Shown piece after piece: positions 1-64,000 of a stretch of 64,000 nt of DNA. The stretch is from Squalus acanthias (Eukaryota): NCBI GenBank assembly GCA_030390025.1, contig CM059432.1, forward strand, positions 2,356,001 to 2,420,000. Direction: 5' to 3'. Every line of letters begins with the position of its first letter. The stretch's first letter is position 1. The position numbers and the translations under genes were made by a program. The notes under the pieces were generated by a model. That model was not told where the DNA came from and searched no databases. It saw nothing but the letters and a program-made list of their open reading frames with translations.

Positions 1-317
1 CTGTGAAGTAAGAACACCCGTCCTCTAACGCTGGCTATGCTGTGCAGAGATCGCCCCCTAGTTGTGGACATACTAAGACGTAAGGAATGACCGTTTGGGC
101 AAGATACTGGAAGCTTTCAAGTGAATCCGTTGGGTGCAATATCATGGCTACCAGAATCTGTTCACATCAGACAGTTGCCCACAAGGAAGAGTCACATATC
201 TGGCAGGGAACCTCATTCACTGGGGGAACTTGTCGGAAATTCAGACCTACGCTGTGCATGATCTTCTGACCATTAATTGTCCAGATATCGTGCAGTGTAT
301 ACCTAAATCCGCAATAT

Positions 318-513
318 ACAAAGAATATACAGCACAGGAAGAGGGCATTCGGCCCAACTGGTCTGTGCCGGTGTTTATGCTCCACACGAGCCTCCTCCCA
401 CCCCTCTTCATCGCACCCCATCAACATATCCTTCTATTCCTTTCTCCCTCATGTGTTTATCCAGCTTCCCCTTAAATGCATCTGTGCTATTCGCCTCAAC
501 CACTCCCTGTGGT
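318..513 (-). mobile_element. CR1 LINE 3' end fragment (tail type with GAGATGAAGAGGGGTGGGAGG)
   Basis: Minus-strand peptide LPQGVVEANSTDAFKGKLDKHMREKGIEGY is nearly identical to the end of ORF 1766..2101; GGGCCGAATG tail motif. Confidence 0.85.
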
Positions 514-711
514 AGGAACAATTGAGATAGTACTGAACTAATCCAAGCAGACCTGTAGGCTTCTTTTTGCATGGTGTTGGGGGCGGGGGGTCCTAATTCG
601 TATAACTTATGGTGTTCTTCCCAATTAGAAAGTCCAATGCTCCAATACCATTTTCTAAATTGTAAAATCATTTTGAGGAGGTCACAGTGGTTCTGGTGGA
701 GTTCATTACCG

Positions 712-1241
712 AAAGAAGGATATACTTGCCATAGAGGGAGTGCAATGAAGCTTCACCAGACAGTTCCTGGGATGAGGGGATTGTCCTATGAGGAGAGATT
801 GAGTAGACTAGGCCTATATTCTCTAGAGTTCAGAAGAATGAGAGGTGATCTCATTGAAACATACAAAATTATTACAGGGCTTGTCAGGGTAGATGCAGGG
901 AGGATGTTTCCCTTGGCTGGGGAGTCTAGAACCAGGGGTCACAGTCTCAGAATAAGGAGTCGGCTATTTAGGACTGAGATGAGGAGAAATTTCTTCACTC
1001 AGAGGGTGGTGAATCTTTGGAATTCTCTACCCCAGAGGGCTGTGGAGGCTCAGTCGTTGAGTATATTCAAGACAGAGATCGATAGATTTTTGATATTAAG
1101 GGAATCAAGGGATATGGGGATAGTGCAGGAAAGTGGAGTTGAGGTCGAAGATCAGCCATGATCTCATTGAATGACGGAGCAGACTCGAAGGGCCGAATGG
1201 CTGACTCCTGCTCCTATTTCTTATGTTCTTATGTTCTTATG
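712..1241 (+). mobile_element. CR1 LINE 3' fragment (ORF2 C-terminus plus 3' UTR)
   Basis: GLSYEERLSRLGLYSLEFRRMRGDLIETYK...RRNFFTQRVVNLWNSLP; tail GATCAGCCATGATC...GGGCCGAATGG...(TATGTTCT)n. Confidence 0.92.
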
Positions 1242-1442
1242 AACAGGAGGGTCAATTGACAAGGGGAAAGAAAATAGGGCATGGCGTCTAACGGGCAGCT
1301 GCCAGTTTATCCCCACCACCAAAAGTCCCCACAAAGTCCCAACAATTACCTCTAATTCTGTTGCTAAATTTGGTGTTGAGCTTAGTTGAGGCTGGGCAGT
1401 CGGTCAAAGACTGAAAGGCCAGTCGAGAACAAGACAGGGAGT

Positions 1443-2200
1443 TGACGTTTGTTGGGTAGGGGTATTAAGGGTTACGGAACCAAGGCGGGTAGATGGAGTT
1501 AAGATACAGATCAGCCATGATCTCATTGAATGGCGGAACAGGCTCGAGGGGCTGAATGGCCTCCTCCTGTTCCTATGTTCCTACAGAATTGAAAAGTAGG
1601 GAAGTTATGCTAAACCTGTATCGAACCTTGGTTAGACCATACTTCGAGTACTGCGTACAGTTCTGGTCGCCATATTATAAAAAGGATATAGAGGCACTGG
1701 AGAGGGTGCAGAGAAGATTTACAAGGATGATACCAGAAATGTGAGGGTATACATATCAGGAAAGGATGAACAGGCTGGGACTCTTTTCTCTTGAAAAAAG
1801 AAGGCTGAGGGGTGACCTAATAGAGGTCTTTAAAATTATGAAAGGTTTTGATAGAGTGGATACAGAGAGAGTGTTTCCACTTGTGGGGAAGAGCATAACT
1901 AGAGGCCATCAATATAAGATAGTCACCAAAAAATCCAATAGGGAATTCAGAAGAAACTTCTTTACCCAGAGAGTGGTGAGAATGTGGAACTCGCTACCAC
2001 AGGGAGTGGTTGAGGCGAATAGTATAGATGCATTTAAGGGGAAGCTGGATAAACACATGAGGGAGAAAGGAATAGAAGGTTATGTTGATGGGGTGAGATG
2101 AAGAGGGGTGGGAGGAGGCTCGTGTGGAGCAGAAACCCCGGCACGGAGCAGTTGGGCCGAATGGCCAGTTACTGTCCTGTAAATTCTTTGTAATTCTACG
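1443..2200 (+). mobile_element. Two abutting CR1 3' fragments (tail to ~1581, then ORF2 C-terminus plus second tail type)
   Basis: LYRTLVRPYFEYCVQFWSP and LFSLEKRRLRGDLIEVFK...FFTQRVVRMWNSLP in ORFs 1556..1744 and 1766..2101. Confidence 0.9.
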
Positions 2201-2519
2201 TAATATATAAATTATTCAAATAAGGTGGCCCTGCAGAATCTGATGTGGACTGGAGACTTCGCAAATAGTGCAGGTGCAGACAGAAGTGCGGAGATGCTGC
2301 CCACTTTTGACCTGCTCAAGGAATTGGCCCTTTACAGCTTCCCTTCGGCCCGGTCAAAATGAGGCAGTCCCAGGAGAAAAGGCCAGTAAATCACACCTGG
2401 CCCTGGACCCAATTTAAACATTTTTTTTCCCGATAATTAATGAGGCTCTTTCCCATTTAGCGTGAGAGAACGCTGCAAACAAAACATATAACTGGTAAGA
2501 AATGGCAGGCAGACTTACA

Positions 2520-2710
2520 GAGAATTTACGGAGAAGCTACTGCACAGAAACAGGCCATTCGGCCCAACTGGTCCGTGCCGGTGTTTCTGCTCCACACCAG
2601 CCTCCTCCCACCCCTCTTCATCTCACCCTATCAGCATCTCCTTCTATTCTTTCCTCCCTCATGTGTTTATCCAGCTTCCCCTTAAATGCATCTGTGCTAT
2701 TCACCTCAAT
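2520..2710 (-). mobile_element. CR1 3' tail fragment
   Basis: Reverse complement of the tail at 2020-2200 (GGCCATTCGGCCCAAC...CCCCTCTTCATCTCACCC). Confidence 0.85.
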
Positions 2711-3069
2711 CAATCCTTGCAAAGGATTTGAGCAAGAAGTAAGGTTAAGGCTTGCTCACCTGACCTCCTGACGCTCCCATTTGTGCTCTAAGTTATTCAA
2801 CTATGCCTCGACCTCCAGTCAGATCCTCCAAGTTGTGACGCCCCATCCACTGTTTCAATGACAGGCAGCCACTCTTGGCATCTCCTTTGAGTATGCAGGG
2901 CTGTTATAGAATCATATGGCACAGAATGAGGCCACACAGAAAGAGCTCTCCAACTAGGCCCACTCCACAGAGCCCTGCAAATGTTTCCTTCTCGAGTATT
3001 TATCCAATTCTCTGTTGAAAGTTACTATTGAATCTGCTTCCATCACCCTTTCAGGCAGCGCATTCCAGA

Positions 3070-4010
3070 CTGTTGTATATATGGACTTTCGAAAGACATT
3101 TGATAAACTACCACATAACAGACTTATTCAGAATATAGAAGCACATGGTGTTAAAGGGACGGCGGTAACCTGGGTATGTGATTGGCTGAGGAAAGGGAGC
3201 AGAGAGTCGAGGTGAAGGGATGCTTCTCTGACTGGAGAGAAGTATGCAGTGGGGTCACCAAAGGGTCGGTATGAGGACCATTGCTTTTCCTGTTATATAT
3301 AAATGACCTGGGACTTGGGTAAAGGGAGCACAATTTCAAAGTTTGCGGATGATACAGAATTTGGCAATGTAGTAAAAAGTGAGCAGGACAGTAGCAGACT
3401 TCAAGAGGACAGAGAGAGAGACTGGTGAAATGGGGAGAGACTGGTGAAATGGGCAGACACACGGCGGATGCAGTTTAATGGGGAGAAGTGTGAAGTGGTG
3501 CACTTTGGGAGATACAACATGGAGAGGCAGTATAATCTAAATGGTATTTTGAGGGGGGGGGTGGGTGAAAGAGCAGAGGGTCCTGGGGGTGCATCTTCAC
3601 AAATCTTTCAAGGTGGCGGGGCAAGCTGATAAGGCGGTTAAGAAAGCGTATGGGGTACCTGGCTTTGTAAATAGAGGCACTGAATACAAAAATAAGGAAG
3701 TCGTGCTAAACCTTTACAAATCTCTGGTTCGGCCTCAGCTGGAATGTTGTGTCCAATTCTGGGCACCACACTTTAGGAAGGATGCCAAGACCGTGGAGAG
3801 GGCGCAGAGGAGGTTTACCAGGATGGTACCAGGGATGAGGGACTTCAGTTATGTGGAGAGGTTTTAGCAGCTGGGATTGTTCTTCTTGAGCAGAGAAGGT
3901 CAACGAGAGACTTAATAGAGGTCTTCAAAATTATGCGAGATTTTGATAGGGCAAGTAGGGAGAAACTGTTTCCTCTGGCAAATGGGGTCGGTAACCAGAC
4001 ATCATGGATT
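3070..4010 (+). mobile_element. Degenerate CR1 reverse-transcriptase fragment (preceded by a minus-strand CR1 tail at ~2905-3069)
   Basis: VVYMDFRKTFDKLPH, KFADDT, WAD...MQFNGEKCEVVHFG and LVRPQLECCVQFW motifs across frameshifts and stops. Confidence 0.88.
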
Positions 4011-4012
4011 TA

Positions 4013-4127
4013 AAGGAAGAATGTCTTGCATTTCTATAGCGCCTTTCACGACCACCGGACGTCTCAAAGCGCTTTACAGCCAATGAAGTACTTTTTGAAG
4101 CGTAGTCACTGTTGAATGTCGGAAACA
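4013..4127 (-). mobile_element. Deu-domain (SacSINE1-like) SINE 3' fragment
   Basis: Reverse complement of the 3' end of the full copies (e.g. 56690-56790). Confidence 0.8.
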
Positions 4128-4141
4128 TTCTGATTGCTACC

Positions 4142-4503
4142 TGGGAATGGTAGCATAGTGCTTATCTTACTAGTACTAGCTAATCCAGAGGCCTGGACTA
4201 ATGATCTGGAACATATGAATTCAAATCCCACCACTGAATTTAAATTCAGTTAAGAAATAAATCTGGAATGAAAAGCTAGTATCACTAATTGGTGACCATG
4301 AAACTACCGGATTGTTGTAAAATCCCATCTGGTTCACGAATGTCCATCAGGGAAGGAAATCTGTCGTCCTTACCCGGTCTGGCCTATATGTGACTCCAGA
4401 CCCACAGCAATGTGGTTGACTCTTAACTGCCCCTCTATAGTGGCCTAGCAAGACACTCAATTAAGGGCAATCAGTGACGCCCGCATCCTGTGAATTAATA
4501 AAA
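4142..4503 (+). mobile_element. tRNA-derived SINE sharing its 3' tail with the CR1-group LINE at 21960-22645 and 38835-39750
   Basis: Degenerate A box (TGGTAGCATAGTG) and B box (AATTCAAATCC); tail GGGCAAT...CAGTGACGCCCGCATCCTGTGAA matches the LINE tail GGGCAAT...CAGCGACGCCCACATCCCATGAA. An older relative lies at ~32843-33030. Confidence 0.7.
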
Positions 4504-4608
4504 GCCTTTGGAATTCTGCATCTGTCACATATCAAGCTTTCTGGCATTTTATTCTAATCGTTTTCCCTCATGATTTTACAATTGTGCTGAGACATCGATA
4601 ATATATAA

Positions 4609-5404
4609 TAAAAACAGAAAATGCTGGAAATACTCAGCAGGTCAGGCAGTATCTGTGGAAAGAACATCAGAATATAAGAATTAGGAGCAGGAGTCGGCCA
4701 TACGGCCCCTCGAGCCTGCTCTGCCATTCAATAAGATCATGGCTGATCTTCGACCTCAACTCCACTTCCCCGCCCGATCTCCATATCCCTCGATTCCCTT
4801 AATATCCAAAAATCTATCGATCTTTGTCTTGAATATACTCAACGACTGAGCCTCCATAGCCCTCTGGGTAGAGAATTCCAAAGATTCACCACCCTCTGAG
4901 TGAAGAAATTTCTCCTCATCTCAGTCCTAAATGGCCGACCCCTTATCCTGAGACTGTGACCCCCTGGTTCTAGACTCTCCAGCCAGGGGAAACATCCTCC
5001 CTGCATCTACCCTGTCAAGCCCGTTAAGAATTTTATACATTTCAATGAGATCACCTCTCATTCTTCTAAACTCTAGAGAATATAGGCCTAGTCTCCTCAA
5101 TCTCTCCTCATAGGACAATCCCCCCATCCCAGGATTCAGTCTGGTGAACCTTCGTTGCACTCCCTCTCAGGCCTTAGATAAGGAGACCAAAACTGTGCAC
5201 AGTACTCCAGGTGTGGTCTCAGCAAGACCCTATATAAATGTAGCAAGACTCCCTTACTCTTATATTCCAATCCCTTTGTAGTGAGAAACAGAGTTAATGT
5301 TTCAAACAACCCTGTTTCTCTTTCCTCAGACGCTGCCTAACCTGCTGAGTATTTCCAGCATTTTCTGTTTTTATTTCAGATCTCCAGCATCCACAGAATT
5401 TTGC
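4609..5404. mobile_element. Penelope-like inverted-repeat remnant split by a minus-strand CR1 fragment (~4665-5280)
   Basis: 4609-4660 (AAAACAGAAAATGCTGGAAATACTCAGCAGGTCAGGCAG) is the reverse complement of 5333-5372; the same sequence follows the hammerheads at 17186, 50004 and 58688. The intervening segment encodes GLSYEERLRRLGLYSLEFRR on minus. Confidence 0.75.
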
Positions 5405-5543
5405 ATCGATAATATATATTTTTTTAATGCCACTTGTATGGGGCCTCTATTGAATTTCACAGAGGCAGTGTGATAGGAACATAGGAACGAGAGTAGGCAA
5501 TTCAGGCCCTCGGACCTGTTCCGCCATTCAATTAGATCATAGA

Positions 5544-6919
5544 CAATGTCCCCTTTAAGCTGCGCGGCCATGTAGTGCTCCCGGGGTCCGGCTCTCCCGG
5601 GGTCCGGCGCTCCCAGGGTCCGGCCCTCCCGGGGTCCGGCGCTCCCGGGGTCCGGCTCTCCCGGGGTCCGGCGCTCCCAGGGTCCGGCTCTCCCGGGGTC
5701 CGGCGCTCCCGGGGTCCGGCTCTCTCGGGGTCCGGCTCTCCCGGGGTCTGGCGCTCTCGGGGTCCGGCTCTCCCGGGGTCTGGCGCTCTCAGGGTCCGGC
5801 TCTCCCGGGGTCCGGCTCTCCCGGGGTCCGGCTCTCCCGGGGTCCGGCTCTCCCGGGGTCCGGCGCTCTCGGGGTCAGGCTCTCCCGGGGTCCGGCGCTC
5901 CAGGGTTCAGGCGCTCTCGGGGTCCGGCTCTCCCGGGGTCCGGCTCTCTCGGGGTCCGGCTCTCTCGGGGTCTGGCTCTCCCGGGGTCCGGCGCTCTCGG
6001 GGTCCGGCGCTCTCGGGGTCCGGCTCTCCCGGGGTCCGGCGCTCTCGGTGTCCGGCGCTCTCGGGGTCCGGCGCTCTCGGGGTCCGGCGCTCTCGGGGTC
6101 TGGCGCTCCCGGGGTCCGGCGCTCCCGGGGTCCGGCTCTCCCGGGGTCCGGCGCTCCCGGGGTCCGGCTCTCCCGGGGTCCGGCTCTCCCGGGGTCCGGC
6201 GCTCCCGGGGTCCGGCTCTCCCGGGGTCCGGCTCTCCCGGGGTCCGGCTCTCCCGGGGTCCGGTTCTCCCGGGGTCCGGCGCTCTCGGGGTCCGGCTCTC
6301 CCGGGGTCCGGCTCTCCCGGGGTCCTGATCTCCCGTGGTCCGGCGCTCCCGGGGTCCGGCTCTCCCGGGGTCCGGCGCTCTCGGGGTCCGGCTCTCCCGG
6401 GGTCCGGCGCTGCCGGGGTCCGGCTCTCTCGGGGTCCGGCGCTCTCGGGGTCCGGCTCTCTCGGGGTCCGGCTCTCTCGGGGTCCGGCTCTCCCGGGGTC
6501 CGGCTCTCTCGGGGTCCGGCTCTCTCGGGGTCCGGCTCTCCCGGGGTCCGGCGCTCTCGGGATCCGGCTCTCTCGGGGTCCGGCGCACTCGGGGTCCGGC
6601 TCACTCGGGGTCCGGCGCACTCGGGGTCCGGCTCTCTCGGGGTCCGGCTCTCTGGGGGTCCGGCTCTCCCGGGGTCCGGCTCTCTCGGGGTCCGGCTCTC
6701 TCGGGGTCCGGCTCTCCCGGGGTCCAGCGCTCTCGGGATCCGGCTCTCTCGGGGTCCGGCGCTCTCGGGGTCCGACGCTCTCGGGGTCCGGCTCTCCAGG
6801 GGTCCGGCTCTCCCGGGGTCCGGCTCTCCCGGGGTCCGACGCAGGTGGTGAGCCGGCTGTTAAATTGAAACAAACGCGGACTTTTGAATGGGCCGTGCAA
6901 AAAAATTACGGGAACACTA
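5544..6919. mobile_element. hAT-type non-autonomous element (MITE) containing an expanded minisatellite
   Basis: Ends CAATGTCCCCTTTAA / TTACGGGAACACTA; degenerate 8-bp TSD ATCATAGA/ATCATGGC; non-repeat parts align with the inverted copy at 7442-7609. Confidence 0.75.
5577..6838. repeat. 16-bp GC-rich minisatellite GGGGTCCGGC(T/G)CTC(C/T)C, about 79 copies
   Basis: Directly visible; the 16-aa periodicity of the overlapping ORFs equals three units. Confidence 0.97.
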
Positions 6920-7441
6920 ATCATGGCTGATCTGTATCTTAACTCCATCCACCCGCCTTGGTTCCGTAACACTTAATACCCTGACCCAACAAAAATCTAT
7001 CAATCTCAGTTTTGACATTTTCAGTTGACCCCCAGCCTCAACAGCTTTTTGGGGGGGGAGTGTTCCAGATTTCCACTACCCTTTGTGTGAAGAAGTGCTT
7101 CCTGACATCACCCCTGAACGGCCTGGCTCTAATTTTAAGGTTGTCACCCACTTGTTCTGGACTCCCCCCACCAGAGGAAATAGTTTCTCTCTCTCTGCCC
7201 GATCAACTCCTTTAATCAACTTAAACACCTCGATTAGATCACCGCTTAATCTTCGATACTCCAGATATATAAGATGATGGAGCCCCAGGTTGCGCTGTAT
7301 CCAGTTAGTGCCAAGGCTACTTTCTCAGTATAAAACCATAGTTCGTAAACTTGTTTGGGGTTCATCTAACATACATTTCTCGTAGCCTCTTGCACCCCAC
7401 TAATTTCATTTACAACCCTCCACTTATTTTCCAGTCATTAG

Positions 7442-7609
7442 CAATGTTCCCCCTAATTTTGTTTTGGGGTGCGCGGTCCCTTTAACGGGCTGCGCGGTCC
7501 CTTTAACGGGCTGCGCAGCCCGTTCAAAATCTCCAATTGAAAAGCCGGTGAGCGGCCTGCGCGTGACCTCCAGACAGCTGCACGGCCACGCAGCTTAGCG
7601 GGAACGTTG
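7442..7609. mobile_element. hAT-type MITE, 168 bp
   Basis: 15-bp TIRs CAATGTTCCCCCTAA / TTAGCGGGAACGTTG; 8-bp TSD GTCATTAG/GTCGTCAG; internal 21-bp tandem duplication. Confidence 0.78.
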
Positions 7610-7726
7610 GTCGTCAGTATATAAGTAGGTTGGGGAGGACTAGGGGATCTCAATTTTCAGTTGTGCAAGGCCAGATCTAGGTTAGATGTCATAGTGGACC
7701 TCTGAAACAGGCTGCCAGCTCGTGTA

Positions 7727-8420
7727 ATCTGGGGGTCCTCGTACATGAAACACAAAAAGTTAGCATGCAGGTGCAGCAAGTAATTAGGAAGGCAAATGGA
7801 ATATTGGCCTTTATTGCAAGGGGGATGGAGTCTAAAAGTAGGGAAGTCTTGCTACAACAGTACAGGGCGCTGGTGAGACCACACCTAGAGTACTGCGTAC
7901 AGTTTTGGTCTCCTTATTTAAGGAGGGATATACTTGCATTGGAGGCAGTTCAGAGAAGGTTCACTAGGTTAATTCCTGAGATGAAGGGGAGCAGGTTGGG
8001 CCTATACTCATGGAGTTTAGAAGAATGAGAGGTGATCTTATTGAAACGTAAAAGATTCTGAGGGGGCTCAACAAGGTAGATGCAGAGAGGATGTTTTCCC
8101 TTGTGGGGGAATCTAGAACTCGGGGGCATAATTTCAGAATAAGGGGTCACCCATTTAAAACGGAGATGAGGAGGAATTTCTTCTCTCAGAGAGTCGTGAA
8201 TCTTTGGAATTCTCTTCCCCAGAGAGATGGAGGCTGAGTCATTGAATATATTCAAGGTGGAGATAGACAGATATTTGAGCTACAGGGGAGTCGAGGGTTA
8301 TGGGGAGCAGGGCAGGAAAGTGGAGTGAGGTCAAAGATCATCCATGATCTTATTGAATGGCGGAACAGGCTTGAGGGGCCGAATGGCCGGCTCCTGCTCC
8401 TATTTCTTATGTTTTTATGT
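7727..8420 (+). mobile_element. CR1 3' fragment
   Basis: MQVQQVIRKANGILAFIARG...LVRPHLEYCVQFWSP plus standard tail. Confidence 0.92.
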
Positions 8421-8814
8421 GTGGTGGACGCCAGTCGCTGAATTCCCTTCAAGCCAGAGCTGGACCTGTTTCAGGCTGGGGTGGACAAGAGAGGTGTGCA
8501 CCCCTCTTCATCTCACCCTATATTACTACTGCGTAAGGCTGATGTGGATGTGGAGCAACAACTATAATTTTGCAGTGAGGTGGTTAAGCCAGGTAATTGG
8601 GTCAGGAGTAGCGGAGCGTGTCGCTGTGATGCCTCCTCCGTATTTGTGAACGGGGCGTTGAGTCGTTCTATGTTCCGTGGTCTGTTCTGGGTGACCATAG
8701 TCGCACACTGGGGAGATTTTAATTCGCCGTTCGCGCGCCAAGTACCCGCGCCGGCCATGGTTAGTGCGGACGGCGGTTTAGGGTTGCCCGTAAGCTTCGC
8801 GGAAATTCGAAGCC

Positions 8815-9690
8815 AGGGATCTCACCCTATCAGCATAACCCTCTGTTCCTTGCTTCCAGTGTACTTATCTAGATTCCCCATAAAAGCATCTGTGCTCTTC
8901 GCCTCAACCACTCCCTGTGGGAGTGAGTTCCACATTCTCCCCACTCTCTGGGTAAAGACATTTCTCCTGAATTCCCTATTGGATTTATCGGTGACTATCT
9001 TATATTTATGGCCCCTAGTTCTGGTCTCCCCACAAGTGGAAACATCTTCTCTACGTCTACCCTATCAAACCCTTTCATAATTTTAAAGACCTCTATTGGG
9101 TCACCCCTCAGTATTCTCTTTTCTAGAGAAAAGAGACCCAGCCTGTTGAGCCTCTCTTTCGGATGAGATGTTAAACCGAGGACACGTCTGCCCCCTCAGG
9201 TGGACGTAAAAGATCCCATGGCAATATTTCGAAGAAGAGCAGGGGAGTTATCCCCGGTGTCCTGGGGCCAATATTTATCTCTCAATCAACATAACAAAAA
9301 CAGATTATCTGGTCATTATCACACTGCTGTTTGTGGGAGCTTGCTGAGCGCAAATTGGCTGCCGTGTTTCCCACATTACAACAGTGACTACACTTCAAAA
9401 AGTACTTCATTGGCTGTAAAGCGCTTTGAGACGTCCGGTGGTCATGAAAGGCGCTATAGAAATGCAAGTCTTTCTTTCTTTTTTTCTCTCCTGATAGTTA
9501 TAACCTCTTAGTTCTGGTATCACTGTTGTAAATCTTTTTTGCCCCTTCTCCAGTGCCTCAATGTGCTTTATGTATAATATGGAAACCAGAACTGTTCGCA
9601 GTATTCCAAGCATGGTCTGACCAAGGTTCTGTATAATTTTAACATAACTTCTCTGCTTTTCAATGCTATCCCTCTAGAAATGAACCTTTG
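8815..9690 (-). mobile_element. CR1 3' fragment interrupted by a plus-strand Deu-SINE (~9155-9482)
   Basis: CR1 C-terminal peptide IEALEKGQKRFTTVIPELRGY on minus; CR1 sequence continues on both sides of the SINE. Confidence 0.85.
9155..9482 (+). mobile_element. Deu-domain (SacSINE1-like) SINE, 5'-truncated
   Basis: TCTTTCGGATGAGATGTTAAACCGAGG...AAAGATCCCATGGCA...GGTGTCCTGG core; tail AAAGGCGCTATAGAAATGCAAGTCTTTCT. Confidence 0.88.
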
Positions 9691-10155
9691 TGCTTTCTTT
9701 GCATTTTTTTTGCACCTCCTGATTTGTCTAGGCATTGGAAATGTTGCTTGAAAAATTCTATCCAGTGCTCAGCACTGTTCCTGGTGGTTGCAGAGACTTC
9801 ATTGTCTTCACCCGGTGTTCCTGGCTGTCACAATGGTGACTTGAGCCACCGTTGGTGAGGTTAATCCTTCCAGTCTCTGCCTCCTCCTTCAAATAACCCA
9901 GGGACACAGAACTTCCTTCAGAATCAAGTAATCTGCCTGGGAAATAGTCATCCAACTGCAATATCCTGTGTTCCTGCTCACTGGCCACCTATCTGTATAC
10001 TGATGGAGTGAAGCCCACTTGCTGTTCATCAAGTCTGATGTCAAGTTTCCGTTAAGATTGTTGTTATGAACAATACGCAAGTGACCTGCTGGATAGACCC
10101 ATACCCCTCCCTCTCTCTGTCCCCTCCTCCAGTCCTACAACCCTCCCTCTCTCTG

Positions 10156-10595
10156 TCACACCGTCGCATGCCCGATACAAGACTCCCAAAACAAGCGCAC
10201 TACTCGGAGCTCCGACACGGCAAGAGAGCCCCAGGTGGGCAGAGGAAACACTTCAAGGACACCCTCAAAGCCTCCTTGAAAAAGTGCAACATCCCCACCG
10301 ACACCTGGGAATCCCTGGCCCAAGACCGTACAAAGTGGAGGAGAAGCATCCAGGAAGGCGCCGAACACCTCGAGTCTCTTCGCCAGGAGCAAGCGGAAGC
10401 CAAGCGCAAACAGTGGAAGGAGCGCACGTCAACCCAAGCACCCCACCCACCCACTCGCCCCTTCAACCACCGTCTGCCCCACCTGTGACAGAGACTGTAG
10501 GTCCCGCATTGGACTCATCAGTCACCTGAGAACTCATTTTTAATGTGGAAGCAAATCATCCTCGGTACTGAGGGACTGCCTAAGAGAGAAGAAGA
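10156..10595 (+). mobile_element. RTE-clade LINE 3' fragment
   Basis: RMPDTRLPKQ..YSEL..GKRAPGGQRKHFKDTLKASLK; same family as 26908-29160; AAG-rich tail. Confidence 0.9.
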
Positions 10596-10972
10596 TCTCT
10601 CATTCTTCTAAACTCCAGAGAGTATAGGCCCATTCTACACAATCTCTCATCATAGGACAGCCCTCTCATCTGAAGGGTCGATAACCAGAGGGCACAGATT
10701 TAAGGTGATTGGTAAAAGACATGAGGAAAAACTTTTTTTAAGCAATGAGTGGTTAGGATTTGGAATGCGCTGTCTGATCGGGAGGTGGATACAGATTCAA
10801 TAGAAGCCTTCAAAAGGAAATTGGATAAATACTTGAAATAGAAAAAATTGCAGGGATATGGGGAAAGAGCGGGGAGTGGGACTAACTGGATTGCTCTTCG
10901 AAAGAGCCGGCACAGACAGGATGGGCCGAATGGCCTCCTTCTGTGCTGTACTATTTGATGATTCTATGATTC
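10596..10972. mobile_element. Short CR1 fragments (minus 10596-10670, plus 10671-10972)
   Basis: CTCATTCTTCTAAACTCCAGAGAGTATAGGCC; tail GATGGGCCGAATGGCCTCCTTCTGTGCTG...GATTCTATGATT. Confidence 0.8.
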
Positions 10973-11236
10973 AAGGAATACACATAATAGTTATCAAGTC
11001 ACACACATGCAGAATGGCCACCTGAATGGGGTACGAGAGAGCGGCCAGCACTCATTGAACTGCTCCCCAACATGATTCAGTTCAATGCCTTTAGGAGAGG
11101 AGAAAACATGTGAAATAGAAGCAGGAGTCGGCCATTCGGCCCCTCGAGCCTGCTTTGCCATTCAATATGATCATGGCTGATCTTCCACCTCAACTCCGCT
11201 TTCCCGCCTGATCCCCATATCTGTATAAAAGAGGAG

Positions 11237-11309
11237 TGGAGAATGCGGGCATCGATCCCGCTACCTCTCACGTGCTAAGCCAGTGCTCTGTCATTTGAGC
11301 TAATTCCCT
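11237..11309 (-). pseudogene. tRNA-Ala(AGC) pseudogene
   Basis: Minus strand AGGGAATTAGCTCAAATGACAGAGCACTGGCTTAGCACGTGAGAGGTAGCGGGATCGATGCCCGCATTCTCCA resembles vertebrate tRNA-Ala-AGC. It has a 1:72 mismatch, loss of the D-loop GG and an anticodon-stem mismatch. TTTT lies 6 nt downstream and there is no CCA tail. Confidence 0.9.
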
Positions 11310-11947
11310 GGTCGAAAGTGGAAGGCAATCTGAATTGGGGTTAGAGTACAGGGCTTGACAGGGTAGCTGCTGAGAGGATGTTTCCCCTGGCTGGAGAGTC
11401 TAGAATTAGAGCAAGCACTGAGTGCGAGTCAGCAGAGTGTGCTGAGTTTGGGTAAGTGTGAGAGTTCTTTAATTGTTAGTTCTCTTTAAATCATTCTTGA
11501 GTACTTAAGCAGTTTAAGTGAAGGGGAAAAGTTAAATATTTGGGATTCTGTTGGTTTAAGAGTAAAACAAGGTTACACTGCAGTAGGAGTAAATTGGCAC
11601 AGCAGGCAGTGGAAACCAGTTTTCTAATCAATCAGCAGGGGTGACTCATTTGGCTGAAAACAAACAAACAGTATAAAAAGACCAGTGCTAGTGCGAGTCA
11701 GCAGAGAGTGCTGAGTTTGGGTAAGTGTGAGTTGGGGTGTAGGGTGCTCTTTTCAAACTTTAACTCTGTGGGTTGTAGTTAATAAGGCCTTTCTGGTGCA
11801 GAGTGACTGTTGGTAAACCATTTAACTGGTGTAATTTAGAGGGATTGATTTAATTTAAATCCAATTAATTAGAGGGGATACTAGCATCTATAATCGGGCA
11901 GAGAGTGTCCATAACTAACAATAATTTTTTTTAATTAATTACATAGA

Positions 11948-12894
11948 ATGGAGCAGGTGATGTGTTACTGTTGCGAGATGTGGGAGCCGGTGGACCCCAT
12001 TAAGGCTCACGGTGATTACGTCTGTGACAAGTGTCTGCTGCTACAGGAACTCCAGCTCCGTGTTGATGAGCTGGAGTCTGAGCTTCAGACACTGCGACAC
12101 ATCAGGGAGGGGGAGAAGTACCTGGACTCTGTGTTTCAGGAGGTGGTCACACCTATGAAGTTAATTAATTCAGATGTAGCCCATGGTCAGGGACAGGACG
12201 GTGTGATTACGAGTGAGGCAGGTACGGGGATCCAGGAGGTAGTGTTGGAGGAGCCGCAGCCCTTGCTCTTGTCCAACAGGTTCGAGGTTCTTACTCCCTG
12301 TGGGGACAGGAGCAGGGACTGCAGGGAGGATGAGCAACCTGGCCACTGCACCGTGGAACGGGGGGCCATTCAAGAGGGGGGAGTAAATAGAAATGTTGTA
12401 GTGGTAGGGGATAGTATTATTAGGGGGATAGATAGAGTTCTCTGCAGCCGAGAGCGAGAGTCCCGTAGGCTGTGTTGCCTGCCCGGTGCCAGGGTTAAGG
12501 ACATCTCCTCTGGGCTGGAAAGAAACTTGCAGTGGGAGGGGGTGGATCCAGTTGTCGTGGTCCATGTTGGTACGTAGATAGGACAAGGAAGCCGGTTCTG
12601 TTAAAGGAGTATGAGCAGCTAGGGGTCAAATTAAAAAACAGAACCTCAAGGGTAATAATCTCTGGATTATTACCTGAGCCACGAGCAAATTTGGCTAGGA
12701 CAAATAAAATTAGAGAGTTAAATGAGTGGCTCCAAGACTGGTGTTGGAGAAATGGGTTTTGCTTCCTGGGACACAGGCACCAGTACTGGGGCAGGAGGAA
12801 GCTGTTCCGTTGGGACGGGCTTCACTTGGCCAGTGCTGGGACTAGAGTCCTGGTGGATCATATAACTAGGGCTGTAGAGAGGGCTTTAAACTAA
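11948..12894 (+). pseudogene. CR1 ORF1: zinc finger, coiled coil and SGNH-esterase domain; frameshifted near 12575
   Basis: CYCC...CDKC; LQELQLRVDELESELQTL; VVVGDSIIRG, CLPGARV, VHVGT and DGLHL blocks. Confidence 0.9.
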
Positions 12895-12932
12895 CTAGTG
12901 GGGGGGAGGTTCCTAGAGAGCAAATAATAAAA

Positions 12933-15876
12933 ATGACAACAGAGAAGGTCATAGACTTAGGTAGCAGTGGGGAAATTAAAAACCAGAGTGTGTCAGGAAG
13001 GGGCAGAAGGTATGGAGTAAAAGGTAAAGTAATAAAAAGGGCAAAAGCAGGAACTAAGTGTCACAAAACATATTTGAAAGTTCTCTATCTGAATGCACGT
13101 AGCATTCGTAACAAAATAGACGAGTTAATGGCACAAATAACTACATATGGGTATGATCTTGTGGCCATTACAGAAACATGGCTGCAGGGTGACAATGCCT
13201 GGGAATTAAACATACCAGGTTATTTAACGATCAGGAAGGACAGGCAGGAAGGAAGGGGAGGTGGGGTGGCTATGTTAATAAAGGAAGGAATCACTGTAAT
13301 ACAGAGAAATGATATTGGGTCAAAAGATCAAGATAATGAAACAGTTTGGGTGGAGATAAGGAATAATAAGGGGAAAAAAACACTAGTGGGCGTAGTCCGC
13401 CGAACAGTTGCAACTCTGTTGGACGGAGTATCAATCAGGAAATAGTTGAGGCTTGTAATAAGGGAACATCTATAATTATGGGGGATTTTAACTATCATAT
13501 TAATTGGACAAATCAAATTGGGCAGGGCTGCCTTGAGGATGTGTTCATTGAGTGTATTAGGGATGGGTTTCTTGAGCAGTATGTAACTGAACCGACCAGG
13601 GGGCAAGCAACCTTTTATCTGGTCCTGTGTAACGAGACAGGATTAATTAAAAATGTCCTAGTAAAGGATCCCCTTGGAATGAGTGACCATAACATGGTTG
13701 AATTCCATATTCAATTAGCGGGTGAGAAGGTTGGATCTCAAACAAGCGTGCTAAGCTTGAATAAAGGAGACTATGAAGGTATGTGAGCGGAATTGAGTAG
13801 AGTGGATTGGGAAAATAGATTAAAGGGTAAGACGATACATGATCAGTGGTGTATATTTAAGGAGATATTTTACAACTTCCAAAAAATATATATTCCACTG
13901 AGAAGAAAAGGGTGTAAAAGAAAAGACAGTCATCCGTGGCTAAGTAAAGAAATTAAGGATAGTATTCGACTAAAAACAAGGGCTTATAAGGTAGCCAAAT
14001 CTAGTGGGAGGATAGAGGATTGGGAAAACTTTAAAAGACAGCAAAAAATAACAAAAAGATTGATTAAGAAAGGGAAGATAGATTATGAAAGTAAATTAGC
14101 AAAAAATATAAAAACAGATAGTAAGAGTTTTTATAGTTATATAAAAAGAAAAAGGGTGGCTAAAGTAAATGTTGGTCCCTTAGAAGATGAGACTGGGAAA
14201 TTAATGGTGGGAAATATGGAGATGGCAAATACACTGAATGAATATTTTGTATCAGTCTTTACAGTAGAGTACACTAAGAATATCCCAACACTGGACAAAC
14301 AGGGGGCTATAGGGAGGAGGAGCTAAACACAATCAAAATCACTAAAGAAGTGGTACTCGGTAAAATAACGGGACTCAAGGCGGATAAATCACCTGGACCT
14401 GATGGCTTACATCCTAGGGTCTTGAGGGAAGTGGCGGTAGGGATTGTGGATGCATTGGTAATAATTTTCCAAAACTCTCTGGACTCAGCAAAGATCCCGG
14501 CAGACTGGAAAACTGCTAATGTAACACCCTTATTTAAAAAGGGCAGTAGAAAAAAGGCTGGAAACTATAGACCGGTTAGCCTAACATCTGTGGTAGGTAA
14601 AATTTTGGAGTCCATTATTAAGGAGACAGTAACGGGACATTTGGATAATCATAATTTAATAGAACAAAGTCAGCATGGTTTTATGAAGGGGAAGTCATGT
14701 TTGACAAAATTGCTGGAGTTCTTTGAGGAAGTAACATACAGGGTGGATAAAGGGGAACCAGTGGATGTGGTGTATTTAGACTTCCAAAAGGCATTTGACA
14801 AGGTGCCACACAAAAGATTATTGCTTAAGATAAAAAATCACGGGATTGGGGGTAATATTCTGGCATGGATAGAGGATTGGCTATCTAACAGAAGGCAGAG
14901 AGTTGGGATAAATGGTTCATTCTCAGACTGGCAATCAGTAACTAGTGGTGTTCCGCAAGGGTCAGTGCTGGCTCCCCAACTCTTTACAATCTATATTAAC
15001 GATTTGGAGGAGGGGACCGAGTGTAACATATCAAAGTTTGCAGATGATACAAAGATGGGAGGGAAAGTAGTGAGTGAGGAGGACATAAAAAATCTGCAAG
15101 GGGACATAGACAGGCTAAGTAAGTGGGCAGAGATTTGGCAGATGGAATACAATACTGGAAAGTGTGAGGTTATGCACTTTGGCAGGAAAAATAGTAGAGC
15201 AAGTTATTATCTTAATGGCAAGAAACTGGAAAGTACTGAAGTACAAAGGGATCTGGGGGTCCTGGTGCACGAAACTCAAAAAGTTAGTATGCAGGTGCAG
15301 CAAGTGATTAAGAAGGCCAATGGAATGTTGGCTTTCATTGCTAGGGGGATAGAATATAAAAATAGGGAGGTATTGCTTCAGTTGTACAAGGTATTGGTGA
15401 GACCGCACCTGGAATACTGCATACAGTTTTGGTGTCCATACTTAAGAAAAGACATACTTGCTCTCGAGTCAGTACAAAGAAGGTTCACTCGGTTAATCCC
15501 GGGGATGAGGGGATGGACATATGAGGAGAGGTTGGGTAGATTGAGACTCTACTCATTGGAGTTCAGAAGAATGAGAGGCGATCTTATTGAAACATATAAG
15601 ATTGTGAAGGGGTTGGATCGGGTGGATGCGGGGAGGATGTTCCCGATGATGGGTGAAACTAGAACTAGGGGGCATAGTCTTAGAATAAGGGGCTGCTCTT
15701 TCAAAACTGAGATGAGAAGGAACTACTTCACTCAGAGGGTGGTAGGTCCATGGAATATGCTGCCCCAAAAAGCTGTAGAAGCTACATCATTACATAAATT
15801 TAAAACAGAAATAGACAGTTTCCTAGAAGTAAAGGGAATTAAGGGTTACGGGGAGCGGGCAGGAATTTGGACATGA
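12933..15876 (+). pseudogene. CR1 ORF2: APE endonuclease plus reverse transcriptase, broken by frameshifts and a stop
   Basis: YLNARSI, ITETWL, MGDFN and SDH (APE); KSPGPDG, NYRPVSLTS, QHGF, DFQKAFD, GVPQGS and FADD (RT); split over ORFs 12933, 13478, 13793 and 14350. Confidence 0.95.
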
Positions 15877-16524
15877 GTCTAGGTTCGGATTGGTCATGGC
15901 CCTGTGGGTAGCGTAGTGGGCCCAGGGGCCGTGTAGCCTGATCCTGCTCCTATTTCGTGTGTCCAATTCTGTTAGGTTCAGGAGATGGTTCTGTGATAGT
16001 AGATTGGCGGATAGGATCAGATCAGCCATGATCTTATTGAATGGCGGAGCAGGCTCGAGGGGCCAATTGGTCTACTCCTGCTCCTATTTCTTATGTTCTT
16101 ATGTTCTAGGGGGCATAGTCTCAGGATAAGGCCGAGATTTAAGACCGAGATGAGGAGGAATTTCTTCACTCAGAGGGTTGTGAATCTTTGGAATTCTCTA
16201 CCCCAGAGGGCTGTGGATGCTCAGTTGTCGATAGATTTTTGGACTCTAGGGAATCAAGGGATATGGGGATCGGGCGGGAAAGTGGAGATGAGGTAGAAGA
16301 TCAGCCATGATCTTATTGAATGGCGGAGCAGGCGCGAGGGGCCGAATGGCCGACTCCTGCTCCTATATCTTGTGTTCTTATGAAAGAGAACATTCATTCA
16401 GTTTCCAACTTTTCATAGTAACATTACATACTATTTGCACCCTGCCTATTGCAGGGCTGACAATGTTTAAGGATGAATTGGGAAGTGATAACACATTTTG
16501 TCGGACAGCGGGTGTTGGTAATGA

Positions 16525-17325
16525 TTCTGCTGTTACCATTTATACCTCCTCTAGACCCATCTGTTGTTTATTTGCTTGTCCCATTGCCATCTCAGCTCAG
16601 TGGGCAGCACCCTCGCCTCTGAGTCAGGAGGTTGTGGGTTCAAGTCCCACTCCAGGGACTTGAGCACATAAATGCTAGGCTGACACTCCAGTGCCAGTAC
16701 TGAGGGAGCGCCGCACTGTCAGAGGGGCCGTCTTTTGGATGAGACGTTAAACCGAGGCCCTGTCTGCTCTCTTGGGTGGATGTGAATAGATCCTATGGCC
16801 ACTATTTCAAAGAAGAGTAGGGGAGTTATCCCCCGGTGTCCTGGCCAATACTGATCCCTCAACCAACAATAAAAACAGATTATCTGGCCATTATCACATT
16901 GCTGTTTGTGGGAGCTTGCTGTGCGCAAATTGGCTGCTGCATTTCCCACTTTACAATAGTGACTACACTTCAAAAGTACTTCATTGGCTGAAAAGCGCTT
17001 TGAGACGTCCGGTGGTCGTGAAAGGCGCTATAGAAATGCAAGTCCTTCTTTCTCCTATCGCCTCACTCCATCATCCCTTTTGTTATTTAATCTCTCCTGC
17101 CTTCCACCCTATCACAGACCTTCCCTTTTGTTCTTTCCTCCCCTCCCCGCTTTCCCTGCCCCTACACTTGCTTAAAACTTTTTCCAGTTCTGATGAAAGG
17201 TCATCGACCTGCAACGTTAACTGTGTTTCTCTCTCTCCACAGATGCTGCCTGACCTGCTGAGTGTTTCCAACATTTTCTGTTTTTATTTCAGATTTCCAG
17301 CATCCGCAGTATTTTGCTTTTGTTA
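16525..17325 (+). mobile_element. Penelope-like element 3' region interrupted by a Deu-SINE (~16591-17052)
   Basis: CCTCCTCTAGACCCATC...CTTGTCCCATT (16546-16586) and 17060-17325 match the minus-strand copy at 49948-50250; hammerhead remnant at 17186-17222. Confidence 0.78.
16591..17052 (+). mobile_element. Deu-domain (SacSINE1-like) SINE, near full length
   Basis: tRNA-like head AGCTCAGTGGGCAGCAC...GGTTCAAGTCC, Deu core and L2-like tail. Confidence 0.9.
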
Positions 17326-17384
17326 CAGCACAGTGTTTCTGTTGCGCCATTTCCAAAGTTATCTTCCTAGTGGTTCATGTCCCA

Positions 17385-17782
17385 ATCCAGAGACTTGAGC
17401 ACAAAATCTAGGCCGACACTCCCAGTGACAGTACTGAGGGAGTGCTGCACCGTCGGAGGTGCCGTCTTTCAGATAAGACATTAAACGCTGTCTCTCTCAG
17501 GTGGGTGTAAAAGATCCCACAGCCACTAATTTGAAGAAGAGCAGGGGAGTTATCCCTGATGTCCTGGGGCCAATATTTATCCCTCAATCAACATCACTAA
17601 AAAAACAGATTATTTGGTCATTATCACATTGCTGTTTGTGGGAGCTTGCTGTGCGCAAATTGCCTGCCACATTTCCTACAACAGTGACTACACTTGAAAA
17701 GTACTTTATTGGCTGTAAAGCGCTTTGGGACGTCCTGAGGTCGTGAAAGGCGCTATAGATATGCAAGTCTTTCTTCCTTTCT
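17385..17782 (+). mobile_element. Deu-domain SINE
   Basis: Same consensus as 16591-17052. Confidence 0.88.
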
Positions 17783-17975
17783 CTCCTAGAGGTATCCTAC
17801 ATGGAGTACCTCATGGCAGTAAATATGAAATCGGATGCCATTGAAGCCACTCGAGGTACTGTAGTCTTGTGGATTTTCCTGTTACTCCTCCCCCAGCAAT
17901 AGATTACTGAATCCTCGCACATTGTTAATGGACGGGTCAAATCAGCGTGTACTTTGCGATGCCACTACATTTTAA

Positions 17976-18700
17976 AATCCCTCCCTAAACCTCTCCGCCT
18001 CTCTACCTCTCTCTCCTCCTTTAAGATGCACCTGTCTTAATATCTCCTTATGTGGCTCAGCGTCGCGTTTGGTTTGATAATCGCACCTGTGAAGCACCTT
18101 GAGGTGTTTTACTATGTTAAAGGCGCTATGTAAATGCAAGTTCCAACGCACTCCTGGCCGGCCTCCCATTTTCTACCCTCCGTAAACTTGAGGTCATCCA
18201 AAACTCTGCTGCCCCCGTGTCCTGACTCACACCAAGTCCCGTTCACCTGTCACCCCCTGTGCTCGCTGACCTACATTGGCTCTCAGTCCAGTAATGCCTC
18301 GATTTTAAAATTCTCATCCTCGTTTTCAAATCCCTCCATGGCCTCGCCCCTCCCTATCGCTCTAATCTCCTCCAGCCCCACAAACCTCCGAGATCTCTGC
18401 GCTCCTCCTATTCTGGCCTCTTGAGCATCCCCCGATTTTAATCGCTCCACCATTGGTGGCCGTGCCTTCAGCTGCCTGGGGCCCAAGCTCTGGAATTCCC
18501 TCCCTAAACCTCTCCGCCTCTCTCTCCTCCTTTAAGACGCTCCTTAAAACCTCCCTCTTTGTCCAAGCTTTTGGTCACCTGTCCTAATATCTCCTTATGT
18601 GGCTCGGTGTCAAATTTTGTCTGATAATCGCTCCTGTGAAGCACCTTGGGATGTTTTACTACATTAAAGACGCTGTATGAATGCAAACTGTTGTTGTTTT
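17976..18700 (+). mobile_element. Two L2-clade LINE 3' fragments in tandem
   Basis: LEVIQNSAA..., PVLADLHWL, FKILILVFKSLHGLAPPY and GGRAFS motifs; tail AAAGGCGCTA...AATGCAA(GTT)n. Confidence 0.85.
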
Positions 18701-18907
18701 TGTCACCACACAATCAGAGCACAGACTTAGTTCAGTCAAGTGCCAGCAGTATGAGAATTTTGGCCTTTTGCCCAAATTAGAAAGATCTTACAATACAACA
18801 TCCACAATTTGCCTGAAATGTATTAATTTCTGAAGTTAAGAATTGTGAAGAGTGCTTTGATATCCTATCATCTTGGAAATAGAATAACTGAATCTGGATT
18901 TGTTTTC

Positions 18908-19300
18908 ATTAGAGCAAAGGAGGTTGAGGGGTGATTTGATAGAGGTGTACAAGATTGACAGGTTTGGATAGGCTAGACGGGGAAAGGTTGTTCCCACTAG
19001 TTGATGGTACAAGGACTAGGGGACACAGATTTAAGGTTTTGGGCAAGAGATACAGGGGGGATGTGAGGAAAAACTTTTTTACGCAGCGAGTGGTGATGAC
19101 CTGGAATTCGCTGCCGACGGAAGTGGTGGAAGCGGAGACACTCAATGTTTTCAAGGGGAGACTGGATAGGCACTTGAGGGAAATAAACTTGCAGGGCTAC
19201 GGGGATAGAGCGGGGGAATGGGACTGACTGGATCACTCCACAGAGAGCCGGCACAGACTCGATGGGCCGAATGGCCTCCTTCGGTGCCGTTATGACTCGA
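18908..19300 (+). mobile_element. CR1 3' fragment
   Basis: TRGHRFKV...RKNFFTQRVVMTWNSLP; GGGCCGAATGGCC tail. Confidence 0.88.
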
Positions 19301-19301
19301 T

Positions 19302-20147
19302 GGGCTGGATTTTCTCAATGGAGACGAGTTGGAGGCGGAACTGCTGCTTGTCGGGTCAATGTCCCACCTCCATCACCTTCTGACCAACCAAAGGGATTTT
19401 CCCCTGATTGACTTTGTTAAGCCCGCGCTGCGGGCTCAGCAGGCCAATTAGGAGGGAAGTCACTGACAGAGCACGTCAACATCAGACGTGCTATCTGTCA
19501 AGACTTCTTGAAAGAAGAAATGTCAGCGTTTGACAGCTCTGTGAAGCTGTCAAACACTGACATTCTCTGTAGTTTGATGAGTCCTTGTGTTCAGGACTCA
19601 TCAAACCTTTCAACTTTGTAGATTTCAGATGGCTGTTGGTTCGGAGGATCCAACAGCCAGTCTGTGAAATTGACAAGGAGGATGTCGGGTCTCCCGATCC
19701 AGAGCGGATGAAGGCTGTAGGAAGAAAACAAGGTAAGTGAACATTTTTTAACACTTATCACTCACCTCACATACTTCCCACTCCACACTTGCACCCATCA
19801 CTCACCTCTACACCTCACTTTCAGACCCCGCAGACCCCCGCAGACCTCCTTCACGTCTCCTCCAACCCGACGGGGTTCTCCGAGGTCGGGAAGGCTTCAC
19901 CTGTGAAGGTAAAATGGCACCAATCCTTTTTTCTGCCTGTTCACTACCTGTTAACAGGCAGTTAAAAGGATTTAATCCCTTTCCTGCCTCCAGGAGACGG
20001 GATCCGAAGCAGCACATCCTCCCGCCTCCTGGCAAAAGGGCACGGAGGCGGGATGGGGGCGGGTTTGCCATCCGCCCCCACTTTCTGCTACTTTACCGGC
20101 AGTCCCGCCTCCATGCCCGCCTCCTCGGGGCTGGGAAAATCCAGCCC
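19302..20147. mobile_element. Non-autonomous DNA transposon, probably PIF/Harbinger-like
   Basis: Perfect 12-bp TIRs GGGCTGGATTTT / AAAATCCAGCCC, GC-rich subtermini, followed by TAA; inserted in a CR1 tail; related to 24165-25047. Confidence 0.7.
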
Positions 20148-20179
20148 TAACCCTCTATGACTAATTGTATGTCCCTCTT

Positions 20180-20420
20180 TGGCAAAAGAGCCAGATGAGA
20201 AAAAAAAATTTTTTTTACGCAGTGAGTTGTTGTGATCTGGAACGCGCTGCCTGAAAGGGCGGTGGAAGCAGATTCAATAGTAACATTCAAAAGGAAAAAA
20301 ATTTGCGGGGCTGTGGGGAAAGGGCAGGGGGGAGTGGGACTAATTGGAGAGCTCGTTCAAAGAGCCAGCACAGGCACGACGGGCCGAATGGCCTCCTCCT
20401 GTGCTGTACGATTCCGTGAT
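20180..20420 (+). mobile_element. CR1 3' fragment
   Basis: IWNALPERAVEADSIVTFKR; tail GAGCCAGCACAGGCACGACGGGCCGAATGGCC. Confidence 0.82.
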
Positions 20421-21529
20421 TGCCGATCGCTTTTTATATCCCTGCTCCAATGACAATAATCTAATCCTGTTACTTAAGAGATTGGAATGGGAGTGGTAGC
20501 TCTGTGCTTGTGTGTCATTGATTCTGTAGAAATATCCCCCGGGGACGGTACAATAAGAGGCAAAAGTGCACTAACGTTCGCTCGAAAACTTTACTGCTGT
20601 CGGCTAAGAGAAATATTAAAAGCTGCTAGAAGCTGGGTGAAGTCAGCGGTGGCTGCGAGAAGCAATAAAGCGTGTTGGTACAAGGGCTGCATTTCATTGG
20701 TGAGGCTGGTGTTCCTGCAGCTGACCAATTTATACAGAATTGATTCTCTGGTTGCGGCTTTTGATTGACCCTTGTAGGATAAGTGAAGCTTTCCTCCCTG
20801 ACACGGGACATCGAATCTGACACCGAGTATAATGAGGTTTCTTTCGGATGCTCCAGTCCGGGCTGCGGCTCGCATTCACTGACGGCACGGAATCGGATGA
20901 GAGCTCAGATGTCAAAACAGAGCCTTGAACAGCGGGACGAGAGATCGGTGGAAATGAGCCGTGGGAATTTACGCATGATCTCTCCAATGGGAGGGAAGAA
21001 AAATTGCGGTAAATCTGCTAAGATGCTCCAGTTATTAAATGGTTGACCCTTCCAGTGCTGACAGAACCGTCAGCCACTTCACAACAAGTCCATCACCAGG
21101 CCCCGTCAGAACTGATCGAATAACATGTCACATTCCGATTGGTGACAGGAACATTTTTGCTTAATGTTTTGTATATTAAAAAGAGATTTCTCCATTCGAC
21201 CCAAAACAGGCCAATTGTTTCACCATTTTGAGATGCATTCTCTGTTTTCTGTTGCCCTCGTTTTACCTTCTATCTATCTATCTATCTATCTATATCTGTG
21301 TGTCGCACATGATGAGCTGGGATTGAGAGGTAGTAATGGAATGTCAGATTGAAACAAACTGCTAAATATGGTATTGAATTGACAAAAGAATTACATGCTG
21401 GTTATACTTTGCTGTCCAAATGCAGTTTAACCTTTATATAGTAGATACCCGAGGGAATTTCCGTATCATTTGTTGTTGGAAAAAAAAGGCCCGGTAATAT
21501 TACTGGTCCTGTCACATTATTCAGTCTCA

Positions 21530-21955
21530 GAAAGAACGAACTTGCATTTCTATAGCGCCTTTCACGACCACCGGACATCCCAAAGTGCTTTACAGCCAAT
21601 GAAGTACTTTTTTGAAGTGTAGTCACTGTTGTAATGTAGGAAACGCGGCAGACAATTTACGCACAGCAAGCTCCCACAAATAGCAATGTGATAATGATCA
21701 GATCATCTGTATTTTAGTGATGTTGGTTGAGGGATAAATATTGGCCCCAGGACACCGGGGAGAACTCCCCTGCTCTTCTTCGAAATAGTAGCCGTGGGAT
21801 CTTTTACGTCCAGCCGAGAGAGCAGACGGGGCCTCGGTTTAACGTCTCATCCGAAAGACGTAAGGAAGTACTTTTGAAGTTGTAATGTAGGGAATCGTGG
21901 CAGCCAATTTGTGCAAAGCAAACTCCCACAATGTGATAATGCCAGATAATCAATT
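21530..21955 (-). mobile_element. Deu-domain SINE plus a second short fragment
   Basis: Reverse complement of SINE consensus from tail to CATCCGAAAGACG. Confidence 0.86.
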
Positions 21956-21959
21956 TTTT

Positions 21960-22645
21960 TAAAATTTGTTCATGGGATGTGGGCGTCGCTGGCAAGGCCG
22001 CCATTTATTGCCCATCCCTAATTGCCCTTGAGAAGGTGGTGGTGAGCCACCTTCTTGAACCGCTGCAGTCCGTGTGGTGAAGGTGCTCCCACAGTGCTGT
22101 TAGGGAGGGAGTTCCAGGATTTTGACCCAGTGACGATGAAGGAACGGCCGATATATTTCCAAGTCAGGATGGTGTGTGACTTGGAGGGGAGCTTGGAGGT
22201 GGTGGTGTTCCCATGCGCCTGCTGCCCTTGTCCTGCTAGGTGGTGGAGGTCACAGGTTTGGGAGGTGCTGCCGAAGAAGCCTTGGCGAGTTGTTGCAATG
22301 CATCTTGTAGATGGTACACACTGCAGCCACGGTGCGCCGGTGGTGGAGGGAGTGAATGTTTATGGATGGGGTGTCAATCAAGTGGGCTGCTTTGTCCTGG
22401 ATGGTGTTGAGCTTCTTGAGTGTTGTTGGAGCTGCACTCATCCAGGCAAGTGGAGAGTATTCCATCACACTACTGACTTGTGCCTTGTAGATGATGGAAA
22501 GGCTTTGGGGAATCAGGAGGTGAGACACTCGCCGCAGAATACCCAGCCTCTGACCTGATCTTGTTGCCACAGTATTTATGTGGCTGGTCCAGTTTAGTTT
22601 CTGATCAATGGTGACCCCCAGGATGCTGATGGTAGGGGATTCGGT
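21960..22645 (-). mobile_element. CR1-group LINE (distinct lineage, possibly Zenon-like) 3' fragment
   Basis: ILGVTIDQKLNWTSHI...QRLGILRRVSHLL...YKAQVSSVMEYSPLAW; same family as 38835-39750 and 32525-32843. Confidence 0.8.
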
Positions 22646-23242
22646 GATCTGTTTTAGTGATAAATATTCGCCAGGACACCGGGTAAAACTCGCCTTCGAA
22701 ATAGTGGCTGTGGGATCTTTTACGTCCACCTGAGAGGGCAGATGGGGCCTTGGTTTAATGTCTGCTCCAAAAGGTGGCATCTCTGACAGTGTAGCACTCC
22801 CTCAGTACCAGCTCTGGGAGTGTCAGCCTGGATTATGTACTCAAGTCCCTAGGGTAGGATTTGAACCCACAACCTTCTGACTCAGAAAGCGAGAGTGCTA
22901 CCCACTGACAAACCTCATGTCCTTTCTGCGGTGTGCCATGTGCTATGTTACTTTCATGTTACTGAGGGAGGTGGATGTAAAGGATCCCATGGCACTATTT
23001 CGAAGAAGAGCAGGGGAGTTCTCCCCGGTGTCCTGGGGCCAATATTTATCCCTCAATCAACATCACTAAAACAGATTATCTGGTCATTATCACATTGCTG
23101 TTTGTGGGAGCTTGCTGTGCGCAAATTGGCTGCCGCATTTCCTACATTAAAACAGTGACTGTGAAGTATTTCATTGGCTGTGAAGTGGTTTGTGATGACC
23201 TGAGGTCGTGAAAGGCGCTGTAGAAATGCAAGTCTTATTTTT
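22646..23242. mobile_element. Two Deu-domain SINE copies back to back (minus ~22646-22908, plus ~22963-23242)
   Basis: SINE consensus matches in opposite orientations. Confidence 0.82.
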
Positions 23243-23417
23243 CATACACAAAATGGCAATGGGCCATATCAAACGGTCTGACAGACTGAACCTTCGGGTC
23301 TCAGCGTAAGAACGTTGATACACAACCAGCTTATCAACCCTCATAGTGCGTCAACTCAGGCAGTTCATCAGACTTGGCATTCGAACCCTTAGTGCCACAC
23401 TCAAAACTGCTCAATGA

Positions 23418-23775
23418 AGATAGGCCGAGATAGAGTGGATAGGAAGGACTTATTTCCCTTAGCAGAGAGGTCAATAACCAGGGGGCAGAGATTTACAGTA
23501 ATTGGTAGAAGGATTAGAGGGGAGTTGAGGAGAACTTTTTCCACCCAGAGGGTGGTGGGGGGTCTGGAACTCTCTGCCTGAAAGGGTGGTAGAGGCAGAA
23601 ACCCCTTCATCGCATTTAAAAAGTACTTGGATGTGCACTTGAAGTGTCGTAACCTACAGGGCTACGGACCAAGAGCTGGAAAGTGGGATTAGGCTGGAGA
23701 GCTCTTTTTCAGCCGGCTCAGACATGATGGGCCGAATGGCCTCCTTCTGTGCCATATATTTCTGTGATTCTATAA
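23418..23775 (+). mobile_element. CR1 3' fragment
   Basis: GATAGAGTGGATAGGAAGGAC...GGGCCGAATGGCC; same subfamily as 49500-49915 and 59640-60010. Confidence 0.85.
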
Positions 23776-24164
23776 GAGAAGGTGAAGGAACAGGCTAAAT
23801 GGATCTGTATTGCACTGCGTCCGATGGGACGTACATTTTTTAAGCGGCTTTTTACTTGCAGCTCTTATTAATGTCTGATCTGCTGCTACACTTAAAGGTT
23901 GCCAGTTAATAGATTACAGAGTAATTAGTGTACCGTCAGCTGCTAATCATTTGTCTTGCAATGTATTTATTCCTTGAGCTTTGTTAAGTTATAAATAATA
24001 GATTACAGGACGAATCTGCCAGTCAGCAGAACGGTCGGTGCCAACATGAAAAGGACAAATGGAGGCCAGGAACTCAGCCAGCGATCTGTGTCGCCTGATT
24101 CCACACACCTCCCCCAATGCCCTCACCCAAAGGTCCGCAACACTGACAGCGCTCTTTCACATAA

Positions 24165-25047
24165 CGGCCGCGATTTTTCCTCTCGATGCGGCTTGGGGGC
24201 GGGTCAGCTGCCTTTCGGGTTCCAATCCCGCCCCTAAGCGACGCCTGACGCACCCAGACGCGATTTTGCATCAATTAGCCTTGTTAACCCCGCCCTGCGG
24301 GCTTGCCGGCCAATTAAGAGAAAGCCGGTGTCAGATGATGTCAGTTGATGAAGCGTCATCTGCCGGTTTTCTTAAAGGGGCCATGCACAATTTTTTTTGA
24401 CAGCTGATTTTTCAGTGTTTGACAGCATTGAGGTGCTGCAAACACTGACAATCACTGTACAAAGGTGAGCTCTTGCACCCAGTCTCTCCAGTGACTCCCT
24501 CCTTAGGCTAGAACAGATGGCAGCTGCAGGTGAGGTTACAGAAGCGATCTGTCACTGGTGAGAGAGGTTCTCCCAATGAGGTGGGACTACACAAACAATT
24601 CAAAACTTGTAACCTACAGAAAAGTCTAAATACATTTAAAATGATTTTCCCAACATTTTCTTACCTCTAAAACTCACCAGTGTACCATGGGATCCTTCAC
24701 ACCACTTCTGCAGCTGTCATCAATGCACAAACATTACAGTAGACCCACAACACGCCACACTTTCCCGGCATGGTGTTCGGACATCGTGAAGCCCACAGTA
24801 GACCTGTCAAAATTGCAAAAAGCCTCTTAACTGCTTGTTAACAACTTGTTAACAAGCAGTTAAATGCCTATAATCCTCTTCCTGCCGCTAGGGGTCGGGT
24901 CCATGCACAACTCGGGGACCCGACACCTGGGAAGATTGATTGGAGGCGGCTTGACAGCGGGTTTCCGGCCCGCTGTCAATCTTTGCGATTTTGCTGGATG
25001 TCCCGCCTCCAACCCCCGCCCCCTGAGCGCCGGCAATATTCCGGCCT
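24165..25047. mobile_element. Older Harbinger-like non-autonomous DNA element
   Basis: Imperfect TIRs GGCCGCGATTTT / AATATTCCGGCC; shares TTGTTAA.CCCGC.CTGCGGGCT..GGCCAATTA.GAG block with 19302-20147. Confidence 0.6.
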
Positions 25048-25094
25048 TCATGTCACAGATTCGTTTTAATAACAACGTGAGCAAATTATATTTG

Positions 25095-25822
25095 CAGCCC
25101 ACACCTGGAGTACTGTGTACACTTTTGGTCTGAGGAAGGATATACTTGCCTTAGAGGGGGTGCAAAGAAGATTGACTAGATTGATTCCTGGGATGAGAGG
25201 GTTGTCCTATGAGGAGAGATGGAATAGAATGGGCCTATACTCTCTGGAGTTTTGAAGAATGAGAGGCGATCTCATTGAAACATATAAGATTCTGAGAGGG
25301 CTTGACAGGGTAGATGCTGAGAGGTTGTTTCCCCTGGCTGGAGAGTCTAGAACTAGGATAGTCTCAGGATAAGGGGTCGGCCATTTAGGACTGAGATGAG
25401 GAGGAATTTCTTCACTCAGAGGGTTGTGAATCTTTGGAATTCTCTACCCCAGAGGGCTGTGGATGCTCAGTCGTTGAGTATATTCAAGGCTGAGATAGAT
25501 AGATTTTTGGACTCTCGGGGAATCAAGGAATATGGAGATCAGGTGGGAAAGTGGAGTTGAGGTCGAAGATCAGCCATGATCTTATTGAATGGTGGAGCAG
25601 GCTCGAGGGGCCGAATGGCCGACTCCTGATCATATTTCTGATGCTCCTGTATTGCAATAAGCCTAGGCTCGACCCCCCAGTGTTCTTGTAGGGAAGATGT
25701 TCTTGCACATGGTGAGAGGGTGAGATGAAGTAGGGGTGGGAGGAGGCTCGTGTGGACCATAAACACCGGCATAGACCTGTGGGGTTGAATGGCCTGTTTC
25801 TGTGTCGTACACTCTGTGTAAT
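25095..25822 (+). mobile_element. CR1 3' fragments
   Basis: CACACCTGGAGTACTGTGTAC...RT C-terminus and tail to ~25645; second tail type at 25710-25822. Confidence 0.88.
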
Positions 25823-26060
25823 GTGCTGTATCCTGACCTCACCATTGTAAAACGGGGCTTGAAGGAAAATCACATCTAGAGAAGCTCAAGAAGTGAGTGC
25901 TTGAAGCTGTGCTGTTGTATTCTTCATTGCTGCAACTTCAAATCTTAAAATGGGTGTTGGGTCAGCTGGCTCTGTTCGACAGTTGTGTGAGGTTTCCTTG
26001 CTGGGTGGGGGCTGAAGAGCGAGAATGGGAATCCCGTGGGACTCAATTTTGAGATGAGGG

Positions 26061-26333
26061 TTGCAGTGGAGTCCACCCGAGCCTAGCGGAGCGGCAATTA
26101 ATTTACTGTTCAGTTTGGCTAGATTGGTGATTGTGCAAAGAAGGAATGCTCTGTTTTTTAAGGGGAGGAGAATAAATCTAAAAGAGTATTTTAAATATAA
26201 GCTTAAAGATCATTATAAGGCTCTGTGGATGTTTTATTCAGAAAGGAATTTAAGAATGGCATTTTTTGATCAGTTTTTAAAGTACAATCAATTAATAAAT
26301 ATTATGACAGACAAATTAAACTTTATTTTTTGA
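26061..26333 (+). mobile_element. Probable L1/Tx1-clade ORF2 C-terminal remnant
   Basis: AINLLFSLARLVIVQRRNALFF resembles the post-zinc-finger INLL..LAK..I..RRN segment of Tx1/L1 ORF2; the sequence is more AT-rich than its neighbours. Confidence 0.45.
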
Positions 26334-26397
26334 CACTAATAAGCGGTGGAGAAATGACTGTGCGAGGTGGTGGAATGGTGGTGAGGTTTTACATCGG

Positions 26398-26905
26398 ATT
26401 ACATAGGATATCCAGCACAGAAACAGGCCATTCGGCCCAACCAGTCCATGCCGGCGTTTCTGCTCCACTCGAGCCTCCTCCCGTCTTTCCTCATCTAAAT
26501 CTATCACCGTAACCCTATATTCCCTTTTCCCTCATATGCTTGTCTAGCCTCCCCTTAAATGTATCTGTGCTATTCGCTTCAACCACTCCCTGTGGTAGCG
26601 AGTTCCACATTCTCACCACTCTCTGGGTAAAGAAGTTCCTTCTGAATTCCCGACTGGATTTCTTGGTGACTATCTTATATTAATGGCCTCTAGTTATGCT
26701 CTTCCCCACAAATGGAAACATTCTCTCTGTATCCACTCTATCAAAACCTCTCATAATCTTAAAGACCTCTATTAGGTCACCCCTCAGCCTTCTCCTTTCA
26801 AGAGAAAAGAGACCCAGCCTGTTCATCCTTTCCTGATCTCATTGAATGGCGGAGCAGGCTCAAAGGGCCGAATGTCCTACTCCTGATCCTATTTCTTATG
26901 TTCCT
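26398..26905. mobile_element. CR1 3' fragment (minus, to ~26835) joined to a plus-strand tail remnant
   Basis: Reverse complement of the 1760-2200 type sequence; then GATCTCATTGAATGGCGGAGCAGG. Confidence 0.85.
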
Positions 26906-26907
26906 AT

Positions 26908-29160
26908 CTTCTTCTTAGGCAGTCCCTCGGAACCGAGGATGATTTGCTTCCACATTAAAAATGAGTTCTCAGGTGACTGATGAGTCCAATGCGGGACCTA
27001 CAGTCTCTGTCACAGGTGGGGCAGATGGTGGTTGAAGGGACGGGTGGGTGGGGTTCTTGGGTTGACGTGCGCTCCTTGCGCTGCCTGCGCTTGGCTTCCG
27101 CTTGCTCCCGGCGAAGAGACTCGAGGTGTTCGGCGCCTTCCCGAATGCTTCTCCTCCACTTTGTGCGGTCTTGGGCCAGGGATTCCCAGGTGTCGGTGGA
27201 GATGTTGCACTTTTTCAAGGAGGCTTTGAGGGTGTCCTTGAAGTGTTTCCTCTGCCCACCTGGGGCTCTCTTGTGGTGTCGGAGCTCCGAGTGGAGCGCT
27301 TCTTTTGGGACTCTTGTATCGGGCATGCGACGGTGTGACCCATCCATCGGAACTGATCGAGCGTGGTCAAAGCTTCGATGCTGGGGATGTTGGCCTCAGC
27401 GAGAACACTGACGTTGGTGCGCCTATCCTGCCAATGAATTTGCAGGATCTTGCGGAGGCAGCGTTGGTGGTACCTCTCCAGTGCTTTGAGGTGCCTGCTG
27501 TACATGGTCCATGTCTCTGAGGCATACAGGAGGGCGGGTATCACTACTGCTCTGTAGACCAGGAGCTTGGTGCCAGGTTTGAGGTCCTGGTCTTCAAACA
27601 CTCTCTTCCTCAGGCGACCGAAGGCTGCACTGGCACACTGAAGGCGGTGTTGGACTTCATCATCGATGTTTGTCCTTGTTGACAGTAGGCTCCCGAGGTA
27701 TGGAAAGTGGTCCACGTTGTCCAAGGCCTTGTCGTGGATTTTGATAATCGGGGGGCAGTACTGTGTGGCGGGGGCAGGTTGGTAGAGGACCTTTGTCTTA
27801 CGGATGTTTAGTGTAAGGCCCATGCTCTCGTACGCTTCGGTGAAGGGGTTGACGATGGTTTGGAGTTCGACCTCCGAGTGAGCGCAGACGCAAGCGTCAT
27901 CTGCATACTGTAATTCAATGACAGAGGATGGGACGACCTTGAATCTGGACTGGAGGCGACGGAGGTTGAACAGTTTCCCGTTTGTTCTGTAAATTAGCTC
28001 CACTCCAGCGGGGAGCTGACTGAGGGTGAGATGCAGCATTGTAGCAAGGAAGATCGAGAAGAGCATTGGTGCGATGACACAGCCTTGCTTGACCCCGGTC
28101 CGTACGTGAATTGGGTCTGTGGTGGATCCATTGGTCAGGATCACGGCTTGCATGTCATTGTGAAGCAGGCAGAGGATGGTGACAAACTTTTGAGGGCAGC
28201 CGAATTTGAGGAGGACACTCCATAATCCCTCACGGTTGACAGTGTCGAAGGCCTTTGTGAAGTCAATGAAGGCCATGTACAGCGGTTGGTGCTGTTCCCT
28301 GCATTTCTCTTGTAATTGACGCGTGGTGAAGATCATGTCCATTTTGCCCCTTAGCGACTCTGGGAGGAGCTCTTCAGCCACTGGGAGAAGGCAATTAAGG
28401 AGGATTCTTGCGATGACTTTCCCTGTGGCAGACAGCAGGGAAACTCCTCTGTAATTACCGGAATCGGACTTGTCACCTTTCTTAAAGATGGTCACAATTA
28501 CGGCATCTCTGAGATCCCCTGGCATGCTCTCCTCCTTCCAGATAAGAGAAATGAGTAAATGAATTTGCGCCAGTAGTGCTTCTCCGCCATGCTTTAGTGC
28601 CTCGGCGGGGATTTCATCTGCTCCTGAGGCCTTGTTGTTCTTCAGTTGTCGGATGGCCTTTTCAACCTCATGCCGGGCTGGGGTTGTGCTGAGATGGTGG
28701 CGGGTAGCATGCTGCGAGATGGAGTTGAGGACACTCGCGTCGAAGACAGAGTCTCAGTTAAGGAGATCTTTGAAGTGCTTCTTCCAGCGGGCACTGACTG
28801 CCTCTCTGTCCTTGATGAGTACCTCTCTGTTCTTGGCCCGCAGTGGGGTAGGGCCTTGGGTGCTTGGGCCGTAGGTGGTCTTGACTGCGCTAAAGAATCC
28901 ACGCACGTGGTGGTTGTCGACTAGCTGCTGGATCTCCTGCGCTTTCTCCACCCACCATCTGTTCTTTAGGTCGCGAGTTTTTTGTTGGACCTCGGCCTTC
29001 AGACGTCTGTAGAGCTGCTTTCCTGCTCTCGAGTTCTGTTGCTGTTTCCAGATCAGGAATGCCTTGCGCTTGCGGCTTATTAGCTCCTGGATCTCCTGGT
29101 CGTTCTCGTCAACCAGTCTTGGTGTTTCCTGGTCGAGTGACCGAGCGTCTCTTCACAGGT
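26908..29160 (-). mobile_element. RTE-clade LINE, 5'-truncated, RT domain present but frameshifted
   Basis: NYRGVSLLS, FIDFTKAFD, GVKQGC, LQYADD and FPYLGS motifs; C-terminal CPTCDRDC...HLRTH zinc finger; (AAG)n tail. Confidence 0.95.
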
Positions 29161-29800
29161 GCTGATCTCATTGAAACATACACGATTCTGAGGGGATTGA
29201 CAGGGTAGATACTGAGAGGTTGTTTCCCCCTGGCTGGAGTGTCTAGAACCAGGGGTCACAGTCTCAAGATAATGGGTCGGCCATTTAAGACCGAGATGAG
29301 GAGGAATTTCTTCACTCAGAGGGTTGTGAATCTTTGGAATTCTCTTCCCCAGAGGGCTGTGAATGCTGGTCTTTGAGTCTATTCAAGGCTGAGATCAATA
29401 GATTTTTGGACTCTAGGGGAATCGAGGGATATGGAGATCGGGCGGGAAAGTGGAGATGAGGTCAATGATCAGCCATGATCTTACTGAATGGTCGAGCAGG
29501 CTCGAGGGGCCGTGTGGCCGAGTCCTGTTCCTAATTCTTATGTTCTTATGTTCTTATTGGAAACAGTTTCTCTTTATTTACTCTATCTAAATCCTTCATG
29601 ATTTTGAACACCTCTATCAAATCTCCTCTTAGCCTTCTCCGCTCCAACGAGAACAACCCCAGTTTCTCCAGTCTCTCCACGTAACTGAAGTCCCTCATCC
29701 CTGGAACCATTCTAGTAAATCTCCTCCACACCCTCTCCACAACCTTCACGTCCTTCCCAAAGTGTGGTGCCCAGAATTGGACACAATTCTCCAGCTGAAT
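29161..29800. mobile_element. CR1 fragments (plus 29161-29555, minus 29556-29800)
   Basis: Standard ORF2 C-terminus and tail; RDFSYVERLEKLGLFSLERRRLRGD on minus. Confidence 0.88.
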
Positions 29801-30164
29801 TCAGTGGTTTGTATTGTAATTTCTTGCTTGGAGCCCATGGGGCTTGATGATACACAGTTGAGTGGCTCCAACATCCTTGCTTTAGACTATATTGAACTTT
29901 CCTCATAGAGTCATAGAAATATACAGCACAGATGGAGGCGGTGAAAAGGATTCAGAATGGAGTTATACTCGTTTCTTTGAAAGGCCAAGCTGATGCAACA
30001 CCTGCGCAACAACTTGTAGTTACACAACAAATGGTCTATTTCTCAATGAGTCCAGGGTATCATGCTTTACCAAAAGTTCTGAAACTGTGGATGTTCCTAA
30101 CTTTGTTCTGCCTCTAGATGACAGGATTCTGAACGTCATAGTGAATCTGACATACCTTTTCCAT

Positions 30165-30980
30165 AAATCTTTGCTCGCCAAGGGTATTAAGGGATATGGA
30201 GCCAAGGCGGGTGGATGGAGTTAAGATACAGATCAGCCACGCTCTAATTGAAAGGCGGAACAGGCTCGAGGGGCTGAACGGCCTCCTCCTGTTCCTATGT
30301 TACATAGCATTACATCGAATTAACAGCACAGAAACAGGCCATTCGGCCCAACTGGTCCGTGCCGGTGTTTATGCTCCACACGAGCCTCCTCCTACCCCTC
30401 TTCATCTCACCCCATCAACAGATCCTTCTATTCTTTTCTCCCTCATGTGCTTATCCAGCGTCTCCTTAAATGCATCTGCGCTATTCGCCTCACCCACTCC
30501 CTGTGGGAGTGAGTTCCACATTCTCACCACTCTCTGGGTAAAGATGTTTCTCCTGAATTCCCTACTGGATTTATTGGTGACTATCTTATATTGATGGCCC
30601 CTAGCTTTGTGGTCCCACCGCAAGTGGAAGCATTTTCTCTATGTCTTTCATAATGTTCAAGACCTCTATCAGGAAACCCCTCAGTCTTCTCTTTTCTAGA
30701 GAAAAGAGCCCCAGCCTGTTCAGTCTTTCCTGATAGGTATAACCTCTCAGTTCTGGTACCATCTTTGTCAATCTTTTGTGCATATTCTCCAGTGCCTCTA
30801 TATCCTTTTTGTAATATGGAGACCAGCACTGTGCACCGTGCTCCAAGTGTGGTCTAACCAAGGTTCGATACAGGCTTAACACAACGTCTCTGCTTTTCAG
30901 TTCTATCTCTCTAGAAATGACCCCCAGTGCTTTGTCTGCTTTTATCGGCCATGTTGACCTGTATCGTTACTTTTAGTGTT
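30165..30980. mobile_element. CR1 fragments tail-to-tail (plus 30165-30300, minus 30301-30980)
   Basis: LYRTLVRPHLEH...YQERLNRLGLFSLEKRRLRG on minus; tails meet near 30300. Confidence 0.88.
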
Positions 30981-31318
30981 TCTATGTTCCATTGAGACCG
31001 GACACTTTTTGCAGTGAAAGAAGTGTTCAGGTTTCTTGTGACTGATTGCTTTGTTAATCAATGGTGTTTATGCATTCCGACCTTGGGGGTTCAAATGACT
31101 TTTTTCTCAAACCAAAAATCAAGTTCAGCAATTTCAACGTACCTACAAAGGAGAGAGAGAGAGAGAGACGGAGAGATTCGATCTGATGTTGGAAAGAACA
31201 TTGGTTGTTTTCCAACTATCCTTGGAGCCTGTCCAGAGAGAATAGTTTGGCTTTCAGGGCCGGTGGAAGATACTCAGATCAGTTTCCATCATTGGGCCAT
31301 GAGGTTGATGGGCCTGGT

Positions 31319-32155
31319 ACAACAACAACAACAACAACAAATTGCATTTCTATAGCACATTTACCCTTGTCGATGGGAATCCCCTTTGGTTGGTTGCGGC
31401 GCTTCATTGGGTGCGAGCCCCCCCCCCCCCCCCCACCAAGTGTTGGATGCTGCCTGTGTTACGGCGATGTTACAGCAAGCACTTAATTGCGCAGGTAAGT
31501 GCATGCACCTGGAAATGCGATGCTAATTATTCAATAATGAGCCCATCTCTCAACACACGCTCGATGTCAGTGAGATTAAAACGCTCCTTAAAAGTGTGCG
31601 CAGTTTGCAAATCCTGCGGCCGGAGGCTTTCAAACACAGCAGCGTTTTCCAGTAAATAAAACTTAAACACCAACAACAACGGCTTGCATTTATATAGCGC
31701 CTTTACAACAACAACAACAACTTGTATTTATACAGCACCTTTAACGTAGTAAAACGTCTCAAGGCTCTTCACAGGAGCGATTATCAACAAAATTTGACAC
31801 CGAGCCACATAGGGAGATATTAGGGCAGGTGACCAGAAGCTTGGTCAAAGAGGGAGGTTTTAAGGAGCGTCTTAAAGGAGGAGAGAGAGGCGGAGAGGTT
31901 CAGGGAGGGAATTCCAGAGCTCGGGGCCCAGGCAGCTGAAGGCACGGCCGCCAGTGGTGGGGTGATGGAAATCGGGGGATGCTCAAGAGGCCAGAATTGA
32001 GGAGCGCAGAGATGTCGGAGGGTTGTGGGGTTGAATGAGATTACAGAGATAGGGAGGGGCGAGGCCCTGGAGGGATTTGTAAACAAGGGTGAGAATTTTA
32101 AAGTCGAGGTGTTGCCAATGTAGGTCAGGGAGCACAGGGGGCGATGGGTGAACGG
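31319..32155 (-). mobile_element. L2 3' fragment whose tail is interrupted by a duplicated segment (31364-31743)
   Basis: PVLPDLHW..FKILTLVYKSLQGLAPPYL on minus; (GTT)n tail at 31319-31340. Confidence 0.82.
31365..31743 (+). repeat. Dispersed duplicate of 47850-48226
   Basis: Near-identical sequence including the poly-C tract; central ~215 bp identical by eye. Confidence 0.95.
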
Positions 32156-32524
32156 GGAGTGGTTTGGAATGTCCTGAACTCATTGTATTTTTTCTCCCTC
32201 TCTCATCTGAACATTGGAGGCTAACTGGCCTCATTGCTGATCCTTAATGGTCGGACCAATGCCAACTTGAGGTCATAACTGTAGTATGATTGGATAGCTC
32301 CACCAACGAGCTGGCACAGGCACGATGGGCCGAATGGCCTCCTTCTGTGCTGAATTTTTCACACAAAGAGTGATATTGCTTTACTCAGAGTGACCAATAC
32401 TTGGAATTGTCCTTTGAGTAAGGTCATGGAGTCATTCAAGAGGCAGTTAGAACTGGTGATGGAAGGATCATAGGCTTCTGTGGAAGGATGAGCTAGGCAG
32501 AGTATGGTAGCCTTATTTGTATTC

Positions 32525-32843
32525 TTTCCTGGGATGTGGTTGTCGCTGGCAAGGCCAGCATTTATTGCCCATCCCTAATTGCCCCTTGAGAAGGTGGTGG
32601 TGAGCTGCCTTCTTGAACCACTGCAGTCCGTGTGGTGAAGGTACTCCCACAGTGCTGTTAGGGAGCGAGTTCCAGGATTTTGACCCAGCGACGATGAAGG
32701 AAAGGCCGATATATTTCCAAGTCAGGATGGTGTGTGTGACTTGGAGGGGAACTTGGAGGTGGTGGTGTTCCCAAGCGCCTGCTGCCCTTGTCCTTCTAGG
32801 TGGAAGAGGTCGCGGGTTTGGGAGGAGCTGCCGAAGAAGCCTG
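32525..32843 (-). mobile_element. CR1-group (Zenon-like) LINE 3' end
   Basis: Matches 21965-22285. Confidence 0.82.
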
Positions 32844-33034
32844 GTGGTTATGGCACTAGAATAGTAACTCAGAGATTATGAGTTTAAACACCACTGTGGC
32901 AAATTGTGAGATTAATTTTGATAATTGTGGTCCATGAAAATGACCATAAATGCTTTGGATTGTTGTAAAAACCCAACTGGTTCACAAGTGACCTTTAGGG
33001 AAGAGAACCGCCCCCCCATGTGATTCTATTCCAA

Positions 33035-33503
33035 TGCTCTCCGACCGTAAACTTCAGCTTATCCAAAACTCGGCTGCCCGTATCCTAATTCACACCAAGT
33101 CCCGTTCACCCATGATCGCTGTCCCACATTGGCTCCCGGTCAGACAACGCCTTGTTTTCAAATCTTTCCATGGCCTCGCCCCCCTCCCTATCTCTGTAAT
33201 CTCCCCCAGCCTCACAACCCTCCGAGATCTCTGCGCTCCTCCAATTCTGGCCTCTTGAACATCCCCCGATTTTAATCGCTCCACCATTGGCGGCCGTGCC
33301 TTCAGCTGCCTGGGCCCCAAGCTCTGGAATTCCCTCCCTAAACCTCTCCGCCTCTCTCTCCTCCTTTAAGACGCTCCTTAAAACCTCCCTCTTTGACCAA
33401 GCTTTTGGTCACGTGTCCTAATGTCTCCTCCTGTGGCTCGGGGTCAGCGATTGTTTGATAATCACTCCTGTGAAAGGCGCTATATAAATACAAGTTGTTG
33501 TTT
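33035..33503 (+). mobile_element. L2 3' fragment
   Basis: KLQLIQNSAARIL...HWLPV...FKSFHGLAP; tail GGCGCTATATAAATACAAGTTGTTG. Confidence 0.85.
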
Positions 33504-34156
33504 GACTCCAGTGCCACACTATGCAATTGACTCTAATGCCCTCGGGGCAACTTAGGCTGTGACTAGTCCCAGTTTTGCCCACATCCCAAGAACAAATTTT
33601 ATCTTTGTGATTTTTCAAATTATATAATGGTTGACAAATTTAAAATTCTGTTAAAAACATTTTTTTTAAATGAACTAAAATGTAAAAATTCTTTGACGTG
33701 CAATTGAATAAAATAACAAGTTGAGTGTAGAAGACTGATTGAGCCATCCTTCAGTTAACAACCAGCCGCAGATCCTTTACTTCTTCAATAGATGCGAGAG
33801 ACAGAATGGTGCCCATTCATTCCCTTTGAGCTATTTTTCTTTTGTTTAACTTGCTAGATATTGTTCAACCTTTGCTTTTGACGATAATTTTAATTTGCTC
33901 TGTTTTTTTGCTGCTCGGAACAGCTATTCAATTAATCAAACACTGAAATAACTCATTATTCCGTTAATGCTTTAATACTCCGGTGTATTGGCTGCAAGCA
34001 TCCCCTATCCTGTGGGACTAGTCACATCAGATAATCTGTTGGAGTTTAATCAGAGATGCACACACAAACACTTGACTACCTTTTCACAGGTGCAAATAAA
34101 CCTCGGGACGTTACCTCATAATTTTAATATTTGTTACTCGATCAATAATCCATAAA

Positions 34157-34520
34157 AACATAGGAATTAGGAGCAGGAGTAGGCCATTCGGCCCCTCGAG
34201 CCTGCTCCGCCATTCAATAAGGTCATGGCTGATCTTCGACCTCAGCTCCACTTTCCCGCCCGATCTCCATATCCCTCGATTCCCCTAGAGTCCAAAAATC
34301 TATCGATCTCAGCCTTGAATATGCTCAAAGACTCAGCATCCACAGGCCTCTGGGGCAGAGAATTCCAAAGATTCACAACCCTCTGAGTGAAGAAATTCCT
34401 CCTCATCTCAGTCTTAAATGGCCGACCCCTTATCCTGAGACTGTGACCCGTAGTTCTAGACACTCCAGCCAGGGGAAACAACCTCTCAGCATCTACCCTG
34501 TCAATCCCCCTCCGAATCTA
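34157..34520 (-). mobile_element. CR1 3' fragment
   Basis: ORF 34242..34481: GHSLRIRGRPFKTEMRRNFFTQRVVNLWNSLP. Confidence 0.9.
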
Positions 34521-35462
34521 TTATGGGTAAGGATTAGATGTTGACTTTCAGCTTGTAGTTTTTCCCTTTTTGTGTTTAATGCTCCACACCCCCTCACCTC
34601 ATTCTGGAGACCGTGCAGGTAGCTGCTTCCTCCATCTCTAAAGCTCCAAAGGGACCTTGAGAGATGAAGTGAGTGGGCAAAACTGCGGCAGATGCAGTTC
34701 AACGTCGGGGAAGTGTGAGCTCACCCACTTTGGACCTGAGAAAGATGGATCAGAGTAATTTCTAAATGGCGAGAAGCTTGGAACTGTGGAGGAACAGAGA
34801 GATTTCAGGGTCCAAGTACAGAAATCACTAAAAACTAGTGGGACAGGTGCAAAAAATATTGAAAAAAGGCTAATGGAATTCATCTCAAGGGGGCAGGAAT
34901 ACAAAGGGGTGGAGGTTATGATCTGTCAAGATATTAAGGGGAGCTGATGGGGTAGATAGAGAGAAACTATTTCTGCTGGTTGGGGAGTCTAGGACGAGGG
35001 GACATAGTCTAAAAATAAGAGCCAGAGTGAAATTAGGAAACACTTCTACACACAAAGGGTGGTCGAAGTTTGGAACTCTCTTCCGCAAACGGCAATTGAT
35101 GCGAGGTCAATCGTTAATTTTAAATCTGAGATTGATAGATTTTTGTTAACCAAATGAATTAAGGGATATGGGCCAAAGGCGGGTATATGGAGTTAGGTCG
35201 CAGATCAGTCACGATCTCACTGAATGGCGGAACAGGCTCGAGTGGCCTCCTCCTGTTCCTATGTTCCAGTTATATAAAGCTCTGTTAGACCCCATTTATA
35301 GTTCTGGGTCCCGCACCTCAGGAAGGATATATTAGCCTTGGAGGGGGAGCAGCGCAGATTCACCAGAATGATACCGGGGCTCAAAGGGTTAAATTACGAG
35401 GACAGGTTGCACAGACTAGGCTTGTATTCCCTCGAGTATTGAAGATTTAGGGGTGATCTAAT

Positions 35463-35916
35463 TAGAAACATAGAAACTAGGAGCAGGAGTAGGCCATTCG
35501 GCCCGTCGAGCCTGCTCCACCATTCAATACGATCATGGCTGATCATCCAAATCCAGTACCCTGTCCCTGCTTTCTCACACAGAATCCCCATCGAACCTGC
35601 ACTGACACATATCCCACCCTATCCCCGTAACCCCGTAACCCCACGTATTTAATTCCCCCTAACATATCCCATCCTATCCCCGTAACCCCACATATTTAAT
35701 CCCCCCCTAACACTAAGGGTCAATTTATCATAGCCAAATCAACCTAACCTGCACATTTTTGGATTGTGGGAGGAAACCGGAGCACCCGGAGGAAACCCAC
35801 GCAGACACGGGGAGAATGTGCAAACTCCACACAGACAGTCACCCGAGACCGGATTCGAACCCGGGTCCCTGGCGCTGTGAAGCACCAGTGCTAACCACTA
35901 TGCCACCGTGTTGCCC
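35463..35916 (-). mobile_element. HE1-like V-SINE with CR1-derived tail
   Basis: tRNA head GGTGGCATAGTGG / GGTTCGAATCC; V domain TGTGTGGAGTTTGCACATTCTCCCCGTGTCTGCGTGGGTTTCCTCCGGGTGCTCCGGTTTCCTCCCACA; tail closely matches CR1 3' ends at 45365-45485 and 57285-57405. Confidence 0.9.
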
Positions 35917-48226: not shown

Positions 48227-48678
48227 GATGTAGTAAAACGTCCCAAGGCGCTTCACAGGAGCGATTATCAAACAAAATTTGACACCGAGCCACATAAGGA
48301 GATATTAGGACAGGTGACCAAAAGCTTGGTCAAAGAGGGAGGTTTTAAGGATCATCTTAATGGAGGAGAGAGAGGCGGAGAGGTTTAGGGAGGGAATTCC
48401 AGAACTTAGGGGCCCAGGCAGCTGAAGGCACGGCCGCCAATGGTGGAGCGATGGAAATCGGGGGATGCGCAAGAGGCCAGAATTGGAGGAGCGCAGAGAT
48501 CTCGGAGGTTTGTTGGGCTGGAGGAGGTTTCAGAGGTAGGGAGGGGTGAGGGATTTGAACGCGAGGATGAGAATTTTGAAATCGAGGCGTTGCCGGACCG
48601 GGAGCCAATGTAGGTCAGCGAGCACGGGGGGTGATGGGTGAACGGGACTCGGCGCGAGTTAGGACACGGGGGCAGCAG
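48158..48678 (-). mobile_element. L2 3' fragment (with an extra short tail remnant)
   Basis: Reverse complement of the 18230-18700 consensus. Confidence 0.86.
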
Positions 48679-48734
48679 ATCAACTCAAGTTTATGGAGCA
48701 GGTTAGCCTTTTGTAAGAGGTGCATTCCTAAGTG

Positions 48735-49915
48735 GTTTTTCGGATGGGGTAAGGTACACAGTGGTGTTCCCCAGGGGTCGGTTCTAGGACCACTGCTTTT
48801 CTTGATTATATATTAATAACTTGGACGTGGGTGTACAGGGCACAATTTCAAAATTTGCAGATGACACAAAACTTGGAAGTATAGTGAACAGTGAGGAGGA
48901 TAGTGATAGACTTCAAGAGGACATAGACAGGCTGGTGGAATGGGCAGACACGTGGCAGATGAAATTTAACACAGAAAAGTGTGAAGTGATACATTTTGGT
49001 AGAAAGAATGAGGAGAGGACATATAAACTAAAGGGTACAATCCTGAAGGGGGTGCACGAACAGAGAGACCTGGGGGTATATGTGCACAAATCGTTGAAGG
49101 TGGCAGGGCAGGTTGGGAAAGTAGTTAAAAAGGATTCAATAGTAACTTTCAAAAGGGAATTGGATAAATGCTTGAAAAGGGAAACATTTGCAGGGCTGTG
49201 GGGAAAGAGCGGGGGGGGGGGTAGAGTGGGACTAATTGGAGAGCTCGACCAAAGAGCCGGCACAGGCACGATGGGCCGAATGGCCTCCTCCTGTGCTGTG
49301 TGTATGATTCGAAAAGGCAAGCCTCACCGTGCTTCACTCCAAGCCATGTACGATCATAGTTGATGTGAGGATTTCTTGAGAGAAAAAGATTAGCTTGCAG
49401 GTTATGGAACTTGATCAAGCATAGCAACCCCAATAAAGACTTAACCTGGGGAAATCCTGCCACCTATTTTGCAGCTTTTATATGTGAAAATTGAAAATTG
49501 TATTTCAACTTTGAACAGAGGAGGCTGAGGGGAGATTTAATTGAGGTGTATAAAATTATGAGGGGCCGAGATAGAGTGGATAGGAAGGACCTATTTCCCT
49601 TAGCAGAGAGGTCAGTAACCAGCGGGCAGAGATTTAAAGTAACTGGTGGAAGGATTAGAGAGGGAGTTGAGGAGAACTTTCTTCACTCAGAGGGTGGTGG
49701 GGGTCTGGAACTCACTGCCTGAAAGGGCGGTCGAGGCAGAAACCCTCATCACATTTAAAAAGTACTTGGATATGCACTTGAAGCGCCGTAACCTGCAGGG
49801 CTACGGACCAAGAGCTGGAAAGTGGGATTAGGCTGGAGAGCTCTTTGTCAGCTGGCACAGACACGATGGGCCGAATGGCCTCCTTCTGTGCTGTAAATTT
49901 CTATGATTCTATGGA
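48735..49915 (+). mobile_element. CR1 fragments (internally deleted RT 48735-49310; 3' end 49500-49915)
   Basis: SGVPQGSVLGPLLF and KFADDTKLG...WQMKFNTEKCEVIHFG; 3' tails. Confidence 0.88.
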
Positions 49916-49947
49916 AGAACACACTGCCTGGGTCCTATAGGTAACAA

Positions 49948-50352
49948 GAGAAAATGCTGGAGACACTCAGCGGGTCAGGCAGCTTCTGTGGAGAGAGAAA
50001 CAGAGTCAACGTTTCAGGTTGATGACCCTTCGTCAGAACTGGAAAAAGTGAGAGATGCCACAGGTTTTAAGCAGGGGCAGGGAGAGGGGGAGGAAAGAAG
50101 AAAAGGGAAGGTCTGTGATGGGGTGGAAGGCCGGAGAGATTAAATGACAAAAGGGATGATGGTGCAAGGTGAAAGGGGATGGTAATGGGACAAGTAAAGG
50201 AACAAAGGATGGGTCTAGAGGAGGTGTCAATGGGAATAACAGAATCATCAACAGCTGCCGTCTGTGAAAACTGGGGCAGTGTTGCTGCCTGAATTGCTGA
50301 GTATTTACAGCGTTTTCTGTTTTTATTTCAGATTTCCAGCATATTTTGCTGT
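49948..50352 (-). mobile_element. Penelope-like 3' region with inverted terminal segment
   Basis: 49948-49985 is inverted relative to 50284-50320; hammerhead at 50004-50040; matches 17060-17325. Confidence 0.78.
50004..50040 (-). ncRNA. Minimal hammerhead ribozyme motif
   Basis: Minus strand AGTT-CTGACGA-A-GGGTCATCAACCT-GAAA-CGTT-GACT; core intact, stem II weakened. Confidence 0.6.
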
Positions 50353-50477
50353 TTTTCCACAGGTAACGGGTCGATAGCCCGCAGATGAGTAACTGAAATT
50401 TACTAACTGGTTGTTTCATTTTTCATAGAATCATAGAATCATACAGCACAGAAGGAGGCCATTCGGCCCATCGTGCC

Positions 50478-50695
50478 TGATGCAAGAAAACTACTAGGCA
50501 CTTGGTCTAAGCGTTAAACAAAGCTTTAATCAACTGTTTTTCAACATGGAGATCTCGTTTTGTCCTGCACTAGTTCCTGTTAAAGAATGTCCTGTGCAAG
50601 CTGGGCCCATGCCCAAGTATTTATACTCTCCCTGGACAGCGCCACCAGCAGGCCGCCCAGTATTACTTCATACATGAATGACAAGATTCATGTCA
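50478..50695 (-). repeat. 3' LTR (218 bp)
   Basis: Direct repeat of 54677-54878. Confidence 0.95.
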
Positions 50696-50942
50696 TTCTT
50701 CCCGCCTGAAAGATTGGAAGTCCGGCGGCTTCCTTCTACTGAATTAGCCGGACTAAGAATAGACGCAGTCGTTTGGATCTCCGTTTGTGGCTGGAAGGCA
50801 CGTCTCCTCGGACTGTGTTTTGGTCCCTGGGTCGCTTGGTTCGTACCAGCGGGCTAGCAGAGTCCGTGTCGCCTTGATCGACCTGAGGGGGACTGGGGAG
50901 ATCGTGGCTCCGGGTGCGGGTCCCCACAGGCGCAGAGCTGGC

Positions 50943-52538
50943 TTAATCCTGCTCAGTAGCCGGTGATTGACCGGCGTCCTGGCTTCGGGTGGCCATCCCG
51001 CGGGGAGCGCTCTGTTCCCCGGGTTGATCCGGTGGAGTAGCTGGCAGATCCCTTGATGTCCCGGGTAGGGCGTCATCCTCGGAGGAGCGCGGAGTATCGG
51101 CGTTGTTAATACGGATCTCTCTATCGATTGGGTCCGTGGGACCGGTTGGGCAGGGAGCCAGATCCCGAAGTGAAACTGTGGACTCCTGGCCATCAGGGTA
51201 CCGCACGTACGCGTATGTAGGATTGACATCTGTTAGTTCCACCTCGTCGACGAGGGGATCACTCTTGGAGGAGCGGACGAATCTTCGGAGCAGCACGGAG
51301 CCAGGAGCTGCCAACCATGATGGTAGGGACGTCCCATGAGTGGAGCGATGCTGGAACCCGAAGAATCGTTCGTGAGGAGTAACATTGGTGGATGTAGAAA
51401 GAAGAGACCTGATGGAATGCAACGCGTCAGGGAGCATAGTTTCCCACTGCTGGTCTGGTAGATTGCGTGACCTCAGTGCAAGATGAACAGCGTTCCAAAT
51501 GATAGCGTTGTATCTCTCAACCTGCCCGTTTCCAATAGGATGATATGGTGTCGTTTTACTAGTGGTGATTCCCCGTTGGGAAAGATAACTTTTGAGTTCG
51601 CTTGACATGAAGGAGGGACCCCGATCAGAGTGGATGAAATTGGCCATACCGCAAAGGGAAAAGACATGATCGAGGCATTTGATCACTGTGGAAGTAAGCA
51701 TACTGGGACGGGGGAAAGCAAAGGGAAAGCGTGAATATTCGTCCACCATAGTAAGCAAGTAGGTGTTTCGCGTTGAGGAAGGCAATGGCCCTTTAAAGTC
51801 AATGCTGAGTCGCTGCATAGGCTGTGTAGCGTGTATGAGCGAGCCATCCGACGGACGGAAGAATTGCAGTTTTAATTCCGCGCAAATTCTATAAGTGGAG
51901 CATGTTCTTTTCACGTCTTCCGTAGAAAATGGGAGATTTTTAGATCGCACAAAGTGCAACATACGGGTAACGCCAGGATGGCATAAGTCAGTATGAAGAT
52001 CCGCAAGAGTCGAAGTTGACATGGAAGAGCAGAATGCACGCGTGAGGGTATCCGGGGCCACATTCTCCTTGCCGGGTCGATACTGTATGGTGTAGCCAAA
52101 GGCGGCCAATTCCATCCTCCAGAGCTGTATTTTGTTATTCTTGATTTTAGTGCGTTTCCTGTTATCCAGCATAAAGACCACCGAGCGCTGATCGGTTATG
52201 AGCGTGAAATGGCGACGAGCGAGAAAATGACTCCATTTACGTACTGCTTCGATGATCGCCGTAGCCTCCTTCTCGACAGGAGGATAATGGAGCTCGCTAC
52301 CCTGCAAAGTTCTAGACAGAAATGCAACGGGTTGACCGCCTTGATTCAAGGTAGCCGAGATCGCCACCTCCGATGCATCGCACTCGACCACGAAAGGGAG
52401 ATTTTCATCGATGGAATGAAGCACAGCTTTTTCCAGTTGTTGCTTGAGGACTTCGAAAGCTGAAATAGCCCTCGCCTCCAACGGAAATGACTTCGCGTGA
52501 AGCAGGGCTGGATCTTGTCGGAAAAGTGAGGTATCCAC
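50943..52538 (-). pseudogene. Gypsy pol: RNase H plus integrase
   Basis: ECDAS, EKEA, TDQ, HPG..C, IDFKGP, VDEYSRF, SDRG and GNGQVERYN motifs. Confidence 0.92.
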
Positions 52539-53240
52539 TTCGCATAATAGGCGAACATGCCGAGAGCCCGACGAAGAGAGCTGAGATTCGTAGGAGGAGG
52601 GAGCTTCTGAAGCGGACGAAGTCGCTCCAGATCCGGTTTGATGACACCATTGCCCACCCAGTAGCCAAGGATGTTGACTGATGGTACTGATTTCACAGAT
52701 TTGGACTCATTTAAGGTTAAGTTGCGACGACGGAGAACGTCAAGAAATTTCTGGAGGTTGGCATCATGCTCCTTCCGGTCATGACCAGCAATGGTGATAT
52801 TATCCAGATATGGAAAAGTGTCTGTTAAGTTCTCCTGTTTGACTAGGCTATCCATTGCCCGTTGAAAGACGGCCACCCCATTGGTGACCCCGAATGGAAG
52901 GCGACGAAACTGGTAAAGCCGACCATTGACCTCAAAAGCCGTATACTTTTTGTCAGAGTCCTTTAACAGTACTTGATGGTATGCACTCTTTAAGTCAAAA
53001 GTTGAAAATACCTTGTAGTTAGCAAGGTTATTGACCATGTCATCGATGCGTGGTAGTGGGTAGGCATCCAGGTCGGTATACTGGTTAATAGTTTGCGAGT
53101 AATCGATGCAAAGACGTTTCTTGTGTTGCTTCAGAGGATTTTTAACAACGACGACTTGAGCCCGCCAGGAAGATGAACATGGCTCAATGATACCGTCAGC
53201 TAGAAGGCGAGAGATCTCTGTCTCGATAAAGGATAGGTCA
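52490..53240 (-). pseudogene. Gypsy pol: reverse transcriptase (frameshifted)
   Basis: DLKSAYHQV, TAF, LPFGVTN, YLDN, ILGY and LRRALGMFAYY motifs. Confidence 0.92.
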
Positions 53241-54575
53241 TCTTGGCTGAACGTCGTGATTTAGTGGCTATGGGCTTACATCGGGGGAAAAGATTGGCAA
53301 AAAAGGAGGGCTCGTCGAGCGAAGCTGCCGAAAGTGCACAAAACGGTACTTTGGAAATAGTAAGCTCCGGCTTTGATCCTCCAAACTCGAAAGTGAGTCT
53401 TTTGTGTTGTTTCTGGAAATCCTGTCCCAGGAGCACATCACTGCATAGGTTTTTGAGCACCCCGAGCCGGGTAGAGAAATAAGTGCGGCCATTGAGAATA
53501 AGGTCGACAAGACAAAAGCCGAAAGAGTTAGTGGTCAGTGTCGTCAGAGCCATTGCAATTTCCCTGTCCAAGGGGTAAATACGCAGTTTTAACTTACTGA
53601 CAGCCTGCTCACTGATGAAGCTGTCAGAGCTGCATGAGTCGATTAATGCATTCAAAATGTGTCCATTTACCGAAACCTTCATGGCTGCATGGGACAGGCT
53701 TTGGGGAAAAACAGCTGTGATGGGAGGAGGGGCAGTTTTACCCTTGACAGCTGTAGCATTAGTAGTGGCTCTTGGGGGAGGAGCAGTTTTATAGGGAGCA
53801 GCTGTAACCCTAGAAGAGGCTCTTGACTGACATACTTTCGAGAAGTGGCCTTTCTTACTGCAATGATTGCAGGTTGCATTACGAGCAGGACAAAATTTCC
53901 TATAATGAAATGCACCTCCACAGAAGAAACACTTCCTTTTAGATTGCCAAGATGCCGCTAGGATAGAGTCGTCATTAGTGAGGGCTTCCACCTGAGGCTT
54001 ATCGGAGGAGTCACTAAAAGTGATAGCAGCAGTCCGTGCACGTGGTAAAAGATAGGCATCTGCATTTTTTTTGCCAAGTCCAGAGAATATGCCTGGTCAT
54101 AGGCAGCTTGTAACTCGAGGGTTTTATTCTCCAGCAGACGCTGGCGTATGAAGGGAGACGCAATTCCATTAATAAAAGAATCACGAATTAACTCCTCCTG
54201 GTACTGCTCAGCTGAGACAGCCTTGAGATTACAATCTTTGCTGAGCCTGCGAAGCTTGTGAAGGAATTCGTCAAGTGATACCCCGGGTTGTTGTCGAGTT
54301 GTGGCCAGTCGATGCCGAGCAAAAATTTCGTTTGGGGCCTTAACATATAGTTGCTGTAGTATTTGGATAGCGGAGTCATAGTTTACACAGTCTTCGATAT
54401 AGTCAAACACATAAGGGGATACATAATTGGCAAGTATCTCTAACTTATCAGGAACATTCTCACCACACACCCTGAGGAAGTTGCTGAAGGTACGATACCA
54501 GTGTTTCCATACCTTAGCAGTTGTAGGTGAATTCGGTTCCAGGTCAAGATGGGTGGGTTGGAGTAGTTTCTCCAT
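53200..54575 (-). pseudogene. Gypsy gag (two CCHC-like knuckles) plus protease, frameshifted near 54065
   Basis: WKHW..F, ARHRLATTRQQPG.SLDEF, IRDSFINGI, CFFCGG..H....C, CNHCSKKGHFSKVC and ALIDS motifs. Confidence 0.9.
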
Positions 54576-54676
54576 GATGGATTGATTACTACGTCCGGTT
54601 CCTTTCTACCGTTTGAGTCGTAGCTGTCTGTTCCCAAAACCACTCAGAGCGTGGAGCAGGTCCCAGTTGATTAAAT

Positions 54677-54878
54677 TGACGTAAGAAAACTAAGCGTTAA
54701 ACAAAGCTTTAATCAACTGTTTTTCAACATGGAGGTCTAGTTGTGTCCTTCACTAGTTCCTGTTAAAGAATGTCCTGAGCAAGCTGGGCCCATGCCCGAG
54801 TATTTATACTCTCCCTGGACAGCACCACCAGCAGGCCGCCCAGTATTACTTCATACATGAATGACAAGATTCATGTCA
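54677..54878 (-). repeat. 5' LTR (202 bp)
   Basis: Minus-strand TATAAATA (~54801-54808) and ATTAAA (54708-54713); 16 bp shorter than the 3' LTR. Confidence 0.95.
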
Positions 54879-55309
54879 GTGCCTGTGCCGGCTCTTTGAA
54901 AGAGCTCTCCAATTAGTCCCACTCCCCCTGCTCTTTCCCCACAGCCCTGCAAAATTTTCCCCTTCCAGTATTTATCCAATTCCCCTTTTGAAAGTTACTA
55001 TTGAATCTGCTCCCACCGCCCTTTCAGGCAGCGCATTCCAGATCACAACAACTCGCTGCGTTAAAACATTCTCCTCTGGTTTTTTATCAATTACCTATTC
55101 TGTTAAATATACATCTAATCAATTAGCCAATAACTTCAGGTTTGCATAATACATGAATTACGCTGTATAAACATATCTTTAATCATTAACTTCTGGAATA
55201 AACTAACCAGAAAAAAAATAATACTTATACTAACTTAAGCTTAGAAATCACTAACATGTTGACTGAGGCCAATCGAGTTGCTGAGCCCGATGCTCGAAAG
55301 GTCACTGTG

Positions 55310-55940
55310 ATGATAGAGGCACTGGAGAAAGTGCAAAAAAGCTTCACAAGCATGATACCAGAACGGAGCGGTTATACCTATCAGGAAAGATTAAACAGGC
55401 TTTGGGGCTCTTTTCTCTTGAAAAGGGAAGGCTGACCTGATAGAGGTTGGATAGGGTAAACGTAGAGAGGATGTTTCCGCTTGTGGGGGAGCTCCAGAAC
55501 CAGGGGCCATCAATATAAGATAATCACTAATAAATCCAATCGGGAATTCAGGAGAAACTTCTTTACCCAGAGAGTGGTGAGAATGTGGAACTCGCTACCA
55601 CAGGGAGTGGTTGAGGCGAATAGCGTAGATGCATTTAAGGGGAAGCTAGAAAAACACATGAGGGAGGAAGGAATAGAAGGATATGCTGATAGGGTGAGAT
55701 GAAGAGGGGTGGGATATGGGGATCGGGCGGGAAAGTGGAGTTGAGGTAGAAGATCAGCCACGATCTTATTGAATGGCAGGGCAGGCTCGAGGGGCCGAAT
55801 GGCCTCCTCCTGCTCCTATTTCTTATGTTCTTGTGTTCTTACAGGAGCTTGGTCAAAGAGACAGGTCTTAAGGAGGGAGAGAGGTGGAGAGGAGGAGAGG
55901 TTTAGGAAGGGAATTCCAGAGCTTAAGGACCTAGACAGCT
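55310..55940. mobile_element. CR1 3' fragment with chimeric tail (plus, to ~55840) and short L2 fragment (minus)
   Basis: TRGHQYKI...FFTQRVVRMWNSLP; the tail switches type near 55712. Confidence 0.82.
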
Positions 55941-56325
55941 AGAATGTCTTTGATCAAGAAAATTACATTGGATTATCTCATTTCTTAATCATTTAGTGGA
56001 GCATCATGGGGTCAGTTTCCTGTTGACGCTCACAGTGGAGGATTTTGCACACTGGCAAATCTTGTTGGTAATTCAGTATGAATCATCACACTCAATTAAT
56101 AGTTCGCATGATTTTCAATAAATTAATTATGAAGGTTGGAATATCTTGCGAGCCCTGAGTTGGGTACACTGACCTCAAGTGCAAGTATTCCTGATAGGCC
56201 GTCCCATGATCACACAAAGCTTTGGGTTGAATATAATATCTTGTAAAAATTTACGACTAGTAAATTGATGGTGTTGCTGATGGTCAGTTGATGAATATCA
56301 GTTTTTTTTGCAAGGACAATTGTCA

Positions 56326-56792
56326 GCTGTAGCTCAGTGGGCAGCACTCTCTCTCGCCTCTGAGGCCGAAGGTTGTGGGTTCAAGTCCCACTCCAGAGAC
56401 TTGAGCACAAAAATCCAGGCTGACACTCCCAGTGCAGTACTGAGGGAGTGCTGCACTGTCAGAGGTGCCATCTTTCGGATGAGATGTTAAACCGAGGCCC
56501 CGTCTGCTCTCTCAGGTGGACATAAAAGATCCCATGGCAATATTTCGTAGAAGAGCAGTGGAGTTCTCCCAGGTGTCCTGGGGCCAATATTTATCCCTCA
56601 ATCAACATCACTAAAACAGATTATCTGGTCATTATCACATTGCTGTTTGTGGGAGCTTGCTGTGCGCAAATTGGCAGCCACACTTCTACATTACAACAGT
56701 GACTACACTTCAAAAGTACTTCATTGGCTGTAAAGTGCTTTGGGACGTCCGGTGGTCGTGAAAGGCGCTGGAGAAATGCAAGTCTTTCTTTA
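56326..56792 (+). mobile_element. Full-length Deu-domain SINE (single copy of the 33-bp unit)
   Basis: A box GTAGCTCAGTGG, B box GGTTCAAGTCC, Deu core and tail. Confidence 0.92.
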
Positions 56793-57204
56793 TTTTCAAG
56801 ATGGCGACACTGATCAGAGACAAGAAACTGGCCCCATGGAGCCACCTATTGGCCAAAGCCTGCAACTACATTGTGACAATTGACAAAGCAAATATTGAAT
56901 GGAAAATGTTGACATGGCAAATTACAATGGTAATTGTCGACAGAAAAGCTTGTAAGGTTTGTAGATGGGATGATGATTGGCCTATGCAAAAATTTTAATA
57001 ATATACAGGTATGTCCCTAGTTCTGGAGGCAATACCTACTCTATCAATTCCCTTCATTATTTTAAAGATCTCAGGCAGATCACCCACCCCACAACATTCT
57101 CATTTCCAGGGAACATTAATTGCAACTAAGTCCCTTCATCCTGGGTGTTATTCTGATGAACTGCCAGAGGTACTGAAAACTGAACACAAAAAGAAAAAAA
57201 GAAA

Positions 57205-57705
57205 GGTAGTTGAGGCCAAGTCATTAAATATATTGAAGAATGAGTTAGATATATTTCTTAAAGCTAAAGGTATCAAGGGATATGGGGAGAAGGCAGGGAC
57301 AGGGTACTGAGTTTGGATGATCAGCCGTGATCTCATCGAATGGCGGAGCAGGCTCGAGGGGCCGAATGGCCTACTCCTGCTCCTATCTTCTATGTTTCTA
57401 TGTTTCTAAAGACTTGCATTTCTACAGCGCCTTTCACAACCTCAGGACGTCCCAAAGCCCTTTACAGCCAATGAAGTACTTTTTGAGTGTAGTCACTGTT
57501 GTAATGTAGGAAACACGGCAGCCAATTTACGCACAGTAAGCTCCCACAAACAACAATGTGATAATGACCAGATAATCTGTTTCAGTGATGTTGATTGAGG
57601 GATAAATATTGGCCAGAACACAGGGGCTAACTCCCCTACTCTTCTTCGAAATAGTGCCCTGGGATCTTTTACATCCACCTGAGAGAGCAGGCGGGGCCTC
57701 GGTTT
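57205..57705. mobile_element. CR1 tail (plus 57205-57407) tail-to-tail with Deu-SINE (minus 57408-57705)
   Basis: ELDIFLKAKGIKGYGEKAGTGY*; reversed SINE consensus. Confidence 0.87.
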
Positions 57706-58622
57706 TGCGTCCATATCTGGACCACTATTCCCAATTATGTCTGACCGCCACTCTGTATAATTGCACTTCCTTCCTTTTACCTTGTTCTATGAATATTTAT
57801 CTTTTTTTGGATAATATATTCTGCTTCATTTTCTTCACAGGGGCAGAAGTGGTCTTCATTTTCCAGTTGAATAAAACTGCGGTGGGAAGCTCCCCTCTGC
57901 TCGAGTGCGGAGCGAGGCAGTGATTTGTTGCGATTCTCACTCCCATGGTTTTCCTCGAGCTTCGGCTGTCTTTTTAAGCCTCTTCGTGAACCTTTCCGGT
58001 TCTCCGCCGGTTTTTTTTCTGGGTCAGCCTCCGACGACACAACACGAGATATTCTGAGATCTGTTGGGAGTTGCGCATTGTTGAAGAAGCAAACCATTCT
58101 CATGTCATCATGACAACACCCCCGCAAAGTGCAAGGATTTTGTCAAGGTGCGGATTGAGCAGATGTTGATTTCGGGGAATTGCAACTGCTGTAAGCCTCG
58201 CGCCATCGGGCTGTGATCACAAGGAGGTAGACAGCAGATGGTGAACGCCCACAGAAGTCAACACCTACGGGCATTCGGGAAGTTCAGATATCACAAGTGG
58301 CTCTCGTTTGGTTCGCATTTGTGTTGCCTGATGAGTTACATACGATTTCGCAGCTCCGGCAGCTTTCATGTCGATGCCAGCTAGCAACAGTTTTTCAGGC
58401 TGTAATTGCTTTGCTTTCACATTTCCCTTGCAATCGGTGTGCGCACGACTCACTGTGCAAGCTCACAACACTTGCTTTTGATTTGCAGATGATACTAAAA
58501 TGGGCCGTGTGGCTGACAGTGAGGACGAAAGCTGTTAGACTGCAGGAAGATATCAATGGGCTGGTCAGGTGGTCAGAAAAGTGGCAAATGGAATTCAATC
58601 CGGAGAAGTGTGAGGTAATGCA

Positions 58623-59226
58623 AAATAACAACAGAAAACGCTGGAAAAACTCAGCAGGCGAGGCAGCATCCGTGGAGAGAGAAACAGAGTTAACGTTTCA
58701 GGTCGAAGACCTTTCGTCAGAACTGGAAATAGCAGGAAATGGAATAGATTTAAGGCAAGGATAAAGCTGGGAAAAGGGGGAGGGATGAAAGAACAAAAGG
58801 AGAGATTAAGAGACATTAAGAGATATTCAAGGCAAGAGGTGGTGTTAATGTGACAGGTTGAGGCTAAAAGAAGTGAGAAATGCATTGGCAGAATGAAGGA
58901 CAGCTGCCAGCATCTAGGAGGGGAAGAAAAAAGGGGGGGGGGGGGGCGGCAAACAAAAGGGTGGATGAAAAAATAAAATATAAATGTGATAGGAGCTGAG
59001 GTTATGATCTAAAATTGTTGAACTCGATGTTGAGTCCAGAGGGCTGTAGGGAGCCTAAACGAAAGATGAGGTGCTGTTCCTCGAGCTTACGTTGAGCTTC
59101 CGTGGAACAGTGTAATAGGCCGAGGACGGTGAGGTCAGAGTGGGAGTGAAGCGGTGAATTAAAGTGACAGGCCACCGGGAGCTCGGGGTCCCCCTTACGG
59201 ACTGAACGGAGGTGTTCCGCAAAGCA
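58623..59226 (-). mobile_element. Penelope-like retroelement 3' end: GIY-YIG C-terminus, 3' UTR and hammerhead; 10-bp TSD
   Basis: Minus 59223-59002 translates FAEHLRSVRKGDPELPVACHFNSPLHSHSDLTVLGLLHCSTEAQRKLEEQHLIFRLGSLQPSGLNIEFNNFRS* (not in the ORF track); TSD AGGTAATGCA at 58613-58622 and 59227-59236. Confidence 0.9.
58688..58724 (-). ncRNA. Minimal type I hammerhead ribozyme
   Basis: AGTT-CTGACGA-A-AGGTC ttc GACCT-GAAA-CGTT-AACT: perfect stems I and II, palindromic AACGTT. Confidence 0.82.
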
Positions 59227-60374
59227 AGGTAATGCATTTGGGGAGGCCTAACAAGGCAAGGGAATAAATGGTAGGACACTGAGAAAGGTAGAGGAACAGA
59301 GGGACCTTGGAGTGCATGTCCACAGATCCCTGAAGGTAGCAGGATAGGTAGATAAGGTGGTTAAGAAGGAATACGGGAATACTTTACTTTCTTAGCCGAG
59401 GCATAGAATACAAGAGCAGGGGGGTTATGCTTGAACTGTATAAAACGCTAGTTAGGCCACAGCTAGAATACTGTGTACAGTTCTGGTCACCACATTACAG
59501 GAAAGATGTGATTGCACTGGAGAGGGTACAGAGGAGATTTACAATGTTGTTGCCAGGACTGGAGAATTTTAGATATGAGGACAGATTGGATAGGCTGGGG
59601 TTGTTTTATTTCGAACAGAGGAGGCTGAGGGGAGACTTAATTGAGGTGTATAAAATTATGAGGGGCCTAGATAGAGTGGATAGGAAGGACCTATTTCCCT
59701 TAGCGGAAAGGTCAGTAACCAGGGGGACATAGATTTAATTTTAATTGGTCGAAGGATTACAGGGGAGTTGAGGAGAACCTCTTTCACCCAGAGGGTGATG
59801 GGGGTCTGGAACTCACTGCCTGAGAGGGTGGTAGAGGCAGAAACCCCCATCACATTTAAAAAGTACTTGATATGCACTTGAAGTGCCGTAACCTGCAGGG
59901 ACTACGGACCAAGAGCTGGAAAGTGGAATTAGGTTGGATTTTTCGGCCGGCACAGACACAATGGGCCGAATGGCCTCCTTCTGTGCCATAAATTTCTATG
60001 ATTCTATGATTTGAAAGAAAGACTTGCATTTCTATAGAGCCTTTCCCCACCTCAGGACATCCCAAAGCCCTTTACAGCCAATGAAGTACTTTTTGAAGCG
60101 TAGTCCGTGTTGTAATGTAGGAAACAGCCCTGCAATTTTTTTCCTTATCAAGTATTTATCTAATTCCCTTTTGAAAGTTGCCATTGAATCTGTTTCCACC
60201 GCCCTTTCACGCAGTGTATTCCTGATCATGACAACTTGTTGAGTAATAAAAGTCCTCATCTCCTCCCTGGAAAATTTCTGCTCAAGTCTCACTTGAGGCT
60301 TGCTAATTGTGTACCTTTGTCTTCTAGGCAAAGTCCAAAAAACCTGTTGACAGCTATGTTGTTATGCTTCCTAG

Positions 60375-60842
60375 CTATGGCTCAGATGGTAGCACCCTTG
60401 CTCTCAATTTGATGCCGAGAAGTTTGTGGGTTCAAGTCCTATAGCCAGTAACTGAATAGCACAAAAATCTAAGCTGACACTCCAGTGCAGTGCTGAGGGA
60501 GTGCTGCACTGTCAGAGGTGCCGTCTTTTGGATGAGACGTTAAACTGAGGCCCCGTCTGCTCTCTCAGGTGGACGTAAAAGATCCCACGGCCACTATTTC
60601 GAAGAAGAGCAGGGGAGTTCTCCCCGGTGTCCTGGGCCAATATTTATCCCTCAATCAACATTACTAAAACTGATTATCTGGTCATTATCACATTGCTGTT
60701 TGTGGGAGCTTGCTGTGCGCAAATTGGCTGCCGCGTTTCCTACATTACAACAGTGACTCCACTTCAAAGGTACTTCATTGGCTGTAAAGCGCATTGGGAC
60801 GTCCTGAGGTGGTGAAAGGCGCTGTAGAAATGGAAGTCTTTC
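60375..60842 (+). mobile_element. Deu-domain SINE, full length (short minus SINE and CR1 fragments at 60014-60260)
   Basis: Head, core and tail match the consensus. Confidence 0.88.
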
Positions 60843-61057
60843 TCAAGACCTGGATAATCTTCGATCTTCTTCTCTCCAAAGTTTAACTTCGTAAGTATCT
60901 TCTCATATGTTAGAACCCATCGCCCTGGAAACGTTAACTCTGTTTCTCTCTCCACAGATGCTGCCTGGCCTGCTGAATATTTCTAGCATTTTCTGTTTCT
61001 ATCCTGGAATCATCATTGGGGTCGATTTTAAATCCTCCTGACTGTCGGAAACCAGAC

Positions 61058-61844
61058 AGGGGCAGAGGGGAGGGAGGTGGGCGAAGCGGGGGGGCGGAGC
61101 GGGGAGGGAGGTGGGCGGAGCGGTGGGGGGGGGCAGAGGGGAGGGAGGTGGGCGGAGCGGGGGGGCGAGCGGGGGGGGAGGTGGGCGGAGCGGTGGGGGG
61201 GGGCAGAGGGGAGGGAGGTGGGCGGAGCGGGGGGGCAGAGGGGAGGGAGGTGGGCGGAGCGGGGGGGGAGGTGGGCGGAGCGGGGGGGGCAGAGGGGAGG
61301 GAGGTGGGCGGAGCTGGGGGGGGGCAGAGGGGAGGGAGGTGGGCGGAGCCGGGGGGGACGGGGCAGAGGGGAGGGAGGTGGGCGGAGCGGGGGAGGTAGA
61401 GGGGAGGGAGGTGGGCGGGGGGCAGAGGGGAGGGAGGTGGGCGGAGCGGGGGGGTAGAGGGGAGGGAGGTGGGCGGGGCAGAGGGGAGGGAGGTGGGCGG
61501 AGCGGGGGGGGTAGAGGGGAGGGAGGTGGGCGGAGCGGGGGGGCAGAGGGGAGGGAGGTGGGCGGAGCGGGGGGGGAGGTGGGCGGAGCGGGGGGGTAGA
61601 GGGGAGGGAGGTGGGCAGGGCGGGGCAGAGGGGAGGGAGGTGGGCGGAGCGGGGGGGTAGAGGGGAGGGAGGTGGGCGGAGTGGGGGGGGCAGAGGGGAG
61701 GGAGGTGGGCGGAGCGGGGGGGGTAGAGGGGAGGGAGGTGGGTGGAGCGGGGGGGGTAGAGGGGAGGGAGGTGGGCGGAGCGGGGGGGCAGAGGGGAGGG
61801 AGGTGGGCGGAGCGGGGAGGTGGGTAGAGGGGAGGGAGGTGGGT
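61058..61844. repeat. G-rich ~33-bp minisatellite GGGG(C/T)AGAGGGGAGGGAGGTGGGCGGAGC(G)n
   Basis: Directly visible; variable G-run lengths; extreme strand skew. Confidence 0.95.
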
Positions 61845-61889
61845 GCATTTAGACTGCAGCGGGGTGGAACTTACTCACTCCTTTCCGCT

Positions 61890-62473
61890 AGCCGTGACTC
61901 AGTGGGCAGCACACTCGCCTCTGAGTCAGAAGGTCGTGGGTTCAAGTCCCACTCCAGAGACTTGAGCACAAAAATCCAGGCTGACTCTGCAGTACTGAGG
62001 GAGAGCCGCACTGTCGGAGGGGCAGTACTGAGGGAGAGCCGCACTGTCGGAGGGGCAGTCCTGAGGGAGGGCCGCACTGTCGGAAGGGCAGTACTGAGGG
62101 AGTGCTGCATTGTTGGAGGGGCAGTACTGAGGGAGCGCTGCATTGTCGGAGGGGCAGTACTGAGGGAGTGCTGCATTGTTGGAGGGGCAGTACTGAGGGA
62201 GTGCCGCACTGTCGGAGGTGGACGTAAAAGATCCCATGGCACTATTTTGAAGAAGAGCAGGGGAGTTATCCCCTCAATCAACATCACTAAAAACAGATTA
62301 TTTGGTCATTTATCGCATTGCTGTTCGTGGGATCTTGCTGTGCGCAAATTGGTTGCCGTGTTTCCTACATTACAACAGTGACTCCACTTCAAAAAGTACT
62401 CCATTGGCTGTAAAGCCCTTTGGGGCATCCTAAGGTGGTGAAAGGCGCTACAGAAATGCGAGTTCTTTCTTTC
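61890..62473 (+). mobile_element. Deu-domain SINE with 7 copies of the 33-bp unit (61989-62218) and internal deletions
   Basis: Head and tail match the consensus; the array unit is the same as at 37383-38076. Confidence 0.9.
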
Positions 62474-62937
62474 TGATATATCAGTTAATGTAGTGATGCT
62501 CAGTCTTTGTCCCTGGCAGATCATTTCTTTCTCGGAGCTATATGTGCTCACAGGATCGATAGTTTTTAATTATTAATGGCTACTTATCAGTGTTCTCTGG
62601 GTGGTGATGATGGAGTTGTGGAGAAGACCTGATCCTTGTCAGCAAGTCTTTCTCCCTGTATTGAAGACATGTTGGTGATCAGTAGTAGCGAGGCATTTTC
62701 TGTCTGTGGGAACTCTCTCCCCTTTGACCTCTGTCACTTGCTGGTCTTCTGTCTACACAGTTACCTGTGGCCAACTGACCTTGTTAAGTATTTACTTCTG
62801 TTATGTCAACCTTACCTTGTCATGAAAAAGTATTTCCATGCCTCTTCACTTGTATATCCCTGAATCAAGTTCCACTAAGAGGCTGAGAATAAATCAGACA
62901 TTAAAGCATTTCCTGGATTGATTTATTATGTCTCTAG

Positions 62938-63452
62938 TGCTGTCTGGGCCCTAAGCTCTGGAATTCCCTCCTTAAACCTCTACCTCTCTCTCCTCCTTTA
63001 AGACGCTCCTTAAAACCTCCCTCTTTGACCAAGCTTTTGGTCACCTGTCCTAATATCTCCTTATGTGGCTCGGTGTCAAATTTTGTTTGATAATCGCTCC
63101 TGTGAAGCGCCTTGGGACGTTTTACTACGTTAAAGCTGCTATATAAATGTAAGTTGTTGTTCCTGGAGTAAGACATCAGTGTGATTTGGGGTCAATAACC
63201 AGGGGGCATAGTTTCAAGGTAAGGGGCAGGAGGTTTAGAGGGGATTTGAGGAATCTGGAACTCACTGCCTGAAAGGGTGGTAGAGGCAGAAACCCTCACA
63301 ACATTCAAGAAGCATTTAGATGAGCACTTGAAACGCCATAGCATACAAGGCTATGGACCAACTGCTGGAAAATGGGATTAGAATAGACAGGGCTTGATGG
63401 CCGGCGCGGACACGATGGGCCGAAGGGCCTCTTTCTGTGCTGTATAACTCTA
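62938..63452 (+). mobile_element. L2 3' end (62938-63161) and CR1 3' end (~63190-63452)
   Basis: Match to other copies in the window. Confidence 0.83.
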
Positions 63453-63453
63453 T

Positions 63454-63785
63454 GGGGTAAAAATTCACTTGGTTGCGCCTCCCGTTAGCGCCTTAAGAGG
63501 GCGCTAATGGGGCGTTAAGCTGCTAACGCCCGGGCGCAGCGATGTTTGCGCCGCTCGAGAACTTAACTTGAGATTCTGCGGCGGCGCTAAAACTTACCGC
63601 TGCGACCACCTGCGCGCGCAGATTATGACGTCATTCCATGGTGCAACGCCCTTGGGGCGCCCCGGAGCGGAAATTGAGTGGCGCCCCCTGCCTTACCGCC
63701 TGGCGCTTCCAACGACCGGAAGACTGGAACGCTATCAATCGGTGTGGGGCTGGGGGGGGCGCTATTTAAAGGGGGCCTCTTCCTG
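63454..63785. mobile_element. Probable left end of a GC-rich Harbinger-like DNA element
   Basis: Starts GGGGTAAAAATT right after TAT in a CR1 tail; CpG-rich subterminus with GGCGCTAA/TTAGCGCC inverted motifs; other end not seen. Confidence 0.45.
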
Positions 63786-64000
63786 TCTTTTTCTGTGGTC
63801 GACATTTATGCACCACTCGTTCTGAGAGAGAGAGAGAGATTCGGAGAGAGAGAGAGAGAGAGACTTCTACATTGACTCAACGCTTTGTGAGGTAGTTTTG
63901 CCTATTCATCCTAACTTTGTTGCTACTTTAGTTGCTGTACCTCATTACTTTTCTGGCAAAGAGAATATGGGGGCTGCACTGATTGGGGGCGTCGTCCTGC

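What the first reader, a model, noticed from the sequence alone, without database searches (positions are those of the whole stretch)
54664..54719. Gypsy element lacks a tRNA PBS and has a self-complementary primer site that pairs with its own poly(A) signal
Seen: on the element (minus) strand the 5' LTR ends ...TTACGTCA and is followed by A-TTTAATCAACTG, not TGG. This 12-mer is the exact complement of CAGTTGATTAAA inside the LTR (plus coordinates 54664-54675 versus 54708-54719). The 3' end of the LTR segment points at the LTR boundary, as a primer would. Established: Tf1-type elements self-prime using the first ~11 nt of their transcript. Inference: here the pairing segment lies about 80 nt downstream of the TATA box and includes ATTAAA, so one fold could both mask premature polyadenylation in the 5' LTR and, after cleavage, supply the minus-strand primer. 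That would differ from the Tf1 geometry.
Basis: partly seen in the sequence, partly recalled or inferred. Interest (0 to 1): 0.72.

Follow-up and report, generated by a model that had tools for sequence, protein, structure and literature searches.

The report
tRNA-free primer site in animal retrotransposons
This jumping gene and most of its relatives from other animals have no site for the usual borrowed tRNA primer; that spot instead matches a short stretch of the element's own end-repeat, with matching changes on both sides between families, so the group likely starts copying itself with a piece cut from its own RNA, as the yeast element Tf1 does.

Summary
The 12 nt after the 5' LTR and a 1-nt spacer pair exactly with an LTR arm ending in ATTAAA, and there is no TGG. 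The feature is lineage-wide: 27 of 37 Gag clusters (80 metagenome loci plus the window) show the same geometry, against 0 of 192 shuffles. There are 22 different arm sequences and 62 of 264 two-sided changes. Pairing stays above chance to position 16, then falls to background. A tRNA primer is therefore very unlikely, and Tf1-like self-priming is likely (about 0.85), in a lineage without chromodomain. The claim of a different geometry is untested. The TATA box is not conserved, and the bounded duplex with a conserved AGT fits a short 5'-terminal primer at least as well. The arm ends in AATAAA/ATTAAA in only 15 of 27 clusters, so poly(A) masking is plausible, not general. No transcript ends were mapped and the clade name was not determined. 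Ten literature searches found no report for this lineage. This scan noted the feature twice before on other DNA (e1-7857539, e1-9954839).

The parts
54879..54883 (-). 5-bp target-site duplication, 5' side
   Evidence: same 5 nt at 50473-50477
54677..54878 (-). 5' LTR, 202 nt, TG...CA; lacks 16 nt of U5 present in the 3' LTR
   Evidence: 9 mismatches in 202 aligned nt; table 7
54836..54841 (-). GC-box-like GGGCGG (label from general knowledge)
   Evidence: sequence
54801..54808 (-). TATAAATA, candidate TATA box; not conserved in position across the lineage
54708..54719 (-). LTR arm CAGTTGATTAAA, candidate self-primer; its last six bases (54713-54708) read ATTAAA, candidate poly(A) signal
54676..54676 (-). 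1-nt spacer between LTR end and primer site
   Evidence: A in 26 and G in 1 of 27 clusters
54664..54675 (-). primer-binding-site position, complementary to the LTR arm, no 5' TGG
53958..54575 (-). gag, N-terminal piece (ATG at 54575); frame broken before the zinc knuckles
53200..54096 (-). reading-frame piece with two zinc knuckles and aspartyl protease
52346..53260 (-). reading-frame piece with reverse transcriptase
   Evidence: RVT_1 1e-26; best solved match Ty3 RT 1.2e-35
50943..52706 (-). reading-frame piece with RNase H and integrase; no chromodomain
50696..50710 (-). polypurine tract region
50478..50695 (-). 3' LTR, 218 nt, with the same arm at 50536-50525 and no PBS partner after it
50473..50477 (-). 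5-bp target-site duplication, 3' side

Best explanation
This is a decayed Ty3/Gypsy element whose primer site is complementary to an arm in its own LTR, as in most relatives examined, and the lineage likely self-primes: the RNA would fold arm onto primer site, the element's RNase H would cut at the arm's 3' end, and the freed short arm would prime minus-strand DNA, as in Tf1. Shown: complementarity, polarity, a fixed 1-nt spacer, covariation, a duplex bounded at about 12-19 bp, and an often-conserved hairpin right after the arm. Inferred: that the duplex forms, the cut after the final A of the arm, priming, and that the arm lies at or near the 5' end of the replicating transcript (Tf1 geometry, with a somewhat longer primer). 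Where the arm ends in AATAAA/ATTAAA, the same duplex would also hide the poly(A) signal in the 5' copy but not in the 3' copy; I take this as a likely side benefit in part of the lineage. Self-priming in either geometry: about 0.85.
For: Geometry in 27 of 37 clusters and 60 of 80 loci (score at least 10.5/12, reached by 2 of 192 shuffles). 22 distinct arms; 62 of 264 cells changed on both sides; arm-PBS permutation 0 of 5000. Unselected positions 13-16 pair in 65 of 88 cells (permuted mean 39.0, 0 of 5000), while positions 17-24 pair in 47 of 176 (mean 46.9), so the duplex has an edge, as a short primer would give. One copy (L029) in a young family changed the arm in both LTRs and the facing PBS base, as expected if the PBS is recopied from the primer. 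No TGG in 27 of 27 clusters. Arm positions 11-9 from the 3' end are A 19, G 24 and T 21 of 27, initiator-like (the initiator motif TCAKTY is named in PMC3601003). The first four loop bases are paired in 17 of 27 clusters, 5.4 expected. No variant rows in either arm among 40 shown rows from four runs, while flanks vary. Tf1 precedent: the first 11 bases pair with the PBS and RNase H cuts between bases 11 and 12 (PMC7175516).
Against: No transcript end, cleavage or primer was observed. In this family a GC box and canonical TATA would place a start about 57 nt upstream of the arm (inference). Pairing regularly exceeds 11 nt and runs into T-rich bases that are unusual start sites. 10 of 37 clusters fail the cut-off (truncated, degenerate or without LTR). 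L037/L040 carry an arm change in the LTRs without a PBS change, and a test of recopying at position 14 in that family was unresolved (no supported branch). Ten variant rows were hidden. Clusters are related, and only identical arms were collapsed.
Confidence: 0.55

Rival explanations
1. Self-priming from an internal arm. Transcription would start about 30 nt after the TATA box, some 55-60 nt upstream of the arm. The arm-PBS duplex would hide the poly(A) signal in the 5' LTR and, once cut, give a long or twice-trimmed primer.
For: Canonical TATAAATA with an upstream GC box in this family. AATAAA/ATTAAA at the arm end in 15 of 27 clusters, overlapping in one more. Hexamer unpaired 0.01 in the window's 5' context and 0.52 in its 3' LTR. 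A-poor, T-rich sequence 20-50 nt upstream of the arm. In 3 of 11 clusters with a non-canonical arm end, a canonical signal sits in the loop, against 1 of 16 otherwise (small numbers).
Against: TATA-like sites in only 6 of 27 clusters, two of them outside the LTR, at 74-174 nt. 8 clusters have no canonical hexamer in arm, loop or 100 nt upstream. Complementarity stops near position 16, whereas copying a long primer would be expected to leave an unmatched plus-strand end (inference from retroviral second-strand transfer).
Confidence: 0.3
2. The duplex is only regulatory (it blocks 5' polyadenylation or organises the leader next to the Gag start), and priming uses something else not yet seen.
For: Overlap with a poly(A)-like hexamer in over half the clusters; in several families the PBS arm abuts the Gag ATG.
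Against: The arm's 3' end faces the base one nucleotide after the LTR end in all 27 clusters, which is where a primer must end. No alternative PBS is present.
Confidence: 0.07
3. The PBS pairs with the arm copy at the 3' end of the RNA or on a second RNA, and a cut there supplies the primer.
For: The 3' LTR holds the same arm. Pairing beyond 11 nt needs no particular start site in this model.
Against: A cut there would remove the repeat needed for first-strand transfer unless a second RNA supplies it (inference). The local 5' fold is predicted with unpaired probability of 0.01-0.09.
Confidence: 0.05
4. A host tRNA half or fragment primes, and the LTR match is incidental.
For: Half-tRNA priming exists in some Copia lineages (PMC6317226). 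Host tRNAs could not be screened here.
Against: 22 different primer-site sequences, each matched by its own LTR with two-sided changes; no Rfam match over the element.
Confidence: 0.03

Closest known systems
Tf1/Tf2 (Schizosaccharomyces pombe) and Tj1 (S. japonicus) self-primed Ty3/Gypsy elements
   Same: No tRNA PBS; PBS complementary to an LTR segment with primer polarity (passages of PMC7175516, PMC4600332, PMC5341516).
   Different: Tf1 uses the first 11 bases. Here the ungapped duplex is 12-20 bp counting G-U, the loop 23-71 nt, the arm ends in TAAA-like bases that often form a poly(A) hexamer, and the transcript start is unmapped.
Tf1/Sushi group chromoviruses (vertebrate sushi, fungal Maggy/Skippy/Cft-1, plant Tcn1)
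   Same: Self-priming predicted from PBS-LTR complementarity of 10 nt or more starting 0-5 nt after the LTR (PMC6317226; PMC6934838). This element meets that criterion.
   Different: No chromodomain in 8 of 8 intact polyproteins or in the Pfam lists; single ORF of about 1200 aa; twin zinc knuckles in Gag; hosts include crustaceans, cnidarians, molluscs and echinoderms.
Copia TAR lineage (Houba, Osr-1), predicted self-primers
   Same: Shows that self-priming has been predicted outside chromoviruses (PMC6317226).
   Different: Other superfamily, plants.
Cigr-1 clade or one of the MolGy clades of animal Gypsy elements
   Same: Non-chromovirus animal Gypsy clades with a matching host range (PMC6238403, PMC8556966). 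A size likeness to Cigr-1 (single ORF near 1200 aa, short LTRs) is recalled, from no call.
   Different: Assignment not tested: no reference sequences were available, and motif searches of both papers' readable supplements found nothing. Neither main text mentions PBS.

Membership tests
Ty3/Gypsy LTR retrotransposon | LTRs with TG...CA, target duplication, purine tract | tested here: met
Ty3/Gypsy LTR retrotransposon | gag-PR-RT-RH-IN order | tested here: met
   best solved RT match is Ty3
tRNA-primed LTR elements | TGG-starting PBS within 0-5 nt of the LTR | tested here: not met
   0 of 27 clusters
tRNA-fragment-primed elements | PBS complementary to an internal tRNA segment | not testable with these tools
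   no host genome held; 0 tRNA genes in the window; covariation argues against
Tf1-type self-primers (mechanism) | PBS complementary over 10 nt or more to the element's own LTR, in primer polarity | tested here: met
Tf1-type self-primers (mechanism) | complementarity kept by compensatory change | tested here: met
   62 of 264 cells, permutation 0 of 5000; L029
Tf1-type self-primers (mechanism) | the pairing segment is the 5' end of the transcript | tested here: inconclusive
   indirect only: bounded duplex and conserved AGT for, TATA in this family against; no RNA holder on record
Tf1-type self-primers (mechanism) | RNase H cleavage releases the primer | not testable with these tools
   RNase H domain present; activity needs bench work
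Chromovirus / Tf1-Sushi clade (membership) | chromodomain after integrase | tested here: not met
   0 of 8 intact polyproteins at E 0.1; none in the window copy
Chromovirus / Tf1-Sushi clade (membership) | grouping with Tf1/sushi in an RT tree | not testable with these tools
   no named reference sequences could be fetched
Cigr-1 or MolGy clades | RT/RNase H tree placement | not testable with these tools
   supplement searches empty

The most novel reading that the evidence does not exclude
A widespread non-chromovirus animal Gypsy lineage self-primes from an internal R-region arm that is also its poly(A) signal. One duplex would suppress 5' polyadenylation and, after cleavage, become the minus-strand primer: a priming geometry distinct from Tf1 and an independent origin of tRNA-free priming.
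Probability: 0.27. Interest if true: 0.78.

Novelty: new variant of a known kind. Interest (0 to 1): 0.58.

Why it matters
Self-priming has been shown only in fission-yeast elements and predicted mainly for chromoviruses and one plant Copia lineage. A chromodomain-less Gypsy lineage across crustaceans, cnidarians, molluscs and echinoderms with a covarying self-complementary primer site would extend tRNA-free priming to a further branch. That bears on whether hairpin priming is ancestral and tRNA priming late (proposed in PMC3601003). Such elements would also be out of reach of tRNA-fragment control at the PBS (inference), and PBS-based annotation would miss them. The 22 natural arm variants give ready rules (fixed spacer, TAAA end, following hairpin) for testing how RNase H picks the cut.

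Tried and rejected
No own genome is held, so copies in this genome could not be aligned. The viral-contig scan found 70 pattern matches and no relative. Sequencing runs: no RNA holder listed among 21; 4 were laid, all contigs, with no start or end information. Whole-leader folding is not unusual (z -0.96). Gapped duplex spans extend by chance and were not used for primer length. The test of PBS recopying at position 14 in the L034 family was unresolved. Clade naming failed: homologue names were uninformative, supplements had no motif hits (one file unreadable, three files not searched), the PDB profile hit only Ty3 protease and zinc knuckles, and Atlas clusters were generic Gag. Rfam: 0 matches. 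ARAGORN: 0. Literature: ten searches gave no report of self-priming in a non-chromovirus animal Gypsy lineage; subscription papers and Repbase notes are not covered, and PMC109269 is not held. Rejected: chance match, TGG-type PBS, a lineage-wide TATA spacing, an obligatory canonical poly(A) signal in the arm.

Full report
Observation. On the minus strand the 5' LTR spans 54878-54677 and the 3' LTR 50695-50478, with a 5-bp target duplication and a purine tract. The LTRs differ at 9 of 202 aligned bases, and the 5' copy lacks 16 nt of U5 that sibling contigs carry. After the LTR end and one A comes a 12-mer (54675-54664) that is the exact complement of an LTR arm (54719-54708) ending in ATTAAA. 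The arm's 3' end faces the LTR boundary. A TATAAATA lies 81 nt upstream. The coding region is gag-PR-RT-RH-IN in four frame pieces, so this copy is dead. Alone, the 12-mer is weak evidence: other perfect 12-13 nt inverted pairs occur in the same 8 kb, and the leader folds no better than shuffles (z -0.96).

Siblings. No genome is held. Four of 21 listed runs were laid on 54480-54960 at 80% likeness. None of the 40 variant rows shown falls in either arm, while 54658-54663, 54705 and 54724 vary; 10 rows were hidden.

Relatives. A Gag search returned 230 proteins (120 listed), with named hosts among crustaceans, cnidarians, molluscs and echinoderms. An alignment of the window's Gag with 24 of them found 237 metagenome stretches, of which the tool kept the best 80; viral contigs gave none. 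With the window, these form 37 clusters at 88% Gag identity. I scored the first 12 nt after CA plus one base against any arm 20-110 nt upstream, taking the best member per cluster. 27 of 37 clusters reach at least 11.5 (25 fully Watson-Crick, two with one G-U), against 0 of 192 shuffles; 60 of 80 loci reach 10.5, against 2 of 192 shuffles. The ten clusters left out of later counts are L002, L009 and L014 (36-118 nt upstream only), L045, L047/49 and L051/53 (no such LTR end seen), L046 and L062 (same geometry, 10/12), L068/72/75 (like L077 but with a shorter site) and L074 (10.5, other loop). A CA..TGG pattern occurs upstream in L002 and L014 but was not shown to be at an LTR end. The register of L005 was shifted by one base by hand. 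LTR ends were checked against 3' LTRs in 27 loci: 11 agreed exactly (three clusters and the window), 10 more lay within 7 nt, and the rest were truncated or had a broken duplex.

Covariation. Gag identity among the 27 representatives is 33-84%, median 49%. They show 22 distinct 12-nt arms, a spacer of A (26) or G (1), and loops of 23-71 nt. Among the 22, 62 of 264 cells differ on both sides from the commonest pair, and swapping arms between families never reached the observed pairing (0 of 5000); positions 1-12 were selected, so this tests specificity, not frequency. Unselected positions 13-16 pair in 65 of 88 cells (permuted mean 39.0) and positions 17-24 in 47 of 176 (46.9). In one young family, L029 changed the arm in both LTRs and the facing PBS base; L037/L040 changed the arm alone; a tree test of recopying at position 14 was unresolved. 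No cluster has TGG within 5 nt of the LTR end. The four bases after the arm are predicted paired in a hairpin in 17 of 27 clusters, 5.4 expected; the window's shortened copy is not among them. Relatedness was handled only by clustering.

Poly(A) claim. The arm ends in AATAAA (6) or ATTAAA (9) in 15 of 27 clusters and overlaps one in another. Eleven end otherwise; three of these have a canonical signal in the loop and eight have none nearby. The last six arm bases are predicted unpaired at a median 0.04 with the PBS and 0.43 without; in the window 0.01 (5') and 0.52 (3' LTR). Masking is thus plausible for part of the lineage; use of the signal was not observed.

Geometry. In Tf1 the first 11 bases pair with the PBS and RNase H cuts after base 11 (PMC7175516). 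Here the start site is unknown. For a start at the arm: the duplex has an edge near 16; positions 11-9 read A, G, T in 19, 24 and 21 of 27, like an initiator; TATA-like sites occur in only 6 of 27 clusters at 74-174 nt, two outside the LTR; and a long primer would be expected to hinder second-strand transfer (inference). For an upstream start: this family has a GC box and a canonical TATA, pairing exceeds 11 nt into T-rich bases, and the 30 nt before the arm are A-poor. Tf2 uses alternative starts that include or exclude the self-primer (PMC5341516), so both could coexist. I put the short-primer model at 0.55, the internal-arm model at 0.30, and other explanations at 0.15.

Comparison. It works like Tf1 by every sequence test available and meets the self-primer criterion used in PMC6317226. 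It is not filed as a chromovirus: 0 of 8 intact polyproteins have a chromodomain. The clade could not be named; a likeness to Cigr-1 is recalled, not tested. Papers seen as term-matched passages: PMC3601003, PMC6317226, PMC5006619, PMC6934838, PMC4600332, PMC6238403, PMC5341516, PMC7175516, PMC8556966, PMC2774666, PMC13524379; PMC11117352 had no matches. Supplements were searched in part for PMC6238403 and PMC8556966; the unread files may hold clade sequences. The Levin papers and Butler 2001 were seen only as reference entries. Ten searches found no report for this lineage, but subscription papers and Repbase are not covered. Two earlier AI notes of this scan describe the same feature on other DNA; my reading was recorded before I saw them, and they are not counted as evidence.

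Verdict. The feature is real and lineage-wide, most likely a new variant of a known mechanism. Interest 0.58. The bolder reading, an internal poly(A)-signal arm that doubles as primer, has probability 0.27 and would merit 0.78.

Noticed in passing
window 54684-54853 versus 54480-54683: Summed contig depth over the LTR is far higher than over the primer site and gag in all four runs; this may mean many solo LTRs or non-autonomous derivatives, though the figure is not a copy number.
   Followed up: no
window 54673-54711: One contig of run X1 skips 37 nt between the two arms, as a hairpin-mediated deletion would (table 5).
   Followed up: no
window 54879-54924 and 50440-50477: The element sits inside a high-copy host repeat; the two flanks together match uninterrupted copies near 49224-49302.
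   Followed up: partly
L007 and L041, arm and primer site: Pairing continues past a one-base bulge with family-specific matching changes, so the duplex may be longer than the ungapped count.
   Followed up: partly
L006, L013, L026, L028 arms: The arm itself is nearly palindromic if G-U pairs are allowed, a possible dimer contact; not general in the lineage (seen by eye).
   Followed up: no
L059, L061, L062, L077: Arms ending in other bases than TAAA are still matched by their primer sites (L062 with two mismatches), so the hexamer is not required for the duplex.
   Followed up: yes
window 14278-15876, 27215-28753, 43450-45390, 12870-13445: Three long reverse-transcriptase frames and an endonuclease frame, probably LINE copies.
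   Followed up: partly
window 39983-43065, 5578-6838, 37383-38078, 61989-62218: A 3-kb TG-rich array, a 16-nt array, and the same 33-nt minisatellite unit at two places.
   Followed up: no
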